DNA from: Nannocystales bacterium
GTDB lineage: Bacteria; Myxococcota_A; Polyangia; Nannocystales; Nannocystaceae
DNA: 64,000 nt
Assembly (NCBI GenBank): GCA_050633305.1
Contig: JBOEGF010000010.1
Location: 256,001 to 320,000 of the forward strand
Direction: 5' to 3'
Shown here in pieces: positions 1 through 64,000 of this stretch. The notes below the pieces were generated by a model, which was not told the origin of the DNA, made no database searches, and worked only from the letters and a program-made list of their open reading frames with translations. How positions within the stretch are numbered: position 1 is the first letter of the stretch; the number at the start of each line of letters is the position of its first letter. Position numbers and translations under genes: made by a program.

Positions 1-2
1 TC

Positions 3-572
3 GGCGACCTCGTGACCCAGACCGCCGGGTTTGGCTCATCCGCATCCGTATGCGGCCCGTTTGCGGGAGGTCAGCGTTTCGCGACCGATGAAGACGACCT
101 GGAGCTGGTCTTTCCATGTATCGCCCAAGTCGGGACGACCGGAAGCCCTATCGAGCAACCGGTCACGGCGACCGTCGCCGCGCTTGACCCGGCGAACGCG
201 GAGCCAGGTGCCTGCAACGAGGGCTTCATCCGCGAGGACGCCATCCTCGTTGTCGTGCTCGTGACGGACGACCCGCCGTTCGACTTCGACATGGACGACG
301 CCCACCCGGATACCGACACGTCGGGATGGTTCGATGCCGTCGTCGCGGCCAAGGGCGGAGACGTCGAGTCCGTCGTCATGATCGGCTTCGTTCCGCTCGA
401 CCCGGCCGCGACTTGCACCTTCGGGACCAGCCCGAATCTCATTGGCTTCGTCGAGGAGTTTGGCGAGCAGGGAGTGCTGGCCAGCATCTGCGAGCCTGAC
501 TACGCGCCGATCTTCGCGTCCTCGATCGAGACGATCGAGACGACGTGCGACAACTTCATCCCACAGGGATGA
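3..572 (+). CDS. C-terminal part of a myxobacterial VWA-like secreted protein/lipoprotein (5'-truncated by the window edge)
   Basis: Frame is open from the window start; motif CNEGFIREDAILVVVLVTDD and ending SICEPDYAPIF...C are typical of myxobacterial VWA-like proteins. Confidence 0.65.
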   Translation, partial: GDLVTQTAGFGSSASVCGPFAGGQRFATDEDDLELVFPCIAQVGTTGSPIEQPVTATVAALDPANAEPGACNEGFIREDAILVVVLVTDDPPFDFDMDDAHPDTDTSGWFDAVVAAKGGDVESVVMIGFVPLDPAATCTFGTSPNLIGFVEEFGEQGVLASICEPDYAPIFASSIETIETTCDNFIPQG

Positions 573-599
573 TGGGGGTCCTGGGCGAGAGGGACTCGT

Positions 600-914
600 T
601 CACCCGTCGCTGCAGAGAGTGTCGAGCTCCTCTTCTGAGCATGAGTCGCCGTCGCAGAGGTTGGCGAGGCGACACTCGTACCACCTCGACACGGCGGCCT
701 CGCAGGCGGGGTCGTTGTCCAGTGTCCCGTCGTTGACGCAGGTTTCGACGCAGACCTCGACCGGCGTGTTGTCGTTGTGGCAGGCGTAGTACTCGGGACA
801 GAACTCCTCGCAGACCTCGACGAGTGGCCGAGGTTCCGCATCCTGTGAACCATCCGACTTCGTCGAGTCACAGCCGAGGATTGCCATCGCGCACAGCAGC
901 AGTCGTCGATGCAT
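600..914 (-). CDS. Small Cys-rich lipoprotein
   Basis: Signal peptide with lipobox AILG-C; multiple Cys (CEEFC, CVETC, CDGDSC). Confidence 0.7.
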   Translation of the reverse strand: MHRRLLLCAMAILGCDSTKSDGSQDAEPRPLVEVCEEFCPEYYACHNDNTPVEVCVETCVNDGTLDNDPACEAAVSRWYECRLANLCDGDSCSEEELDTLCSDG

Positions 915-936
915 TCGGCATGTATACCGCTACGGA

Positions 937-1902
937 TCACTGACGGAAGCGGACGTGGAAGTGATTCGCGTGGCCTCGCCAATGCCGGATGATGCCCTGT
1001 GCCGCCGCCGAGCCCCGTGGGTACTGGAACAGCTCGGCCAGCCGGCCTTCGGGCACGCCTTCGTGCTTGGCATGCTCGTAGAGAAGCCGCTGTAGGCCGT
1101 AGTCGACGAAAATGAAGCGGACCCGCTGTGTGCCGAGAAAGGCATCGAGCAAGGCCCACGAGCGGACGACATCGAGGCGGCCCGCTGTGGCGGTGACGAA
1201 ACGCTTTACATCGGCGACCTCTCCTCGGAGCACGTAGCCCACGTCGACGTCGCGGCCGTCCTGGTGCGAGAGGTGGGGAGGGAATGGGCCGCCGGACTTC
1301 TGGCTGATGTCGCCTATATGCACCGCGGGACCGCCGAGGCCTCGGTCGAGGTAGCGCTTGGTCGCGGTCTGGATCGCGGTGAGCGTGCGCGGGGTTCCCC
1401 ACGCGTTGTCGGGCCTCTTGACGACGTATCCCGGCCCGGGCTGAAGCTGCGTCGCTTCATCCATCGAGTTCACGCGCGCGTCGAAGTCGACGAAGTCCGG
1501 ATAGAACACCTCACGACCGGTCATGGCCACAGGCTCCTCGGGGAAGTCGAGTCGCTCCTCGGACCCCGCTCGTCGAAAGACGATCGCGTCCCGCTGAATC
1601 GTCGCGAGCTCGACCCCGGGCCGGACCGAGTCACCCACGGCGTAGGTGGTGATGCTCGACCGCTCCTCATCCTGGAGGGTCGCCCGGCTGCGGGTAGAAT
1701 CGTCGCCGACCATCGTTGCCATCAACACCAGTGGAAGGTCAGTGGGGACGATGGCCGGGACCTCGTCGGCCTGAACGGGGACGGGCACGCTCTCCGCTGA
1801 TTCTGGGGCGCCAAGGTCGAGCCGCGGCGGGGGGCTCGCGGTGACGCCGGGGGCCGGCTCGCCGCATGCGGCCAGCAGCACCGCGAGCAAGAGCGGACGC
1901 AT
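937..1902 (-). CDS. Lipoprotein with a GspC HR-like domain fused to a penicillin-insensitive murein endopeptidase (MepA-like) domain
   Basis: ATG 1902, MRPLLLAVLLAAC lipobox; MepA-type motifs WGT, IGDIS..GG, HLSHQDGRDVD, HANHFHVR; N-terminal LVLMATMVG...YAVGDSV...IQRDAIVF...EERL resembles the GspC HR domain. Confidence 0.8.
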   Translation of the reverse strand: MRPLLLAVLLAACGEPAPGVTASPPPRLDLGAPESAESVPVPVQADEVPAIVPTDLPLVLMATMVGDDSTRSRATLQDEERSSITTYAVGDSVRPGVELATIQRDAIVFRRAGSEERLDFPEEPVAMTGREVFYPDFVDFDARVNSMDEATQLQPGPGYVVKRPDNAWGTPRTLTAIQTATKRYLDRGLGGPAVHIGDISQKSGGPFPPHLSHQDGRDVDVGYVLRGEVADVKRFVTATAGRLDVVRSWALLDAFLGTQRVRFIFVDYGLQRLLYEHAKHEGVPEGRLAELFQYPRGSAAAQGIIRHWRGHANHFHVRFRQ

Positions 1903-1909
1903 CACGTCA

Positions 1910-3868
1910 TCATGGTGCTCCATTCGGAGGCGAGACGCGAGGTGCCCACCGTCGGTCCAGGACACTCTCACCGTCGTCCCCACCACAGACGTGCCCGCCA
2001 GTGCGGTCGACGTACGCGAAACGCGTTCCGTCCTCGGACCAGCTCGTGCCGTGCAAGCCCTGGGCGCGTCGTACCCAGACCCGGGCGTTGCGCTCGGTGT
2101 CGATCATCGTGAGGTGAGCGTCCCTCGAGGTGAACACGCTCCGGTGTTTCTGGAGCACGACGCTACGATCTCCGGTGGAGGTCGGAGCGGTGCCGAAGAT
2201 CTCGACCGGACGCAGGTGCAGTGCGGCCATCTCGTGCCCGAGCCCGGCCATCCAATCGGTGCTCTCCCATCCGCGAGGTTTGCCACCTTCGGGCCAGCTC
2301 GTTCGCTCCGAAGAGTTCACGGCTTGAACCGATCCCAGCTTGCCCTCTTCGACGGCGAGGATCTGCAGCGGCTCGGAGGGGCGGCTCGAGGCGAGGACCA
2401 CGTGACCTCCGCGTTCTTCCGGCCGCCATCCCGCGTGTTCGATGCCCCACACGACAGGAATCGTGGCGGTGTCGAGGACAGTATCGGTTTCGATCTGGCG
2501 GACCTGAACGTGGCCGGCGTTGTCCAGGGTCACCAGATGCTCTTCGCCTGCGAACGCCAGTAGGCGTGGTGCGCCGGCCGTTGGTGCAAGGCGGCGCGTC
2601 TCGCCTGTGCCATCGACGGACTCGACGATGATCTCATCGCCAGTTCCCCAAGCCACGGTGCTTCCGGTGGGGCTCAGACCGACCGCGTAGGCGGCCAGTG
2701 GCTGTCCTTGCATGAGCGTGGGCGAACTCCCATGGACGCTCTGAACCCGGAAGGCGTCGCCCCATGCGGTCGCATGCATTCCCCCGCGGGCGGTCGTGTG
2801 CATCAGCGAGAACTCGTTGGAACCATCATAGGAGATGGTGGCCGCGGCGACCGGTACCAGCGTGGAGCGGTCGGTCCCCGAATCCCAGGGGACCGCGGCG
2901 CTCAGCGGGAGGCGTAGCGCCTGGCCGGACCCCGTCTCCGCAATGATCTCGTCCGCGAACGGATGCACACGGGGGCGGAAGCGGGTGTCGGACTCGCCGA
3001 CGAGCATGCGGCGCGTGCCGTCGTGCAGGTCGACCACCTCGATCTCAAAACGTCCTTTCTTCGGAAGCGGCTTCTGCATTGCCGTCGCGTAGCGGCCGTC
3101 GGCGCTCATACCGATGTCGTTGCGGTTGGGGCTTTGGTCGATCGCGAGGGTGTGCGGCTCGCCCTCGAGGCTGAGGGCGTCGTCGGAGATCTCGAGTCGC
3201 TGCATGCGAACCGGAGCGAATTGGACGACCGCCGCGTGTGTCTGGCCCTGGGCATCGTGCCCAATGCGCAGCTGCCACGGGATCACGCCGTGTTCGTCCA
3301 ACTCGGCCAAGATCTTGCCGTTCGTGTTCCACAGCCGCACGCGGTGGTCGACACCGAGCGCAAGGATCCGCGTTCCGCCACTGAGGACGTGAACTTCGAA
3401 CATTGGGTCGATGGGGGAGAGGTCGAAGGCCGTTGTCCAGCGTGCGCCGGTCTCGGTCACGTAGATCCTCGCGATGTGCGTGCCGCCGCTGGTGTCGATG
3501 AACGCCGCTACAAACCCTGACTCGGTGGCGGCCAGCGACATCCACGAAGGTTCCTCGACGGGCAACGTCCAGGGGAGCGCGTCCGATTCGAACGACGGCC
3601 ATAGGCGGACGCCTCCCTCGACGTCGAGCGTGAGCGCGGAGCCCCCTTCCGGGGACAGGACCACCTCGTGCATCGAGGCATCGTGTCGAGCGGCGACGAG
3701 TGCCACCGAAGGCATCGCAGTGGCCTGCGGATTCTCGGCTGCGGGCGCCGTGGGCGTGTCGGTTTGGGGGACGGACTTGGTTCCGGGGCCACTGGTGCTC
3801 GTTTCGGTCACCGTGTTGACACAACCGGACGCAAGCACGGCGAGGGAGGCGAGAAGTCGAGCGTTCAT
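1910..3868 (-). CDS. WD40/beta-propeller lipoprotein
   Basis: Lipobox LASG-C; repeated blades VVLSPEG..ALTLD..GGVRLW, LGVDHRVRLWN, LSPTGSTVAW. Confidence 0.75.
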   Translation of the reverse strand: MNARLLASLAVLASGCVNTVTETSTSGPGTKSVPQTDTPTAPAAENPQATAMPSVALVAARHDASMHEVVLSPEGGSALTLDVEGGVRLWPSFESDALPWTLPVEEPSWMSLAATESGFVAAFIDTSGGTHIARIYVTETGARWTTAFDLSPIDPMFEVHVLSGGTRILALGVDHRVRLWNTNGKILAELDEHGVIPWQLRIGHDAQGQTHAAVVQFAPVRMQRLEISDDALSLEGEPHTLAIDQSPNRNDIGMSADGRYATAMQKPLPKKGRFEIEVVDLHDGTRRMLVGESDTRFRPRVHPFADEIIAETGSGQALRLPLSAAVPWDSGTDRSTLVPVAAATISYDGSNEFSLMHTTARGGMHATAWGDAFRVQSVHGSSPTLMQGQPLAAYAVGLSPTGSTVAWGTGDEIIVESVDGTGETRRLAPTAGAPRLLAFAGEEHLVTLDNAGHVQVRQIETDTVLDTATIPVVWGIEHAGWRPEERGGHVVLASSRPSEPLQILAVEEGKLGSVQAVNSSERTSWPEGGKPRGWESTDWMAGLGHEMAALHLRPVEIFGTAPTSTGDRSVVLQKHRSVFTSRDAHLTMIDTERNARVWVRRAQGLHGTSWSEDGTRFAYVDRTGGHVCGGDDGESVLDRRWAPRVSPPNGAP

Positions 3869-5841
3869 CAGAGGGTCTCCAGGTAGGCGACGAGGTCGTG
3901 GGCTTGCGGTGAGGTCAACTCGGAGAAGTCAGCCATGTCGTGGACGCTGCCCTTGTCCGTGACGAGCGCCCACAGGTCGACCGCGCTTCCATCGTGGTAG
4001 TAGGGCGCCGTGTGGGCCAGTCCTTTGAGGGATGGCGTGTCCGTCTCTTCGAGCCCCCACGCGTCGAATGGATACTGGTTGCCGTCTGCCATCGCCTCGC
4101 CCGCATGGCAGGCACTGCACTCGAGCGTGTCTTCGAACAGGCTCTTGCCGCGCTGTACGGCGGATGCACTCGCGACGGTTGGACGGGTGGCCGTGGGCAG
4201 CCATCGCACGTAGGCCGCGAGGTCATCCCGTTCGCTGCGGCTCAGTGACGAGCCTCCGAGTCTTTCGATCGTGTGCTTGAAGCTCTTGTTCAAGGTCGCG
4301 TCGAGACCACCCCACTTGTAGGGCTCCGTCCCGCCGAGCCGTCCGGCCAGCATCGGCGTTTGAAGGATGGCGCCGCCCAGTCGCCAGCTCAGCCCATCTT
4401 GTCGACCCTCGGGGTGGCAGGAAGCACAGGCCATGGTGCCGCTGTCGGAGATCTGGCTCGACTCTCCCCGTCGAAACAGCTCCGCCCCGCGCTCGACTGA
4501 CTCGCCCCTTTTTGATGCGGCCAACTCGGGGCCCACGGAGACCGCGGACTCGGTATGCCAAGGCTTGTCATCCAGCTTCAACTGATCGGGTCTCACCCGA
4601 AGCAGCTTTCGGCTGAGCTCGCAGTGCACCCACAGCGTTCCGCCGTCCACGACCATGCCGTCCGCTCCGCACGCGTTGTTGCCCGTGTCCCGGCGTCGGT
4701 GCATCCGCCATGCGCTGTAGGCCGAAGGCAGTGAGACATCCGAGATACCGACGATGTCGTCGTCGCCGTATCCCGCGACGTAGAGCCGGTCGAGACTGGC
4801 GTCGTAGGCCATCGCCCGTGGCTGGTGGACGTGCTGTAGCTTCGACACCTGGACCTTGGCCTGTCCCGCGACGCGAGGGGAGACGACGGCAAGTCGGTGG
4901 TCGATGGGCGGCACTTCCTGTGGGCCGCCGCCGTAGCTGTCCTGCATGCCCCGAGAGGGCACACGTCTCATTTGAGGGGTCGCGACTTGGTGCGGCGCGA
5001 CGACCTGGCCATGCCCGACGTACGCGACCGAGAACACGTTGCGTGCGTGTCTACGGCCCTGGTCGGTCGGGACCGAGAAACGACTACGTGCCTCGGAGAT
5101 ACTGGCTACCGGGATCTTCCCGTCGCCCCAGTCGTCGAACTCCATCTCCACCTTCACGTGGTCGCGGGGGTCGAGGGCGTGCCAGCGCACCGTCTCGCCG
5201 TTGGTATCGAGGTAGACCTCTGCGAGGGCGCCGGAACTCAGGAACCCCACCGTGGCGCGCGTTCCGTCGGTCGACACCGCGATCCCGCGCGGCTCGGCCC
5301 GGAGTTTTACGGACCAGGCCTCCTTCATCGTTTTGGTGTCGAAGGCGATCAGGGCGTGGTCCGCGACGCTGGTGACATAGACCGTCGCACCGTCGGGGGA
5401 GAGGCCCAGTCCATACGGCTCTGCGACCGTCACGCTCGTGTCCTCGAGGAGGCTGTCGTCTTGCGAGGTATCGAGGCGAACCAGTCGGTTGCCTGCTCGG
5501 TCCGCCACGAACGACAGCGCGTCTCCGTCTGTCACCAACTCGCCCAACGTCCCTGCAAACTCGAGCGCCGCCACTGCTTCGCCGTTGCGGTCGGCTCGGA
5601 TCACGGCAGCCGCGTTGCGTTCGGCGACGAGGAGTCCGTGTGTATCGAGAACCACCGTTCCCCCGCGGTGCCCCACATGGGGGGCGTCCGTCGGAAGGGT
5701 GACTGCGCCGCGACGAGCGTTCGTCGCGGCCAGCGCTTCAAGATCCCGCGAGGCAGAGTAGTCGTGGGCCTGAGCACCGCCTACGACCCCCGCCACCAAG
5801 AGCAAACCCGCCGCGCTTCCTGCCCACGTCTTGCCATGCAT
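3868..5841 (-). CDS. YVTN-type beta-propeller fused to a di-heme cytochrome c peroxidase-like domain
   Basis: Signal peptide; blades EPYGLGLSPDG, EPRGIAVSTDG; heme motifs CASCH and CSACH; TPSL...TAPYYHDGS; start taken at MHGKTW. Confidence 0.85.
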   Translation of the reverse strand: MHGKTWAGSAAGLLLVAGVVGGAQAHDYSASRDLEALAATNARRGAVTLPTDAPHVGHRGGTVVLDTHGLLVAERNAAAVIRADRNGEAVAALEFAGTLGELVTDGDALSFVADRAGNRLVRLDTSQDDSLLEDTSVTVAEPYGLGLSPDGATVYVTSVADHALIAFDTKTMKEAWSVKLRAEPRGIAVSTDGTRATVGFLSSGALAEVYLDTNGETVRWHALDPRDHVKVEMEFDDWGDGKIPVASISEARSRFSVPTDQGRRHARNVFSVAYVGHGQVVAPHQVATPQMRRVPSRGMQDSYGGGPQEVPPIDHRLAVVSPRVAGQAKVQVSKLQHVHQPRAMAYDASLDRLYVAGYGDDDIVGISDVSLPSAYSAWRMHRRRDTGNNACGADGMVVDGGTLWVHCELSRKLLRVRPDQLKLDDKPWHTESAVSVGPELAASKRGESVERGAELFRRGESSQISDSGTMACASCHPEGRQDGLSWRLGGAILQTPMLAGRLGGTEPYKWGGLDATLNKSFKHTIERLGGSSLSRSERDDLAAYVRWLPTATRPTVASASAVQRGKSLFEDTLECSACHAGEAMADGNQYPFDAWGLEETDTPSLKGLAHTAPYYHDGSAVDLWALVTDKGSVHDMADFSELTSPQAHDLVAYLETL

Positions 5842-6002
5842 CTCACTGTGAATGCGTGAGCAGCGGGGACACATTCCCGCACCGCTCACGCGCGGGACGA
5901 TTTCGTCCGGGCGCGAGGGGGCGCCCGGGAATCAGCGAGCCGCGCGGACTGAGCCGCCAAGCGGATTCGACCGCGCTTGTTCTGGAGCGTCGGTGTCGAA
6001 GC

Positions 6003-6332
6003 TCAGCTTGCCGCGCCGACGACCGCCATCAGGTCATCGTCGGGTTGATCGAACTCGATGGCGAGCTTGTACGGCCACAAGCCGCCGGGGTCGTTGGCGT
6101 TGGGCTCCTGCCGAACGACGCGGCCCTGAACCAAGCGGGGGCAGCCTGCCTCGGGGTCGATGTGCAACGAGACGTGAACTTCACTGCCGAGCTCGAGCCG
6201 GCGGCGGGCTGCGAGAAGGATGCCTTTGGAGCTCACATCCTTGGCCACCGCCGTGTTGCGACGCTCTCCGTGGCGCATCCGAACTGGAAACCAGGTCTTC
6301 ACGCGTCGGGAGCGGCGGTTCTCGGCGGTCAT
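6003..6332 (-). CDS. Single-domain PilZ protein (c-di-GMP binding)
   Basis: ENRRSRR (RxxxR) and DVSSKG (DxSxxG) motifs; GRVVR...LAIEF; 109 aa from ATG 6332. Confidence 0.85.
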   Translation of the reverse strand: MTAENRRSRRVKTWFPVRMRHGERRNTAVAKDVSSKGILLAARRRLELGSEVHVSLHIDPEAGCPRLVQGRVVRQEPNANDPGGLWPYKLAIEFDQPDDDLMAVVGAAS

Positions 6333-6537
6333 GCGCACAGTGTAGGACTTTGGTTCACCTCTCGCCACACCGACTTCGTGTGGGACGCTGGATGCGGCCC
6401 CGCGGCCTGTTTGGCGGTCATCGGGGAGGGTGCCCCTGGGGTGTCGAGGGTGCCCTCCTCTGGAGGCGCGGCTGACTCCGGCCTCGGCTCTCCCCGATTC
6501 CGAAGCTTCCCGCCAAGCCGGTATCCTGCGGATCGCC

Positions 6538-7314
6538 TCAGCGCTTGCGTGTTTTCCGTTCTTCGCCGTCCACCGACGCCACCGCGGATCGGAACAGGTC
6601 ACGAAGCTCCGCTGCGGAAACCTGGGTGTTCGCCGGGGTCGCTGCGGACTGTGGGCGCGATGCGGCTTTCGCTCTCTTTCGACGCCCGAACAAGCGGACC
6701 AACGTGGGCGCGACGTTGGACGCAGACCATCGGTTCGCTGGCGCGGGTTCGCTGTCGTGTCGGAGCGGGGCAGGATGGGGCAGGGGTGGGGTGCGGTGAC
6801 GGGCTGTCGATGGGCCGGAGTCCGAGACGTTTTCCGTGGGGAACTGCGGCGCGGCCGCGACCGGAGCTCCTTGTTTTCTCGGGGCCGGCCCGGCGCCACC
6901 TGGCTCCGCAGGAGGCGCAGTCGACTCGGTTGGCGAGGGTGGCTTGTTGCTCGCAGCGGCTTCGGCGAGAGAGCGACTGACACACGCCGAGAGTTGCCTC
7001 AGCGTTGTGGCGGGAAGCTCGAGAAACGAGAGCCCGATCTCACGACTTCCGCGGGTTTGGCCGGGGACCGAGCGGACGACGAGAGCGTCCGCGTCGATCC
7101 ACGGTGCACCCTGCTCGGAAGACAAAGGGAGCCGAACCCGCACGAACTCGGTGCAGTTGACGGGGCCGGAAATCTCGAGCCGCACGCCCGCGATACTGAT
7201 GTCGACTGCGTTCGCCGCGTACTCTCCTCGACCCGTCGAAACAACGGCGCGGGTGCGGTGCGTCGCGCGGGCAAACGCGCGGTTACCGGGTGTTCTTGTG
7301 TCTCTGGATGCCAT
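6538..7314 (-). CDS. PilZ domain protein with a Pro/Ala-rich C-terminal extension
   Basis: RAFAR and DISIAG motifs, ALVVR...IGLSF; low-complexity tail ending LRDLFRSAV; ATG 7314. Confidence 0.75.
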   Translation of the reverse strand: MASRDTRTPGNRAFARATHRTRAVVSTGRGEYAANAVDISIAGVRLEISGPVNCTEFVRVRLPLSSEQGAPWIDADALVVRSVPGQTRGSREIGLSFLELPATTLRQLSACVSRSLAEAAASNKPPSPTESTAPPAEPGGAGPAPRKQGAPVAAAPQFPTENVSDSGPSTARHRTPPLPHPAPLRHDSEPAPANRWSASNVAPTLVRLFGRRKRAKAASRPQSAATPANTQVSAAELRDLFRSAVASVDGEERKTRKR

Positions 7315-7504
7315 CTGGCCGCGGTCTCGCCGGAGTCTGCTCCGGCGGCGGCGGCTGTCGAGGAGCGCCATTGCCGTGGTGTTCGCACGCTCTCAGCGCG
7401 TCGCGGCGACACCGCTTGTGCGGGGCAGGATGCGAACGGCGTGGCAAAAATCCCCACTCGATGCCGGAGCGAAGCGAGCGGTTCGATCGGCCCCAAAACG
7501 GTCG

Positions 7505-8092
7505 CTACAAGACGAGCTCAACCCCGAGAGCGGCGAGCGTCGAACCGGCGCCTTCGAGGGAAATCTTCAGGCCCTTGACCCGATTGTTCTCGAGGTCGAG
7601 GCACAGCCGTTGGGCAGTGCTCATGTCGCAGCGCGTCAGGTCCGACCGATGGAAGATCGTTCCCTCCAAGTCACAGCCGTCGAAGCTGGACCCGGTGAGG
7701 GTTGCCTCTCCGAAGTCGGTCTCGTTGAGCTTGCAGTTCTTGAACGCGGTCTGCGGGAGGTGGAGCCCAAAAAAAGACGAGTAGCTCAGGTTGCACTCGG
7801 TGAACTCGAACTCCAGTGCGAACACGTGGCAGCTGGAGAACATGACACCGCGGACGCGGCATTCAGTGAAGCTCGCTGCGCGAAATCTTGTGCCATTGAC
7901 TTTGCAGTTGGAGAACTCGCAACGAGTCCATGAGCAGTCATCGAACACCGACTCGGCGAGGTCTGCGTCGGTGAAGGTGCAGTCGACGAACTCGCATGCG
8001 TCGAACGAGCACTTGCGAAGGTCGAGCTCGGTGAAGTCCTCTTTCGTGAAGACCTCGGAATCCCATTCGGTACCAGGCTGGGGTGTTGGCAT
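7505..8092 (-). CDS. Pentapeptide repeat protein
   Basis: Continuous A(D/N)Lxx/xxFxx 5-residue periodicity (CSFDACEFVDCTFTDADLAESVFDD...). Confidence 0.9.
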   Translation of the reverse strand: MPTPQPGTEWDSEVFTKEDFTELDLRKCSFDACEFVDCTFTDADLAESVFDDCSWTRCEFSNCKVNGTRFRAASFTECRVRGVMFSSCHVFALEFEFTECNLSYSSFFGLHLPQTAFKNCKLNETDFGEATLTGSSFDGCDLEGTIFHRSDLTRCDMSTAQRLCLDLENNRVKGLKISLEGAGSTLAALGVELVL

Positions 8093-8167
8093 CTAGGTTC
8101 TCGCGGCGGGCCTCTTATAGAGGTGCGGTGTTCAGATGTCCAGTGTGCGTCGACCGATGGGAACACG

Positions 8168-8208
8168 AAAAACGACCCCGTTGGCGGCGATGCGCCGGCG
8201 GGATCGTT
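8168..8208 (-). terminator. Probable intrinsic terminator downstream of the C1 peptidase gene
   Basis: Imperfect stem aacgaccccgttggcg / cgccggcgggatcgtt next to an A-run (U-tract on the minus strand). Confidence 0.45.
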
Positions 8209-8243
8209 CTGGTTCCGAAGTCTCCGGAGATCGCCGCAGAACC

Positions 8244-9674
8244 CTACAACGAGATCGACCAGGACGTCAGATTGCCCGAGTCGAGGCGCGCCGAATCGAC
8301 GACTTCCAGGGTCCACTCGCCGCCTCGGTCGAGTCCCTCGAAGGCCGACGTGTCGAGCTCGAGGTCCAGGTTGTCTTGGCCGCCACCCGAGCGCTCGTGC
8401 AAGACCTCGATCACGTCACCGTGGATGAGCCGGACGGTGAGGTCACCTCGCCACGTGTGCTCGATGGAAACCGTGACGCTGACCGTGCCGACGGTGTCGT
8501 CGTTCGCGGGGACCTCGATGCTTTGGCGGATGCCTTCATCGTCGTTGTCCGGGATCTCGACCGAGAGCTCTGAGCTGAAGGTCTGCTGCTCGCCCGGGTC
8601 GACGGGGTCGACGGGGTCGACGGGGTCGGTGGGGTCGGTGGGGTCGACGATGACCTCAGGGATGTCCGACACGTACGCGCGACCGAACTCGTCGACGTAG
8701 TCCATTGAAAGCCAGCCGTACCCGGCGCCTGCGGGGTGGTCGACGCCAAAGCCTTCGGTGCCCCAGCTGTTCTTGAACAGATAGAAGCCCTGCTCCATGA
8801 CCGGGTTGCCGTCCGCGTCGAGAACGGTGTTGCCCTCGCCGTCGACCCGCGGGAACTCGAGGTCGAGGTCCCAACCGACGATGAGAATGGAGTGGCCCGC
8901 CGGGCTCTCGCGGCTGATCTCACGGTCTTCGTCGTTGGGCGCACGGACGATTCCGGCGTCCCAGGAATCCAGGTTGCGAGGAAGCTCCGAACGGCGGTGG
9001 TTCCACGCTTGGTAGAAGAACTCCAGGCCCACGACCACGCCGGTCCCGTTGACCCGAATGTGGTCCATGATCGAAGCGCGTCGCGAGTTGAGCCAACGCC
9101 CGGGAGGCAGCTGGAATTTCTCCGCGGTGAGGGCGTCCTCGGGAGGTTGGCCGTTGGTGTAACAGCGTGTCGGCTGATCGTCCTCACCGTCGCACTCGGC
9201 ATCGTCGTCGACACCCCACTGGTCGACTTCGTAACGCCACGCGTCTTCGGCTGGGATGCCGTACTGCGTGAGCGCGCGGAGGTTGTAGTAGGCGTTGCTG
9301 CCCGATGTGTTCGGGAACGAGCCGACCTCGAACTTGGCCGACCACTGAAGATACTGCTCGGAGAAGTCTGGGCTCTCCATGCCGCCGGCGATGTAGAGGT
9401 GCTCCATCAGACCCGTGGTCGAGAAGATCGAACAGACGCCACGCCGTCCTTGGCTCTTGACCGGGGATTGCAGCTCCAGCAAGCCGCGGTGTTGTCGGGG
9501 TGCAGGACCGTCGGCTTTGATCTCAAACGGCAGCTCGTCGTTGGTGGGTGCGCCGTCGAGCAGGGCGTCGAGATCTGACAGCGGTGCGTCGCCATCGTCT
9601 CGGTGGTCGCCATGGTCGCAGCCGGCGGTTGCAAGGGAAAACAGAGCGAGTGCGAGAAGCGACTTTTTGAACAT
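8244..9674 (-). CDS. Papain-like C1 cysteine peptidase lipoprotein with a C-terminal proprotein-convertase P domain
   Basis: Lipobox ATAG-C; QGRRGVCSIF (catalytic Cys), GHSILIVGW (His), FKNSWG (Asn); P domain IEHTWRGDL...GEWTLEVVD...SWSI. Confidence 0.9.
   Translation of the reverse strand: MFKKSLLALALFSLATAGCDHGDHRDDGDAPLSDLDALLDGAPTNDELPFEIKADGPAPRQHRGLLELQSPVKSQGRRGVCSIFSTTGLMEHLYIAGGMESPDFSEQYLQWSAKFEVGSFPNTSGSNAYYNLRALTQYGIPAEDAWRYEVDQWGVDDDAECDGEDDQPTRCYTNGQPPEDALTAEKFQLPPGRWLNSRRASIMDHIRVNGTGVVVGLEFFYQAWNHRRSELPRNLDSWDAGIVRAPNDEDREISRESPAGHSILIVGWDLDLEFPRVDGEGNTVLDADGNPVMEQGFYLFKNSWGTEGFGVDHPAGAGYGWLSMDYVDEFGRAYVSDIPEVIVDPTDPTDPVDPVDPVDPGEQQTFSSELSVEIPDNDDEGIRQSIEVPANDDTVGTVSVTVSIEHTWRGDLTVRLIHGDVIEVLHERSGGGQDNLDLELDTSAFEGLDRGGEWTLEVVDSARLDSGNLTSWSISL
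8596..8649. repeat. 9-bp tandem repeat (about 6 units) encoding a DPT/DPV linker
   Basis: gggtcgacg/gggtcggtg units; protein VDPTDPTDPVDPVDPVDP between the peptidase and P domains. Confidence 0.85.
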
Positions 9675-9715
9675 TGACTCCACCACCGGGACCGAGATCG
9701 GTTGGCACACACCTG

Positions 9716-9731
9716 AGCACATTTCGTGCCA
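9716..9731 (-). promoter_or_regulatory. Putative sigma-54 (-24/-12) promoter of the C1 peptidase gene
   Basis: Minus strand reads TGGCACGAAATGTGCT versus consensus TGGCACR-N4-TTGCW (one mismatch), about 40 bp upstream of ATG 9674. Confidence 0.65.
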
Positions 9732-9924
9732 ACGAGGTACGCTCCGTCGTGACACCAAGTGTCTATATTTTGCATGTGATCTCCAGTCGTTAGCGAACGA
9801 CGCGCGTTCCGAGGATTCGGCAGGTGGCTACACTGGTTGCCACCCGGGCCCCGGACCGGATTGAGTTGCTGCCGGTTCAGGTCACACAGCCAACCCATCC
9901 GGGTCCGACGAGGCTACCGGCAAC

Positions 9925-10248
9925 ATGGCCGCTGTAGCCTCGCGCTGGATCGCCGCTTTGCTCTTCACTGCTCCCGCGTGTGCGAACGGCTCGCGGGAGC
10001 AGAGCCCCATGGAGCGCTGTATGACCAACTGCGAGGCGTCGTGCCTAGAGACTGGGCTCGCTCATTCGGAGCCCCATCCGAGCTGTTCTCGGCAGTGTTT
10101 TGATCTCTGTGACTGTCACGAACTCTCGGTCAAGGGATTCTGCCGATGCGCGAGATCCCGTGCGATGTTCGCCGGCGAACCGATTCCCGACGCGTGCGCT
10201 CGAACTCCGGAACCGGCATTCGAGTTGCCCGCGATAGAGCAGGACTGA
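9925..10248 (+). CDS. Small Cys-rich putative lipoprotein
   Basis: Signal-like N-terminus ending TAPA-C; CMTNCEASC, CSRQCFDLCDC, CRC. Confidence 0.55.
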   Translation: MAAVASRWIAALLFTAPACANGSREQSPMERCMTNCEASCLETGLAHSEPHPSCSRQCFDLCDCHELSVKGFCRCARSRAMFAGEPIPDACARTPEPAFELPAIEQD

Positions 10249-10434
10249 GGGTGCGCGTTTCGCAGTCCATGATAGCGGAGGCCGAGCAGCCGTTGCCTTG
10301 GGGTGCGCAATTGTCGCCGGAGCCCGGTGTCGTGATCCGAAGCCAGATTCCACCCGGCGCGAGTACCGCGAAAAATGGAAAGTATCCGGCGGCCCCACTC
10401 GACCACGTCCAAAGGTGCCCGTAGCATCCGCTCG

Positions 10435-10842
10435 ATGAGTGTCGAAGTGCTTGAATCGTTCGTAGGCCAGATGACTGTGGCTGAGCTTTGCAATCGAACT
10501 GGGCGAAGCGTTGAAGAGCTGCTCGAGTTTTGCAGCGATCGCCGTCCTGCCAAGTCCACCTCACCCGCGCCGGCTGCGAGGCCCAGCAAGAAGAACAACA
10601 AGAAGAACAAGCCGACCGGTGGGAAGCGACGAGTCCGAGCAAGCAGCGACCAACTCGTCGCGCTCGATGAGCGCGTCATGGCCCTGATCGTCGGTGCCAA
10701 AGACGGAATCGGCGGCCGCGAGATGGCCAACAAAACCGGAGAGACACTTCCCCGCCTCCGGGGTTCACTGAAGCGGCTCGTGGACAGGAAGAAGATTCGG
10801 TACGCGGGCAACACCGCCGCGCGTCGCTACTGGGCCAAGTAG
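10435..10842 (+). CDS. Small basic putative DNA-binding protein (winged-helix-like C-terminus)
   Basis: N-terminal helix pair, Lys/Asn-rich linker, C-terminal GIGGREMANKTG..LPRLRGSLKRLVDRKKIRYAG..AARRYW wHTH-like pattern. Confidence 0.65.
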   Translation: MSVEVLESFVGQMTVAELCNRTGRSVEELLEFCSDRRPAKSTSPAPAARPSKKNNKKNKPTGGKRRVRASSDQLVALDERVMALIVGAKDGIGGREMANKTGETLPRLRGSLKRLVDRKKIRYAGNTAARRYWAK

Positions 10843-10887
10843 GTCCGCGCTCTAAACCGAACACCAGGGTGTCCGGCTTGGAGGCGC

Positions 10888-10931
10888 CCGAGTCCTAGAG
10901 GTGTCCGCGATGCCGGACACTTCGGACTCGG
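10888..10931. terminator. Hairpin between convergent genes
   Basis: Nested stems ccgagtcc/ggactcgg and gtgtccg/cggacac between the stops at 10842 (+) and 10944 (-); no clear U-tract. Confidence 0.4.
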
Positions 10932-10943
10932 AGCCCCGGTCTG

Positions 10944-11768
10944 TCAGGGACTGACACGACCGACCCACAGTTGTGGGCCCATGGCTCCGTACCCCGCCGA
11001 TGTCACCCAAATGTAGTCGTCGGGCGCGACGGCGATACGCGTGTCGTTGTTGGCGTTCGGCAGCCCGACCGACCACACGGTTGAGCCATCGGTACGGTCG
11101 AGTTTGCGAAGCTCGTACGCGCCGTTGCCATTGCCGTCCTCCAACAGGACGATGGGGGCTCCGGTCGAGTCGACGGCGATCTGAACCTGGCCGGGGTTGC
11201 TCAGTGGCAGGCTCCACGCCACACCGAGTGCGGCGTTGAACTGGGTTAGGCCACCACCGGGGTAGCCCGGTTCCCCGAAGTTGAGGAACGAGTAGACCAG
11301 GGGCGTGCCATTGGCCCCGGTCGCGATCTCGCTGAACTGTGAAACGGCCCCGAACGTGTTGGTGTCCGCGACGTTGCCCGCTGCGGTGTACTGGACCATG
11401 AGGGCCTCGAGGTCCCCGTTGTCATCACGCTCCCGGCGGCCGACCACGAGCACGGAGTCGTTGGGTCCGGCGGGGGCCGCGTACCAGCTGTAGATGTAGA
11501 AGGCGGGCGCGGGAGCGACTGCCGTCCAGACCGGAGTATCGGCGGGAGCCGGACTCTGGGGGTCGAACATGCCGAGCCGGTTGCCGAAGTCGAGCCCAGC
11601 GTACCCGAGCTCGCCGATGGACTCGAGCGACTCCTGCCCCGTGACTCGCTCGTCTCCGCACGCTTCGGTGAACGTGCCGTCAGGCTCCACAGCGTAGTTG
11701 CAGTTCGAAGCCGCGAGGACCCAGCGGTCGCTGACGAGGGCCGCGTTCCGGACGGGCGTGTTGGGCAT
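10944..11768 (-). CDS. Beta-propeller-like hypothetical protein, possibly N-terminally truncated
   Basis: Blades QIAVDSTGAPIV, RKLDRTDGSTVWS, IAVAPDDYIWV; no signal peptide; start uncertain. Confidence 0.55.
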   Translation of the reverse strand: MPNTPVRNAALVSDRWVLAASNCNYAVEPDGTFTEACGDERVTGQESLESIGELGYAGLDFGNRLGMFDPQSPAPADTPVWTAVAPAPAFYIYSWYAAPAGPNDSVLVVGRRERDDNGDLEALMVQYTAAGNVADTNTFGAVSQFSEIATGANGTPLVYSFLNFGEPGYPGGGLTQFNAALGVAWSLPLSNPGQVQIAVDSTGAPIVLLEDGNGNGAYELRKLDRTDGSTVWSVGLPNANNDTRIAVAPDDYIWVTSAGYGAMGPQLWVGRVSP

Positions 11769-11868
11769 GAGGACATCGAACGTCTGCGTTGGAACTTCTC
11801 GCGAAACACATCGGGCTCGGCCGGTACCACCCTCTTGCCGCTCACGACGGCGCGCAGGGAGAGCCCCC

Positions 11869-13092
11869 ATGACCCGAGTTTTCGATGAACAATCCGCCAT
11901 CGCCCCTCTGATTACCCCGCAGGGATTGCGCGTCGTCGGGGGAATTCGAGGCCCGTCGGGGATGTGGCAGCCGGCGATGGTCGATCCTGCGACCGGTCAG
12001 TGCGTGTGGGCGGGTGCGGGAGAGTTCCGCGCGGCGTTCGGGGTGTGGACGCCTCGTTTCGCGACACGTCGCAACGTGGTGTTTGTGTTCAATGAGGGCT
12101 GGTTGGGCTGCTTTGACGGTGGAAACGGTGCGCAGAAGTGGAAGGTTCAGATCGGTGGAGACCTCTCCCGGTTGTCGCGTCGATGGCTTCGCGACGGGGC
12201 GACGGATGACCTCGCAGTCGACGTGGTGTCGACCGCAGCGGGAACGATCGCGCTGGTCCGCACCGATGAGCACCTGTTGCTGGCCTACGAGCTGCACAGC
12301 GGTGCGTTGCTGTGGTCGGTGGCGCTCGATTCGGGGACCTACTACGTGGTTCCCGGAGTGGGCGTGCTCGTGTTTGTCGAGGAGGGGCCGGCTGAGCTCC
12401 GAGGGGTCCGCGGAGAGGTGAAGTGGGCGCGTGAGTTCGACAGTGCCACCGTCTCTGGTCGCCATGTGTTCGCGAAGGTCCGAGGGGATGTCGACTCTCT
12501 GGTGTGTCTGGACGCGGAGACCGGGGAGGAGCGGTGGCGCGTGGAGGAGGAGAGCGTCGACCACCTGGACGAGGCCGCCACGGGATTGGGGCAGGCGTTG
12601 CTCACCATCGACGGGTCGTTCAGCCAGCGCGCTTGGAGCGTGAGCGCGGACGCGGTCCCACCCAAGGCCGGGTTTTTTGCGAGGTTGTTCGGCCGAACCC
12701 ACGGCGCACCCTTGCCCGTCAAACGAGCGTGCCTCAACAGCACCACACGGGTCGGCAGTCGGGTGTTCGTCGTCGCCGACTCGGATGCGGGGAAGCACAT
12801 GGTCACACTCGACGCAGCGACGGGACGACCCGTGACTGCCCCCGTGGCGTTGGGAGCGCCCAACTGGGTTCTCGTCCGGGGGCAAGGGGACGTGGCCGTT
12901 GCCCGATGCGAGTTTGACGGCCGTGTGGTTCTGCAAGCCTTCGGCGCCAACGGTGCGCTGTTGTGGACGCGAGACCTCGAGGACGCTCAGGAGCACTTCT
13001 GCAATGGGGCGGATGTGATCGTCGAGCTGCCGCGCCAGGTCGCGGTCCTCGATGCCGCCGACGGAACCACTCGATTCGCGTACGCCAACTAG
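11869..13092 (+). CDS. PQQ-like beta-propeller repeat protein
   Basis: RBS-like agggag before ATG 11869; repeats CFDGGNGAQKWK, AYELHSGALLWS, CLDAETGEERWR. Confidence 0.8.
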   Translation: MTRVFDEQSAIAPLITPQGLRVVGGIRGPSGMWQPAMVDPATGQCVWAGAGEFRAAFGVWTPRFATRRNVVFVFNEGWLGCFDGGNGAQKWKVQIGGDLSRLSRRWLRDGATDDLAVDVVSTAAGTIALVRTDEHLLLAYELHSGALLWSVALDSGTYYVVPGVGVLVFVEEGPAELRGVRGEVKWAREFDSATVSGRHVFAKVRGDVDSLVCLDAETGEERWRVEEESVDHLDEAATGLGQALLTIDGSFSQRAWSVSADAVPPKAGFFARLFGRTHGAPLPVKRACLNSTTRVGSRVFVVADSDAGKHMVTLDAATGRPVTAPVALGAPNWVLVRGQGDVAVARCEFDGRVVLQAFGANGALLWTRDLEDAQEHFCNGADVIVELPRQVAVLDAADGTTRFAYAN

Positions 13093-13116
13093 ACCAAGGG
13101 ACGGCCCCTCGCCGAA

Positions 13117-14262
13117 CTAGAGCGGGAGGCCGCGGCCCCATAGACCTGCGACCCCATCTGCTGCGGCCGTGAAGTCCGTGGCTCGGCTTCGGCGGTCGCG
13201 GTCTTGGCAGCGAGCGGGGTCGGTGTCGAACAGGCTCCGGGCCAGGGAGCGTCCGACCTCGACAATCGCTGTGGTCTTGGCGCTTCGTGCCTCGAAGAGT
13301 TGTTTGCACGCTTCCGAAGCGTTTCGAGTGCCCGCCAAGATCTGATGCAGGTGCCAGACGTCTTCGAGCGCCTGGCCGACGCCCTGGCCGGAGGTCGGAG
13401 AGGCTGCATGTGCGGCATCGCCGATGACGAGGACGTTGCGTCGATGCCACGAGGGCAGGGGGTCGTGGTCGAAGACCTCGATCTCCCGGACGTGAGCATC
13501 GCCAACCACGGAGAGAACCTCTGAGATCGGCGCAGGCCATCCCTCGAATGCGTTCCGCCAAGTCTTGTGACCGCTGCCTGCGAGACCCGCGGCCCAGTAG
13601 GCCTGGGTCTCGGACAGTGGAACCACACCGAAACGAGCGCCCTGTCCCCAGACGTCGAGCACGACGCCAGGGGCGAACGTCGGGGACGGAGTCTGGACCG
13701 TCCCTAGCCAGTTCGTGAACCCACAGGATCGCGGCGTCGCATCGCCTGACACGTAGGCACGCGAGGCCGACCGCATGCGGCCGTCCGCACCCACGATGAG
13801 GTCGGCCTGCGCGGTTGTCCCGTCCGCAAGCCGCACTGTCGCCGACCCGTCCAAGTGGTCCTCCAACCCGGTTGCACCGTTGCCGAACTGGAAGCGTGCC
13901 CCTGCGTGTTCGGCTCTGTCGCACAGGAGTCGGTGGAGGGTCGAGCGCAGTATCGCGAGGCTGGGGAACCCAAGCCGTTCGTCGATGCGGTTCGTTGGAA
14001 GGCTCCCCAGCCCTTCTCCGGCGACCGACAAGCGTTGCATCTGCGTCACCGGATTCCCTTGCTGGGCCACGGCGTCGAGCAGTCCGAGAGACCGCAGGAC
14101 AAAGGTCGCGTTTGGCCAACAGACAACCCCCGCGCCGAGTTCACCAGAGGCCGCGCCGGGTTCGGGTCTGCGCTCGTACACATCGACGTCGATGCCGAGG
14201 GATCGAAGTGCGATGGCGGCAGCCGAGCCAGCAATGCCCGCACCGAGGATCAGGGCTCTCAT
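13117..14262 (-). CDS. FAD-dependent monooxygenase (salicylate hydroxylase-like group A flavoprotein)
   Basis: GAGIAG dinucleotide motif, VGADG, IGDAAH...GQG..QALED. Confidence 0.9.
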   Translation of the reverse strand: MRALILGAGIAGSAAAIALRSLGIDVDVYERRPEPGAASGELGAGVVCWPNATFVLRSLGLLDAVAQQGNPVTQMQRLSVAGEGLGSLPTNRIDERLGFPSLAILRSTLHRLLCDRAEHAGARFQFGNGATGLEDHLDGSATVRLADGTTAQADLIVGADGRMRSASRAYVSGDATPRSCGFTNWLGTVQTPSPTFAPGVVLDVWGQGARFGVVPLSETQAYWAAGLAGSGHKTWRNAFEGWPAPISEVLSVVGDAHVREIEVFDHDPLPSWHRRNVLVIGDAAHAASPTSGQGVGQALEDVWHLHQILAGTRNASEACKQLFEARSAKTTAIVEVGRSLARSLFDTDPARCQDRDRRSRATDFTAAADGVAGLWGRGLPL

Positions 14263-14365
14263 CGCCGACGAACGTGGCACGTTCGCCGGGCGGCGCATCT
14301 GTGAAACTTTGTGCACGAATGCGCACATCGCTGCGCGCTCGCCCGTAGTGTTGTCACTCGCCTCG

Positions 14366-14644
14366 CTAGCCGCCGAGGTGGACTCGCGTTTGGAACGCGA
14401 CGGCGGCTTGCTGGAACGCTGGGTTCCCCATGTGGCGTTGCCCGTACTCCCCCATCACGTTACGGGCTTTCGACACGCTCTTGAGCCCCAGCTTCTGCAG
14501 CGCCTGAGCTTCGGTCTGCTCGCCGCGTTCGGCCTGGTCGAGTTCGTGCTCGATCTTCCAGAACATCTCGAGGTCGTCCGGGTCGAGTCCGCCGAAGGGG
14601 TCACCACCGCCAAACAGGCCACTGATCATGTCGAAGATGGACAT
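14366..14644 (-). CDS. Small hypothetical protein (92 aa)
   Basis: Protein-like composition from MSIFDMISGLFGG, GC3-rich codons. Confidence 0.6.
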   Translation of the reverse strand: MSIFDMISGLFGGGDPFGGLDPDDLEMFWKIEHELDQAERGEQTEAQALQKLGLKSVSKARNVMGEYGQRHMGNPAFQQAAVAFQTRVHLGG

Positions 14645-14707
14645 CGCGCAGTGGGAGTACCGAGCGAGCCAAGATCGTTTCGTGGTTTTTCCCCGGGGGC
14701 CGCAACC

Positions 14708-14741
14708 AAAAAAGCGCCCCCCGGCACCATTGCCGGGGGGC
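14708..14741 (-). terminator. Intrinsic terminator of aqpZ
   Basis: Perfect 11-bp stem gccccccggca/tgccggggggc followed by T6 on the minus strand, 25 bp after the aqpZ stop. Confidence 0.8.
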
Positions 14742-14765
14742 AGCACCACCACAAGTAGCAAAAAG

Positions 14766-15473
14766 TCATTCCTCGCCAGCGACGTTGCGGTACGCGAGCG
14801 CACCGAGAACGCCACCGAGGATGGGCACCACCCAGAACATCCACAGCTGTGCGAGCGCCTGGCCGCCGACGAAGATGGCGGGGCCGGTGCTGCGGGCCGG
14901 GTTGACCGACAGGTTGGTGACCGGGATTCCGATCAGGTGAATCAGCGTGAGGCCAAGCCCGATGGCAATCGGCGCGAAGCCAGCGGGTGCGCGCTTGTCG
15001 GTCGCTCCCATGATGATGAACAGGAACACGAACGTGAGCAGAAGCTCCGCGACGATGGCGGCCTGCAGACCGTAGCCGCCGGGGGAGAAGTCACCGTAGC
15101 CGTTGGTGGCAAACGCACCCGCCCCGCTGCCGACCTCGAAGCCCGCCTTGCCCGACGCCACAACGTACAACGCGCCCGCAGCCGCGATGCCCCCGGCCAC
15201 CTGAGCTGCGATGTAGCCCGCCGCTTCGTTGGCAGGGTGTCGGCCGCCCGCGACGAGACCGAGCGTCACTGCCGGGTTGAGGTGACAGCCCGAGATGTGG
15301 CCGATCGTGTAGGCCATGGTGAGGACCGTCAGTCCAAACGCGAAGCTGACCCCCAGCAGGCCGATGCCCACGTCGGGGAACGCGGCCGCCAACACGGCGC
15401 TCCCGCAGCCTCCGAACACCAGCCAGAACGTACCGATGAACTCGGCGGAGAGCTTGCGCGTGTACGACACCAT
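14766..15473 (-). CDS. aqpZ: Aquaporin Z
   Basis: [30 protein letters not shown] and SVNPARS NPA boxes. Confidence 0.95.
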
Positions 15474-15688
15474 GAAGTCGTACTGTGCACGATTGGGGCC
15501 AAGACCAACTCCGCCGGGAAGTGGCGCTCTGCGCTGGTGCGGACTCGGGCGTGCGTCGAGGACTGGGGGAATGCAGGGACAGGTGGGGCAAAGTGCCCGG
15601 GGCATGGCTTCCCTCCACTGTGAATCGGCCAACACCGACCCAGAGGCACGAACGCGCGGCTCGGGTCACGAGTAGTACGTTTTGGGGG

Positions 15689-16327
15689 ATGCCGACACGT
15701 CCGCTGCTCCTCACCCTCGCGGTCCTGTCGGGGCCACCCGGAGCCGACCAACCGGACCCCGCTGAGGTCCAGCGGGTCTACGACCAAGCCCAAGAGCAGG
15801 TCCAGAACATGGACTACCTCTTGGCCGTAGGCAGCTTCGAGACGCTCATCGAGATGTTCCCAGAGGTCGAGGAGAACCGGATGATTCGGGAAACGCTGAT
15901 CCTGAATCTCCTGAATGTGACTCGGCAGGCGTATCAGCGCCTCCTCAACGACGATGGCAGTCGCAAGTCCGAACTCGTCGAGCGTGGCCTGGGGCAGCTG
16001 GCTCGCTATGAGGCCGCCTACGAGGACACCTATGGCAACCGACCGAGCAGCGCCGAACTCGACGCGGCTGAGCAGAAGCTTCGGGATGCGCTCGCGGTTG
16101 GCGAGCCGAGGACCGAACCGTGCCTAAGCCCACTTCCGCCATGCCTCTCGCCCCCACCGATTGCGCCCAGGCGAGGCTGTGGAGGAGACAACGGGGGCGT
16201 GGCTTCACTGATGCTGTTGCCGTTCGCACTTCGCCGACGCCGGAAGTCGGTCCTCGATCAGGTCGCCGGTGCCCTCCCCGCGGACGTCGTTGCGCGCCTG
16301 CGCCGACGCTTGGACTCCGACGTGTAA
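15689..16327 (+). CDS. Secreted helical protein with a MYXO-CTERM-like sorting segment
   Basis: Signal peptide; TPR-like helices; RRGCGGDNGG-VASLMLLPFAL-RRRR near the C-terminus. Confidence 0.65.
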   Translation: MPTRPLLLTLAVLSGPPGADQPDPAEVQRVYDQAQEQVQNMDYLLAVGSFETLIEMFPEVEENRMIRETLILNLLNVTRQAYQRLLNDDGSRKSELVERGLGQLARYEAAYEDTYGNRPSSAELDAAEQKLRDALAVGEPRTEPCLSPLPPCLSPPPIAPRRGCGGDNGGVASLMLLPFALRRRRKSVLDQVAGALPADVVARLRRRLDSDV

Positions 16328-16404
16328 CCTCCGCGTCGCGCTCTTCTCCCCGCCCGTGATACTGGGCGGCTCCGCGGTGAACGTTCCCGCGTGTCCGGAG
16401 TTCC

Positions 16405-17007
16405 ATGTCCAGCTCGTTCCGTCTTGTCTTTGTGTGGGCCGTGTCGGGGGGGGCGGGGTGTGATGCTCCGGCTCCGGATCCTCCACCTCCACCTCCTCCG
16501 ATCTTCTCCCAGCCCCCGGTTGAGACCAAGCCTCCGGTTTCTCGGCGAGAGCTCCCGAGCGTCGAGCCGACCAAGTCCACGGCCACACCCATCGAGCCCG
16601 CGATGGATGCACGGCTTGTCCGGGTGACCGACGGAGATACGATCGTGGTGACGGTGGATGGCAAGCAGGAGCGCGTTCGTCTGATCGGCATCGACACTCC
16701 GGAGACGAAGCACTCGCCGCGTGGGGCGGAGCCGCTGGCCGACGAGGCCACTGCAGCCCTACGAACACTCCTGCGCCGTCATCCGCTCCGGCTCCGGCTC
16801 CGGCTCGACGCGGAGGAGCGAGACCGATACGGACGCCTTCTGGCCTACGTCTACGCGAACGGTGTGTTCGTCAACGAGGCCATGGTTCGCGATGGGTGGG
16901 CTCGTGCGCTTCGCATCCCACCGAATGTTCGGCACGCGAAGACGTTCGACCGACTCGCGGACGAAGCGAGACGCCGGCGACTCGGGATCTGGGCTACCTC
17001 GAACTGA
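16405..17007 (+). CDS. Thermonuclease (SNase-like) lipoprotein
   Basis: VTDGDTI, VRLIGIDTPE, DRYGRLLAYVY, VNEAMVRDGWA, GIW. Confidence 0.9.
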   Translation: MSSSFRLVFVWAVSGGAGCDAPAPDPPPPPPPIFSQPPVETKPPVSRRELPSVEPTKSTATPIEPAMDARLVRVTDGDTIVVTVDGKQERVRLIGIDTPETKHSPRGAEPLADEATAALRTLLRRHPLRLRLRLDAEERDRYGRLLAYVYANGVFVNEAMVRDGWARALRIPPNVRHAKTFDRLADEARRRRLGIWATSN

Positions 17008-17476
17008 TCCGCGCCAGATACAGCTGGGTCAGCTTGAGGTTGAGCTCGGAGAAGTTGATGGGCTTTCCAACGACTGCGCTGGCTCGGACGGCGTCAAAGT
17101 CGAACTCGTCGGAGTGGGCGAACGCTGTGACGAACAGGATCGGGATGTCCCCGCACGACGCTGGGAGCCCGCGCGCGAACGCGGGAAGCTCGACGTCGAG
17201 GACTTCCCCTCGCATCACCCGTGCGAGTTGAAATCCATCCAGGTCGGATCCTCGGAGCTGGAGATCCATGAGCACGGCGTCGATCGTGGTCCCGGAGGTC
17301 CGCAACGCCTCGCAGGCTTCCTGATCCGTGGTTGCGATCAACACTTCGTAGCGTTTTCGCAGTTGAAGCTCCGCGACCTTGACGTTGTCCAGCTCGTCCT
17401 CCACGAGCAGGACGGTGCCGCGCGTCCTCGAAGGCCGTGGCGGGTCGTGGTCTGGGTTGGCAGGGACGGGCTTCAA
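16994..17476 (-). CDS. Single-domain response regulator receiver
   Basis: VLLVEDE, VLMDLQL, DGF, FVTA, GKPINF; start overlaps the kinase stop. Confidence 0.85.
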   Translation of the reverse strand: MKPVPANPDHDPPRPSRTRGTVLLVEDELDNVKVAELQLRKRYEVLIATTDQEACEALRTSGTTIDAVLMDLQLRGSDLDGFQLARVMRGEVLDVELPAFARGLPASCGDIPILFVTAFAHSDEFDFDAVRASAVVGKPINFSELNLKLTQLYLARISSR

Positions 17477-18900
17477 CGGGCTTCGCCTTCGATCGTAGGA
17501 AGGAAGAGGGTGAACGTCGAGCCAACTCCAACCCGGCTGCGGAGCTCGATGCGGCCCCCATGAGCTTCGGCGAGCTGCCGGGCAATTGCGAGTCCGAGTC
17601 CGGTTCCTTGCTTGCCCTCAGTATGGCCCGAGCGCGGTACTTGTCGAAAGCTCTCAAAGATCGCCACGTGATGGGCTGCGTCGATTCCGGGCCCCTCGTC
17701 CTCGACCCACACGCGGACTCCGGAGGCGTCGGTCTCCATCCCGAGTCGAACCGTGGAATGGGGCGACGAGAACTTGATCGCGTTTCCGAGTAGATTGGTG
17801 ATGATCTGGACGAGTCGCGCCGAGTCTCCGCGAACCCAGGCTTCGGCGTCGAGGCGCACGTCGAGCTCGACTTCGCCCGTCTCGAGCGCGCTGCGGCACG
17901 CCGCTTGTGCCGACGCGAGGACCTCCGTGATTGCGACGCGCTGGAAGCTGAGGCTGTGTTTTCCAGCCGAGAGTCGGGACGCATCCAGAATGTCGTCCAC
18001 CAACTCGAGTAGATACCGGCCGTTGCGCGCCGCGACGTCGAGCAAGTCGTACAGCTCGTCGTGGGCTCCGGTGAACCGTCGGTGCTCATACCGCTCCAGG
18101 GGGGCATCGCACGAGGGGCACTGCGTCGCGGCCTCGTCATCAGCGTCGAGGACGAACGCGTGTCCGTTCTCGCACCGTGCCCGAGCTTCCGTCTCGAACG
18201 CCAGGAGCAGCCCCGCAGGGACGTTGATGATCGAGTTGAGCGGGGTTCGGATCTCGTGGCTGACGTTCGCGAAGAACTGGGTCCGTGCCTGGTTGAGCTC
18301 CTCGAGCTCCCGGTTCTTGCCCCGAATGACCCGGCCGGTTTCCAGGTTCCTCAAGAGGGAGTCAACCTTGAAGGCGACCACGCCAAAGGACTGCACCGAC
18401 TCCGGCGCAAGTGCGGCGGTCAGCGATGCTTTTTCTCTCCGGGTCCCACCGACGACCGCGCCTCGCAACGATCCATCGCCCACCGGAGCGACGTAGGCCT
18501 CGTGCAGCCCCAGTGCGACACACAGTGGATCTGAAGCGTCGACTTTGACCGCTTCGGTGTGCGCGAGAGCCTCGAGGGGAACCGACCGCCCTCGGTACCT
18601 CGGTGGCCCGCAGACCCCCGCCACGCTTGCCCCGCTGTCTGCGTCGCACAGCACGAGTGCGGCAAACTCCAGGTCGAACATCTCCACGAGCGCTTCGGCA
18701 CTCATGTCCGCAAACGCGTCGAGTTCTTCGACCGGGAGCGCACGGCGGGTGAACTCGGCGAGCTGTCGATAGCGTCGGACCTCCGCATCGAGCCGATCCC
18801 GGGTTTCGATCAGCTCCTGCTTCGTCGAGACCGCGCGAGTCTGTGACTGCCTCAACGAGAGCAGCTCTGCACGCAGCGCTTGGAGTTCTTCGCCGCTCAC
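17473..18900 (-). CDS. Cytoplasmic sensor histidine kinase (coiled coil, GAF-like region, HisKA with a Cys/His insert, HATPase)
   Basis: GTG 18900 overlaps the FIST stop; H-box FANVSHEIRTPL, N-box NLLGNAIKF, G1 DEGPGI, G2 GTGLGL. Confidence 0.9.
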   Translation of the reverse strand: MSGEELQALRAELLSLRQSQTRAVSTKQELIETRDRLDAEVRRYRQLAEFTRRALPVEELDAFADMSAEALVEMFDLEFAALVLCDADSGASVAGVCGPPRYRGRSVPLEALAHTEAVKVDASDPLCVALGLHEAYVAPVGDGSLRGAVVGGTRREKASLTAALAPESVQSFGVVAFKVDSLLRNLETGRVIRGKNRELEELNQARTQFFANVSHEIRTPLNSIINVPAGLLLAFETEARARCENGHAFVLDADDEAATQCPSCDAPLERYEHRRFTGAHDELYDLLDVAARNGRYLLELVDDILDASRLSAGKHSLSFQRVAITEVLASAQAACRSALETGEVELDVRLDAEAWVRGDSARLVQIITNLLGNAIKFSSPHSTVRLGMETDASGVRVWVEDEGPGIDAAHHVAIFESFRQVPRSGHTEGKQGTGLGLAIARQLAEAHGGRIELRSRVGVGSTFTLFLPTIEGEAR

Positions 18901-20105
18901 TTGCGCATCAGGCAGTACAAAGAGGTGGTGTAGTTGTGGAACTCGTTGTGACCGGCCAGCTCCGTAAACTCGCCGAACCCGTACATCCCTAGCCACGGAA
19001 CCGGCTTTCCCCCGGTGAGCGGGTGCTGCATGCGGGCGACGATCTCGTCCTTCATCACGCGGCCAAAAAGGAACCTTCCACGCGCGGCGCAGTCCGTATG
19101 CAGGACGGCGACGGGAGTGCGGTCGCCGGTCTGTTCCCGGAGCCGGCCGATCAGGCCCTCGAGGCCGCTGAAGATGAGGCTCTCGTCCCGCTCCATCAAA
19201 GTGAGCTTGGTGCCTTCGGGCACATCCACGGGGAGGTAGAAGCTGCCGTCGGCCTCCGTCTTCGCAATGACACGCAGGATGTGCGGGTTGTCGTTGGCGT
19301 CCCGTTGCTCGCCCGTGACTTCCACTCCGACCCCCGCGATAGGAATCATCGGCCCAGGGTGGGAATCCTCCGGCTGACCGAGCGCTTCCATGAGCACAGG
19401 CCAGCCCGGCTTGCCCTCGAGCTCGTAGACTCGGTTGCCTTCGCTGCGCGTCACTTCGAACGGCCGCCCCACCGGGACGCTGCCATGGTGTGCGCCTTGG
19501 ACCAGTTCCAGCGTTGGGTCGGCGATCCCGACGGCGACGGCCCCTCGTTCGAAGACCTGTTCTCCGAAGAACTGGAACGTGCTCTGCGCCTGCATGTTGT
19601 CGGAACTGGTTCCGCCGATCACGCGCACATCCTTGCCGAGCGCGGCTTCGAGTCCTCCGATCGCCTGATCGGCCGCAATGTCGATGCCTGAGGCAAGCAG
19701 ATAGACCGTGTGCACATCCTTGCCGAGCGCGGCCTCGAGCTCGTGACCCATTCGTTCCGCTTCGGCGCGGGAGTTCTCGCCGCGGATGTTGTCGCTGTGG
19801 GTGATATGGAAGTCCGTCGCCGGGCCCTTGACGAAGATCATCGCGAGACCTTTGAGCGTCTCGTTTGCGCCCTCTTTCCCGATGACGCCCGCGCAGGTGC
19901 ACCCCGCAACCTTTGCGTCGGGGCAACGCTTCCGGATCGTCGCGAGCAGCGTCTCGAAGTCATGCCCGACCGTGGTGTGGAACATGATGAGGTCGCAGTC
20001 GGCCTCACCACCCTCAAACGCGATGTCAAAGCACTCGCTCACGGCACGCTGGCCGTCGACGGAGCCACTCATGGCGGATGTGAACTCGAGCACCGGAGCA
20101 ATCAT
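18897..20105 (-). CDS. FIST N/C domain sensor protein (NosP-like)
   Basis: GCTCAGVIG, IGGTSSD, VTRSEGNRVYELEGKP, DCAARG, GMYGFGE, FHNYT. Confidence 0.9.
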   Translation of the reverse strand: MIAPVLEFTSAMSGSVDGQRAVSECFDIAFEGGEADCDLIMFHTTVGHDFETLLATIRKRCPDAKVAGCTCAGVIGKEGANETLKGLAMIFVKGPATDFHITHSDNIRGENSRAEAERMGHELEAALGKDVHTVYLLASGIDIAADQAIGGLEAALGKDVRVIGGTSSDNMQAQSTFQFFGEQVFERGAVAVGIADPTLELVQGAHHGSVPVGRPFEVTRSEGNRVYELEGKPGWPVLMEALGQPEDSHPGPMIPIAGVGVEVTGEQRDANDNPHILRVIAKTEADGSFYLPVDVPEGTKLTLMERDESLIFSGLEGLIGRLREQTGDRTPVAVLHTDCAARGRFLFGRVMKDEIVARMQHPLTGGKPVPWLGMYGFGEFTELAGHNEFHNYTTSLYCLMRK

Positions 20106-20207
20106 AAGGTTGTGCTCGGGTCAGGCGGCGGTCCGATTTGCGCCTTGCGCAGACACTTCCGCGGGTGTTCCGGGTGCGACGGATGTGCTCCGAGCACTGG
20201 AATCAAT

Positions 20208-20233
20208 TTGACCAAGGGTCCATTTTCGGTCAA
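20208..20233. promoter_or_regulatory. Inverted repeat, probable TetR operator in the divergent promoter region
   Basis: TTGACC-N14-GGTCAA in an AT-rich patch 11 bp upstream of the tetR ATG. Confidence 0.55.
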
Positions 20234-20244
20234 TTAGTCATTGC

Positions 20245-20946
20245 ATGGTTCGCGAAGATCCGGGAGTCCGTCGTTCGAGGCTGCTCGACGCGGCGGCGGC
20301 GTTGTTCGTCCGGCATGGGTTCGACAAGACGACGGTGTCAGACGTCGCCACCGAAGCGGGGGTGGGTAAGGGCTCGGTTTATCTGCACTTCTCGAGCAAG
20401 GAGGCGTTGCTCGAGGCGCTGATGCTGCGGGAGCTGCATGCGCTCTCGGAGGCCTGGTTCGAGGCCGTCATGGCCGATCCCCGAGGCGGCACGCTCGGTG
20501 GGATGTACAAGGCCACGCTTCAGGGGCTGCACAGCAGCCCCTTCATGTCCCGACTGATGAGGAAGGATTCGACCTTGTTGGGCCGGTACGTCCGTCGACC
20601 CGGGAACGTCTTTCAGGCGGCGAGTCGAGGGCACCAAACCCGGCATGAGGTCATCGGCATGATGCAGCGGGCTGGTGCGGTTCGAGATGACATCGATGCC
20701 AAAGTCGTCGCGCACATCATGAACATGATCTCCTACGGGATGGTCAGCCTCGATGGGGTCGTGCCGCCGGAGGAGATCCCATCACTCGAAGACACCCTCG
20801 ACGGCATCGCGATCATCATGGACCGAGCGCTGACACCCCGGGGGGTCCGAGCGGCGAGCGATGCGGGCAAGGCTGTTCTGGAAGAGGTCTTCACCGCCGG
20901 ACGTGTCCATCTGGCCGCCATGCTCGAAGCACAGGAGACGCCATGA
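20245..20946 (+). CDS. TetR/AcrR family transcriptional regulator
   Basis: LLDAAAALFVRHGFDKTTVSDVATEAGVGKGSVYLHFSSKEAL. Confidence 0.95.
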   Translation: MVREDPGVRRSRLLDAAAALFVRHGFDKTTVSDVATEAGVGKGSVYLHFSSKEALLEALMLRELHALSEAWFEAVMADPRGGTLGGMYKATLQGLHSSPFMSRLMRKDSTLLGRYVRRPGNVFQAASRGHQTRHEVIGMMQRAGAVRDDIDAKVVAHIMNMISYGMVSLDGVVPPEEIPSLEDTLDGIAIIMDRALTPRGVRAASDAGKAVLEEVFTAGRVHLAAMLEAQETP

Positions 20947-21806
20947 TCGTCGTAGAGAATCTGTCGTTCACGTACCCCGGAGCGCCCAACCCCACCCTCG
21001 AGAGCCTTGATTTCGAGATCGCAGACGGTGAGATCCTCGGCTTCCTCGGCCCTTCAGGTGCGGGAAAGTCGACGACCCAGCGCATCCTCATCGGCTTGTT
21101 GGAAGGCTACGGAGGCCGTGCCGAAGTGATGGGCAAAGAAGTGCGGGACTGGGGCCCCTCGTTCTACGAGACGATTGGCGTCAGCTTCGAGTTGCCCAAC
21201 CACCACCAACGGCTCACGGCACTCGAGAACCTCCAGCACTTCGGCGCGCTGTACAAAGGCCCGCTGCTCGACCCCATGGAGGTGCTGCGTTGGGTCGACC
21301 TCGACGCAGATGCAGACAAACGGGTCTCCGACTTCAGCAAGGGCATGAAGATTCGGCTCAACGTGGCGCGGAGCCTGCTGCATCGTCCCAAGCTTCTCTT
21401 CCTCGACGAGCCGACCAGTGGTCTCGACCCCGTCAACGCAAAGCGGGTCAAAGACCTGGTGCGTCGACTCCAGGCGGAGGGGACGACGGTGTTTGTGACG
21501 ACGCACGACATGTCCGTGGCCGAGGCCCTTTGCGATCGGGTGGCGTTCATCTGCGACGGTGGTATCGCGGCGCTCGACAGCCCCGCCGCCCTCGAGAAGC
21601 GATACGGATCTCGCACGGTTGCCGTCGAGTGGCAGCGACCCTCGGGCGAGCTCGAGACGGAGACGTTCCCCATGGACGAACTGGGAAACAACGTCCGATT
21701 TCTCGAGTTGCTGCAGGGGGGGGCGCACATCGAGACACTGCACTCCCAGGAGACCACGCTCGAGAACGTGTTCATCGAGGTCACCGGGCAGAGGCTTCAG
21801 GCATGA
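20943..21806 (+). CDS. ABC exporter ATP-binding subunit (Rv2688c-like)
   Basis: Walker A GPSGAGKST, FSKGM signature, LFLDEPTSGLD, TTH. Confidence 0.92.
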   Translation: MIVVENLSFTYPGAPNPTLESLDFEIADGEILGFLGPSGAGKSTTQRILIGLLEGYGGRAEVMGKEVRDWGPSFYETIGVSFELPNHHQRLTALENLQHFGALYKGPLLDPMEVLRWVDLDADADKRVSDFSKGMKIRLNVARSLLHRPKLLFLDEPTSGLDPVNAKRVKDLVRRLQAEGTTVFVTTHDMSVAEALCDRVAFICDGGIAALDSPAALEKRYGSRTVAVEWQRPSGELETETFPMDELGNNVRFLELLQGGAHIETLHSQETTLENVFIEVTGQRLQA

Positions 21807-22531
21807 CACGGATGCTTGCCGCCCTCCGCACCGATGTCGCACTGCAGGCCCGAAACGGACTGTATGCGATCTCTGCTGTCTTCTCGGCGATCATGGCCGC
21901 CGCGCTCATCTGGCTGTCGTCAGCGTCCTCGCTACAACGCACCGTCCCGATGGGGATTCTGTTCGTGGTCGGGGGGTCGACCCTGATGTACGTCGTCGCG
22001 ATGGTGCTGCTCGAGCGCGACGACGGCACCCTCGAAGCCGTGTCGGTCTCGCCCCTTCGACCCCAGGAATACCTCGCCGCCAAGGTCGTTTCACTCAGCG
22101 GCCTCGCGGTGTTCGAGGGCCTCGTTCTCGTGGGCGTCGCGGTGGTGTGGCTCGACCGCAGCTCCCTCGGTGGCGCGACGACGCCGCTGCTCATTGCGGG
22201 CCTCGTCGGACTCGGTGTGCTGCACACCCTCGTCGGCATCATCATCGTCGTCCGCTACAGCCGGATCATGGAGGCGTTGATGCCGATGGGACTGGTCGCC
22301 GTCGTGTTTCAGGTCCCCGCGCTCTACTTCATTGGCGCGCTTCCCAGCCGGGTGGCCCTCGTCGTCCCGTCTGCAGCTCCGGCCATGCTCGTACGCGCTG
22401 CGTTCGTTCCCCTCGAAGGGTGGGAGTGGACCTACGCACTGGTCGGCACGGGGCTCTCGACCGTCCTCGCCGCGATCTGGGCTCACCGTGCTTTCGTACA
22501 CCACATCATCCGCAAAGGCGTGCGCGCATGA
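21803..22531 (+). CDS. ABC exporter permease subunit
   Basis: ATGA overlap; multiple TM helices; LLERDDGTLEAVSVSPL...YLAAK. Confidence 0.85.
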   Translation: MTRMLAALRTDVALQARNGLYAISAVFSAIMAAALIWLSSASSLQRTVPMGILFVVGGSTLMYVVAMVLLERDDGTLEAVSVSPLRPQEYLAAKVVSLSGLAVFEGLVLVGVAVVWLDRSSLGGATTPLLIAGLVGLGVLHTLVGIIIVVRYSRIMEALMPMGLVAVVFQVPALYFIGALPSRVALVVPSAAPAMLVRAAFVPLEGWEWTYALVGTGLSTVLAAIWAHRAFVHHIIRKGVRA

Positions 22532-23286
22532 CCTCCATCGTTTCTATCCTCGGTCACCTCCTGCGCAACGACGCCCGACTGATCGCGCGCGACAAGATGC
22601 TTGGAACGATGACCGTGGTCGTGTTGTGCATGGGTGTGGGCATGCGCTACGGGCTGCCGGCGGTGGATGCTGCGTTGGCGAGCAGTGGGGTGATGCCTTC
22701 GGCGAGTTCAAGCCTTCGGTTCTCCGACACGTATCCCGCGTTTGCCGTGTTCATCGCGCTGTGGCAGGGCGCGAACTTCCCCGGTATCGTGTTTGGCTTC
22801 GTCCTCCTGGGGGAGAAGGAGGACAACACTCTGGAGGCGATGCGCGTCACGCCGCTGTCCCTGAAACGCTACGCCGGCTACCGAGTCGCGGTGTCGGCCG
22901 TCGCGGCGTTTGTGATCATCGTCTACCTTGCGCTGTCGATGGGCATCGCACAGCTTCCGCTGCTGCAGCTGTTGCCGTTCGCCGCGGGGGCATCTCTCAC
23001 GGCACCGCTGTCGCTGCTGGCCTACGCAACGTTTGCCGACAACAAGATTCAGGGGCTCGCCTACACCAAGTTCGGTGGACTGGCGGGCCTGCTCATCCTC
23101 GTGGGGTACTTCGTACCCGGTCCCTGGCAGTGGCTGCTCGGGGTTTTCCCCCCGTTTCTGGTCGCCAAAGGCTACTGGATGGCGCTGGAGGGGAACGTCG
23201 CAGCGGTTGCGCCCCTGCTCATCGGGGTCGTTCTCCAGCTCGTGCTGATCCGGGTCTTGCTTCGGCGGCTCAACGCCGCGACGTGA
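22528..23286 (+). CDS. ABC exporter permease subunit (second)
   Basis: ATGA overlap; LLGEKEDNTLEAMRVTPL, ADNKIQGLAYTK. Confidence 0.85.
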   Translation: MTSIVSILGHLLRNDARLIARDKMLGTMTVVVLCMGVGMRYGLPAVDAALASSGVMPSASSSLRFSDTYPAFAVFIALWQGANFPGIVFGFVLLGEKEDNTLEAMRVTPLSLKRYAGYRVAVSAVAAFVIIVYLALSMGIAQLPLLQLLPFAAGASLTAPLSLLAYATFADNKIQGLAYTKFGGLAGLLILVGYFVPGPWQWLLGVFPPFLVAKGYWMALEGNVAAVAPLLIGVVLQLVLIRVLLRRLNAAT

Positions 23287-23370
23287 ACTTCCCGCGGATT
23301 CGACTTATGTGTGGTCGGCACCCCCCGCTGACCTTGAAGTGCGACACGCTCAGCAGGTATCTGCAACGTG

Positions 23371-24393
23371 ATGGAGGCGCGGCAATCTCGGTATGACATC
23401 CCAGCGTACACCGAGGGGTGGTTTCAGATCGCATGGACGAAGGACTTGGGTCGTGGCGAACTCAAGAAGGTGCGGCAGTTCGGCCACGACTACACGCTCT
23501 TCCGCGGCCAAGACGGCAAGGTCGGCCTGATCGACGACGTCTGTCCGCACCTGGGCGCACACTTCTCCGAAGGCGGGTGCGTCAAGGGCAACGCGGTGCG
23601 CTGTCCCTATCACGCGTGGAAGTTCGATCGCTCCGGTGCGTGCGTCGAGATCCCTTACGCAAAGAAGATCCCGAAGAAGGCCAAGGTCGGCTCCTACACG
23701 GTCGTGGAGAAGCACGGGCTGATCTTCATGTACCGGGACAAGGCTGGCACCCGACCCGACCCCCAACTCCCGCCGATTCACGATTTCCACGTCGGCGACT
23801 ACGTTGAAGCCTCGACCTACGAGTTCAAGATCCGCATCCACGGGCAGGACATCATGGAGAACTCGGTCGACAGCCCGCACTTCGCGGCCGTCCACGGGCA
23901 TGCAATGCCCACCAACGACTTCTTCACCGAGAAAGACGAGCTTCGGGTCGACCAGACCTCGTCGGTGCATCGGTTCGGTCAGACGCTGCACTTCAAGATC
24001 GAATTCCACATGGTGGAGCCCGGGTTCCACTACCTGTACTTTCCCAAGCTCCCCGGCGGCGAGGCGTTCGTGTTCAGCTCGATCGTCCCCGTGGATGAGG
24101 AGTTCACCAACCATCGTCTCACCGTGATGGTCAAGCGGAGCCGGATCCCCGGCTACTCGAGGATCCTGCAACGGTTCATCACCTGGCAGATGATGAAGAC
24201 CTACAAAGAAGACATGCAGATCTGGGAGCACAAGGAGTATCACTCGCGCCCCGTGCTCTGCGACGGCGACGGGTCGATCATGAAGCTGCGCAAGTGGTAC
24301 GCGCAGTTCTACGAGCCTCAGGACGACGCGCCGTCAAGTACCGCGAAGCGGTCCCACGCGCTGGGTGTCGTCTCGCCGGTGCAGGACTCGTAG
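23371..24393 (+). CDS. Rieske non-heme iron oxygenase, KshA/Neverland (steroid-acting) type
   Basis: CPHLGAH...CPYHAW Rieske ligands; ENSVDSPHFAAVH Fe site; C-terminal DMQIWEHK...PVLCDGDGSI...RKWYAQFY. Confidence 0.85.
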   Translation: MEARQSRYDIPAYTEGWFQIAWTKDLGRGELKKVRQFGHDYTLFRGQDGKVGLIDDVCPHLGAHFSEGGCVKGNAVRCPYHAWKFDRSGACVEIPYAKKIPKKAKVGSYTVVEKHGLIFMYRDKAGTRPDPQLPPIHDFHVGDYVEASTYEFKIRIHGQDIMENSVDSPHFAAVHGHAMPTNDFFTEKDELRVDQTSSVHRFGQTLHFKIEFHMVEPGFHYLYFPKLPGGEAFVFSSIVPVDEEFTNHRLTVMVKRSRIPGYSRILQRFITWQMMKTYKEDMQIWEHKEYHSRPVLCDGDGSIMKLRKWYAQFYEPQDDAPSSTAKRSHALGVVSPVQDS

Positions 24394-24496
24394 CGTAGCG
24401 TGGCTCGGCAGGGTCCGGACGCGACACCTGGCGTCTGCGGGCCGGTCGCATCTGGAGCTGCTGAGACCGATCGTATACGAAACCGCGGCTCACGGC

Positions 24497-25075
24497 TCAG
24501 AGGGGGACGGCGCTGATGTATTCCCACGCTTCTTCGTCGAAGTCGGGAAAGCAGACCTTGCACGTTCCCGCTTTTGAGATGTCGTGGACCTCGGCGCGGC
24601 CGTCGCCATCGAGGCGGCCACGGCGCGTTCGGCCATCCGGGTCGAGGAGTTGATAGGCGACATGCGGAATCGGCTCGTCATCTTCACCGACCAACTCGAT
24701 CACCACGGAATGCATGGCGACGATTTCGCTCTCTTCGGCGGAGAGTTCCGAGAGGTCGACGGGATCGGCGCTGTCTCCAACGCGCGAGTGAAACCCGGAC
24801 CAGGTCTCGTAGACGAGTCTTCCTCGCGCGAGGGCTCGTAGAATCTCCTCCTGCACGTTCGGAGGATGAGAGTCTGTGAGGCCGACGAGTTCGGCCAATG
24901 CGCGGCATCCCGTGGGCTGGCTTGTGCATGCAAACACATCCAATTCCACCGCTCGTGGCACGTCGATGACTCGCGGAGTCGTATCTACAGACTCCATGAT
25001 CCATCCGAACGCGGTCTGAACCCGGCGGGGCAACAGTGCCAAGCGTATGGGCAGAGTCCGACCCCATTCAATCAC
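24497..25075 (-). CDS. Hypothetical protein with a C-terminal carboxypeptidase-regulatory/transthyretin-like domain
   Basis: VIELVGEDDEPIPHVAYQLLDPDGRTRRGRLDGDGRA...GTCKVCFPDFDEEAW; start uncertain. Confidence 0.6.
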   Translation of the reverse strand: MIEWGRTLPIRLALLPRRVQTAFGWIMESVDTTPRVIDVPRAVELDVFACTSQPTGCRALAELVGLTDSHPPNVQEEILRALARGRLVYETWSGFHSRVGDSADPVDLSELSAEESEIVAMHSVVIELVGEDDEPIPHVAYQLLDPDGRTRRGRLDGDGRAEVHDISKAGTCKVCFPDFDEEAWEYISAVPL

Positions 25076-25159
25076 GGCTTGATGTCAGGGCATTGCTGCG
25101 CCCCCTACCGTGTCGCGAGAGTCTCGCGCGGCCAGCCCGTGAGCCTGCGGGGGGGGACC

Positions 25160-26248
25160 TCAGTGCAGCTGCGCCGTCGCGCCTTCGAACAACGCCACAG
25201 TTTCCTCTTCGGGCATCCGTCTCAGAGACAACAATGCCGACGCCTCCGTGGCCGCAGCGAGCTCCGCGTTCGCCGTCGTGACGATCCACTGCACACGTGG
25301 AAGCGTCGCTCGTAGCGTGCTCACCAGCTCTCGCGCAACCTCGGGGGGTTGATGCAGATCGATCTCATCGATTGCAACAACCCCTGTCGAGGTCCGTGGA
25401 TCCTGTCCGGGATAGGCCGCCCAGAGCATGCGCACTGGAATCGTGGCGATCGTCAGTAGGTGACGAACGTGGTTCGGCAGTCGGTCGAAAATGCAGACAT
25501 TGCCCGCCGGAGTGGTGAACGACGGTTCGAGCGAGACCGGGTCGACGCCATCGTAGGCGTACCCGACCAGGTCGAGGACGGCGCCTATCGCGTCGCGCAT
25601 CGCGTTGCCCAACAGACGTGTGTCCCAGGGACGGGTGCTGGACTCACGCAGGCGGTTGCGTTCGCGCTGCGTGCTGGGGGCGACCGCGGAGGAAACCTCG
25701 GCGTACGCGATCGCGAGCTTGGTGTCTCGGGTGCTCTCGGAGCGCGAGGCGTCGTCGAAGGTGGACGACGTTTTGACGTCGTAGTGCGCCACTGTGCGCA
25801 GGGGGGCGTGGAGTGACACCGCTTGGGGCGAGTACCACCGGGCCGCAGGAATCACGGTGAAGACAAAGCCTCCGCGTTCCTTGGCCTGCTTGTCGAACAT
25901 CGCTTGTTCTCTTCGCTGCAGTGCGGAGGCCTCTTCGTCGGGTCCGCGAGTTCGCATGTTGGGGGTGCAGACCACCAGAGGGTGTGGGCGCTCTGGGTCG
26001 TCGTCGCCCAGGTGCCAGTGACACATGGCCTGGGCTGGAGCGGTGGCGCCAGGCATCGAACGCCCGAGCAGGGCAACTGCGTGTCCAGGGCGAGTGGAGG
26101 ACAGCACCCGCAGCAGCGCGGTCTTGCCGACTCCACCGGCCCCATGCACCACGGTCACCATCCGGGGCTCACCGTCGATGTCACAGAATGGCACGTCCAG
26201 GGTGCCGAACGGTGACACGCCGAAGAGCTGAGCCCGAGTCAGATACAT
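25160..26248 (-). CDS. AAA_21/ABC-type ATPase with degenerate motifs
   Basis: Walker A GAGGVGKT; Walker B VVAIDEIDLH; QWIVTT. Confidence 0.75.
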   Translation of the reverse strand: MYLTRAQLFGVSPFGTLDVPFCDIDGEPRMVTVVHGAGGVGKTALLRVLSSTRPGHAVALLGRSMPGATAPAQAMCHWHLGDDDPERPHPLVVCTPNMRTRGPDEEASALQRREQAMFDKQAKERGGFVFTVIPAARWYSPQAVSLHAPLRTVAHYDVKTSSTFDDASRSESTRDTKLAIAYAEVSSAVAPSTQRERNRLRESSTRPWDTRLLGNAMRDAIGAVLDLVGYAYDGVDPVSLEPSFTTPAGNVCIFDRLPNHVRHLLTIATIPVRMLWAAYPGQDPRTSTGVVAIDEIDLHQPPEVARELVSTLRATLPRVQWIVTTANAELAAATEASALLSLRRMPEEETVALFEGATAQLH

Positions 26249-26267
26249 CGCGCCTCGAGTGTACCGC

Positions 26268-27008
26268 TCACCGGACGCTCATGCTGATGATGCGGGTGAG
26301 CAGCGGAAACTCGGCGAGATAGGCTTCACCGTCGGTACTGAGCTTCCCCTGAGACGGGCCTCGTCCTCGGGGACCTCCTTCCCCGTAACCCGTGTAGATC
26401 TGGTCCACGATGTCCATGCCCTCGACGACGTGCCCGATCGGAGTGAACCCCATGGTGTCCAGCTGAGGGTTGTCAGCGAGGTTGATGAACAGCTGCGTCG
26501 TCGCGGTGTCGGGCTGAGAAGTCTTGGCGAAGACGACCGTTCCCCGGAGGTTCGAGGTGGTCACGGGGTCGTCAGAGATCGTCGCGGACTTCCACAACCG
26601 ATTCACCTCGGGGTCTCCGTGGACACCGAACTGGACCATGAACCCTGCGATCGCCCGGTAGAACGTTGCGTTGTCGTAGTAGCCAAGCATCGCGAGGTTG
26701 TAGAAACGGTGGGCGCCATGCGGTGCTTGGTTGCTGTCCACACGGATGACGAACTTCCCCACGCTGGTCTCGACGGCTGCCTCGTAGTGTGGAGGCGGCT
26801 GGAGGGTCGCGTTCTCGGGATGGGGTCGGGGCCTAACCGCGGGGGGCGCAGAAGCGGGCGCTGCTCGGGCCGGGGCGGGCTGGGCGTCGGCGGCTCGCGC
26901 CAGCCGGGGTTCCGCGGGCGCCGCCGGGGGAACCGGACTCGGAGCCGGTGTCGGCGGGGCGCTTGTGCAGCCCGAGAATGCGAGACAGAGCAGCCCCAAG
27001 CGACGCAT
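26268..27008 (-). CDS. Cyclophilin-type peptidyl-prolyl isomerase lipoprotein
   Basis: Lipobox FSG-C; FYRAIAGFMVQFG, RGTVVFA, ATTQLFINLADN. Confidence 0.92.
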   Translation of the reverse strand: MRRLGLLCLAFSGCTSAPPTPAPSPVPPAAPAEPRLARAADAQPAPARAAPASAPPAVRPRPHPENATLQPPPHYEAAVETSVGKFVIRVDSNQAPHGAHRFYNLAMLGYYDNATFYRAIAGFMVQFGVHGDPEVNRLWKSATISDDPVTTSNLRGTVVFAKTSQPDTATTQLFINLADNPQLDTMGFTPIGHVVEGMDIVDQIYTGYGEGGPRGRGPSQGKLSTDGEAYLAEFPLLTRIISMSVR

Positions 27009-27115
27009 GTGGGCAATTTACAAGGATCTCTCGGCGAAGGGGGCCTACCGGTCGATCCGGACCGGGCCGGGGTTCGTATCGTGGCAGAGACTCTTGTAGG
27101 GTTTCGTTCTTTACC

Positions 27116-27835
27116 GTGTCTTTCCTTGCTCATCGCCGGTTTCGCCGAGCTCACGCGTTGCTCCTGTGCACGTTGTGGCTCGTCGGATTCGAGATTGGGC
27201 CGGGCCTACATGTCGCGCTCCACTCCGTCATCGGGCACCACCACCATGGCCCCGCGACGGCTGCGCACGAGCACCCGCGGACAGCGGCTGCGGTCGACCG
27301 TGGAGAGGCGGAGCATCACGAGCACGCGCACCGCGAGGGCTCGCACCATGGGGACGAGCCCTCGCACCATGAACACCACGGGCACGAACCCGCGCACCAT
27401 GGGGACGAGCCCTCGCACCACGGGCACCATGGGGACGGGAGCTCGCGCCATGGACACCACGGGGATGAGCCCGCGCACCACGGGGACGAGCTCTCGGATG
27501 GCCACGATGAGCCCGAGGCGCACCATGCTCATGCCGCGGTCGAGGAACACGTCGGGGTCGAGGAGCAGGCCGCCACCGACGATGCTCCCGAGCATCCAGC
27601 GCCGCTGTTGGGTCGTGAAGACGAGGCAGCCGTCGCTCGATGTCTCAACGACCCAAGCCACGGCGCACATGCTTTCGTCCACCGTGGGACGGCGGCGAGC
27701 CCCACCCCGGAAGCATGGCCACCCGTTGCGGCGGCTCCGTGGGTCTACCTGAGCCGAGCTTCGTTCGCGCTCGAACCGATTCGCTCTCGAGCACCGCAGT
27801 GTGTGCGTGCGCGGGGCCCTCCGAACCTGAGCTGA
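27116..27835 (+). CDS. His-rich leader protein with an N-terminal hydrophobic segment and a C-terminal RGPP motif (putative arrest peptide)
   Basis: GTG 27116 (start inferred); basic and hydrophobic N-terminus; HHGDEP repeats; ends RARGPPNLS-stop. Confidence 0.7.
   Translation: MSFLAHRRFRRAHALLLCTLWLVGFEIGPGLHVALHSVIGHHHHGPATAAHEHPRTAAAVDRGEAEHHEHAHREGSHHGDEPSHHEHHGHEPAHHGDEPSHHGHHGDGSSRHGHHGDEPAHHGDELSDGHDEPEAHHAHAAVEEHVGVEEQAATDDAPEHPAPLLGREDEAAVARCLNDPSHGAHAFVHRGTAASPTPEAWPPVAAAPWVYLSRASFALEPIRSRAPQCVRARGPPNLS
27342..27492. repeat. Degenerate tandem repeats encoding HHGDEPS/A units
   Basis: Recurring gcacca(t/c)gggga(c/t)gagcc units. Confidence 0.8.
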
Positions 27836-27889
27836 ACAACCCAGCTCATTTTCTGACGACTCCACGCTTTTCTCGAGAGGGGGGCTTCC

Positions 27890-28675
27890 ATGTACGGAAC
27901 CCGCTTTTGGATCGCATGCACCGTTCTGTCGTGCACTGCGGCCTGTGATTTAGAGACATCGCTTGCGCCTCGCGTCGACCTCGACGTGGTGGTGCAGGCC
28001 ACCGAACACGCATTTTCCACCGAAGACACACAGATCGAACTGACGGAGGCCCGGCTGGCCCTGCAAACCGTCGAGTTCACGACCGAGGGCGAAATGCACG
28101 CTCGTACGGGCCTGCTTCCAACCCTGCACGACCTGGTCGTGCCCACCGCCATCGCGCACCCTGGGCACAGCGCAGGGGGGGAGGTCGTCGGCGAGTTGGT
28201 CGGTCGACACGTCGTCGACTTCCTGGACGCCGGCTCGAGCATCGGCACCGCAACGCTGTTGGATGCTCACTACTCCGGGGCGAACTTCACCTTCATCACC
28301 GCCGAGGCGTCGGACGGCTTGGCGGCCGACGACCCACTCCTCGGCCACACGTTTCTGCTTGCTGGAACGGCGAGGCGCGAAGGGGACGAGGTTCAGTTCG
28401 TCGCGTACGTCGACCAGGACGAGGACCGCTCGATCATCGGCCTACCGCTGAGCTTCACGGCAACGGAAAGCTCAATCGAGCAGCTCGCGCTTCGCTTCGA
28501 CGCGGTGGATCCGGTTGAAGGCGACACGATCTTCGCAGACATCGACATCGTTTCGCTCGATGAAGACGGCGACGGGTTCGTGGAAATCTCGGCCGAGGAG
28601 AACTCCGAAGCCTGGGCCAACCTCCGACGTAATCTGCAAGTCCATGACCACTACGCGGTGGAGGTGGTCGAATGA
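27890..28675 (+). CDS. Lipoprotein with an AHPGH motif, putative metal-binding (possibly MbnP-like fold)
   Basis: Lipobox TAA-C; EMHAR and AIAHPGHSAGGEVVGEL; acidic beta-rich; purine-rich RBS. Confidence 0.7.
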   Translation: MYGTRFWIACTVLSCTAACDLETSLAPRVDLDVVVQATEHAFSTEDTQIELTEARLALQTVEFTTEGEMHARTGLLPTLHDLVVPTAIAHPGHSAGGEVVGELVGRHVVDFLDAGSSIGTATLLDAHYSGANFTFITAEASDGLAADDPLLGHTFLLAGTARREGDEVQFVAYVDQDEDRSIIGLPLSFTATESSIEQLALRFDAVDPVEGDTIFADIDIVSLDEDGDGFVEISAEENSEAWANLRRNLQVHDHYAVEVVE

Positions 28676-29451
28676 AGCGCATGTTCGTGATCGCAGGCCT
28701 GCTGCTGTGCGCATGTGACGATGCCTCCGACGGCGAGGGCACACTTCGAGTCACCGCGTGGGGTGAAGCGTTCATCGAGGAGGGCATTCCTGAGGATGCC
28801 TTCGTGGACGGCTGGAGCGTGACGTTTGATGCGTTCGTCGTTTCGGTCGGTGCCATTGACGCCCAAGGGGCTGCGTTGCCGGGGACGTACGTGGTCGACC
28901 TCGCTCGGCCCAGCGGAGGCGCGGGCCAAGAACTCGGACCGCTGACCGTTCCGGCTGGGCAAGCTCCAGCCTTGTCGTGGTCGCTCGTCGCGGCGAGCGG
29001 GGACGCGGTCACCGACCTGGACGGCGACGTGCTCGACGCGATGGTGGGCGCGGATGCTTCGATCTGGGCTCGGGGCGTCGCGACGCGGGGGAACGAAGTG
29101 AAGACCTTCGATTGGGCGCTGGACGTCCCGGCCACCTACGTGGACTGCGACCCCGGCGTCTCGGTCGGGACAGACCAGAGTACCGACGGTGTGCTGACGG
29201 TGCACGCGGACCACCTGTTCTACGACGACCTGGACTCGGAGGAGCCTGGTGTCGCGTTCGATCTCATCGCGGCCTCGGATGCCGACGGGGACGGCGCAAT
29301 CACGATGGCTGAACTGCGAGCGCAGAGTCTCTCGGGTCAGACGCGTTACCAGGTGGGCGGCCGAGACATCGCGGACCTGCACGGGTTCATCCTCGCGCAG
29401 GCTCGGACGGTCGGTCACATCAACGGAGAAGGGCACTGCGAGATCGAGTGA
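28672..29451 (+). CDS. Lipoprotein with His motifs, putative metal-binding
   Basis: ATGA overlap; lipobox LCA-C; LTVHADHLFYDDL, EF-hand-like DADGDGAITMAEL, GHINGEGHC. Confidence 0.7.
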   Translation: MKRMFVIAGLLLCACDDASDGEGTLRVTAWGEAFIEEGIPEDAFVDGWSVTFDAFVVSVGAIDAQGAALPGTYVVDLARPSGGAGQELGPLTVPAGQAPALSWSLVAASGDAVTDLDGDVLDAMVGADASIWARGVATRGNEVKTFDWALDVPATYVDCDPGVSVGTDQSTDGVLTVHADHLFYDDLDSEEPGVAFDLIAASDADGDGAITMAELRAQSLSGQTRYQVGGRDIADLHGFILAQARTVGHINGEGHCEIE

Positions 29452-29488
29452 TCCCGCCGCTGCCTGACCCCGTACCCATGATGAGCCG

Positions 29489-31588
29489 ATGATCGGTTGG
29501 ACCCTCGCAGCGGCGATCGCAAGCCGCATTGCCCACCCCCCCGCGGACGTGCCCACAGAGCCCGTCCCCGTGGAGGAGATCGGTGCGCCCGCGGACGACT
29601 CGGACGCAGGAACGGTGCGAGAAGTGATCGTGCACCGGGAAGCCGATCAGCTCAGCGCGAGCGCGGTGACCGTAGGACGCCGCGAGATCGACACGATGCC
29701 CAAGCGCGGCGCAGAGGATCTTCTGCGCCACATTCCGGGCATGCACATCGTGCAACACGGCGGGCAGGGCAAGGGCTACCAGTTCTACCTCCGCGGTTTC
29801 GATGCGGTCCACGGTGCAGACGTCGAAACCAAGCTCGGCGACGTCCCGATCAACGAGGCGTCCAACGTGCACGCGCACGGCTACCTCGACCTTTCGTTCA
29901 TCATCCCCGAGGCTGTCGAGGGGGTCGATGCGACGAAAGGGTCGTACCGCCTCGAGCAGGGCAACTTCGGCACGGCGGGCAGCATCCGATATCGACTCGG
30001 TGTGCCGCAGCGCGGCACGCGGGCCACGTACGAGTTTGGCTCAACCCTCCGCCACCGTATCTCACTGGTGCACGCCCCCGAGCGCCGCGGCAAGGAGACC
30101 TTCCTCGCCTTCGAAGCGATGGACGACCAGGGCTACGGGCAGCGTCGACACGCCCAACGTCTGAGCACCATCGGGCAGGCGCTGCTCTACAAGGGACGAG
30201 GGACCACCGTCACCGCGATGGGGGCGCTGTATGGCGCCCGGTTCGAGCTTCCCGGAACGGTTCGTCTGGACGACGTGCGGCGTGGAGACGTCGGCTTGTA
30301 CGACAGCTACACCGACGACTCCGTCGGTGAGTCCGCGCGCGCGATCGCCTCGATGCAGGTCAAGACCAACCGCGGCCGTGTGCGCTCTCGGACGTCCGCG
30401 TGGGTCCAGGCCCGCCGCTTCTCGCTCGATGAGAACTTCACCGGGGACCTGCTGTTCGAGGAGATCGGCGACCGCCACCGCCAGCTTCATGCTGCCGTCA
30501 GCCCGGGTGTCTCGACCCAGCTCGACATCCGCGTGCATCCTCAAGTCGAGATCCCGGTCCACGCCCGGTGGCAGGTGGACATCGCCGAGCAATCGACCGA
30601 CCAACTCACGGCGGAGGGCCGAACCTGGGATACGCCGCGAGACCTCGCGTTCGTGCAGCACGGACTGTCGTTGGGCACAGGCGTTCGCACGACGCCGACG
30701 TCATGGATGATGTTCGAAGCGGGGGGCCGGGTTGACGTCTTTGCCACTCAGGTTCGCGACCGGATCCAGGAGCGCGACTTCGGTGGGGCGAGGGCCGCTG
30801 TCTCTCCCCGAGCGATGACGAAGTTCATGCCCTTCGATCGCTGGCAGCTTTTTGCCGCTTATGGCCGAGGCGTGCGGTCGCCCGAGGCACGGGCGTACAC
30901 GCTGCCCACCCAAGCCGTGGAGAACGAAGACCTCAGCCGATACGCTGGTGGTCAGGCGCGCGTCACCCAGAGCGACAGCGTCGAGGTCGGAACGCGCGTA
31001 CAGCCCGGGATTCTCGATGTCGGCGTCGCCGGGTTTGGCACCTGGATCGATCGCGAGTCGGTGTTCGACCATGTTTCGGGCTTCAATGTCGAACGCTCGG
31101 CAACCCAGCGGCTCGGCGTCGAGGGCGACGTTCAGCTACACCCCACCTCGTGGCTCGACTTTGGGGCGGACGTCACCTGGGCGCGCGGGCGCTTCGTCAG
31201 CAGTGGCTCCCCGATCCCCGGGGCCCCTCCGCTCATCGTCACCGCGAAGGCCTCCATGGCGCATCCCAAGGGATTCCGTGCAGGGGTCCGGTGGTTCTTG
31301 CTCGGTGCGCGGCCGCTGAGCTACGGCGCTGTCGCGGCCCCGGCCACAGTCATGGATCTGAATGTCGGGTATCGCTATCGCTGGGCGCAGCTCGACCTGT
31401 CGATCGACAACGTGTGGAACCAGCAGTGGCGGGAGGGGGAGTACCACTTCGCCTCGCACTGGGGCGCGGACCGGCCGCGCAGTCAGCTCCCAACGGTGCA
31501 TGGGGTTGCGGGCAATCCGTTCACCGCCCGCGTTGCGCTGACGCTGCACTTCGATGCGATGGGACGAAACAAATCCTCGGGCCGGTAA
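29489..31588 (+). CDS. TonB-dependent outer-membrane receptor (probably metal uptake)
   Basis: Plug EDLLRHIPGMHIVQHGGQGKGYQFYLRGFDAVHG, NVHAHGYLDL, KGSY...GNFGTAG; barrel strands; IDNVWN. Confidence 0.9.
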   Translation: MIGWTLAAAIASRIAHPPADVPTEPVPVEEIGAPADDSDAGTVREVIVHREADQLSASAVTVGRREIDTMPKRGAEDLLRHIPGMHIVQHGGQGKGYQFYLRGFDAVHGADVETKLGDVPINEASNVHAHGYLDLSFIIPEAVEGVDATKGSYRLEQGNFGTAGSIRYRLGVPQRGTRATYEFGSTLRHRISLVHAPERRGKETFLAFEAMDDQGYGQRRHAQRLSTIGQALLYKGRGTTVTAMGALYGARFELPGTVRLDDVRRGDVGLYDSYTDDSVGESARAIASMQVKTNRGRVRSRTSAWVQARRFSLDENFTGDLLFEEIGDRHRQLHAAVSPGVSTQLDIRVHPQVEIPVHARWQVDIAEQSTDQLTAEGRTWDTPRDLAFVQHGLSLGTGVRTTPTSWMMFEAGGRVDVFATQVRDRIQERDFGGARAAVSPRAMTKFMPFDRWQLFAAYGRGVRSPEARAYTLPTQAVENEDLSRYAGGQARVTQSDSVEVGTRVQPGILDVGVAGFGTWIDRESVFDHVSGFNVERSATQRLGVEGDVQLHPTSWLDFGADVTWARGRFVSSGSPIPGAPPLIVTAKASMAHPKGFRAGVRWFLLGARPLSYGAVAAPATVMDLNVGYRYRWAQLDLSIDNVWNQQWREGEYHFASHWGADRPRSQLPTVHGVAGNPFTARVALTLHFDAMGRNKSSGR

Positions 31589-31654
31589 GTCGGATCGGCC
31601 GGATGGTATGGGAACCTTTCCCGGTTCTGTCCGAGCAACCCGGGCGCGTCCGTC

Positions 31655-34645
31655 ATGAAATCGTCAAGCCGACTCCCCCTGTTCGCTTTGCTTCTCGCGG
31701 GTGCGGCCGTGTTCTTGTGGTGGGTTGCTCGCCCCGATTCCGCGGAGAGCCAAGAGGACGGTGTTGCCGCCGCGCAGGTCGCGGGTGCGGGCAAAGGTCG
31801 GGGCGGAAGTTCGAGCGACAAGCCCAAGCTTCCTCGCCAGAGTGCACTCGAGCTTCAGGAGGCCCCGAAGGCATCGATCGCCGGGGTCGTTCGCACAGCC
31901 GGCGGAAAACCGCTTCTGGGAGCGAGGGTCTGTGCGTTCGTCGTCGGGCAGGAGACGACTCGGCCGCGCGAAGCACCGTGCGTTGCCTCGACCGTGGATG
32001 GGCGGTTCCGAATCGAGGGCTTACTCGCCGCTCGCTACGATGTGACCGCATCCGCGGCTCAACATCTCCCGGGTCGCTTCGAGCCAGGAGACTCGAAGTC
32101 GCGTTACGTTCGTGTGGCATCGGGACAGCAGCGCACGGGCGTGGAGATCGCACTTCAGCCCGGCGGGGTTCAGGTGTTCGGCACCGTTCGAGACATCTCC
32201 GGCGGAGAGATCGCGCTGGCTCAGGTGACGTCCGGCCGAAACCGATGGTTCGGTGACGGAAACATCCCGACCTCGGTGATCACCGACGAGGAGGGCGCGT
32301 TCTCCATGTGGGTCGAGGAGGGCAACGTGTCGCTCAAGGCCGATGCGGAGGGGTACGCAGCGGAGACGCAGCGGGGGCGCGCACCGGGGACGCACTACAA
32401 GTTGTTCCTCACGCCGGAGTCTGTGGTCGTCGGCAGGGTTGTCGATGTCGCGACCGGTGACCCCGTGCCTGGCGCTCTCGTTCGTGTGGACCGCGGCCCG
32501 CCAGTGCTCTCCGAGGAGGACGGATCGTTTCGGATCGAAGGGCTCGCACCGGGCGTGTACAAGCCCACGGTCAAGGCAGACGCAGGCTATGGCGAAGCCG
32601 AGACCAGCGTGCACCTGGGACTTGGTGAGACCTCCAAGGACGTGCTCGTGCGCCTGCACCCCGCGGTCACGGTATCCGGGGTCGTGGTCATCAAAGATGG
32701 GGAAGAGGTCCGTCCCTGCGAAAGGGGGTCCGCGATGCTGCGTCGGGTGCCCAACGCCGGCGGTAGCGTGTACTCCGGGTCCGTTCGGACCGAGGGGGAG
32801 GTCCGCATGAAGGGCGTGCTGCCCGGTCGATACGAGGTGACCGCGTCCTGTACGGGCTACCTCAGCGAGGATGCCTACGGCGAAATCGACGTCGCGGACA
32901 CGCCGGTCGAAGGACTGCGCTGGGAGGTGACGACAGGGGCGTCGATCCGCGGCAAGGTCGTCGTCGCGGAGGCGGAGCAACTGCGCGGCCTCCAGGTCCG
33001 GGCACGGTCAACGGGAGGCGAAGCTCGAGGCAAGGGCGGCTGGGCGAGTACGGGCAAGTTTGACGAGGACGGGACCTTTGTCCTCGAAGGCCTCTCCGCC
33101 AACACCTACAAGCTGACGGCCTCGGGCAGGGGCGTTCCTGAACCCGAAGAGCCACTCGAGGTTGTGGTGCCACAGGGGGAGGTCGTGGAGGGCGTCGAAC
33201 TCGAACTGCTCCCCGAGGCCATCATTCGAGGTCAGGTGCAGGACGAGGCAGGCAACCCGGTGACGGCGGCAGACGTTCGCGCCGAAGGCCCTGGCCGCAA
33301 CTGGTCCGCAGAGCAGGTCGGAGACGATGGCCGTTTTGAACTCCGTGGCCTCCGAGGCGGGGAGTACCGCGTGCGCGCAGCGTTGAACTGGAGCGATTCG
33401 CTTCGCAAGCCCGGGACGACCGACGACGACGTCCAGGGCGAGGCGGTGACCGTCGATGCGGGGGACGAAGCCGAGGTGTTGTTGGTGGTCGAGGCGCGCG
33501 ACGGTACGATTTCTGGGACGGTGACCGACAGCGGCGGGGGTCCGGTCTCCGATGCTTTTATCCGCGCCGAGAGGTTGTCCGACTCGAAGGCAGCAAACAC
33601 CAAGAACACGCTCCGCAGAGCCCGGTGGGGCGGCTGGAACGACCAGCCGATCATGACCGACACCGAGGGCGGGTTCACGGTCGAGGGGCTCTCTGAAGGC
33701 GCCTATACGGTGTGGGCGGTTCGAAAGGGCGGCGGCGAAGGTTATGCGGAGAACGTGTCTTCTGGGGCGGATGGGGTGAGTATTCAGCTTCAACCCACCG
33801 GGCAGATCCTGGGAACCGTCACCGCTGCATCCGGGGGCGCTCCGCAACGGTTCAAAGTGACTGTCAACGACGAGACGACAGGATTTTCAAGGCGGGAGTC
33901 GTTCTTCGCCACCGATGGGCGGTTCGTGATCGACGAGATGCCTCCGGGGAAGTTCTTCGTCGCCGCAAGCAGCACCGAAGGAAGCGGGGATACCGAGGTG
34001 ACGCTCGCCGAGGGCGCGAGCCAAGCTGGGGTCAAGGTCGAGCTCCAGAAGATGGTCGCCGTGAAGGGGCGCGTGGTCGACCTCGAATCCGGTGAGCCGA
34101 TCCCCGGCATCAGCGTCTCGATGAATCGCAAGAAATCGCGCGATTTCAATATCAGCTTCGGCGGGGGCGACAAGCGCAACATCACCGACGACAACGGCAC
34201 CTACGAACTCGATGCGGTCCCCGTTGGGCATGTCTCCGTCATCCTGTTCCCGAAGGACTTCGGTGGGGACAGCGACTATTCCTTCTCACAGACCAGGGCC
34301 GTCGTCGAAGACGGCAATCCGTTCGAAGTCCCTGCGCTGGAGATGATCAAGCGCCGGGTCAAGAAACAGGAAGACACCGGAGACCTTGGCTACACGCTCA
34401 AGGAATCGGCTCCAGACGTCGACTGGATGGAGCGTGAACTGATTGTGGGCTTCGTTCGGCCTGGTGGTCCGGCAGCGCAGGCGGGGTTGAAGGTCGGTGC
34501 CAAGATCGAGTCGGTCGATGGCCATGACGTGACCAAGAAGCCGGCTCGCTACTCCGCCCTCTCGCGCATTGAAGTGGGAGCAACCCTCGAACTGGGGATC
34601 GAAGGCGGGGCGACGGTGAAGATCACCGCCGTGAAGAAGCCGTAG
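31655..34645 (+). CDS. Membrane-anchored protein with carboxypeptidase-regulatory-like repeats and a C-terminal PDZ domain
   Basis: N-terminal TM; repeated I.G.V.D..G.P....V / DG.F.I.GL..G.Y units; VRPGGPAAQAGLKVGAKIESVDG. Confidence 0.85.
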   Translation: MKSSSRLPLFALLLAGAAVFLWWVARPDSAESQEDGVAAAQVAGAGKGRGGSSSDKPKLPRQSALELQEAPKASIAGVVRTAGGKPLLGARVCAFVVGQETTRPREAPCVASTVDGRFRIEGLLAARYDVTASAAQHLPGRFEPGDSKSRYVRVASGQQRTGVEIALQPGGVQVFGTVRDISGGEIALAQVTSGRNRWFGDGNIPTSVITDEEGAFSMWVEEGNVSLKADAEGYAAETQRGRAPGTHYKLFLTPESVVVGRVVDVATGDPVPGALVRVDRGPPVLSEEDGSFRIEGLAPGVYKPTVKADAGYGEAETSVHLGLGETSKDVLVRLHPAVTVSGVVVIKDGEEVRPCERGSAMLRRVPNAGGSVYSGSVRTEGEVRMKGVLPGRYEVTASCTGYLSEDAYGEIDVADTPVEGLRWEVTTGASIRGKVVVAEAEQLRGLQVRARSTGGEARGKGGWASTGKFDEDGTFVLEGLSANTYKLTASGRGVPEPEEPLEVVVPQGEVVEGVELELLPEAIIRGQVQDEAGNPVTAADVRAEGPGRNWSAEQVGDDGRFELRGLRGGEYRVRAALNWSDSLRKPGTTDDDVQGEAVTVDAGDEAEVLLVVEARDGTISGTVTDSGGGPVSDAFIRAERLSDSKAANTKNTLRRARWGGWNDQPIMTDTEGGFTVEGLSEGAYTVWAVRKGGGEGYAENVSSGADGVSIQLQPTGQILGTVTAASGGAPQRFKVTVNDETTGFSRRESFFATDGRFVIDEMPPGKFFVAASSTEGSGDTEVTLAEGASQAGVKVELQKMVAVKGRVVDLESGEPIPGISVSMNRKKSRDFNISFGGGDKRNITDDNGTYELDAVPVGHVSVILFPKDFGGDSDYSFSQTRAVVEDGNPFEVPALEMIKRRVKKQEDTGDLGYTLKESAPDVDWMERELIVGFVRPGGPAAQAGLKVGAKIESVDGHDVTKKPARYSALSRIEVGATLELGIEGGATVKITAVKKP

Positions 34646-34648
34646 AGG

Positions 34649-35944
34649 TCACTCGAGATCGAGCTTCAGCTCAATCTCGACGCCGCGCCGCACAATGGTG
34701 ACGCGGAGGGTCTCTGGCGGCGCTTTTGAGACCGCTGCGTAGGCCTCCAAGGCCTCATCGAAGTCTCCGATCGGTCGCCCTTGGACAGAGACGAGGAGGT
34801 CACCATTGTGAAAACCGAGCTTGTCCAGGAGGCTCGACCGACGGATCCCGTAGAGCTTGAACCCGACGGTCTCACCATCCTTCTGGCTGGGGACGATCCG
34901 AGCCGAGCGTGCGAGGACGGACGGGTCCGCGAGTAGTTCCGCGAAGCGGTCGCGGTCGATGCTGTAGCGGTGCTCCCCGTTCTCCGTGACAACGGCGTCG
35001 AGCGTGGTTGCGGGCTTGGACCGGCTCCCTGCCGGCCCTCCTCTTCGGTAGGCGGACGCGGGCTTCGGCGTAGCCTTGATCGTTGAGAGGGCCTCGGAGT
35101 CCAGTACATCTTCGATCACCTCGTACTGAAGCCGAGCCTCACCGTCGTCGGTCCCAACGGTGAGTTCGAACGTTCGCTCCGCTGCACGCTCCCCGATCCG
35201 TTGCAGTGCGAGTTCGAGGCCGTTCTTCCCGATGTTCTCATCGTCGACGCGCAGTACGGGTCCGCCCCCCGGGACGCCGAGGCTTTGCCATAGCTCGCGG
35301 TTTTGATGGAGCCATGGCATGTCCGCGAGCGTCTCGAGCAAGGCTCGATCGATCAGGCGTCGCCCGCCCTCCTGTTGAACGACCCCGAGCCGGACCAGGG
35401 AGGACGCCACACTCTGAGCGGTGGATCGCGAACGGATCCATAGGAAGATGGTCTCGGTCGATCCGTCCCGCAGGCGTCGAATCTCAGCCCAATGGGTCCG
35501 CTGCGCCAAGGCCCATGTGTCGTGGAGACTCGCCAGCGCGGGCGCCTGGGTTGCTCCGATGGAGAGCAAGAGGTCTCCGGGGAGCAAGCCGACCTGGCCG
35601 GCCACTGCGCCCCGACCGATGGACAGGACCCGAAGTCCGTCCGCTTCGTTCCGGGTTTGCACGACGCCGGACAGAAACTCGAGCGAGAACTCGGCCCATG
35701 CGTCGTCGTCGAGCTGATGGAGTCGGGGATGGTGGCTCTGGACCGTCCATTCGCCGGCTGGAGCGTCGCGCGACCCCTGCGGTGGCGGGTCCGGGAGACG
35801 CTTCGGAGTCGGCGCTTCGTCGCTCACCGCGGCGGCGACATCTGGGGGTGCATCGGGAGCAGGTCCGTCCTTCGAGCGGTCGCACGACGTTGCAGAGGCC
35901 AGTGAGACCAGCAGGAGGAGGGCGGGGAAGGATGCTGACGTCAT
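34649..35944 (-). CDS. GspC-like PDZ domain lipoprotein
   Basis: Lipobox-like ATS-C; GLLPGDLLLSIG; C-terminal ARIVPSQKDGETVGFKLYGIRRSSLLDKLGFHNGDLLVSVQG. Confidence 0.75.
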   Translation of the reverse strand: MTSASFPALLLLVSLASATSCDRSKDGPAPDAPPDVAAAVSDEAPTPKRLPDPPPQGSRDAPAGEWTVQSHHPRLHQLDDDAWAEFSLEFLSGVVQTRNEADGLRVLSIGRGAVAGQVGLLPGDLLLSIGATQAPALASLHDTWALAQRTHWAEIRRLRDGSTETIFLWIRSRSTAQSVASSLVRLGVVQQEGGRRLIDRALLETLADMPWLHQNRELWQSLGVPGGGPVLRVDDENIGKNGLELALQRIGERAAERTFELTVGTDDGEARLQYEVIEDVLDSEALSTIKATPKPASAYRRGGPAGSRSKPATTLDAVVTENGEHRYSIDRDRFAELLADPSVLARSARIVPSQKDGETVGFKLYGIRRSSLLDKLGFHNGDLLVSVQGRPIGDFDEALEAYAAVSKAPPETLRVTIVRRGVEIELKLDLE

Positions 35945-38900
35945 GGCGTGAGACGGGCCTGCATGGCCAGGATTCGAGTGCGCAGGGGGATCCAGCGGGT
36001 GACCTCGGGCAGAAGCGGGAGCGCTCGAGCAAGCAGGGCTAACGCCTGTGTCGCGTGTCCATCGTCCTGAGCAATCCGAGCCTCGACGTAGAGCATCCGA
36101 GCACGGGTCGCGTCCGTCGGCTTCGGGGTGGCGAGTCGTTGCTTCGTTTCGAAGTGTTGGCGCGCGGCGTCAACGTCGTCGTTGTCGAGCGCGAGTTCGG
36201 CAGCACTGAGGGCGAACCGCCCCACGATCGCGTGTTCCTTGCCGAAGGAAACCTTGGCCTGCTCCACGGCGGTCTCGACCCAGACCTGCCCCTGCTTCGT
36301 GTCGCCGCCGCAGACCCACGTGTACTTGGCCCGGTTGTGGTTGACGACTGATCGCAGAACGTCGGTCGCTGCGAGCGAGTCGACGGACGCGGCGGCGGCC
36401 TCGAAGTAGCGGAGAGCGTCGTCGCAGCGTCCGAGGTTCATGTAGTCGGTTCCGACCGCGGAGTTGCCTTGCACGACGGAGCGGTGTGTGTCGTCCCGAG
36501 AGACCTGGAGGATCTCGAGCGCCCGGATGTGATGGGCCAGGGCTTCTTCGCCGCGCTCCATCTGAGTCAGCGTGGTCGCCAGGTTGTTGTGCACGAGGGA
36601 GACGTTGGGGTCGTTGGGGCCGCGGGTCCGGGTCCAGGTTTCAATGAGCTGCTCGTACAGAGCCTTGGAACCCTCGAGGTCGCCCTTTCGCTTTAGGATG
36701 CCCGCGAGGACCGCTCGTGGGGAGTCGAGCCGCGGGCTATCCCGACCAAACCACGCCTCGCCCATCGTGAGGGCTGTCTCGACGGAGGACGCTGCTTCGT
36801 CGAGTTTGTTCTGGGCGGCAAGCGCGGCGGCAAGCGTCCCCAGGGTCGGGACGTAGTCCGGGTGCTCGGGCCCATACCGCCGCTCGATCTCTCGGAACAG
36901 CTCCCGCGACCGAGCTTCCGCTGCACCGTAGTCGTCGACGTCCATCTCCAACGCCGCGAGGTTGTTGAGGGGCGAGAGGGCTTCGGGTCCATCGGGCTCG
37001 AACGCCTGATGCAGCTCGTACGAGCGCTTGTAGGCCTTGCGGGCCTCGTCGTAGTTGCCTCGCTGACGTTCGACGAGTCCGACCGAGTTCCAGAATGATG
37101 CGGCGGGGCGGCTGTATAGACCCTCTCGTTCGAGCGCGCCATGGGTCATTTCCATCCACAGGTGAGCCTGTTCGAGGTTGGGAGTGGAGGACCCGAGCAA
37201 GTGCAGGGCGAGCGCTCCCGTACTCACCATCAGCCGGGTGTCGCCGCATCGGATCGCCGTTCGAAAGGCCTGCTCCAGTGCGGCGAGCGAGGACTCATAG
37301 TCAGCCATCCGAAGGTGAAGAAAGCCGACCTCGTGTAGGACCTCCGCGGTGAGTGGATCGAACCCGAGCGCCTCGGCCTCCTCGCGGAGTGAGGTGACCG
37401 ATGCGAGTGCAGTCTCGAACTTTCCCAAGCTGGCGTCCGCACTGACGCGTGCGAGTCGGCGACGGACCGCGGCAACGGGTTCTGCTTGGTCTGCTGGAGG
37501 TGTGCGCGGTGGTGACCGCGTCCAATCGCGTTGGTTGCACTGCACCGGGTCGCCCAGCTTGCCGACCGCCTCTCCGGCGTATTGCAGCGCGTTGTCGTCG
37601 CTCTCTTCGAGCGCGTCGACCAGCGCCTCAAAGTGCACGAGTCGTTCGTCGAGGCACTGCAACGCGACGTTTCGGTGCGCAGTCTTCGAGGACACGCATG
37701 CGGCTGTCCTCGACTCGGTCCACTTCGAGGCGAATCGACCCAGGTCTCCGCGAACCCGTGCCACCAGATCTGCGCTGGTGTCGGTGTCTTTCGCTTGCAG
37801 CGCGACCGTGATCAGGTCCGCGCGCTCGGGGTTCCACGCGGCGACGGGGATGGCCTGTGCCGCCGGGGTGCACCGAGCATCGTCCTTGGACGTCGCGATG
37901 GCGCTGGCGAGGCCCAAGGCTCCGATGCCCAGCCCAGCCAGGAACAATGCCTTGGTGGACCGCCGAGTCGCCGACCACCCCGAGGGCTGCATCGCCCGCA
38001 GGAGGCTCGCCAGGGTCGGAAAACGCTCGCCCGGGTCGGCGCGAAGCCCCCGGACGAGGGCGCTCCGGAGGTGCCGCGGTAGGGCGTCGAGATGTTGCCG
38101 TTCCGCGATCCGGCCGGCGTTGACGTTCGCTGCCAGCTCGGTGACCGTACGCCCAGCGAACGGGCGGCTCCCACACAGCGCCTCGAACAACGCGACACAA
38201 AAGCTGAACTGGTCCGACCGCGCATCCGCGACTCCGCCAGCGAACTGCTCGGGGGACATATAGGCTGGGGTGCCGACCAGCGCCCCGGTGCGGGTGAGTG
38301 TGGCGTCGGACAGCTCAGTCTGCGTGCCCGACTGGGTCGAGAACAGGGCATCTCGGTCCTGCGTGGTTTGGCCTTGCCGGGCCAGGCCGAAGTCGGTGAC
38401 ACGGGCCCGGCCGTCGCGACCCATCAACACGTTCGCGGGCTTGAAATCTCGATGAACCAGGCCTGCCTCATGTGCCGCTTCGAGTCCCCGGCCCGCATCG
38501 TGAAACGCCGCGACGATCTCCTCTTGGCTGCGGTCCTTGGCCGCGAGCCACTCGCCGAGGGTGCCGCCCTCGACATGCTCCATCGCCATGAAGACCGAGC
38601 CTTCATGCAACCCCACATCGTGCACGACGACCACGTTGGGGTGTGCGAGCCGAGCCGTGGCTCTCGCTTCGCGGACCAGACGTTCACTCGAGCCCTCGCC
38701 GAGAGCCCGCGAGCGCAGAAGCTTCAGGGCGACCTTGCGGTCCAGCTCCGGATCGAAGGCAGCGTGGACGACTCCCATCGCGCCTGCACCAAGGGTCCCG
38801 AGCACGAGGTAGCGGCCGATGCTCGTGCCACGGGCCATCGCCGCGGGAAGCAGCTCCGCGAGTCCATCGTCGGCACCGCGGTCCGTGATGCCTTGGCTGT

Positions 38901-39087
38901 CGTCTTCGGGTGCAACCTCGGGGAGAGAGGAGGCGCGTAGCTCGAACACACGGGCGAGCTCGATCAGCACCAGGCGGCAGCTCGGGCACCCATCGACATG
39001 GGCCTCTGCGACCGCAGCGGCCTCTGCGTCGAGGTTGCCCGTCACGAGATCGACGATCTCGTTCTCTTCCAGGCAGGAGGTGCTCAC
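35941..39087 (-). CDS. Membrane Ser/Thr protein kinase with an N-terminal zf-HC2-like domain and C-terminal TPRs
   Basis: GTG 39087 (inferred); HVDGCPSC; LGAGAMGVV, VALK, HRDFKPANV, DFGLA, GTPAYMSPE; TM; TPR units. Confidence 0.92.
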   Translation of the reverse strand: MSTSCLEENEIVDLVTGNLDAEAAAVAEAHVDGCPSCRLVLIELARVFELRASSLPEVAPEDDSQGITDRGADDGLAELLPAAMARGTSIGRYLVLGTLGAGAMGVVHAAFDPELDRKVALKLLRSRALGEGSSERLVREARATARLAHPNVVVVHDVGLHEGSVFMAMEHVEGGTLGEWLAAKDRSQEEIVAAFHDAGRGLEAAHEAGLVHRDFKPANVLMGRDGRARVTDFGLARQGQTTQDRDALFSTQSGTQTELSDATLTRTGALVGTPAYMSPEQFAGGVADARSDQFSFCVALFEALCGSRPFAGRTVTELAANVNAGRIAERQHLDALPRHLRSALVRGLRADPGERFPTLASLLRAMQPSGWSATRRSTKALFLAGLGIGALGLASAIATSKDDARCTPAAQAIPVAAWNPERADLITVALQAKDTDTSADLVARVRGDLGRFASKWTESRTAACVSSKTAHRNVALQCLDERLVHFEALVDALEESDDNALQYAGEAVGKLGDPVQCNQRDWTRSPPRTPPADQAEPVAAVRRRLARVSADASLGKFETALASVTSLREEAEALGFDPLTAEVLHEVGFLHLRMADYESSLAALEQAFRTAIRCGDTRLMVSTGALALHLLGSSTPNLEQAHLWMEMTHGALEREGLYSRPAASFWNSVGLVERQRGNYDEARKAYKRSYELHQAFEPDGPEALSPLNNLAALEMDVDDYGAAEARSRELFREIERRYGPEHPDYVPTLGTLAAALAAQNKLDEAASSVETALTMGEAWFGRDSPRLDSPRAVLAGILKRKGDLEGSKALYEQLIETWTRTRGPNDPNVSLVHNNLATTLTQMERGEEALAHHIRALEILQVSRDDTHRSVVQGNSAVGTDYMNLGRCDDALRYFEAAAASVDSLAATDVLRSVVNHNRAKYTWVCGGDTKQGQVWVETAVEQAKVSFGKEHAIVGRFALSAAELALDNDDVDAARQHFETKQRLATPKPTDATRARMLYVEARIAQDDGHATQALALLARALPLLPEVTRWIPLRTRILAMQARLTP

Positions 39088-39150
39088 TCGAACCGAGCCT
39101 ACCGTGTGGCGGTGCTTGTTCGGACCGGTAGCCGGTGCGATGCTGTGGTC

Positions 39151-40089
39151 ATGAGCTCGCAGGGACCGGGTTGGTCGCATCTACGGCGCGAGGATTCGTC
39201 CGAGATTCCCCTCAACGCCCCGGAGGCTCCCGCGCCCGCGCAGCCTCCGGTTGAGCACGCTCAGGCACCTGTACAGGCTCCCGTCGCGCAGCCTCCGGTT
39301 GCTCAGGCCCCGCCGCAAACGCCCTTTGCGGCCCCTCCCGTGCACGCGGCAGCCCCTCAGCCGGTTGCCTACGCCCCGCAGGCTCGGCCAGTGCCTCATC
39401 CGGCACAGGCCGGGAATCACGGGGTGTTGCCGGGGGTTGCCTCGCCACCGCCGATGGCTGGCGGGTATCCTCCAGGAGTCGCCATGCAGCAGCAACCCGG
39501 CCACCAAGTCCCTCAGCAGCCCGTCCGCGCTCACGCCCAGCCCCCCGCCGGGTCGAGCGCAAGGCCCGGCGACTCGGAGATCATCTTCGAGGGCGTGGCA
39601 CGCGCGACCTCGGTCTACTCGGGGTACATCAAGTGGTTCGGCGCCTCGGTCGTCGGTGGGGTCGCGGCTTACCTGCTAGGCCTCATCACCTTCTTCTCCA
39701 CCTGGCCGCTGTGGGTCTTGGGCTTTGTCGGAATTCCCGGAATGCTGTGGACCTTCTTCCGCTACCGGACGACCCGCTACAAGATCACCAACCGCCGGCT
39801 CGAGCACGAGCACGGCGTGCTCACCACCACGGTCGACAGCATCGAGCTGTGGCGTGTCCTCGATGTTCGCTACAGCCAGAACATCATCGATCGCATGTTT
39901 GGCAACGCGACGGTCACCTTGATCGGCACCGATCAGACCGACCCGGAGTTCGAGCTCTACGGCTTGCCCAACGCACGCAAGCTGTTCGAAGACCTGCGTG
40001 AGGCTGTGCAGGCCGCCCGTCACACGTCCCGCCCCATGGAAATGGTCGGCGCCGACGGCATGATGGAGAATATGCTCGAGCACCAATAG
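39151..40089 (+). CDS. Bacterial PH (bPH_2-like) domain membrane protein with a Pro/Gln-rich N-terminus
   Basis: Two TM helices then TRYKITNRRL..EHGVL....DSIELWRVLDV...DRMFG. Confidence 0.8.
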   Translation: MSSQGPGWSHLRREDSSEIPLNAPEAPAPAQPPVEHAQAPVQAPVAQPPVAQAPPQTPFAAPPVHAAAPQPVAYAPQARPVPHPAQAGNHGVLPGVASPPPMAGGYPPGVAMQQQPGHQVPQQPVRAHAQPPAGSSARPGDSEIIFEGVARATSVYSGYIKWFGASVVGGVAAYLLGLITFFSTWPLWVLGFVGIPGMLWTFFRYRTTRYKITNRRLEHEHGVLTTTVDSIELWRVLDVRYSQNIIDRMFGNATVTLIGTDQTDPEFELYGLPNARKLFEDLREAVQAARHTSRPMEMVGADGMMENMLEHQ

Positions 40090-40096
40090 CGGGCCT

Positions 40097-40861
40097 GTGA
40101 CGTTCTCGCTGGGGTCCATCGACGACGTCGACGACGTCATCGAGGCGTTGGACACCGTGTTGGCGCTCGGTGTCCGTGGAAGACATCGGTGGGCCATCTT
40201 CGCGGCCATGTACCGCCGTGTGACCATCGCTGTGAAGCACGCGATCGAACGCGGTGAGTTCGACGACGGCCCACGCATGAGTCGGTTTGATGCCGTCTTC
40301 GCGCTGCGATACCTTCGCCCCCTACAAGCATACCTTCGCGGTGCGTCGGTGCCTCGGGCCTGGTCGGTTGCGTTTCGCGCCACCGAAGACCCGAGCCTCA
40401 CCGCGATGCAGTTGCTGCTGCTTGGGGTCAACGCGCACATCAATCTCGACCTTGGGTTCTCGGTGGTCGAGGCCGGCCTCGAACCCGAGCCGTTTCGGAC
40501 GGACTTCGACCGCATCAATGCGATTCTCGCCGGGGAACTCGATGGGGTTCAGGAGGCCCTCGATGCGGTCTCGCCGTGGTTGTCGGGGGTGGACCGAATC
40601 GCGGGGAGGGCAGACGAGCGTCTCGGCGTCTTTGTTGTGGTGCGGGCTCGAGACCAGGCGTGGCGTAGCGCCCGTGCGGCCGACTCGCGCTCGTCGCAGG
40701 AGCGGGCCGTGTACGAGGCCACCGTGGATCGGAACACGGCGGCGCTGGCGGAACGCATCGCGTACCCGCGTTTTCCGCTGTCGCTGCTGGTCCGGTTGAT
40801 CGGCTGGCGCGAGTCGTGGACCGTGCCGCGGATGGTTGAGCTGCTCGGACGACCGCTCTAG
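40097..40861 (+). CDS. DUF5995-like protein
   Basis: FAAMYRRVT, RFDAVFA..Y, LLLGVNAHINLDL, DFDRINAIL. Confidence 0.75.
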   Translation: MTFSLGSIDDVDDVIEALDTVLALGVRGRHRWAIFAAMYRRVTIAVKHAIERGEFDDGPRMSRFDAVFALRYLRPLQAYLRGASVPRAWSVAFRATEDPSLTAMQLLLLGVNAHINLDLGFSVVEAGLEPEPFRTDFDRINAILAGELDGVQEALDAVSPWLSGVDRIAGRADERLGVFVVVRARDQAWRSARAADSRSSQERAVYEATVDRNTAALAERIAYPRFPLSLLVRLIGWRESWTVPRMVELLGRPL

Positions 40862-42357
40862 CCGAACGTCCCGACGAGCCACACGAACGCGAAGTGTTGC
40901 GGGATGTTCCCCGCGAGGCGTACCCCTGCGTCGACAGGAAGAAACAGCGCGTACCCGGGTTGGACCATCAAGTACGGAGCCCACGGCTTCAGGGTGACGA
41001 AGGCGTCGAACTCGTGCCCCAGCCCCCGCCCAGTATTCGCGGGGTCCCACCCTGAGCCGACGAGGCCGCCGCCCGCGTTTGTCCACCGCCCCGTGGGCTC
41101 CTGCAGTTGCAAGTAGTGGTAGGCCAGCACCCCGGTCAGAAGCTTGTCGAACCCCAGCTTGGCGGCCACCTCGAGGTCGCGCATGTTGGACCAGTTCATC
41201 TGGTCGGCGATGCCGTAATGGATGTGGTTGGTCGGGAAGAAATTGTAGAAGTCGTTGCTGTCGGCGTTTGCACAGACGTCCGTGTCGCCTGAGCATCGGT
41301 GGCCGCTGGCCATCGCATAGCCCAGATGGCCCCCCGGCTTCACGCGGTGCTCGCCGTGCATGTATCCCAGACTCGCTGCCCAAGCCCACGCTCGATGGTC
41401 TTGGTCCCGAACCCGGCCCGTCTGTCCGTGTGCCTCGACGTCGTAGGTCAATCCTGCGAAGGGTGTGCCCCAGACCCTCCCACCGAAGTCGACGAGCCGA
41501 CGTTCGAAGCCCACATCTCCATCTCGACCGTCTTCGAACACGGCGAGTGACATTCCCTCGACGTTCACCGCCTCGTGGATGCTCAGGGCGAGTTTGGCTG
41601 CGGCGAGCTGCGCTCCGGACGAACTCTCGGATTGGGGCGGGTCTACGCTGTCGTCCGCCACGGTTCGTCGCGGGGCGAGCAGTGCCACAAACATGTCGAG
41701 CTCGACGATGGACGCCTTGCCGACTGCACGCACCGCGTCGAACGATCTTGCGCCGGGGAGCCATAGCAAGCTGCCGATCATGCGTTGCTTGCCCCACACC
41801 ACCTCCTGACGACCGGCACGGAGATATCCCGACGTCGTCTGGGACTCTGTCTCCCCCCCGATCTCCAAGAAGCCCTGATGAAGGTCGGTGTTGGCTTCGT
41901 TGGAGACCGTGGAGGCTTCGAAACCCCACGTTCGCGCGTCCTGAACTTGCGCGAAGGCTTTGAGCGGGCCCCAACGAGCGCCCAGTTGAACGCGTGCCCG
42001 CTGCAGGACGGTGCCCGTGTCAGGTGCGGAGCCCGCTCCAAAGTCGGGGTTCACCCTTCCTTGGCCTCGCAGAAACACTTGAACACCGGGCGAAAACTCG
42101 GGCTTGGGCTTGGCCGCGGCTTCGGGTTGGGTGTCGGCTGGGGGGCTGTCAGTCGAGGCGAGAGTGGCTGTTGGCTGTTGGAGAGGTGCCGGAGGCTCGG
42201 GAGGTGACGCGGGCGCTTTGTGGACCGGCTGGGGTTGTACGTCGGGAGCGTCGGCCTGTGGCGCCTCCACTGCGCTTGGACCCGTCGCGGGTCGAAGCGA
42301 CGGTTCGACGCTCGGGCCGATGATGAGAAGTGTGAGTGCGGAACTCGCAGCGATCAT
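40858..42357 (-). CDS. Alginate export (AlgE-like) outer-membrane beta-barrel; last gene of the nap operon
   Basis: FAQVQDARTWG, DLHQGFL, LRAGRQEV.WG.QRMIG, RSFDA, FPTNH..YG; ATGA-coupled to the upstream gene. Confidence 0.85.
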   Translation of the reverse strand: MIAASSALTLLIIGPSVEPSLRPATGPSAVEAPQADAPDVQPQPVHKAPASPPEPPAPLQQPTATLASTDSPPADTQPEAAAKPKPEFSPGVQVFLRGQGRVNPDFGAGSAPDTGTVLQRARVQLGARWGPLKAFAQVQDARTWGFEASTVSNEANTDLHQGFLEIGGETESQTTSGYLRAGRQEVVWGKQRMIGSLLWLPGARSFDAVRAVGKASIVELDMFVALLAPRRTVADDSVDPPQSESSSGAQLAAAKLALSIHEAVNVEGMSLAVFEDGRDGDVGFERRLVDFGGRVWGTPFAGLTYDVEAHGQTGRVRDQDHRAWAWAASLGYMHGEHRVKPGGHLGYAMASGHRCSGDTDVCANADSNDFYNFFPTNHIHYGIADQMNWSNMRDLEVAAKLGFDKLLTGVLAYHYLQLQEPTGRWTNAGGGLVGSGWDPANTGRGLGHEFDAFVTLKPWAPYLMVQPGYALFLPVDAGVRLAGNIPQHFAFVWLVGTFG

Positions 42358-42641
42358 GACTGTGGTGCCTGTGGGATCTGGTTTCGGACGAGGCGGGTCG
42401 CTGCGCCACGGGCGACGAGCGTGTCGCACCACCCTTTGCCGTCGTGCCGATAGAGAATCTGGACTCCGCGCACCCGGCCTTCGCGGAGTGCCGTGACCGC
42501 GTCGGCCAACCCGGGACTCTCCGAGGAATAGGAGGTTGCACCGCCCTTGACCCTGACTTCGTCGATTTGGGCACAGTCCGCGAGGTCGTCGACCAGGGCG
42601 CTCAGTTGGGCCTCATCGAGGTCGCCTTCGTACACGTTCAT
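42354..42641 (-). CDS. Small hypothetical protein (95 aa) in the nap operon
   Basis: ATGA overlaps at both ends; protein-like sequence MNVYEGDLDEAQL...GVQILYRHDGKGWCDTL. Confidence 0.7.
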   Translation of the reverse strand: MNVYEGDLDEAQLSALVDDLADCAQIDEVRVKGGATSYSSESPGLADAVTALREGRVRGVQILYRHDGKGWCDTLVARGAATRLVRNQIPQAPQS

Positions 42642-43384
42642 CCGAACCCCGGGTGCTGGTCTTTTTGCGCGGAGGAGCCGTGACACTGACGGCAATGGGT
42701 GCGCGTTGTGTGGGTGGTCCGCAGTGGGTTGGGGCCCGCCTCGCCATGGCAGGCATTGCAGCGCTCACGCATCCATGTGGTGTGCGGGATCATCGGAGGC
42801 GCGCCCGGAGCTGCACGCTCCCCGACGGAGCCCGGCCGACCCTCGAAGAGGTTCTCTCCGAAGTATGCGTCCGCGGCGGCAACATCGACGTTGGTGATGC
42901 CAGAGGACCCTGGGACGTGGCATTGCGTGCACGAAGGGTGCAGGTCGTGGCAGATCGTCGACGCCCGGTCGCCCATCGGAAACGCCATCCCATCGGCGTG
43001 GCATGTCAGGCACGCGGCGGAGCTGCGCTCCGTGATCGCGTGTGGCACCACTGGTGGAGCTCCATCGAACGCACGCCGCTCGGCGCGTTCAAGGAGCCAC
43101 CCCTCGCGTGTCGCCTCGTCCTGGCGGCCTCCGCCAACCGGTAGGTTGGCGAGCGCGCCATCGAATCCCTCGGGTTGCATCCACGGGGTTGCCCCGAGTT
43201 CCCGATAGGTTCGGGCCGGTGGTACCGACGACCCCTGCGAGCCGGCCGATTCCCGGTGCTCATGGTGTGACCGCTCCCCATTCTCCGCGGAGGGCATCAG
43301 GAGGCCGACCAAGGCGGAGCCCGCGACGAGCCCCCCCAGCAGCACGAACACGTTCCGCTGATTGTTGTAGTCGTCCCAGTTCAC
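42638..43384 (-). CDS. napB: NapB-like cytochrome c subunit with four CxxCH motifs
   Basis: N-terminal TM; RAFDGAPPVVPH..CLTCH..CTQCH then RAAPGAPPMIPH..CNACH..CRQCH; immediately follows napA. Confidence 0.8.
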   Translation of the reverse strand: MNWDDYNNQRNVFVLLGGLVAGSALVGLLMPSAENGERSHHEHRESAGSQGSSVPPARTYRELGATPWMQPEGFDGALANLPVGGGRQDEATREGWLLERAERRAFDGAPPVVPHAITERSSAACLTCHADGMAFPMGDRASTICHDLHPSCTQCHVPGSSGITNVDVAAADAYFGENLFEGRPGSVGERAAPGAPPMIPHTTWMRERCNACHGEAGPNPLRTTHTTRTHCRQCHGSSAQKDQHPGFG

Positions 43385-43385
43385 T

Positions 43386-45764
43386 TCACGCCCTCCGAAC
43401 TCGTGCTGCGCACTTCTTGTAGTCGGGCTGCTTGGAGAACGGGTCGTACGCCTGGAGTGTCAGGTTGTTGACCTGCAAACGCTCGTCGAAGAAGGGAATG
43501 AAAATGTTCCCGCGCTGTGGAGCTCCGCGACCGTCGATCCACGCTGTCAGTTCCAACTGGCCCCGACGTGTCTCCACGACGACCTTCTGACCATCCTGCA
43601 CGCCAAGCTCGGCGGCATCTTCGGGGTTCAACTCGACGTACGCTGATGGCATGGCCCGCCTGCAGGGACGCATGCGCATCGTCATCGTGCCGGAGTGCCA
43701 ATGCTCGAGGACTCGCCCGGTACACAGCCACAACGGGTACTCCGCGTCGGGGACCTCCGGTGGCGCGACGTAGGGCCTCAACCACAGCTGCGCCCGGCCA
43801 TCCTTGGTGGTCGAATGATAGAAGTCCACCCCCTTGCCTTCTTCTACGTACGGGTCGTAGCCCTCCGCGAATCGGAAGCGCGTCTCCTTCCAAGACCCGT
43901 CGTCTTGCTGGACCACGGGCCACCGCATGCCTCGTGCCTTGACGTACTCGGAGTAGGGGGCGAGGTCCTTGTGCTTGAGCCGCGAGAACTTGCGGTACTC
44001 CTCGAACAGTTGCTCGTCGACGTTGATGTCGTAGTAGCGGTCGAAGTTCCAGACCTGCACTTCTTTGCCCGCTTCGTCTTCCATGCGGAACAAGAACTTG
44101 CCGTCCCGGTCCTTCATCTCGGGACGCCCGCGGTCATACAGACGGCGTGCGACTGCAATCGTCTGCCAGCAGTCGTCCCGTGCCTCTCCCGGCGGTTGCA
44201 CCATCTTGAACCACTGTTGGGTCCGGCGCTCCGAGTTGCCGACCATGCCGTTCTTCTCCACCCACATCGCCGAGGGCAAGACCAAGTCGGCGATCTCGGT
44301 GGTTGCGGTTGGGTAGACATCCGACACGATGAGAAACGCGTCCTCTCGCTTGCGGGAAGGAGCGACGAGCGCACCTCGGTTGGGCAGAGTCTGCGCCGGG
44401 TTGGTGACCTGCACCCAGATGGTGTGGATGTCTCCGCCCTCCTTCGAAAACGACTCCCACATCGCGACGGTGTGAAGACCGGGCTTGGGGTTCACGCGAC
44501 CCGGTGGGAGATTCCAGATCTTCTCGGTCTGCTCGCGATGCGCGTCGTTCTTGACGACCCGCCCACCGGGAAGCGCGTGGGCCAAGGTGCCGACTTCTCG
44601 GACGGTGCCACAAGCCGAGGGCTGCCCGGTGAGGCTCGTGGGAGCATCCCCAGGTTTCCCGAAATGCCCGCTGAGTAGGTGCACGCCGTGGACCATCGAG
44701 TTGACGGCCGTACCCTGGGTGTGTTGGTTCATTCCCATGCACCACAGGCTCGTGATGCGGAGTTTGGGGTCGCCGAAGAGGTCGGCGAGCATCTCGACCT
44801 GGGCCGCCGGAACTCCGCTGAGCTCCTCCACCCGTTGCGGCGTGTACTCGGCCAGTCCCTCCCGATACTCCTCGAAAGTGATCGGCTTTCCGTGAAGCGA
44901 TGGCGGATCGCTATCCGCCCGGAATGCGCAGTGGTCTTCGACAAACTTGCTGTCGTAGGAACCGCGCTCGAGCAAGAGGTGGGCTATCCCATTTGCGATC
45001 GCCATGTCGCCCTGGGGCTTCATCGCGAGATAGTCGTCGGCGAAATCCGTGCTCCGCGTACGACGGGTTCCGATGTCGATGATTCGGACGTCCTCGCCCT
45101 TTTCTTGGCGCGCGAGAACCCGGGAGAACAAGATGGGATGCATCTCGGCGGGGTTGTTCCCCCAGAGAATCAGGACATCGCAGACATCGAGGTCGTCGTA
45201 GCATCCCGCCGGTTCGTCCACGCCGTAGACCGCGAGAAACCCCGTGACGGCGGAAGCCATGCACAATCGTGCGTTGGGATCGATTTGGTTGTTGGCCAGG
45301 CCTCCTTTGATGAACTTCTGGGCCGCGTACCCCTCGGGAATGGTCCACTGGCCTGAGCCATAGAATCCAAAACCGTCAGGACCCTTCTCGACCCGATCCG
45401 CGATCACGTCGATCGCTTCGTCCCACGAGATCGGCACGAGCTTTCCATTCTTACGAAGCAGCGGTTGGCGCAGTCGGTCGGCTCCGTAGAGCGCCAATCC
45501 CACGTGGTAGCCCTTGACGCACAGCAAGCCCTTGTTCACCTCGGCTTGCTTGTCACCTCGAACCGCAACCACCTCGCCTTCGGCAACGCCGACTTCGACG
45601 TGGCAGCCCGTCCCGCAGAACCGGCACGGAGCCTTGTTCCATTCCAGACCCTCGGGAGGATTGGCGAGCTCCTCGGTCGGCAAGACCGCCAGTGCATCAC
45701 GGCTCGCGCTCGCGGCTGCGGCAACCGCCGCTCCCTTCATGAAGTTGCGTCGTGTTCCCGTCAT
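43386..45764 (-). CDS. napA: Periplasmic nitrate reductase catalytic subunit
   Basis: Tat signal TRRNFMKG; CRFCGTGC [4Fe-4S]; GSGQWT; NARLCMASAV (Mo-Cys); LTGQPSACGTVREVG; TGRVLEHWHSG; DPFSKQPDYKKCA. Confidence 0.95.
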   Translation of the reverse strand: MTGTRRNFMKGAAVAAAASASRDALAVLPTEELANPPEGLEWNKAPCRFCGTGCHVEVGVAEGEVVAVRGDKQAEVNKGLLCVKGYHVGLALYGADRLRQPLLRKNGKLVPISWDEAIDVIADRVEKGPDGFGFYGSGQWTIPEGYAAQKFIKGGLANNQIDPNARLCMASAVTGFLAVYGVDEPAGCYDDLDVCDVLILWGNNPAEMHPILFSRVLARQEKGEDVRIIDIGTRRTRSTDFADDYLAMKPQGDMAIANGIAHLLLERGSYDSKFVEDHCAFRADSDPPSLHGKPITFEEYREGLAEYTPQRVEELSGVPAAQVEMLADLFGDPKLRITSLWCMGMNQHTQGTAVNSMVHGVHLLSGHFGKPGDAPTSLTGQPSACGTVREVGTLAHALPGGRVVKNDAHREQTEKIWNLPPGRVNPKPGLHTVAMWESFSKEGGDIHTIWVQVTNPAQTLPNRGALVAPSRKREDAFLIVSDVYPTATTEIADLVLPSAMWVEKNGMVGNSERRTQQWFKMVQPPGEARDDCWQTIAVARRLYDRGRPEMKDRDGKFLFRMEDEAGKEVQVWNFDRYYDINVDEQLFEEYRKFSRLKHKDLAPYSEYVKARGMRWPVVQQDDGSWKETRFRFAEGYDPYVEEGKGVDFYHSTTKDGRAQLWLRPYVAPPEVPDAEYPLWLCTGRVLEHWHSGTMTMRMRPCRRAMPSAYVELNPEDAAELGVQDGQKVVVETRRGQLELTAWIDGRGAPQRGNIFIPFFDERLQVNNLTLQAYDPFSKQPDYKKCAARVRRA

Positions 45765-47041
45765 GGCGTGGTCGTTTCTGCCGAGGTGTCGTTGTCCTCG
45801 GGTGCGGTGTTGGAAGTCGAGCTGAGTTGCTCAGCGCCGCTGTACACAGCGACCGAGAGCTTCGCGCCTATCGTGTAGATCATCAGCCCCAGGGCCCAGA
45901 TCCCGACCGAGACCTTCCACTCCACCAGGTTGGGCACGTACTCCACGATTTCGTGCAGGGTGCTCGGGACGAAGCCGGGGACGATGAGGCCCATGCCTTT
46001 CTCGATCCAGATCCCCGCCAGTGCGAAGGCGCAGCCCACGTTGACGCGGAACCTGTTCCGGCGAACGCTCGAGAAGACGAAGATGATGGCTGACGTGACG
46101 TTCAGCGCGATCGAGGACCAGATCCACGGGACTAGCGCGTCATGCCCATCGAGCCCCCGATAGAGGTAGATAGCGCCCGCCGCGTGTGCACCTCCGGTGT
46201 AGAAGAGCGTGAACACTTCGGACAGCATCAAGAATAGGTTGACGATCGCCGTCACCCGCATGATCGCGAGCAACGTGCGAAGTGGCCCGTCTCCCATGTC
46301 GAAGGAGGTCACCCGGCGCACGATCTGCAACGCGACGAGGATGAACGCGGGCCCGGTTACGAACGCAGAGGCGATGAAGCGCGGCGCCAGGATCGCTGTG
46401 TTCCAGAACGGCCGACCGCCGAGTCCCGAGTACAGGAATGCCGTGACGGTGTGGATGGAGACCGCCCAGACGATCGACATCAACACGACCGGAACGTAGA
46501 ACCTCGCGGTTGGCCGCACGCCGATGAAGCGCGTATAGAGGAGGTACCCGGCGATGTGCAGGTTGAACAGCAGATAGCCGGACAACACGATCACATCCCA
46601 GGTGAGCATCGACATCGGCCAGTTGAAGCGGCCGATGCCCGGGATGATGTGCCAGAAGCGGTCGGGGCGACCAATGTCGACGGCCACGAACCCCAGCGCC
46701 ACCACGATCGCTGCGATCGCGAGGAACTCCCCTGCGAGCACCACTTTGTGCATCTCGTGGTCTTTGTAGAGGTAGGCGGGGATGACCATCATGACCCCGC
46801 CCGCCGCAAGGCCGACGAAGTACGTCAGGTTGGCGATGTAGATGCCCCACGAGACGTGGTCGGACATCGCGGTCACGCCCATGCCCTCCGCAGTCTGCCG
46901 GCTGAACGCGTCCAGGCCGACGAGCATGACGAGGAACAACCCCCCCATCCACGCGTAGTAGTAGCCATTCCCCTCGAGCGAGGAGAGGAGGCACCGCAGC
47001 AGGAAGCGCGGGTAGCTTTGGCTGTGGAGGGGTTTACTCAT
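45761..47041 (-). CDS. nrfD: NrfD/PsrC/DsrP-family integral membrane quinol-interacting subunit
   Basis: WGIYIANLTYFVGLAAG, DIGRPDRF, SMLTWD, SIHTVTAFL, APRFIASAF; about 10 TM helices. Confidence 0.9.
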   Translation of the reverse strand: MSKPLHSQSYPRFLLRCLLSSLEGNGYYYAWMGGLFLVMLVGLDAFSRQTAEGMGVTAMSDHVSWGIYIANLTYFVGLAAGGVMMVIPAYLYKDHEMHKVVLAGEFLAIAAIVVALGFVAVDIGRPDRFWHIIPGIGRFNWPMSMLTWDVIVLSGYLLFNLHIAGYLLYTRFIGVRPTARFYVPVVLMSIVWAVSIHTVTAFLYSGLGGRPFWNTAILAPRFIASAFVTGPAFILVALQIVRRVTSFDMGDGPLRTLLAIMRVTAIVNLFLMLSEVFTLFYTGGAHAAGAIYLYRGLDGHDALVPWIWSSIALNVTSAIIFVFSSVRRNRFRVNVGCAFALAGIWIEKGMGLIVPGFVPSTLHEIVEYVPNLVEWKVSVGIWALGLMIYTIGAKLSVAVYSGAEQLSSTSNTAPEDNDTSAETTTP

Positions 47042-47939
47042 CGAAAAAGTAGAAGAACCGAGGTTTTGTTCCGAGTTCCTCTTTGAGGACGAAGACCCGC
47101 TTGTTCTCCAAGATCCAACGGATTTCTGACTCGGGGTCGAGCACGTTTCCGAACACTCGGGAACCGGTTGGGCACGCTTCGAGGCATGCAGGCAGTCGAC
47201 CTTCACGAGTTCGGTGCAGGCAGAACGTGCACTTCTCGATCACACCCTGAGGTCGGATGCGGTTGGAGAGGTACGCCTGATCGGGGTTGATCTCTTCTGC
47301 AGGGATCTCGGGCTTGTGCCAGTTGAACCGGCGGGCGTGGTAGGGGCACGCCGCCTCGCAGTAGCGGCATCCGATGCACCAGTCGTAGTCGACGACGACG
47401 ATGCCGTCGGACTCCTGCCAGGTGGCCTCGACCGGGCAGACCTTCACGCACGGGGCGTTCTCGCACTGCTGGCACTGCACCGGCATGTAGAACTTGTCTT
47501 TTGCTGGAACCGGGTGGTTGTAGCCCGCGTTGCCGTGCTCGAAGTCCATGCTGCCCTTCTCCATCTCGAACACACGGATGTAGGACTGGTGTGAGGCGCG
47601 GTCGTGGTTGTTCTCCAGGTGGCACGCCTCTGCACACTTCCGGCATCCGTTGCAGATGCTCAGGTTGAGGGCGTACCCGAAGACGACGCCAGGTATCGGG
47701 CGAACATCCTTGATCTCGACGTCGGCGCCGTACTCCGCTTTGCATGCTGCTTCGTGCCGAGCCAGGACCTCCGCCAGGTCATCCGGACCGAGTTCTCGGT
47801 AGTGGTCCTGAAGGAAACCGTCGAGATCGAGCCCCTCTCCCCACTGAGCAAGCGGAGCGACGGCCTTGAGGAACCCTGCGCCCCCGAGCGTCGCGCCAAG
47901 GACTTTTAGGTGCGTGCGCCTCGTTGTCTTTGTTTTCAC
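47034..47939 (-). CDS. Tat-exported 4Fe-4S dicluster protein (NrfC/DsrO-like)
   Basis: TRRTHLK Tat signal; CNGCRKCAEAC, CQQCENAPCVKVCP, CIGCRYCEAACP, KCTFC..PACLEACP. Confidence 0.92.
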   Translation of the reverse strand: MKTKTTRRTHLKVLGATLGGAGFLKAVAPLAQWGEGLDLDGFLQDHYRELGPDDLAEVLARHEAACKAEYGADVEIKDVRPIPGVVFGYALNLSICNGCRKCAEACHLENNHDRASHQSYIRVFEMEKGSMDFEHGNAGYNHPVPAKDKFYMPVQCQQCENAPCVKVCPVEATWQESDGIVVVDYDWCIGCRYCEAACPYHARRFNWHKPEIPAEEINPDQAYLSNRIRPQGVIEKCTFCLHRTREGRLPACLEACPTGSRVFGNVLDPESEIRWILENKRVFVLKEELGTKPRFFYFFDE

Positions 47940-48634
47940 TCGTGTCGCTCCAAGTCAGCGGGGGGCGGCTCGGGGTACACGACGGGGTACGCGGGAACAT
48001 GCGCGCCGTGGCAGGCCAGACAGTGGTTTCGCTCGCGCGGACCACGGCTCAGGTCCCAGTACCCATTCATGCCTCCGTGGGCGCCGTGGTCGTAGTCTCG
48101 TTTCTGCGGGCCATGGCACTGCGCGCACAGCCGCATGGCATTGGGGAACTCGACGTGCTGTCCGTCCGCGAGCCGCAAACGGTCTCGGTTGTCGCGGTCG
48201 TGGCACGCGTAGCAACTGAGGTCGCCGTGCGAGAGCGAGATCGACGCGTGTACGACCCGCCCCTGAGGGTTCTGAGCTGCCATCCCGCCGTCCGACCCCG
48301 CATGGCAGACGGAACACGCGACGACGACCGGCTTACCCGTCGAAGTTCGGTCTTGTGTTCGGAGCCCCGCGGCTGCCTCGCGCCAACGGATCGTGGTCGG
48401 ATGAACGTTGTCCGACGTTCGGGCGCTCGCCTCTCCCGATGCCACGGCTCTCGACTCGCAACCGACCCCGCCGAAAAGGAACGCAACACCCAGCAGAGCC
48501 AAGCGGGCGCCGTACTGGAGGGGCAGAAGTGGCTCCGCGGCCCGCTGGGGAGGGCTCCGGCGGAAGGCGTCGTCCCCGTCGCCGGCTTCCGCAGATCGCG
48601 TCGAGTAGCTTGTCACGCATTGGTTGCGTAACAC
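47936..48634 (-). CDS. Tetraheme cytochrome c, probable lipoprotein (true start probably downstream, e.g. TTG 48502)
   Basis: CSVCH, CYACH, CAQCH, CLACH; lipobox-like GVG-C; stop overlaps the next GTG. Confidence 0.85.
   Translation of the reverse strand: MLRNQCVTSYSTRSAEAGDGDDAFRRSPPQRAAEPLLPLQYGARLALLGVAFLFGGVGCESRAVASGEASARTSDNVHPTTIRWREAAAGLRTQDRTSTGKPVVVACSVCHAGSDGGMAAQNPQGRVVHASISLSHGDLSCYACHDRDNRDRLRLADGQHVEFPNAMRLCAQCHGPQKRDYDHGAHGGMNGYWDLSRGPRERNHCLACHGAHVPAYPVVYPEPPPADLERHE
48611..48633. promoter_or_regulatory. Imperfect palindrome, candidate regulator site upstream of the nap operon
   Basis: TGTCACGCA-N5-TGCGTAACA (8/9 symmetric) in a lower-GC patch. Confidence 0.45.
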
Positions 48635-48889
48635 CGTTCAACACCCTCAGAACGGCCCAAATCGTCATGTTAGGCAGCAATCGCTGCGGGGTGGGGGAGA
48701 GGGGGAACGCAGGAGATTCCGGCAAGAAAGACGGTTCTCCGTGCACGGCCACGTGTGGCCCCCATCGTGGTTCGGTGGCGAGCGAAAGGTGGGCGCGTTT
48801 TATCCGCCTGCAGTCGTTTGAGGACGGGGAGGTCGCCGACGTGTCGTGGACCGCGGTTTCGCTGGGCAGCTGGAGACCGGGCGGGGTTG

Positions 48890-49594
48890 CTAGAGCGAGC
48901 CGGCGATCTCTTCGACGATGCCCTTCGCGGCGGTGGCAGGGTCTTCGGCCTTCATGATGGGTCGGCCCACGACGAGGTGCGTCGCGCCACGCTCGATCGC
49001 CATCGCTGGCGTCATGACTCGCTTCTGGTCGCCGACCGCGGAGCCCGCGGGTCGAATCCCCGGCACCACCTTGAACAAGTCTGGCGCTGCAGCGCACACG
49101 CGCTCCAGTTCCTGGCCGCTACACACGAGTCCGGCACACCCTGCCTCCGCTGCGCACTTGGCCCGCATTTCGACCAACTCGGCTGCGGACCGGGTGTGCC
49201 CCGCTTCTTTGCACGCTTGCTCATCTTGGCTGGTCAGGACGGTGACGGCGAGGATGCCGAGGTCGTCACCGGCTTCCTCGACGCAGGCCTTGAGGTGCTC
49301 GACACCGCTGCCCGCATGTACCGTCACGAATCGTGCGCCGAGGCTTCTTGCGCTGGCGATCGCACCGCGCATCGTGTTGGGGATGTCGTGGATCTTGAGG
49401 TCGAGGAACACGTCCACGTCGGGAAATCGCTCCCGCAGCGTTCGAACGACACTGGGCCCCTCGGCGATGAAGAGCTGAAGCCCGACCTTGAACATGCCGA
49501 CACTTCCTTGGAGCTGCTCCGCGCTCGCAAGCGCAGTTGCGGCATCAGGAACGTCCAGGGCGACGATGAGGCGGCTTCGAGCGCTGTCGGTCAC
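48890..49594 (-). CDS. pyrF: Orotidine 5'-phosphate decarboxylase
   Basis: LIVALD, FKVG, FLDLKIHDIPNT, VTVLTS, PGIRP, DQKR, VVGRPI; GTG 49594. Confidence 0.96.
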   Translation of the reverse strand: MTDSARSRLIVALDVPDAATALASAEQLQGSVGMFKVGLQLFIAEGPSVVRTLRERFPDVDVFLDLKIHDIPNTMRGAIASARSLGARFVTVHAGSGVEHLKACVEEAGDDLGILAVTVLTSQDEQACKEAGHTRSAAELVEMRAKCAAEAGCAGLVCSGQELERVCAAAPDLFKVVPGIRPAGSAVGDQKRVMTPAMAIERGATHLVVGRPIMKAEDPATAAKGIVEEIAGSL

Positions 49595-49640
49595 GGCCCG
49601 GTTGTAGCGTGCTGGCTCTTCAGCAGGCAAGCTCGGCCGC

Positions 49641-50780
49641 ATGACCGATTCTCGTCAAGCGTTGTTCGAGTTGCTCGAGTCTGGCGTGGGAGAGGTCTTC
49701 CCCGGTTGTGTCGCGCTGGTATGGCGCGACGGCGCGACGCTCTACCACGAGGCCCACGGAACGGTTGCCACGCACCGGTGGATCCCCGCCGAAGGGAAGC
49801 CGGTGGTTCGTGAGCAGATCTACGACCTTGCCTCGCTGACCAAGATCTTGTGCACGACGTCGCTCGTCGGGCTCGCGGTCTCCGAAGGGGCCCTCGAACT
49901 CGACATGCCGGTGCCTGAACCGTGGAACGCTGGGTGCCCGGGAGCCACGCTTGCCGACCTGCTGGAGCATTGCTCTGGCTATCCCGCACATCGGGAGTAC
50001 TTCAACGAGGTCGAGCCCTACAGCGCGGAGGGGATCCTCGAGAAGATCGCTGCGACGCCGCCCGACTACCCGCTGCGGACGAAGGCGGTCTACTCGGACT
50101 TGGGGTTCATGGTGCTGGGCCGATGGTTGGAGCAGGCGTATGGCCGTGACCTCGACGTGTTGTTCACCGACAAGGTGATGCTCGCCCTTGGGCTTGATGA
50201 TTCACCGATTCCGCATCTTGGGTTCTATCCGCTCAACGGAAATCCTCCCCCGCCGCGTCCGCATCTCGAGCGCATCGCTCCGACCGAGGTCTATGACCCT
50301 GACCTCCATCCCAGCGGAGTACCCTCGCACTTCGATATGCGGAAGAACGCGGCGGTTGCCCATGGGCTTGTGCACGACGACAACGCGTACGTTTGGGGAG
50401 GCGTTGCTGGCCACGCCGGGCTCTTCGGGACCGCGCATGGCGTCCTGGAGGTTGCGAGAGCCTGGGTCTTGAATCTCCTGCCGGGACTGACTCCGGCGGT
50501 GCGCGACCGGTTCTGGCAGCCGAGCACCGTGGTGGGATCGACGCGGCGGCTGGGATGGGACGGACCGTCTGAGGATGGCTCGGGAACCGCCGGCAATGCC
50601 GTCACATCCGCCGCGGTGGGGCACACCGGCTACACGGGCACAAGTTTGTGGGTCGACCCCAACGCACACGGAGGCCCCACGATCTGCGTTCTGCTGAGCA
50701 ACCGCGTGCATCCGATTCGTACCAACGATGCGATTCGGAGGTTTCGTCCCCGGTTCCACGAAGCAGCGTTTGCGCTCTGA
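49641..50780 (+). CDS. Serine hydrolase, beta-lactamase family
   Basis: YDLASLTK (SxxK), YSDLGF, VHDDNA, GHAGLF, GHTGYTGT, LSNRVHP. Confidence 0.9.
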   Translation: MTDSRQALFELLESGVGEVFPGCVALVWRDGATLYHEAHGTVATHRWIPAEGKPVVREQIYDLASLTKILCTTSLVGLAVSEGALELDMPVPEPWNAGCPGATLADLLEHCSGYPAHREYFNEVEPYSAEGILEKIAATPPDYPLRTKAVYSDLGFMVLGRWLEQAYGRDLDVLFTDKVMLALGLDDSPIPHLGFYPLNGNPPPPRPHLERIAPTEVYDPDLHPSGVPSHFDMRKNAAVAHGLVHDDNAYVWGGVAGHAGLFGTAHGVLEVARAWVLNLLPGLTPAVRDRFWQPSTVVGSTRRLGWDGPSEDGSGTAGNAVTSAAVGHTGYTGTSLWVDPNAHGGPTICVLLSNRVHPIRTNDAIRRFRPRFHEAAFAL

Positions 50781-50880
50781 AGACGAGCCTGCTACCGAGC
50801 CCGCTGGGGTAGAACGATTCGGCCGTGCTGTGCGTAGGCAGTTGCGGTCGCGCTACCCTACGCCCGCCGCCCGCCTGATC

Positions 50881-53163
50881 ATGCGTACCTCACTCTTCGC
50901 AGCCGCCCTTCTCCTTGGACTCCCCACCGTTGGATGTGCGACCTCGCGTGGCTCCTTCGGTGCCGCCGACACTGACCTCGGGCTCGAGCGCGTCGTCCTG
51001 TACCGCAACGGAATCGGGTACTTCGAGCGCGCAGGGAAGGTCGACGACGATGTCCTACGGATCAAGGTAAGGCGTGACCAGGTCAACGATCTGCTCAAGT
51101 CGCTCACCGTGATCGACCGCGAGAGCGGGCAGGCCGTCAGCGTGTCGATGCCGCTCGACCCTCAAAGCTGGGCAAACGCGGCGCTCTCCACCCTTGCGCC
51201 GGGTCGCGGTAGCTTGGCCGAAGTGCTCGACGGCCTTCGTGGGACGGAGGTCGTGCTTCGCACCAGCGTCGGCCGACTTCGCGGTCGCGTCGTGATGGTG
51301 GAACAGGTGCTCAACGAGCCGGACCCAAGCGCCCGCGTCGTCGCGCCATCCAGCGACCAGCAACCCACGGTCGACCACAAGGTAACGCTGGTCAACGGTG
51401 ACGACCTGTCCGTCGTGCGGCTCTCCAAGGTCTCTGGGTTCACCCTGCTTGACGGGGATGTGGCGCTGCAGCTCAATCGCCGACTCGATGCGAGCGCGGG
51501 GGAGGGCATGTTCCAGCAGATCGAAGTCGAGATTCGCCTCGCCGGGGCGAAGAGTCACGACCTTGTGGTCAGCTACGTGGTCGAGGCGCCGATGTGGAAG
51601 CCGACCTACCGCGTCGTGTTACCCAAGGAAGGGGAGGGCAAAGCGCTGCTGCAGGCGTGGGCCGTGGTGGACAACACCAGCGGAGAAGACTGGACGCAGG
51701 TTGGGATGTCGCTCACCTCCGGAGAGCCCATCGCGTTTCAGTACGATTTGCACACCCCGCGAAACGTCAATCGGGCTGACCTCACGGAGTCCGGGGTTCG
51801 TCGTCGCGCCGTCGTGGCGCTGGGCGAGACGACCTACGACTTGGATGAAGTCGAGGAGGAGACCGCCGAAGCGGGGGACCCCTGGGGCGACGACATGGCC
51901 AAGGCCGAGCCCGCGCCTGAGGCTGTGGCTGCAGCGAAGCCAGCCAGCAAGTCCGGGGGGAAGAAGCGGAAGTCTGCCCGGCGCGCGTTCGATGCAAACA
52001 TCGGTGCCGGAGATGCGCTAGGCGGAGAAGGATTCGGTGGGGGACCCGGTGGTGGGGCCCCCGCAGCTCCACCGGCGGTCGATTACGACGGACTGCGCCG
52101 AAGCACGCAGGCCAAGGCGCGCGCCAGCAGCGTCGCGGGGATGACCCGGTTCGACCTCACGGAGCGGGTCAGCGTCCCCAACGGAAGCTCCACGATGGTC
52201 GCGATCCTCAACCGCGAAGTCGAGGCAGAGGAAACCTTCCTCTTCCGGCCAGGCGGGGCGGGCATGGGTTACGACACCAACCCGTACCGGGTCGTCCGAT
52301 TCAAGAACTCGAGTCCCTTCGTGCTGGAGCCCGGCCCGCTGAGCATCTACGCCGGCGGCAGTTTCGTCGGGGAGGGTCTCTCCGACACCGTCGGTACCGG
52401 GACGAGCGCGACAGTGCCGTTCGCCGTCGAGCCCAGCATCATGGTGACCTCGAACGCGAAGTACAAAGGCGACGAGATGCGGCTCATTCGCATCATTCGT
52501 GGCGTGCTCGAGGTCGAGCAGTTCTCCCGCACTGAGACGACGTGGAACGTTCGCGGACCTCGCCAAGACAAGTCTTGGAAGGTGCTCGTCCGCCACAACC
52601 AGGCGGGCTCGAACTACGAACTCGTCGATCGCCCCGAGGGCACCGAAGACCTTCCGAGTGCGTACCTCGTGCCCGTGGTCGTCCCGAAGGGAAAGACCAT
52701 GTCCGAGGTCACACTCGTCGAGCAAACTCCGTCCCGAACAACGGTGAGCATCTGGGACGGCCGGGCCGTCAAACTCATGTCTACGCTTCTGCTCTCGACT
52801 GAGCTCACGCCGGAGATGCGCAAGACCTTGCAGCCCATCGTCGATGGCCGAACCGCGATCGGGCGTATCGATACGCAGATCGACGGCCTCAAACGGCAGC
52901 AAGTCGAGTTGGACCAGCGCGCTCGCCAGACCCGGGAGAACCTCGAGGCGATCAAGAAGGACCCCGCGGCTTCGTCTCTTCGAAAGAAACTGTCGGGGCG
53001 CCTCGACGAGTTCACCAAAGGCGGCGACAAGATCGGGCGACAGATCGTGGAGTTGCAGAGCCAGCGGCTGGAGCAGAAGATCGAGCTTGAGGACCTGTTG
53101 CAGGATCTCGACCTCAGGGCGCCCAAGGCCGAGGCGAAGACCAAGACCAAATCGAAGCAGTGA
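50881..53163 (+). CDS. DUF4139-like lipoprotein
   Basis: Lipobox TVG-C; RVVLYRNGIGYFER, NDLLKSLTV, WKPTYR, AWAVVDNTSGEDW; C-terminal coiled coil. Confidence 0.8.
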   Translation: MRTSLFAAALLLGLPTVGCATSRGSFGAADTDLGLERVVLYRNGIGYFERAGKVDDDVLRIKVRRDQVNDLLKSLTVIDRESGQAVSVSMPLDPQSWANAALSTLAPGRGSLAEVLDGLRGTEVVLRTSVGRLRGRVVMVEQVLNEPDPSARVVAPSSDQQPTVDHKVTLVNGDDLSVVRLSKVSGFTLLDGDVALQLNRRLDASAGEGMFQQIEVEIRLAGAKSHDLVVSYVVEAPMWKPTYRVVLPKEGEGKALLQAWAVVDNTSGEDWTQVGMSLTSGEPIAFQYDLHTPRNVNRADLTESGVRRRAVVALGETTYDLDEVEEETAEAGDPWGDDMAKAEPAPEAVAAAKPASKSGGKKRKSARRAFDANIGAGDALGGEGFGGGPGGGAPAAPPAVDYDGLRRSTQAKARASSVAGMTRFDLTERVSVPNGSSTMVAILNREVEAEETFLFRPGGAGMGYDTNPYRVVRFKNSSPFVLEPGPLSIYAGGSFVGEGLSDTVGTGTSATVPFAVEPSIMVTSNAKYKGDEMRLIRIIRGVLEVEQFSRTETTWNVRGPRQDKSWKVLVRHNQAGSNYELVDRPEGTEDLPSAYLVPVVVPKGKTMSEVTLVEQTPSRTTVSIWDGRAVKLMSTLLLSTELTPEMRKTLQPIVDGRTAIGRIDTQIDGLKRQQVELDQRARQTRENLEAIKKDPAASSLRKKLSGRLDEFTKGGDKIGRQIVELQSQRLEQKIELEDLLQDLDLRAPKAEAKTKTKSKQ

Positions 53164-53175
53164 TAGGATTTCGGC

Positions 53176-53682
53176 GTGGGCTACTTCGACGACCTGTTCA
53201 GTCCCGAGTTTCTCTTCGACACGGAGTACAAACAGCGGGAGGACATCGAGCGCATCAAGGAACAGATGCTCGATGCCCCGGACCCGGCGGAGGCAATCGA
53301 GCCGCTGATTCAGCGCGTCGATCGGCTCGAGCTCTTGTGCAAGTCGCTCACGGAGCTGATCGTTTCGAAGGGACTCGCAAGCCGAGAGGAGCTCTCCGTC
53401 GTGACCCAGCAGCTCGACCTTGCCGATGGCGTCGAGGACGGGAGGATCGGGTCACGGGTTCTCAAGAGTGGCCCGCGGTGTACGAACTGTGGGCGTTTCG
53501 TGAACCCGCGCCGCTCACACTGCGTATACTGCCACGCGGCGGTCGAGCAGCAGAGCGCGAAGTCGCCGCCGGAGAGGTTGGTGACCTGCGGTGGGTGTGG
53601 GAAAGACGTCGCCGAGTCGGCCAGTTTCTACACTGGGGCCGGCCTGCGCTGCGACGCGTGTTTTGAAGAGGTCCTCCCTTGA
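53176..53682 (+). CDS. Double zinc-ribbon protein
   Basis: CTNC..CVYC and CGGC..CDAC; N-terminal coiled coil, LDLADGVEDG. Confidence 0.75.
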   Translation: MGYFDDLFSPEFLFDTEYKQREDIERIKEQMLDAPDPAEAIEPLIQRVDRLELLCKSLTELIVSKGLASREELSVVTQQLDLADGVEDGRIGSRVLKSGPRCTNCGRFVNPRRSHCVYCHAAVEQQSAKSPPERLVTCGGCGKDVAESASFYTGAGLRCDACFEEVLP

Positions 53683-53712
53683 CGCTGCGTGCCGCCACCG
53701 GCGAGCTCGGCA

Positions 53713-55155
53713 CTAGCCGTTGATGCAGCTGGGGGGGGCGCCGTCAACGAGCTCGAGCGTGGCGACCTGGCTCTCGCGTGGGGTCAGGAAAGCGGGCGCG
53801 CCAGCGTTCGACCAGCAGACATCTCCGTCCGCGTTGAAGCTCTCGATCTCGATCGCGTAGCCGCCCCACGTCACTGAGTCCATTGAAGTGACGGAGTCGG
53901 TTTTACACGGAGAGAGACTGCCATCGAGCGGAGCCTGGAGCGCATCGATCGGTTGCCCGACGACATCGAGGACGCGGTAGCGAACGTCCGGGTCGCCGAT
54001 CCGGGCGTCGCCGCAGTAGGCCACTTCGGGTCCGTCTTCCCCGGGAACCAGGAACTGATATTGGAACCAAAGCGATCCTTCGAGGGGTTCGAGGAGGTCA
54101 ACATCCGCGAAATCGAGTTCAAGTGAACGCGGCGTTGCGACCCCTGCATCGTTGACCGTGAACTCAAGCGTCTTTCCGACCGTGGCCGGAGTCGGTCCCC
54201 CGACGCCGGTGCGAAGGCCTGTGACCGTCAGGTCGTGGGGCCCCACAGCGAGCGGGGTACTGAACCGTGTCTTGCCGACGATGCACTCGATGGGGTCCAG
54301 CGCGTTGCCGTCGATGGTGAGGTCGAGCAAGCCAACGGTGATGTTGTCGCAGTCCGCGACCGGGTTGCCCGAGAGCACGGAGAGGTTGAGCTCGAGCTCC
54401 GGGTTGAGGACGGGGGTCGATTCGCTGACCCCGAGCTGGCAGCCCGGATCGAGTTGGTCGACGAGCCCGTCCGCGTCTCCGTCGATCCCGTCTTCGCAGT
54501 CGGGAGGGGCTGGAAGGACAAAGTCGTCCAGCCGTCGCGTCTTTTCCGCTTCCACCGTGAATGTCGTGCAGTCGCAGCTTTCGAGCCCGACGTTGCATTC
54601 GCCGTCAACACACAGCGGCGTCCCAGCGGAGTGTGCGGCTTCGAGGAAACCCTCGACCGTGGCGCCCGTGCAGTCCCCAGACTGGGTGTCGGTTTCGTCC
54701 GAGCCGACGAAACCGTCGGAGTCGGAGTCGGAGTCCGGGTCCGAGTCGACCGGCGCCAGGCTGTCGGGACACGTCCCCCAAGGCAGTCCATTGGTCCGGG
54801 TTCCGGCGATGACCAAGGTGTAGTCGCCGGGCGAAAGTGTGGCACCGCGAATCGACCCGCCTTCTTGTCGGAACCGCTCCGGAAAGCAGGGGCGGTCGAA
54901 CTTGTCGGCGAGCAGGTTCAACTCGTCGTAGACCCAGACTTCAACGTCGGAGACGCCGGCGCGCGAGCAGATCGCCGGGCTAGACATCTCGATGTCCTGC
55001 GGCGCCACAGTCGCGGGGTCGGTGCTGGTGCGCGGCTCAACCCGCCATCGAATCGCGTAGCTTCGCTGCTCTTGGCAGCCACTGGCGGCGAGTGCGAGCC
55101 CGATCAGGGCTCCAAAGGTCGAGAGTCGCACGAAGCGGCGTTTTAGCCCTCGCAT
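53713..55155 (-). CDS. Cys-rich acidic lipoprotein
   Basis: Lipobox ASG-C; DCEDGIDGDADGLVDQLDPGC motif; DS repeat. Confidence 0.75.
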   Translation of the reverse strand: MRGLKRRFVRLSTFGALIGLALAASGCQEQRSYAIRWRVEPRTSTDPATVAPQDIEMSSPAICSRAGVSDVEVWVYDELNLLADKFDRPCFPERFRQEGGSIRGATLSPGDYTLVIAGTRTNGLPWGTCPDSLAPVDSDPDSDSDSDGFVGSDETDTQSGDCTGATVEGFLEAAHSAGTPLCVDGECNVGLESCDCTTFTVEAEKTRRLDDFVLPAPPDCEDGIDGDADGLVDQLDPGCQLGVSESTPVLNPELELNLSVLSGNPVADCDNITVGLLDLTIDGNALDPIECIVGKTRFSTPLAVGPHDLTVTGLRTGVGGPTPATVGKTLEFTVNDAGVATPRSLELDFADVDLLEPLEGSLWFQYQFLVPGEDGPEVAYCGDARIGDPDVRYRVLDVVGQPIDALQAPLDGSLSPCKTDSVTSMDSVTWGGYAIEIESFNADGDVCWSNAGAPAFLTPRESQVATLELVDGAPPSCING

Positions 55156-55949
55156 GGAAGGTTGGCAAGGTCGATGACGTGGGCCTCGGCACCTTGCCCA
55201 ACCTCCAGATCGAGGGTGCACACCGTGGCGTCTACCGCGACGTCGAGCAAGTAGTGGCCGGGATCCACCTCGAGGATGGTGTGCGCGGACGGGAGCTCAG
55301 CGCAGGCAGCCGGCGTTCCGGACAGGGAAAGCCCCTGTTCGCTCTCCAGTGCCTCCCGGTACAGGAGGGAGGTGACCGCTGTACCGTCCTCATTGAGCGG
55401 CGGCTCGGCGAGGTCGGCGTCCAGCTCTGCGTAACGAAGCGAGAGCGAGACTTCGTCGCAGGTGTCGGTTTGCTCGAGGCTCAGCTGCATCTCGACGGGT
55501 TCGAGCCCGAAATCGAAATCTTGGAGCGTGATGGTGCGCTCGAGCACATCGATCTCCATCGTTCTGGCGCGCCGGGTGTTTTCCGCGCCGGCGGGGGTCT
55601 CGCTCACGATGTCGACCAGAACCTCGTATTTCTTGGGGCGGAGCTCGACGAAGGCGTCGGAGGACTCCGTCGCGAACTCGGAGATCGTCTGGTAACCGGT
55701 CCCACAGTCGTAGCGAAAGATCTCGGAGCGCGAGGCATCGGTGGTGTCGGTGATCGAGAAGACCACCTCGTCGACCCGTCCCCCTGCGCACGAACGCAAG
55801 CGCTGGCCGTCCTCGCCGTCGATGGTGTTGACCTCGACGAAGCGCCACGAGAACTCCAATCCGGTCGGCTCATCTGCAGGCAGGACGCAGGCCGACACAA
55901 ACAGACATCCCAGCCACGGAAACCACTTACTCACAACCACATCCTTCAA
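55143..55949 (-). CDS. Acidic lipoprotein
   Basis: Lipobox VSA-C; LEFSWRFV; paired Cys. Confidence 0.7.
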   Translation of the reverse strand: MKDVVVSKWFPWLGCLFVSACVLPADEPTGLEFSWRFVEVNTIDGEDGQRLRSCAGGRVDEVVFSITDTTDASRSEIFRYDCGTGYQTISEFATESSDAFVELRPKKYEVLVDIVSETPAGAENTRRARTMEIDVLERTITLQDFDFGLEPVEMQLSLEQTDTCDEVSLSLRYAELDADLAEPPLNEDGTAVTSLLYREALESEQGLSLSGTPAACAELPSAHTILEVDPGHYLLDVAVDATVCTLDLEVGQGAEAHVIDLANLPCEG

Positions 55950-56523
55950 GATCCAATGAGCCGCTCCCCGAGGGGTTGCCCTCCTGATCCATGCCGACGA
56001 CCAGTTGGAAAACCTGCAAATCGGTCACGAGACCGGGGTGTACTACGCGTTCCCGCGGTCCGGGAGCTGCGATGCATGCGTCCAAGTCCCGGCACTCATT
56101 TCCGTCGGCCTGGGTGATCACAGGACTGATCGTGAACTGATACGGGGCATCCGAGGACGGGACGGAGGGGTTGCTGCCTCGTGAGCGGTCACAGTCGAAG
56201 CCCAATGGGGCGACGACTTGGCAGTCTGGATCCTCGCATCCTCCAGCACACTCGGGATCGCAGATGACGAGCTCCGCCGCGAGGTCATAGCGAACCTGGT
56301 CAGAACCGTTTCGGCCAGGCAGAGCACACGATGAGGTTCGGCCCAGATCGAACACGCCTGAGGGGAAGATCGGGTCGCCGTCTCGGTCGACAAACGCCCA
56401 AGCCCACTCGACCACTCCCGTGTCGACCGAGCATCCCGGGGCCGCGACCAACACGCTGGCCACCGCGATCGCCAAAGCGCCTCGCACAAGAGGCAGTCTG
56501 GAGCAGTCCGAGGGGCGGGGCAA
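55927..56523 (-). CDS. Cys-rich lipoprotein
   Basis: Lipobox-like APG-C; VEWAWAFV; CDPECAGGCEDPDC. Confidence 0.7.
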   Translation of the reverse strand: MPRPSDCSRLPLVRGALAIAVASVLVAAPGCSVDTGVVEWAWAFVDRDGDPIFPSGVFDLGRTSSCALPGRNGSDQVRYDLAAELVICDPECAGGCEDPDCQVVAPLGFDCDRSRGSNPSVPSSDAPYQFTISPVITQADGNECRDLDACIAAPGPRERVVHPGLVTDLQVFQLVVGMDQEGNPSGSGSLDLEGCGCE

Positions 56524-56601
56524 TCATCCCCGAAACAGGCTCTGCAGGCCATTTCTTGTTGTTTGACGCGTACGTCGCGGGCCGGTTAGCCTGGCGCCGA
56601 A

Positions 56602-57336
56602 GTGAACGCGCCCTCGATCGCCCTCTTCGCCGCTTCGGCTCCTTCTGCGCTTGTCGCAGAGGTGGACCTCATCAAGTTGCTCACGTCGTCGAAGGGGATC
56701 GTTCTCGGCGTCGTGATTCTGCTGCTGTTGCTGGTCGCGCTGTGCATCTTCGTGATCATCTTCAAGTTCATCCAGGTCACGATGGCGCAGTCGCAGTCCG
56801 TCGCGTTCCTGGACAAGTTCTGGAAGAGCAAGCGTCTCGACGACATCTATCGGGTGGCGGAAGGCGCCAAGAGCAGCCCGATCGCCGCGATGTTCCGTGC
56901 CGGCTACATCGAACTGTCGAAGGTCAAGAAGTCGCAGGCCGAAGGCGACAACGCGAGCATGCACGACAAGCTGGGCGATGCCGACAACGTCGAGCGCGCG
57001 TTGGCTCGTGCCAAGCTGGCCGAGACCACCAAGCTCGAGAACCTGCTTCCCTTCCTGGCGACGACCGGTTCTGCAGCCCCGTTCATCGGCCTGTTTGGGA
57101 CCGTTTTCGGCATCATGGAGGCGTTCCTCAACATCGCGGCTGCGGGCCAAGCAGAGCTTTCCGAGGTCTCGCAGCCTATCGCTGAGGCTCTGGTCACCAC
57201 GGCGCTCGCGCTCGCCTCAGCGGTCCCCGCAGTGGTCGCCTACAACTACTTCCAGCGGCGTCTGAAGGTCCTGGGGTCGGAGATGAGCAACTTCGGCTCC
57301 GACTACATGAACATCGTCAAGCGCCACTTCTTCTAG
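56602..57336 (+). CDS. tolQ: TolQ (MotA/TolQ/ExbB proton channel)
   Basis: FLATTGSAAPFIGLFGTVFGIM, IAEALVTTA, PAVVAYN; context with tolR and tolB. Confidence 0.88.
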   Translation: MNAPSIALFAASAPSALVAEVDLIKLLTSSKGIVLGVVILLLLLVALCIFVIIFKFIQVTMAQSQSVAFLDKFWKSKRLDDIYRVAEGAKSSPIAAMFRAGYIELSKVKKSQAEGDNASMHDKLGDADNVERALARAKLAETTKLENLLPFLATTGSAAPFIGLFGTVFGIMEAFLNIAAAGQAELSEVSQPIAEALVTTALALASAVPAVVAYNYFQRRLKVLGSEMSNFGSDYMNIVKRHFF

Positions 57337-57363
57337 GGGCTGCTTCCGCCCAGACGACCCAGC

Positions 57364-57819
57364 ATGGCGAACAAGTTCATCAACGACGCTCCCAGTGACG
57401 CGAACGAACCCATGGGTTCGATCAACGTCACGTCGCTCGTCGACGTGATGTTCTGCCTGCTCATCATGTTCATGGTCGCGACGCCGCTGATGTCGCCCGA
57501 GGGCATGGACGTCGATCTTCCCGAGGGCCGCGGGGAAGAGATCACCGAGGAGGAGTTCTTCTACTCGATCATTTCGGTCGACAAGACCGGCAAGGTTTTC
57601 CTCGGCACGCTGCCGCTGTCCCAGGACAAGGACAAGCTGGCGGAGGAGCTGAAGAACAACGTCAAGGTCAAGGAAGACGGCAAGGTCTTCATCCAGGGTG
57701 ACCGAAATGTGCCGTACGAGCGGATCGTTGACGTCCTCGTTGCGTTGAAGCAAGCAGAGGTCTCGTCCGTCGGGTTCATTGCGGACCCGCACATGAAGCG
57801 AGTCCGAGGAAGCGAATAG
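57364..57819 (+). CDS. tolR: TolR (ExbD/TolR)
   Basis: INVTSLVDVMFCLLIMFMVATP with the conserved Asp; IQGDRNVPY. Confidence 0.88.
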   Translation: MANKFINDAPSDANEPMGSINVTSLVDVMFCLLIMFMVATPLMSPEGMDVDLPEGRGEEITEEEFFYSIISVDKTGKVFLGTLPLSQDKDKLAEELKNNVKVKEDGKVFIQGDRNVPYERIVDVLVALKQAEVSSVGFIADPHMKRVRGSE

Positions 57820-57825
57820 AGCCAA

Positions 57826-58857
57826 ATGCCCAGTTCACTCGACGCTGCACCCAAGGTCTATGGTGGCGATTTCCGTGAGCTTTTCCGGAATCCGTTCGCG
57901 CTCGTCGTCGCGGTCCTAGGGTGCGGGCTCACCCTCAGCCTGATGGTCTTCTTGGCCTATCAGATGAGCCGAGACTGCATCGCCACCTTCGAAAAGGCTT
58001 GGGTCGAGCACGGCGATCACGAACTTTACAACGAGGCGTTTCAAGACGCGGTCCTCGCGGACTGTGACTCCCTCGAAGACGAGGTCTGCTTGCTCCAGAT
58101 CAAGACGCGGTGGCTCGCGGACGACATGGACGTCCACGGCATCACCTTCAACCTTGCGGTGACCGAGGCCTGCCCCGCGGAGACCGAGGACGAAGACGAG
58201 TTCGAGATCGACTTCGAGCCCGGCACGCTCGTCAAGCTCGGCGTCGAGATCGACGAGAAAGAGATTCCCGAGAAGATCATCATCCAAGAGACCCGGGCCG
58301 AAGAAGAAGAGATTCCCGAAGAGGCGGTCACCGAGGACGAGGAAGCCAAGCCCGCCGAGGAAAAGCCCGAAGAGGAAGAGAAGCCCAAAGAAAAGCCCAA
58401 GGACAAGCCCAAGAAGCCGGTCGAGAAGAAAGACAAGAAGCTTCCAACGTCCAAGCTTCCCACGAAGAAAAACACCCCCTACGACGACCTGCCCACGCAG
58501 ACCGTGCAAAAGGGGGACCCATTCGGTGACCCCGGGGGCTGGTCCGACCTCAAGAAGGACGGCGATCCCTGGGCAACTCAGGTGATGAAGGCCCTCAACA
58601 ACATGCCGGTCGGCGCCTTCGGGGCGAAGATGGGCAAGGGCACGACCAAGTTCCAGATCACCCTGTGCAAGGACGGCAAGGTGAAGAAGGTGCAGAAGAA
58701 GGGCGGCAGCTTGAGCGCAGCCGACCAGGCCCGAGTGGCCAACGCAGTCCGCTCGCTCAATCTCCCCAAGCCCCCGGCCAAGGTCGCGAAGAACATGAAG
58801 GGCAGCTGCGCCAAGATCAAATACACGTTCGTCTGGTCCAACGGCGGCGTGAAGTAG
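57826..58857 (+). CDS. TolA/TonB-like energy transducer, copy 1
   Basis: Position between tolR and tolB; TM, Glu/Lys/Pro-rich linker, TonB_C-like C-terminus. Confidence 0.7.
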   Translation: MPSSLDAAPKVYGGDFRELFRNPFALVVAVLGCGLTLSLMVFLAYQMSRDCIATFEKAWVEHGDHELYNEAFQDAVLADCDSLEDEVCLLQIKTRWLADDMDVHGITFNLAVTEACPAETEDEDEFEIDFEPGTLVKLGVEIDEKEIPEKIIIQETRAEEEEIPEEAVTEDEEAKPAEEKPEEEEKPKEKPKDKPKKPVEKKDKKLPTSKLPTKKNTPYDDLPTQTVQKGDPFGDPGGWSDLKKDGDPWATQVMKALNNMPVGAFGAKMGKGTTKFQITLCKDGKVKKVQKKGGSLSAADQARVANAVRSLNLPKPPAKVAKNMKGSCAKIKYTFVWSNGGVK

Positions 58858-58875
58858 CCCCTCTCACTCCCCTCA

Positions 58876-58912
58876 AGCCCCCAGCCTTTGCAGGTGTGGG
58901 GGCTCATTTGTT
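58876..58912 (+). terminator. Weak terminator-like hairpin between the two tolA-like copies
   Basis: agccccca/tgggggct stem followed by catttgtt. Confidence 0.35.
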
Positions 58913-58989
58913 GAAGCAACGGGCCCGCTCAACCGTCGGTTTGTCTGTGGACCGCCCGTTGATGCACACCCAAGGACGGAGGTCGCGCG

Positions 58990-59991
58990 ATGCCCAGCGC
59001 CCTTGAACCTGCGCCCAAGGTCTATGGCGGGGATCTCCGGGAGCTCCTGCGGAGTCGGTCGGCCTTGCTCGGTGCGCTGGGCGGGTGCGGCTTGATCGTG
59101 GGTCTGACTGTCTTGCTCGCGTATCAGCTCAGTCGGGACTGTGTTGCGACGTTTGAGCAGAGCTGGCGGACACAGCTCAGCTATGACCTCTACAACGAAG
59201 CGTTCTCCGACACTGTCTTGGCGGAGTGCGACACGCTCGAAGATCGGCCGTGTCTACACGAGATGAAAACGCTGTGGGTCGAGGATGGCCGGGAGGTTCA
59301 TACCGTTGCCTACAACCTGGCGGTGACCGAGGCGTGCCCTGCCGAGACCGACCACGAACATGAGTTTGAGATCGAGTTTGAGCCCGGCGCCCTCATGACG
59401 TTGGGTGTCGAACTGGTGGACGAGCCTGCCGTTCCGGACGCGCGGCCTGAACCCCCGCAGGAGGCCCAGCACGTCACCGACGACCAGGATGCTCGCCCTG
59501 CGGAGACGTCGACCGAACCGGACGAGCAACCAGACGACACGCCGACCGAGCCGGTTTTCGACCGGGACCGGAGGCTCCCGCCCGCCAAGACCCCGATCCG
59601 CAGAACCACGCCTTTTGACGAGCTGCCGAGGCCGGCTGTGCGCAAGGGGAATCCGTTTGGCGACCCAGACGGCTGGTCCGACCTCAGGAAGGACGGGGAC
59701 CCTTGGGCCACCGCCGTCATGAGGGCGCTCGACCAGATGTCGGTGGGCGCCTTCGGGGCGAAGATGGGAGAGGGCACCTCCAAGTTTCAGATCACCCTCT
59801 GTAGGGATGGGCGGGTGAAGAAGGTGCAGAAGAAGGGGGGGAGCCTTCGGGCCGCTGATCAAGCGCGAGTCGCCAACGCGGTGCGTGTGCTCAGGCTGCC
59901 CAAACCCCCGCCTACGGTCGCGAGCGAGATGAAGGGAAGCTGCGCCAAGATCAAATACACGTTCGTTTGGTCGAACGAGGGCGTGAAGTAG
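58990..59991 (+). CDS. TolA/TonB-like energy transducer, copy 2 (tandem paralog)
   Basis: Colinear with copy 1 end to end (APKVYGGD, NLAVTEACPAET, KFQITLC, KGSCAKIKYTFVWSN). Confidence 0.7.
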   Translation: MPSALEPAPKVYGGDLRELLRSRSALLGALGGCGLIVGLTVLLAYQLSRDCVATFEQSWRTQLSYDLYNEAFSDTVLAECDTLEDRPCLHEMKTLWVEDGREVHTVAYNLAVTEACPAETDHEHEFEIEFEPGALMTLGVELVDEPAVPDARPEPPQEAQHVTDDQDARPAETSTEPDEQPDDTPTEPVFDRDRRLPPAKTPIRRTTPFDELPRPAVRKGNPFGDPDGWSDLRKDGDPWATAVMRALDQMSVGAFGAKMGEGTSKFQITLCRDGRVKKVQKKGGSLRAADQARVANAVRVLRLPKPPPTVASEMKGSCAKIKYTFVWSNEGVK

Positions 59992-60166
59992 CCGCTGTAT
60001 CCACCCAATCGCTGCCACGAAGCTCGCGGCGGCTCGAGGGATCGCGGGCGCGAGGCGTTGTGCCCCATACAAAAAACCGCAAACCTCGGTTATCACGCGG
60101 TAAAGGCCACTTCCCCCGTCCCCCCCGGACGGCTATGCTCCCCTCGGAGCGAGGTCCAACCTGACT

Positions 60167-61441
60167 ATGAAGCGAACTCTCATCGGTACCACCGCTCTCG
60201 CCGGCATCCTCCTCGGCGGGGCCTACTGGGCAGGTCAAGACGACACTGCACTCATCAACGAGGCACAGGCCGCGCCCGAGACGGGCGTTGGCGGGACAGT
60301 GGTCTTGCTCAAGCTCGCCGTACCGGCGGGTGACGAGGTGGGCGACGTCGTGCGCAAGAACGCGAAGCTCTCCGCGGGCTTCGATGTTGTCGACCGGCGG
60401 TCACTCCCCGCAGCCCTCATCAAGGAGAAGGGCTTCAACAAGAAAGCCTGGGTCGAGACCGGCGCGCAGGCGGTCATCAAGAACGCCGAGATCAACGGCC
60501 AGATCAAGTTCCAGCTCTACGATCTGTCGCGTGGCAAGAAGCCCGTGCTCTCGAAGGGCTACCCCGCGGGCGACAAGCGCAAAGCTGCGCACCGCTTCAT
60601 GAACGAGGTCATCAAGCACTACACCGGAACGCTTGGCGTGTTCGGGTCGCGCATCGCCTTCGTGCGTACGCGTCGTAGTCCCACGGTCTCCAAGAACATC
60701 TTCACGATGGAGATGGACGGCGGCAACGTGGCGGGCGTCACCGCCAACCGCTCGCTCAACATCCTTCCGTCGCTCGGCCCCGGTGGTCAGGTCATCTTCA
60801 CCAGCTACGCCAAGCGCAACCCCGACCTGTGGATGAGCAGCGGCGGTGGACCGACCCGGATCTCGAAGTTCCCCGGTCTCAACCTTGGCGGCACGATGAG
60901 CCCCACCGGCGGTGCTATCGCGCTTACGTTGTCCAAGGACGGCAACTCCGAGGTCTACACCATCGGCACGAGCGGCAGCGTCAAGGCGCGGCTCACCAAG
61001 AACGCGGCCATCGACGGTTCGCCGACGTGGAGCCCCGGCGGGAACCAGATCGCTTTCGTTTCGAACCGTGCGGGTGGACCTCAGGTCTTCCGCATGAGCT
61101 CGGGCGGTGGCGGCGCGGCCCGGGTGAGCAAGAAGGGCAACTACAACCAGACGCCCGACTGGAGCCCTGGCCAAGGCGAGTACGGACAGTGGATCGCGTA
61201 CGCAGGCCGGGACGGCAGCCGCTTCGATGTGTTCGCGGTCAACGTGAAGTCCGGCAAGATCAAGCGAATGACTCAGGGCGGCGGTCGCAACACCGACCCG
61301 ACCTGGTCGCCTGACGGACGCCTGATCGCGTTCTCGTCCTCGCGCGGCGGTATCACCATCGCGAACGAAGACGGCAACAACCAGATCCAGGTCATGCGCG
61401 CTGGCACGACCCCGGACTGGGGCCCTCGCGCGCTGAAGTAA
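60167..61441 (+). CDS. tolB: TolB (PD40 beta-propeller)
   Basis: AHRFMNEV...GVFGSRIAFV; PD40 repeats SPTWSPGG.QIAFVSNRAGGPQVF, PTWSPDGRLIAF. Confidence 0.88.
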   Translation: MKRTLIGTTALAGILLGGAYWAGQDDTALINEAQAAPETGVGGTVVLLKLAVPAGDEVGDVVRKNAKLSAGFDVVDRRSLPAALIKEKGFNKKAWVETGAQAVIKNAEINGQIKFQLYDLSRGKKPVLSKGYPAGDKRKAAHRFMNEVIKHYTGTLGVFGSRIAFVRTRRSPTVSKNIFTMEMDGGNVAGVTANRSLNILPSLGPGGQVIFTSYAKRNPDLWMSSGGGPTRISKFPGLNLGGTMSPTGGAIALTLSKDGNSEVYTIGTSGSVKARLTKNAAIDGSPTWSPGGNQIAFVSNRAGGPQVFRMSSGGGGAARVSKKGNYNQTPDWSPGQGEYGQWIAYAGRDGSRFDVFAVNVKSGKIKRMTQGGGRNTDPTWSPDGRLIAFSSSRGGITIANEDGNNQIQVMRAGTTPDWGPRALK

Positions 61442-61464
61442 CGCATCGCGACTGCGTTCGAACG

Positions 61465-61501
61465 AAACCCCGCGGGCCTCGAGCCGGCGGGGTTTTTCTT
61501 T
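61465..61501 (+). terminator. Intrinsic terminator after tolB
   Basis: aaaccccgc/gcggggttt stem followed by a T-rich tract. Confidence 0.8.
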
Positions 61502-61600
61502 GCCCTCAGCACGAACCCGCTCGGCCTCCAGGCCTCAGGGATGACTCCGCTCACATCGGCGCCGTGATCGATTGGGGCGCGGCGAGCTTCGTATGTGGCG

Positions 61601-62053
61601 ATGAATGACTTCGCTGCCAAGTTCCCCGCCGCGTTTGCCGGCCTCATTGCACTCGTTGCCGTCGCGCTCGCCATCGGCAGCGGATACGCCACTGCTGGCA
61701 TGGGGCAAACGGTGGGCCTCGCGATCTACTTCGCCATCTTCGCCGCCGCCGGATTCGCAGCAAGCTTTGCGACCCAGGCCGGGAAGGGCACCGCGATCCT
61801 GGCCATGATCGTCGCAGCGCTGATCACGGGGGCGGCGTACTACGCCATCGTGAGCAGCACGATGAGTGGAGCCACCGAGGCCCTGAGCACAGGCGTCGGT
61901 GCCGATGGGGACGCGGGCGCCGAAGCCGGTGGAATCCTGGGCACGTTCATGGGCGTGGTCGTTGCGATCGTCGCCATGGGGGACGCCCTCGTCGCAGGGA
62001 TTGGAGGTGCCGTCGCCGGATCCAAACTCAAGGCTCAGATCACGGGCCGCTGA
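61601..62053 (+). CDS. Small integral membrane protein (about 4 TM)
   Basis: Hydrophobic Ala/Gly-rich helices. Confidence 0.7.
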   Translation: MNDFAAKFPAAFAGLIALVAVALAIGSGYATAGMGQTVGLAIYFAIFAAAGFAASFATQAGKGTAILAMIVAALITGAAYYAIVSSTMSGATEALSTGVGADGDAGAEAGGILGTFMGVVVAIVAMGDALVAGIGGAVAGSKLKAQITGR

Positions 62054-62669
62054 TCTGGTGCAGCGTGTCCCCCAACGCACGCGTCTGCGCCTCGAGGCTC
62101 TCAAGGGCCGCATCGCGCAACTGCGGGGACTGAGCGCCCATCTGTTCGCGGAGGATCTCCTTCCCGCGCCGCAGACGACTGCGGACCGTCCCCTCGGGAA
62201 TGCCGAGCACGTGTGCGATCTCGGGGGCGGTCGCGTTCTCCCAGTAGTAGGATTCCAGAGCGATCTGGTAGTCGAGTGGCAGCCGGCGGAGCGCTCGCTG
62301 TACGAGCTGCTGTTCTTGCCTGCGCACGACCCAGGTGCTTGGACGCGGGTCGAGATCCTCGACCGACGTTTCGAGTGGATCGAACCGGGCCTGTCGTCTC
62401 GCCGTGCAGCGATAGTGCCGTACGAGTTCACTGCGGGCGACCGCCAACAGATACGCCCGGAAACTCGCCGCATCCCGCACCTCGTCCCTTCGTTCTACGC
62501 AAACGGTCAACGTCTGCTGCACGAGGTCCTCGGCGGCATCGGAGGCCTTGTTGAGGAAGAACCGAAACAGGAGTCGGTGATAACGCTCAATGATGAGCCC
62601 ACCCGCGTCGCGGTCGCCCCCGCGCCATGCTTCCATCAGTTCCGCGTCACTTCGCTCGGTGTTGTTCAT
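62040..62669 (-). CDS. ECF (sigma-70 group 4) RNA polymerase sigma factor
   Basis: SDAELMEAWRGGD, AEDLVQQT, FRAYLLAVAR, ALRRLP, EIAHVLGIPEGTVRSRLRRG. Confidence 0.92.
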   Translation of the reverse strand: MNNTERSDAELMEAWRGGDRDAGGLIIERYHRLLFRFFLNKASDAAEDLVQQTLTVCVERRDEVRDAASFRAYLLAVARSELVRHYRCTARRQARFDPLETSVEDLDPRPSTWVVRRQEQQLVQRALRRLPLDYQIALESYYWENATAPEIAHVLGIPEGTVRSRLRRGKEILREQMGAQSPQLRDAALESLEAQTRALGDTLHQISGP

Positions 62670-64000
62670 CGTCCGCTCTCCCGCATCGCTGCCACCTCAC
62701 TCAACCGTGCCGCAGCATTCTCGACTTCGGGGTGGTCATCGTCGAGCGTGTGTCGAAGCGTCGCGAGTGCATCTCTGTAGTTGTTCTCCGCCGCCTCGAG
62801 CTGACCGAGTTGCTCATGGACCTCCGCCAAGGACATCAAGCTACGCCCGACCGCGGGGTGCTCGTCGCCGAGCGTGGCTTGTCGAATGGCCAGTCCGCGC
62901 TGGGCGAGCGGAAGCGCCTCCTGGGGCCGGCCGAGTTCGACGACCACCAGGGCGATGTTGGCCAAGGTCGAACTCAGCGAGGGATGCTCGGGCCCAAACG
63001 CCTGCTCTCGGATCTCCAAGCATTCTCGCCACACTCGCTCGGCCTCGACAAGATCCCCTTGCTTGGCAAACACGAGGCCCAGGTTGTTGTTCGCCGTCGC
63101 GACCCCCGGGTGTCTCGGACCCAGCGCCTTCGCAAAGTCGCCACGTGCTTGCTCGATCTGTTCACGCGCGATGTCGAGCCTGTCTTGCTGCAAGGCGACT
63201 GTGCCTAGCTCGAACCGGGCGTCGGCGGTGAGGAAGTGGTCGGGGCCGAGGGCGTTCTCTCGAATCTGCAGCGCACGCTCGAGCCTCGTTTGCGCTTCGT
63301 CGAAGCGTGCCAGCCGCTGCAACGTGATCGAGACGGTGTAGTGCAGCTTGCTCGAGACGATCGGGTCGGGCGAGTCGACGAGCAGGCTCTCGGCGTGCCT
63401 GCCCCATCGTAGAGCTTCCTCGTAGTCCCCTCGATCGGTGTGGAGCCCGACCAGGTTGCTCGCGATCTTCAACGCGCGCACCTCGAGATGGTGTTCTCGA
63501 GCGAGGAAAAACGCCTCCGTGGAGTATCGAAGCGACTCCTCGTACCGGGCTTGGTGGCTCGTCACCACGGCGAAGGTCTGCAATGCCTCGACACGCAGCG
63601 GAGCGAATCCCAACGCATTCACCTGCTCGAGTAGCTCCGAGAGCCGGGCATTTGCCTTCGCGAACTCGGCGTTCTCGACCATGGGATGCACCGACTGCAG
63701 CTCGCTCATCAAGGCCGCCACAGGGCCCCGCAACGAGAGGTCGTCGGGGGGCTTGAACTGTGTCGCGAGGTACCGCGAATCGGCGCAATCCTCGACGGGT
63801 GGGAGTGCATACACGGCCGATACGCTTCCTCGTAGCGTGCGCTCGGACGGCTCTGTCGACAGCCGCGTCACGAGTTCGAACAGGCTTCTCTCACGCCGTT
63901 GCAGGCAGCGGGCGACCGCGTCTCGGGGCGTGCTCGCGCTCTCATTCGTCACGGAATTGCAGGCGGAGCGCTGGGCCGCGGCGAGTTCCCGGACGTAGTC
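62666..64000 (-). CDS. TPR-containing C-terminal part of a probable Ser/Thr kinase (5'-truncated by the window edge)
   Basis: Frame is open to the window end; C...CL..R...C pattern and LGP.HP TPR units parallel the extracytoplasmic part of 35941..39087; the kinase domain is not in the window. Confidence 0.75.
   Translation of the reverse strand, partial: DYVRELAAAQRSACNSVTNESASTPRDAVARCLQRRERSLFELVTRLSTEPSERTLRGSVSAVYALPPVEDCADSRYLATQFKPPDDLSLRGPVAALMSELQSVHPMVENAEFAKANARLSELLEQVNALGFAPLRVEALQTFAVVTSHQARYEESLRYSTEAFFLAREHHLEVRALKIASNLVGLHTDRGDYEEALRWGRHAESLLVDSPDPIVSSKLHYTVSITLQRLARFDEAQTRLERALQIRENALGPDHFLTADARFELGTVALQQDRLDIAREQIEQARGDFAKALGPRHPGVATANNNLGLVFAKQGDLVEAERVWRECLEIREQAFGPEHPSLSSTLANIALVVVELGRPQEALPLAQRGLAIRQATLGDEHPAVGRSLMSLAEVHEQLGQLEAAENNYRDALATLRHTLDDDHPEVENAAARLSEVAAMRESGR

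Follow-up and report, generated by a model that had tools for sequence, protein, structure and literature searches.

What is the role of a long histidine-rich reading frame that ends in Arg-Gly-Pro-Pro and precedes genes for two lipoproteins and a TonB-dependent receptor (TBDR), and which metal would it serve? The question is raised by a locus within the window, the 64,000-nucleotide stretch of Nannocystales DNA analysed here. The four genes and the motifs listed for them in a preliminary description were confirmed. They lie on one strand (+), in the order leader (27116..27835; 239 aa from a GTG start), lipoprotein 1 (27890..28675), lipoprotein 2 (28672..29451) and TBDR (29489..31588; Pfam Plug E 1e-11, barrel E 3e-20). 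A gap of 54 nt, which holds the Shine-Dalgarno sequence of lipoprotein 1 (27875..27884, +; GG.GGG kept in 7 loci), separates the leader stop at 27835 from the start of lipoprotein 1 at 27890. The reading that we favour, with a probability of roughly 55%, is that the leader, assigned from alignments to a family of His-pair RGPP arrest peptides, stalls ribosomes at RGPP, senses nickel through two histidines and keeps a nickel-import cassette on when the metal is scarce.

A terminal R[AG]PP by itself is no more than expected by chance in this GC-rich genome: 233 six-frame reading frames of the window genome end in this way, and two control motifs gave 192 and 279. That the leader belongs to a real family and is not a chance frame follows from its conservation across loci. 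As the preliminary description had proposed checking, a His-rich frame ending in R[AG]PP recurs upstream of homologues of the lipoproteins, in 26 of 80 related loci; excluded before this count were L029 (RGPP, no His motif), short frames in L058 and L078, a 12-aa frame in L032 and the weak genome matches G187 and G217. The last 59 codons align without a gap in 7 close orthologues, and the invariant columns number 27, 31 and 3 at codon positions 1, 2 and 3 (hand count). L001 and L003-L005 have start codons at the position where the window leader begins. The putative arrest motif (27812..27823, +) is followed by NLS and the stop codon; its R, P and P are invariant, and among 42 leaders it reads RGPP 28 times and RAPP 14 times. 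RGPP is strongly avoided in proteomes, with a bias of 0.29 in Myxococcota according to the supplement of PMC12992588. Cultured bacteria with the cassette include Paraliomyxa miuraensis, which has the leader, and Nannocystis and Enhygromyxa, which lack it. The leader lies before lipoprotein 1 in 18 of the 26 loci and before the TBDR in 8, following the cassette through rearrangements; at 10 of the 26 it heads the lipoproteins alone, the TBDR being divergent or upstream. The starred branches of a quick tree are compatible with a single origin of the leader.

An indication of the ligand comes from the related loci with other regulators. A nikR gene adjoins 7 of the 80 loci, none of which has a leader, and the three neighbouring nikR products tested pass the NCBIfam NikR cut-offs. 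Using a consensus in which two positions were made degenerate after the first scan, and which was then located in PMC545781, NikR boxes scoring at least 12/14 were found at 11/12 nikR-adjacent loci, at 8/47 loci with neither regulator and at 0/27 leader loci; the background was 10 in 1500 random windows. The window genome has no nikR gene, nor does a NikR box lie upstream of its leader. NikR is encoded in 0 of 20 leader genomes compared with 64 of 281 others (hand count), an exclusion which is phylogenetically clustered, NikR being missing altogether from families f1 and f3 (raw counts). Neither leader, nikR nor a box of at least 12 is present at 39 of the 80 loci, and no riboswitch was detected before leader-less operons in the 11 scanned of 47 loci. 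In a Pfam scan of 189 neighbouring ORFs (134 of the 264 listed plus 55 more) the recurring metal genes were nikR and NiCoT-like permeases; NiCoT-like genes directly precede the leader in L075 and L080 (NicO E 5e-6, below the cut-off). The conserved histidines are identical between leader-type and NikR-type cassettes, and both types occur within one 55-row clade of a tree built by a quick method. Nickel is thus the likely ligand, since nikR or its box often marks homologous operons without a leader and neither is found at leader loci. The preliminary description had left the choice between Ni, Zn, Co and Cu; these comparative data make the first the most likely.

Both lipoproteins are paralogues of each other and belong to unannotated families (696 and 166 matches). 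The lipobox Cys is invariant (81/81 and 77/77 sequences); the conserved residues are C19, H70, H90, H93 and H252 in lipoprotein 1, which carries the AHPGH motif, and C15, C159, H178, H181, H249 and C256 in lipoprotein 2, which carries HADH and GHINGEGHC. Structure models (pLDDT 91 and 94) predict that both have the fold of MbnP (PF20243, PDB 7L6G; reviewed with MbnH in PMC11951088), their best fold match (Z 10.6, rmsd 3.9, 188 residues aligned for lipoprotein 1; Z 9.1, rmsd 3.9, 186 aligned for lipoprotein 2), at Foldseek E values of just 2.7e-3 and 5.2e-3. Like MbnP, they are encoded beside a TBDR. They differ from it in having no sequence match to MbnP or PF20243 by Pfam or hhalign, in their His-rich sites, in forming a tandem pair and in the lack of a conserved WxW kynurenine motif, which is absent from all 81 lipoprotein 1 sequences and from lipoprotein 2 of the window (W-x-W occurs somewhere in 11 of 77 lipoprotein 2 sequences). 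An mbnH gene is adjacent in one of 81 loci. A complex of the two lipoproteins is weakly suggested by a prediction score of 0.45, the best control giving 0.00; the mark was reached by 116/157 solved and 2/215 mismatched pairs, and at scores of at most 0.60 by 18/157 solved pairs and both mismatches. The runs agree in 74% of contacts and the partners have pLDDT of at least 89. In the TBDR, the plug histidines of QHGG, VHG (AVHG in the window) and VHAHG (NVHAHG in the window) are kept in 72, 73 and 73 of 75 sequences; a search of solved relatives yielded no close one, just weak BtuB plug matches. The lipoproteins may bind metal through their conserved histidines and pass it to or from this His-lined plug.

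The best placed of the alternatives, which we nevertheless consider unlikely, retains the stalling switch and makes zinc, cobalt or copper the metal sensed and imported in the lineage of the window. Histidine ligands are promiscuous, the lipoproteins have MbnP, a copper-binding protein, as their sole structural relative, and one homologous operon (L033) follows mbnP-mbnH. The family of the window also has no classical nickel enzyme. The window genome (92% complete) gave no match for urease, NiFe hydrogenase, NiSOD, LarC, HypA, NicO or CbiM, the sole candidates found being one HupE/UreJ-type gene and ARD, an enzyme that can also work with Fe. Two other leader-bearing members of the family likewise lack hydrogenase, NiSOD, urease and LarC. 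Across the 20 leader genomes, 17 have at least one of these four. LarC is widespread in any case, occurring in 23 of 40 control genomes; within genus g6, 13 of 14 genomes have hydrogenase whether or not they carry the leader, and nickel-enzyme profiling failed to separate cassette genomes from background. Against another metal stand the metal-site residues shared by the leader-type and NikR-type cassettes and the recurrence of nikR and NiCoT-like permeases as neighbours. No CobN was found in the window genome, and CxxC or CxxxC is missing from 35 to 60 residues before the arginine of R[AG]PP in all 42 leaders.

Could the leader instead be an export monitor of the SecM/ApdP type, or an unregulated pause, with incidental histidines? 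Behind a basic start it has a hydrophobic segment (27155..27199, +) which is presumably a signal or membrane anchor; this pattern, read by eye from the sequence, is conserved in the leader alignments (A3, A5). A hydrophobic N-terminus and RGPP are common to Sec monitors (PMC12992588), and the three downstream products are all predicted to be exported. The hydrophobic segment is followed, however, by an N-terminal His motif, P29-x2-H32-x3-H36-x5-H42-x-H44 (27200..27247, +), in which P29, H32 and H36 are invariant and H42 and H44 at least 90% conserved among 21 aligned sequences. Five histidines are invariant in the family, the distance from His to RGPP is fixed, the neighbours are not sec or yidC, and among the loci examined the family is located only before the TBDR/lipoprotein family. 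Such a monitor is therefore improbable.

The closest known system to a nickel-sensing leader is CruR of Bordetella pertussis (Bp2923, DUF2946/PF11162), in which a metal motif 45 residues before the arrest motif releases arrest, a spacing that is conserved to 1–2 residues and functionally required (PMC9426467). Arrest by CruR has been shown (PMC12992588), and RGPP/RAPP motifs are published to arrest ribosomes. The preliminary description read the locus as a metal-uptake cassette with an RGPP leader of CruR type at its head, and the conservation of the leader supports this. CruR and the present leader have in common a metal motif, putative in the latter, at a fixed distance (43 versus 45) from a terminal R[AG]PP, and the first position in an operon with a TBDR; the leader probably also resembles CruR in an export-type N-terminus. 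The present leader differs in carrying H-x6-H rather than CxxC, an N-terminal His motif and a long tract, in its lipoprotein pair and in its likely response to Ni, not Cu. Against the CruR model PF11162 the window leader gave no match and a member from L074 reached 19.1 bits for the whole model (cut-off 23.7); DUF2946 is the Atlas neighbour of the leader at rank 20.

It had also been proposed that the poly-His tract itself takes the place of CxxC. The tract (27224..27658, +) is 145 aa long with 34 His in the window, and every member of the family keeps at least 4. In relatives it spans 42–177 aa with 4–48 His, its sequence is unconserved and short members have few His. Downstream of it lies the pair H182-x6-H189 (HGAHAFVH; 27659..27682, +), both invariant, and then a spacer of 43 residues (27683..27811, +) which is conserved in length, variable in sequence and has no CxxC. 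The distance from H-x6-H to R[AG]PP is 43 in 22 of 25 leaders when 30–60 is permitted. It is 42–46 over 42 leaders in a count that favoured the candidate nearest 43, so that the spacing rests on the former count and on a positional profile of His. This profile, made without any His criterion from the 42 leaders, that is, from loci already picked as leader loci, peaks at -44 and -51: His is at -44 in 28/42 and between -43 and -46 in 41/42, at -51 in 28 and at -52 in 10, whereas nowhere between -1 and -42 does it exceed 5/42. Because this distance is near-fixed, as in CruR, while the length of the tract varies widely, the pair and not the tract is likely the metal sensor; a sensing tract is improbable, and the tract would be a linker or a local metal sink. 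The least probable reading, a stable His-rich envelope protein that stores or chaperones metal in trans without control in cis, gains from tracts of up to 48 His and from the 10 of 26 loci where the TBDR is not downstream, and loses to the invariance of a motif that proteomes avoid, a spacer kept in length without sequence, and short members with few His.

How would the nickel-sensing leader act on expression? The CruR output cannot simply apply, because Rho was not found in the lineage of the window. Its RNA-binding domain was detected in none of 4 genomes of the window family and in 7 of 20 leader genomes, leaving 13 without it, although the assemblies are incomplete; the best TIGR00767 match was rejected as Rho, being a FliI/YscN ATPase. 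A candidate switch, predicted by folding, is a hairpin of 7 bp that lies across the stop codon of the leader and is followed by UUUU (27828..27852, +); it may be a pause site or terminator that a stalled ribosome would hide. It has z -5.1 in the window, lies over the stop in 7/7 of the closest loci (z -5.1 to -1.4), which alone have the U-tail, and scores no better than shuffled sequences at 5 distant loci. Without metal, a ribosome held on the Pro-Pro codons would cover the 5′ arm of the hairpin (27828-27848) and transcription would run on into the cassette. Nickel bound by H182/H189, perhaps joined by the N-terminal His motif brought near by the flexible tract, would free the ribosome, the hairpin would form and downstream expression would fall without Rho. 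Downstream, an GACTCCACGC element (27858..27867, +) is complementary to the A-R-G-P codons (RNAalifold: 9 pairs, 2 changed on both sides in one sequence). The minimum free energy fold pairs the RGPP codons with the Shine-Dalgarno sequence of lipoprotein 1 (z -1.6). A CutF-type stem-loop model of its sequestration was not favoured, since simulated stalling gave no consistent change: over 42 loci, with start codons chosen automatically and several of them doubtful, the ribosome-binding site opened in 13, closed in 10 and was unchanged in 19 (window +1.4 kcal/mol). The intergenic region has more C than G in 32 of 42 loci (raw hand count).

Parts of this arrangement have precedents. NikR-repressed nickel TBDRs include FecA3/FrpB4 of Helicobacter and others (PMC11247825), and the NikR-type cassettes resemble these in that NikR and a box of 27–28 bp precede the gene for an outer-membrane importer; the published delta-proteobacterial NikR regulon covers nikMNQO-type transporters (PMC545781). 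A response to Ni/Co has been suggested for the His-only clusters 14 and 17 of CutF-like leaders, which precede HupE/UreJ (PMC9973294). Like the present family they are Cys-free, His-rich leaders with a terminal Pro motif and a predicted Ni/Co response; as described, they differ in heading HupE/UreJ rather than a TBDR-lipoprotein cassette linked to Ni via NikR, and they come from a survey limited to proteins under 150 aa. RAPP/RGPP uORFs before TonB receptors are a general class across Gram-negative bacteria, and at least one member of the leader family, MCB9656136.1, is in the RAPP list of PMC12992588; as far as covered here, that source mentions neither a family with a His pair nor a rule of spacing, and neither a connection with nickel nor partner lipoproteins. 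We found neither a nickel arrest peptide nor this cassette in print, in a search of mainly open-access literature. The novelty suggested at the outset is narrowed by the predicted His-only Ni/Co sensors and the listed family member.

Judged from sequence, the leader likely represents a form of stalling switch that lacks cysteine and senses nickel, whereas in the literature surveyed such switches are proven for copper alone. More tentatively, it may be a nickel arrest peptide that replaces NikR in NikR-less lineages and works free of Rho, with the His pair as a reader fixed by a ruler, and that governs an undescribed nickel importer with an MbnP-fold heterodimer in which histidines take the place of the kynurenine copper site. 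The literature leaves open how metal frees or holds the ribosome. A family without Cys, in which the ruler stays at 43 residues while the tract varies freely, offers a clean test, and the exchange with NikR predicts the ligand independently. If true, this reading would provide a function for two unannotated lipoprotein families and widen the MbnP fold to metals other than copper.

The preliminary description of four same-direction ORFs, with their motifs and a 54-nt gap behind the first, was confirmed in the window sequence. These are a 239-aa His-rich leader (27116..27835, + strand) carrying RGPP near its C-terminus (27812-27823), followed by a cassette of two lipoproteins (27890-28675 and 28672-29451) and a TonB-dependent receptor (TBDR, 29489-31588), the only product of the four named by Pfam and NCBIfam. 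Since a terminal R[AG]PP is no rarity among the six-frame ORFs of this genome (233 vs 192 and 279 for control motifs), the case depends on relatives. Neighbouring genes include a Rieske KshA-like oxygenase (23368-24393, + strand), an AAA-type ATPase (25160-26248, - strand) whose C-terminus weakly matches the retron effector PtuA (E 3e-11, far under the cut-off) and which is also found close to the cassette in loci L001-L003, and a cyclophilin with a Pro/Ala-rich exported N-terminus (26268-27008, - strand), divergent from the leader.

Searches returned 166 relatives of lipoprotein 1 and 696 of lipoprotein 2. The best 80 of at least 90 confirmed loci, retrieved by means of the lipoprotein 1 alignment and mainly from Myxococcota, include lipoprotein 2 in 76 and a TBDR in 74, some absences being due to contig ends, and gene order is variable. 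Conservation of an R[AG]PP leader among lipoprotein homologues, which had been proposed as a check, was borne out in 26 of these 80 loci. In eight the leader precedes the TBDR. In another eight it stands in front of lipoprotein 1, the TBDR lying downstream or beyond the contig; eight more have it before lipoprotein 1 and the TBDR divergent. The remaining two have the TBDR on one side of the leader and lipoprotein 1 on the other. Within a 301-genome phylum sample, eight genomes have a leader heading a TBDR with no lipoprotein match in the fetched stretch. A cobalamin riboswitch in L012 (1449-1659) lies ahead of a ribonucleotide reductase gene and is unrelated to the cassette.

From N- to C-terminus, leaders share a basic and hydrophobic start, a P-x2-H-x3-H-x5-HxH motif, a tract that spans 42-177 aa and holds 4-48 His, an H-x6-H pair (H182 and H189 in the window), and a spacer ahead of R[AG]PP. 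With 30-60 residues permitted, 22 of 25 leaders have a spacer of 43. Among 42 leader ORFs, His occurs at -44 relative to R[AG]PP in 28 and at -43 to -46 in 41, a His lies at -51 or -52 in 38, and no single position from -1 to -42 carries His in more than five; CxxC occurs in none of them. Invariant columns number 27, 31 and 3 at codon positions 1, 2 and 3 (hand count), which indicates that selection acts on the leader protein. In L002, L022 and L028 the N- and C-terminal motifs are in different frames, with the break inside the tract; these may be assembly indels or real frameshifts. In the Bordetella pertussis copper leader CruR, 45 residues separate CxxC from RAPP; according to PMC9426467 this distance varies by no more than 1-2 residues, and regulation is impaired when 5 residues are inserted. 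The fixed and similar spacing of the His pair therefore makes it the likely counterpart of CxxC; the poly-His tract, initially proposed for this role, varies widely and, judging from the sequences, is not. Because one short leader scores only slightly below the DUF2946 cut-off, the family is also likely to be remotely related to DUF2946.

An hhalign comparison (97.8%, E 7e-13) identifies the two lipoproteins as paralogues, both with confident AlphaFold models (pLDDT 91 and 94). In both cases the copper protein MbnP was the top structural match: Z 10.6 (rmsd 3.9 over 188 aligned residues; next match 6.1) for lipoprotein 1 and Z 9.1 (rmsd 3.9 over 186 aligned residues; next match 4.9) for lipoprotein 2, with Foldseek E-values of 2.7e-3 and 5.2e-3. 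Membership of MbnP was rejected: the WxW motif, whose role in MbnP is described in PMC11951088, is missing from all 81 lipoprotein 1 sequences and from window lipoprotein 2, and mbnH adjoins the cassette in one of 81 loci. In L033 (3681-5851), a locus which also has a 12-of-14 NikR-like box, lipoprotein 1 is immediately preceded by a true mbnP and mbnH. A complex prediction (0.45 vs 0.00 for the control) hints at a heterodimer, at a level (0.60 or less at the passing mark) found for 18 of 157 solved pairs and for both mismatched pairs that passed.

How arrest would be converted into regulation may differ between clades. Whereas CruR works through Rho, no Rho RNA-binding domain was found in the window genome or in three sampled members of its family, and 13 of the 20 leader genomes gave no match to it; the full-length Rho model matched only a FliI/YscN ATPase. 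Haliangium ochraceum is likewise described as lacking Rho (PMC11347177). By family, the domain occurs in 0/4 (f1), 0/8 (f3), 0/3 (f2) and 0/1 (f10) genomes and, outside the class, in all 22 tested; a class-wide loss is possible on these sequence matches. A CutF-like hairpin on the SD was without support across the leader family. Sequence folding gave a 7-bp hairpin followed by UUUU over the leader stop codon (27828-27852, + strand). A hairpin occupies this position in the seven closest loci, although its sequence differs in L006, and in none of five distant loci examined. In the window, the 5′ arm begins 10 nt after the start of the first Pro codon, inside the footprint of a ribosome stalled there. 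Attenuation, in which the stalled ribosome would mask this hairpin, is thus our best guess for the window's clade.

Operons without a leader provide a clue to the metal. The nickel repressor gene nikR adjoins the cassette in 7 of the 80 loci, directly upstream in six, and none of the seven has a leader. Cassettes of Nannocystis and Enhygromyxa (L064, L067, L069, L072, L077, L065 and L066) lack all three elements: leader, adjacent nikR and NikR box. The delta-proteobacterial box listed in PMC545781 (Table 4), called at 12 or more of 14 positions, precedes 11 of 12 adjacent nikR genes (four of the 12 being from one genus). Among loci with neither regulator 8 of 47 have it, against 0 of 27 leader loci; random windows gave 10 of 1500. 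NikR occurs in 0/20 leader genomes vs 64/281 others of the 301, and in 37 of 80 genomes with any lipoprotein 1 match (both hand counts, kin not being independent). At G212:C44, G172:C59, G162:C22, G247:C14 and G227:C116, distant lipoprotein 1 homologues follow nikR in the same orientation after about 2.2-2.5 kb, a gap that could hold one TBDR. Leader-type and NikR-type cassettes share their conserved His and Cys and fall together in one clade of a quick tree (5 of 81 rows excluded as too short or without a partner), in which the leader could have arisen only once. Below Pfam cut-offs, L075 and L080 have NiCoT-like genes immediately ahead of the leader, and another type of His-rich permease follows it directly in L036, L046, L057 and L176.

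Other observations weigh against nickel. The window genome (92% complete) gave no match to urease, hydrogenase, NiSOD, LarC, HypA, NicO, CbiM or NikR, the NiSOD control having responded only in a later phylum search; it does have ARD and one HupE/UreJ-type gene. Of the 20 leader genomes, 17 have a Ni enzyme or LarC, the three exceptions being the window's family, and LarC is also common in controls (23 of 40 genomes). Neither control element was seen in 39 of the 80 loci.

RGPP/RAPP leaders ahead of TBDRs are reported across Gram-negative bacteria in PMC12992588, which demonstrates CruR arrest in vitro and whose RAPP list includes, as one unannotated row, a member of the present family. For His-only CutF-like proteins ahead of HupE/UreJ, binding of Ni or Co has been suggested (PMC9973294), and CutF is described as a periplasmic Cu sensor of opposite polarity (10.1101/2025.02.05.636593). 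A second lipoprotein 2 paralogue (G000:C36; L082 2605-3744) lies, in the same genome, near a Cys-containing leader ending in RAPP; this leader stands ahead of a gene for outer-membrane efflux (OEP, E 3e-13) and is likely of the CutF/CzcI type. Our literature search returned neither a nickel arrest peptide nor a description of the cassette.

The window system is real and is a variant of the CruR/CutF kind. That its leader acts in cis as a metal-responsive arrest peptide appears highly probable; the full reading, with nickel as the metal, we place at about 0.55. This analysis adds the 43-residue ruler, the exchange of leader and NikR, the pair of lipoproteins with a predicted MbnP fold and the missing Rho.

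Follow-up and report, generated by a model that had tools for sequence, protein, structure and literature searches.

A DsrP-like membrane module beside napA as a likely replacement for NapC and NapGH

The window analysed here is a 64,000-nucleotide stretch from a Nannocystales bacterium (GCA_050633305.1, JBOEGF010000010.1, positions 256,001 to 320,000). It carries a nap cluster of seven ORFs, all on the minus strand and all with intact frames in the ORF reading of the window, in the order tetraheme cytochrome, FeS protein, NrfD-family protein, napA, NapB-like, 95-residue ORF and porin. The successive junctions are 4-, 8- and 4-nucleotide overlaps, a 1-nucleotide gap and two more 4-nucleotide overlaps, which confirms the seven overlapping or abutting genes described, in this order, by an earlier sequence-only reading. 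To the left, a DUF5995 gene (40097..40861, plus strand) borders the variable slot that carries the cluster; to the right, pyrF (48890..49642, minus strand) keeps its synteny in all five congeners examined, none of which has nap genes at this site. A Sigma-70 promoter scan of the cluster returned no sites, terminator prediction there stayed below shuffle level, a pattern search of the 284 bp upstream found no FNR/CRP-like box, and no RNA datasets holding the cluster were listed. One DNA sequencing run contains exact short pieces of the cluster and of its flanks at similar low depth and may derive from the source sample. The cluster bears no compositional trace of recent transfer, and its GC3 resembles that of the host.

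The product of the fourth gene (43386..45764, minus strand) has a Tat signal and is, by sequence, the periplasmic nitrate reductase NapA, with predicted activity. It scores slightly below the cut-offs of two NCBIfam profiles (892 against 904, and 858 against 931), with the next family at 450, and its best solved matches are the NapA proteins of C. necator, E. coli and C. sphaeroides (E 1e-218 to 5e-207). Alignment with the D. desulfuricans and C. necator enzymes places the FeS ligands at C47, C50, C54 and C82 and the Mo ligand at C168, and shows that K84, M169, M343, Q347, Q381 and R389 are also kept. C168, M169 and K84 are invariant in 77/77 relatives, and the remaining listed site residues are invariant or nearly so. 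The NapB-contact residue S772 of C. sphaeroides NapA is replaced here by R762. The partner protein (42638..43384, minus strand) is a doubled NapB with four CxxCH motifs: two tandem GAPPxxPH..CxxCH..H..CxQCH diheme units follow an N-terminal hydrophobic segment, so the NapB diheme domain (PPxIPH..CxxCH..CxQCH) occurs twice. Its NapB Pfam score is 26.5 (cut-off 25.1), and its sole PDB match is NapB (E 0.22).

The first three genes form a membrane module. The tetraheme c-type cytochrome (47936..48616, minus strand; database product 226 residues) has a lipoprotein-type signal and, besides four CxxCH motifs, four more invariant histidines, which makes it likely that all hemes are bis-His and serve electron transfer; a search for a solved close relative found none. 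The 4Fe-4S protein (47034..47939, minus strand) has a twin-arginine N-terminus whose RR motif, at residues 7-8, is conserved across a 40-row alignment. It scores 187 against the NCBIfam profile for the DsrO FeS protein (cut-off 200) and retains the tyrosine between the proximal-cluster cysteines (Y193). In contrast to canonical DsrO, in which a histidine precedes the CIGCR motif in 11/11 sequences, this residue is absent from all 75 napA-linked DsrO-like proteins; we equate it with DsrO His148, a DsrJ heme ligand, from its spacing to Arg154.

The membrane protein (45761..47041, minus strand; 10 hydrophobic peaks) belongs to the NrfD family (Pfam, 133.7 bits), and in this sense the NrfC/NrfD-like module of the sequence-only reading stands. 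By profile and by tree, however, the pair lies nearer to DsrO/DsrP. Against the NCBIfam DsrP profile the membrane protein scores 398.5 (cut-off 350), and it falls far under the cut-offs for NrfD (24 against 348) and QrcD (44 against 570). It shares 40-42% identity with DsrP of dsrMKJOP operons and 22% with the host genome's own ActC. In a quick tree, an analysis that the earlier reading had proposed for the NrfD family, the protein falls into a separate sister clade to canonical DsrP (58 rows, SH-aLRT 98). By sequence, then, the pair groups with DsrO/DsrP and not with NrfC/D, Qrc or Act. The quinol-site residues Y68, D122, S144 and D149, together with K348 and E374, are conserved; the first four are 100% conserved over 70 clade rows and correspond by type and spacing to the D. 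vulgaris DsrP site listed in Table 2 of PMC8076601. D122 occupies the alignment column of the ActC quinol-site His139, and K348 that of ActC R395.

We then asked how constant this arrangement is among the 80 closest napA loci, which were chosen by NapA similarity alone. The module adjoins napA in 76/80, the four misses being contig ends, and this adjacency is therefore not due to chance; a synteny survey was among the checks that the sequence-only reading had proposed. In 300 genomes of the same phylum, the membrane protein is encoded at 57% identity or more in 50 and NapA at 64% or more in 49, thresholds that were fixed after gaps were seen. Both genes occur in 47 of these genomes, within 7 kb of each other in 46, and one alone in only 3 and 2 genomes, respectively; kin genomes in this sample are not independent. 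A second phylum sample gave napA within 7 kb of 27/34 close membrane-protein matches, 4 of the 27 being another NapA type. The layout also occurs in Planctomycetota and Bacteroidota, as the earlier reading had anticipated for other phyla, and its cultured carriers include Archangium, Sorangium, Novipirellula and Flammeovirga.

Textbook donors are rare in this company. In the 92%-complete host genome no napC, napG or napH was found over cut-off, which agrees with the earlier statement that the operon lacks them, and among 48 carrier genomes NapH exceeds its cut-off in one and the NapC/NirT family in three. Outside the napA-linked clade, sister modules adjoin NirS, octaheme HAO-like or multiheme cytochromes, or stand alone, and for this reason the module looks like a plug-in quinol dehydrogenase, as judged from sequence. 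Conversely, sister NapA-NapB4 units at two loci (L138 and L140) have no module and instead a Rieske/cytochrome b pair alongside, the pattern expected if quinol oxidases are exchangeable.

The remaining genes vary. The sequence-only reading had noted the lack of napD and napF. This holds for the copy studied here: no napD exceeds the cut-off in the 92%-complete host genome, even with a profile built from the clade, and tblastn for napF, with the clade's own ferredoxin as the only query, gave one weak match elsewhere in that genome. It does not hold for the system. The first tblastn detected napD at only 2/80 loci, but the clade-built profile raised the count of napD-like genes directly upstream of napA to 76/80, so we reject the description of a system without napD; a NapG/NapF-like ferredoxin is present at 41/80 loci. 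The gene for the 95-residue protein (42354..42641, minus strand) encodes a conserved product with a QxxYxxxGxxWxDT motif and no known family. We considered this protein as a stand-in for NapD and rejected the idea, since it shares 59 loci with napD. It matches NapD in neither Pfam nor the clade profile, finds only unnamed clusters in the Atlas (below 0.9), and adjoins the module without napA at L095, L106 and L111. Its model (pLDDT 91) is a small alpha/beta fold whose best fold match (Z 6.8, rmsd 3.8 over 88 residues) is within noise, and NapD is not among the matches listed. The porin (40858..42357, minus strand) is of the alginate-export family of the outer membrane (PF13372, 138.7 bits) with a Pro-rich N-terminal linker; it occurs at 7/80 loci, as an occasional passenger, and might be an entry route for nitrate.

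Taken together, these results suggest that NapA and its tetraheme NapB are fed by a quinol dehydrogenase made of the DsrP-like, DsrO-like and tetraheme proteins, which likely replaces NapC and NapGH. We consider this reading, with an electron transfer that probably pumps no protons of its own, the probable one. The DsrP-like protein would take electrons from menaquinol at a site facing the periplasm and release protons outside, an activity assigned by analogy with DsrP. The 4Fe-4S clusters of the DsrO-like protein would then carry the electrons to the lipid-anchored tetraheme cytochrome, which would hand them on to tetraheme NapB and the FeS and Mo centres of NapA, where nitrate would be reduced to nitrite in the periplasm. 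The alternative quinol-to-nitrate chain put forward by the sequence-only reading is supported in this form by the two-way co-occurrence, the rarity of NapH and NapC in carriers, and the kept quinol-site and catalytic residues; overall, that reading is partly supported. Some observations speak against this reading. Members of the module family also neighbour NirS, octaheme and multiheme cytochromes, as well as nap operons equipped with napGH of their own (L083, L084, L123, L170 and L173), so proximity is no proof of a dedicated role. In addition, the host's alternative complex III or cytochrome b/c protein could reduce NapB, the maturation factor NapD is missing, and R762 stands in place of the NapB-contact serine.

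Because DsrP-type quinol oxidation frees protons to the periplasm, electroneutral transfer is the likelier mode, by analogy. DsrP binds menadiol close to its periplasmic side and has an outward path for protons (bioRxiv 10.64898/2026.08.25.746951). Since quinol would give off its protons on the side where nitrate reduction takes them up, there would be no net charge movement, and energy would be supplied by the upstream dehydrogenases. Alternatively, electrons could take the same path through a DsrP-like subunit that links the oxidation of quinol to vectorial movement of protons, so that this Nap chain would conserve energy. The drop from menaquinol to nitrate, about 0.5 V, would be ample, and many carriers retain a three-gene module and not the one-gene NapC. 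Furthermore, putative channel residues, including those on the cytoplasmic side, are retained: T73, Y90, E105, Y156, H197, T200, R210, R221, E275, H286 and K348 match the two half-channels and gate lysine proposed for D. vulgaris DsrP (PMC8076601, Table 2). However, these conserved polar residues may be structural, pumping was not detected for QrcABCD, where the gate arginine is not essential, and is unconfirmed for alternative complex III (ACIII; both PMC13059093), and the DsrP structure is described as offering no obvious basis for vectorial transport (bioRxiv 10.64898/2026.08.25.746951). We regard vectorial proton transfer by this subunit as unlikely. A wider form of the idea strikes us as improbable: the trio would be a minimal, proton-pumping complex III of wide distribution that supplies electrons to N-oxide reductases of the periplasm (NapA, octaheme HAO-like and NirS), with the cable-bacterial DsrOhPh-tetrahaem module in the same family as a quinol-to-periplasm exit. 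If true, Nap would conserve energy in myxobacteria, planctomycetes and Bacteroidota, unlike textbook Nap.

A separate question is whether the chain works in this host. The cluster could be a stranded, poorly working copy, gained into a variable slot, from which napD and the ferredoxin gene were lost and whose product no nitrite reductase would take further. Indeed, the napD kept in 76/80 relatives is missing here genome-wide, none of six congeners carries the studied napA type, and searches of the 92%-complete genome for a nitrite, NO or N2O reductase came up empty. On the other hand, the frames are intact, all catalytic residues are kept and GC3 is that of the host; napD is also absent at L021, L053, L054 and L180, and genes absent from a 92%-complete genome may be unassembled; a stranded copy seems doubtful to us. 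On the reading that we favour, the cluster is an accessory island in this genome, most likely an electron sink under low oxygen. The missing downstream reductases and the congeners without napA weaken the earlier suggestion of anaerobic respiration by the lineage. It is weakened further by a report that genes for reducing nitrate are widespread across Myxococcota (bioRxiv 10.64898/2026.07.10.737566). A nitrite reductase is present in 39/48 carriers, with nirK within 10 kb in 12 by hand count, and in most carriers the NapA step would be the first of denitrification or ammonification.

It is least likely that the module is a general periplasmic quinol:cytochrome c reductase and NapB draws on a shared cytochrome pool, adjacency reflecting common low-oxygen regulation: the host's alternative complex III, encoded elsewhere in its genome, or its cytochrome b/c protein could reduce NapB, module and napA are divergent at 63 of 76 loci and co-linear at only 13, Rrf2 regulators lie near 14 loci and sister modules keep varied company or none, but the subclade and its NapA type co-occur nearly one to one (47/50 and 47/49), the studied module overlaps napA translationally, and at L081 and L082 the FeS gene immediately precedes napA and the membrane gene immediately follows a NapB fusion.

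A dedicated module of the kind we favour would matter beyond this genome. The layout is present in about one in six of the 300 sampled genomes and is outside the four operon types of the 2026 Nap review (napEDABC, napDAGHB, napCMADGH and napAGHBFLD; PMC13223375), so current models of nitrate reduction are probably wrong for myxobacteria and planctomycetes. Annotation pipelines name the membrane gene 'sulfate reduction DsrP', which may lead to false sulfur-metabolism calls. Moreover, cultured organisms carry this DsrP-type quinol module along with an acceptor that is simple and can be assayed, which makes it directly testable whether proteins of the NrfD family pump protons.

The layout thus recurs in several phyla and is not among the types of that review, whose available text has no occurrence of NrfD or DsrP and treats NapD as a maturation factor. 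Our literature search found no paper describing a nap operon with a DsrP-like module, although subscription journals and bioRxiv supplements, which were beyond reach, may bear on novelty. Like canonical Nap, the system has a NapA with all catalytic residues, a NapB-type partner and, in most relatives, napD upstream; it differs in that NapC and NapH are missing, NapB is doubled to four hemes and an NrfD-family module would oxidise quinol. With DsrJOP of DsrMKJOP it shares a membrane protein over the DsrP cut-off, an FeS partner nearest DsrO, and the quinol-site Asp, Ser and Glu359-spaced E374 (bioRxiv 10.64898/2026.08.25.746951). In contrast, there is no dsrM, dsrK or dsrJ at the nap locus (host-wide, dsrM has no match and dsrK one weak match, at 23%), the cytochrome is tetraheme and not triheme like DsrJ, and electrons would remain in the periplasm. 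NrfABCD, MccACD, QrcABCD and alternative complex III likewise combine an NrfD-family quinone module, an FeS protein and a multiheme cytochrome, and NrfCD is already an example of such a module that feeds an N-oxide reductase in the periplasm (PMC12285233), but the ActB/QrcB molybdopterin-like subunit and ActF are absent from the nap module.

Closer to nitrate, the Thermosulfurimonas genes TDIS_0606-0609 (two multihemes, an FeS protein and a membrane anchor) lie near nap, with coupling to nitrate reduction suggested (PMC4911364), and in two subsea-tunnel MAGs a multiheme-FeS-NrfD cluster lies downstream of the Nap genes (PMC10732223). These clusters are alike by description, neither being defined there as DsrP-like or as a NapC/NapGH replacement. 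Finally, cable bacteria and some Gamma- and Betaproteobacteria have a DsrOhPh-tetrahaem or pACIII locus that is given as of unknown function (PMC13047784, PMC11976967). The organisms named in these papers are absent from the best 120 matches to our module proteins, and our module differs in its tie to napA; no TMH1 gene was seen at our locus. By description, the two modules share a three-part make-up, a bis-His tetraheme cytochrome, occurrence without dsr genes and a DsrP-like branch apart from canonical DsrP (PMC13047784), and the link to nap suggests a job for the DsrOhPh-tetrahaem module.

The seven overlapping or abutting genes of the sequence-only reading are all intact, spanning 48616 to 40858 on the minus strand; neighbours overlap by 4 to 8 nt or, at one junction, lie 1 nt apart. 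They encode, in that order, a tetraheme lipoprotein cytochrome, a twin-arginine 4Fe-4S protein and an NrfD-family membrane protein (here called the module), followed by NapA, a tetraheme NapB-like protein, a 95-aa ORF and an alginate-export-family porin. NapA scores just below two NCBIfam cut-offs (892 vs 904, 858 vs 931), yet every one of its nearest solved structures is a NapA. Its FeS cysteines, K84, Mo ligand C168, M169, M343, Q347, Q381 and R389 line up with those of D. desulfuricans NapA and are kept in 76-77 of 77 relatives. The NapB-like protein is the NapB diheme unit doubled in tandem. A search of the 11.0-Mb, 92% complete genome found no napC, napD, napG or napH.

The module accompanies this NapA type widely. 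Among the best 80 of 634 genome loci, picked by NapA alone, it adjoins napA in 76 (divergent in 63, co-linear in 13), and the other four all have <500 bp of upstream DNA. Among 300 evenly drawn same-phylum genomes, where thresholds were placed at visible gaps and kin are not independent, the membrane protein (at least 57%) occurs in 50 and NapA (at least 64%) in 49; 47 have both, 46 of them within 7 kb, leaving three with the membrane protein alone and two with NapA alone. Similar clusters had been anticipated in other phyla, and indeed the Novipirellula phylum has the membrane protein (at least 52%) in 34 of 251 genomes. There napA, sought only in the 53 genomes with a membrane-protein match, lies within 7 kb in 27 of the 34: 23 with this type, centre genome included, and four with another type and an octaheme gene between. 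The other seven comprise four beside an octaheme gene alone, one alone and two on split contigs. A Bacteroidota plasmid also carries the module and nap set in one run. The Flammeovirga homologue (L141:8944-10161), annotated as a sulfate-reduction DsrP, lies on a 640-kb plasmid, where its operon has the order napD-napA-cytochrome-cytochrome-FeS. Among 48 carrier genomes, NapH exceeds its cut-off in one and the NapC/NirT family is present in three; by hand count, NirK occurs in 33, NrfA in 17, NirS in 7 and any of these in 39, with nirK within 10 kb in 12.

The membrane protein does belong to the NrfD family, but the NrfC/NrfD-like label did not hold further: its score lies above the cut-off for DsrP (398.5 vs 350) and far under those for NrfD and QrcD, and the FeS protein is nearest to DsrO by profile score. 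In a quick 75-row tree (18 of 71 napA-linked rows kept, SH-aLRT support only), 58 tetraheme-linked membrane proteins form one clade (98), whose sister is a 14-row clade (93) with all 11 dsrMKJOP proteins. A dsrMKJOP-like gene run occurs in eleven same-phylum genomes (L117-L120, L127-L129, L132-L134, L137). A His right before the CIGCR motif is present in 11/11 canonical DsrO and 0/75 napA-linked FeS proteins; from its spacing, it probably corresponds to the DsrJ heme ligand His148 of the DsrMKJOP structure preprint. When the membrane protein is aligned to R. marinus ActC, D122 falls on His139 of the quinol site and K348 on R395. Y68, D122, S144 and D149, invariant across 70 clade rows, agree only in residue and spacing with the D. 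vulgaris DsrP site given in PMC8076601. The module cytochrome has four CxxCH motifs and four further invariant His, and no close relative among solved structures.

The genes, their motifs, the conserved site residues, the co-occurrence and the absence of the usual donors are directly seen, and the module probably feeds Nap. Menaquinol would be oxidised at the DsrP-like site, and its electrons would reach NapA by way of FeS clusters and eight hemes. Since quinol would give up its protons on the side where nitrate reduction consumes them, the step would be electroneutral unless DsrP pumps. The DsrP-like protein may do so, since its channel-type residues are conserved; however, in the structure preprint menadiol sits in DsrP close to the periplasm, protons exit outwards and no pumping path is obvious (bioRxiv 10.64898/2026.08.25.746951), and for QrcABCD the portion consulted reports no pumping and a gate arginine that is not essential (PMC13059093). 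If the module feeds Nap, we think it likely that no protons are pumped.

In sixty further regions surveyed, more distant modules adjoin cytochrome cd1 clusters, octaheme HAO-like genes (PF13447; presumably nitrite reductases), large multihemes, or nap operons already with napGH. The reverse also occurs: related NapA-NapB units that lack the module (L138, L140; tetraheme NapB) adjoin Rieske, cytochrome b and octaheme genes, so closeness alone does not prove dedication. Both neighbour patterns agree with quinol oxidases and acceptors that can each be swapped. Modules of a sister branch lie directly upstream of the octaheme gene in L170-L173 and L175-L178 (Planctomycetota-phylum), L089, L092-L094 and L123; four of these loci run on into a second NapA type and a tetraheme, with napG/napH in two, and are candidate one-locus nitrate-to-ammonium clusters. 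Within cytochrome cd1 (nirS/nirN/nirF-type) clusters (L083, L085, L105, L108 scanned; L110, L116 of the same layout), the module, with a c554-like tetraheme, sits where a NirT-type donor would be expected. A NapB-like domain is fused into a 17-heme cytochrome at L081:7703-9742 and L082:8100-10139 (order: cytochrome, FeS, napA, 17-heme, membrane protein). Modules adjoining 9- to 33-heme cytochromes and cytochrome b genes (L088, L091, L097, L112, L114, L121) are suggestive of extracellular electron transfer.

The operon was noted to lack napD and napF; for napD this holds for the window's copy, though not for most of its relatives. A profile from seven NapD-like seeds (two over the Pfam cut-off), iterated once, detects napD in 76 of the best 80 of 634 loci, where it lies upstream of napA, and finds none in the window's 92%-complete genome; 41 of the 80 also have a NapG/NapF-like ferredoxin after napB. 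The window's copy is thus trimmed. Of the 80 loci, 61 carry the 95-aa ORF, 59 of them together with napD; three times it adjoins a module that has no napA, which speaks against a role as NapD stand-in. A fold search with its confident predicted model gave no match above noise; the protein may help to assemble the module.

The case for anaerobic respiration by the lineage is weakened. No NrfA, NirK, NirS, octaheme, NirB or clade II NosZ was found in this genome, nor NarG among eight other molybdoenzyme-family regions scanned; the only two heme-copper oxidases found are an aa3 (by scan) and a cbb3-like enzyme (by reading the sequence). This napA type is present in 0/6 congeners and 0/23 family members. 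Flanks are syntenic in 5/5 congeners examined, with the slot empty or differently filled, and the cluster's GC3 equals the host's. Bounded by the bPH_2/DUF5995 genes and pyrF, the slot (40097-48890) varies among congeners: one has about 0.1 kb there, and four have 2.2-5.7 kb of different cargo that bears no annotation. Given the missing nitrite reductase, the congeners and the variable slot, the chain would end at nitrite and be accessory here. Elsewhere the genome encodes alternative complex III, followed by cytochrome c oxidase and moaA (L166, contig C7); a fusion of cytochrome b with three c-type hemes (L165:3399-5657); an arsenite-oxidase-family large subunit (L163:6383-9522, contig C24; 385.7 vs NCBIfam cut-off 359) with a 183-aa partner upstream, which could be AioA- or IdrA-like; and a formate dehydrogenase alpha (L164:3067-5814, contig C23) whose one in-frame TGA is possibly selenocysteine, with a further UshA-like (seleno)protein match at L165:5711-7519. 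In the window, three successive lipoprotein-like, cysteine-rich ORFs (53713-56523, minus strand) match no scanned family and adjoin a tolQ/tolR-like run (56602-58857).

A full-text literature search, covering parts of each source, found no description of this nap operon type; PMC4911364 and PMC10732223 briefly mention similar clusters close to nap genes, and there was nothing on the operon in the portions retrieved of PMC9386147, PMC10926707, PMC10949509, PMC11896075 and PMC12285233. In its described make-up, the module matches the DsrOhPh-tetrahaem locus of cable bacteria, whose function is described as unknown and which also occurs in organisms without sulfur metabolism (available parts of PMC13047784 section 11 and PMC11976967). 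Of the four nap operon types set out in a 2026 review (PMC13223375), which makes no reference to NrfD or DsrP, none has this layout of a DsrP-like module with nap.
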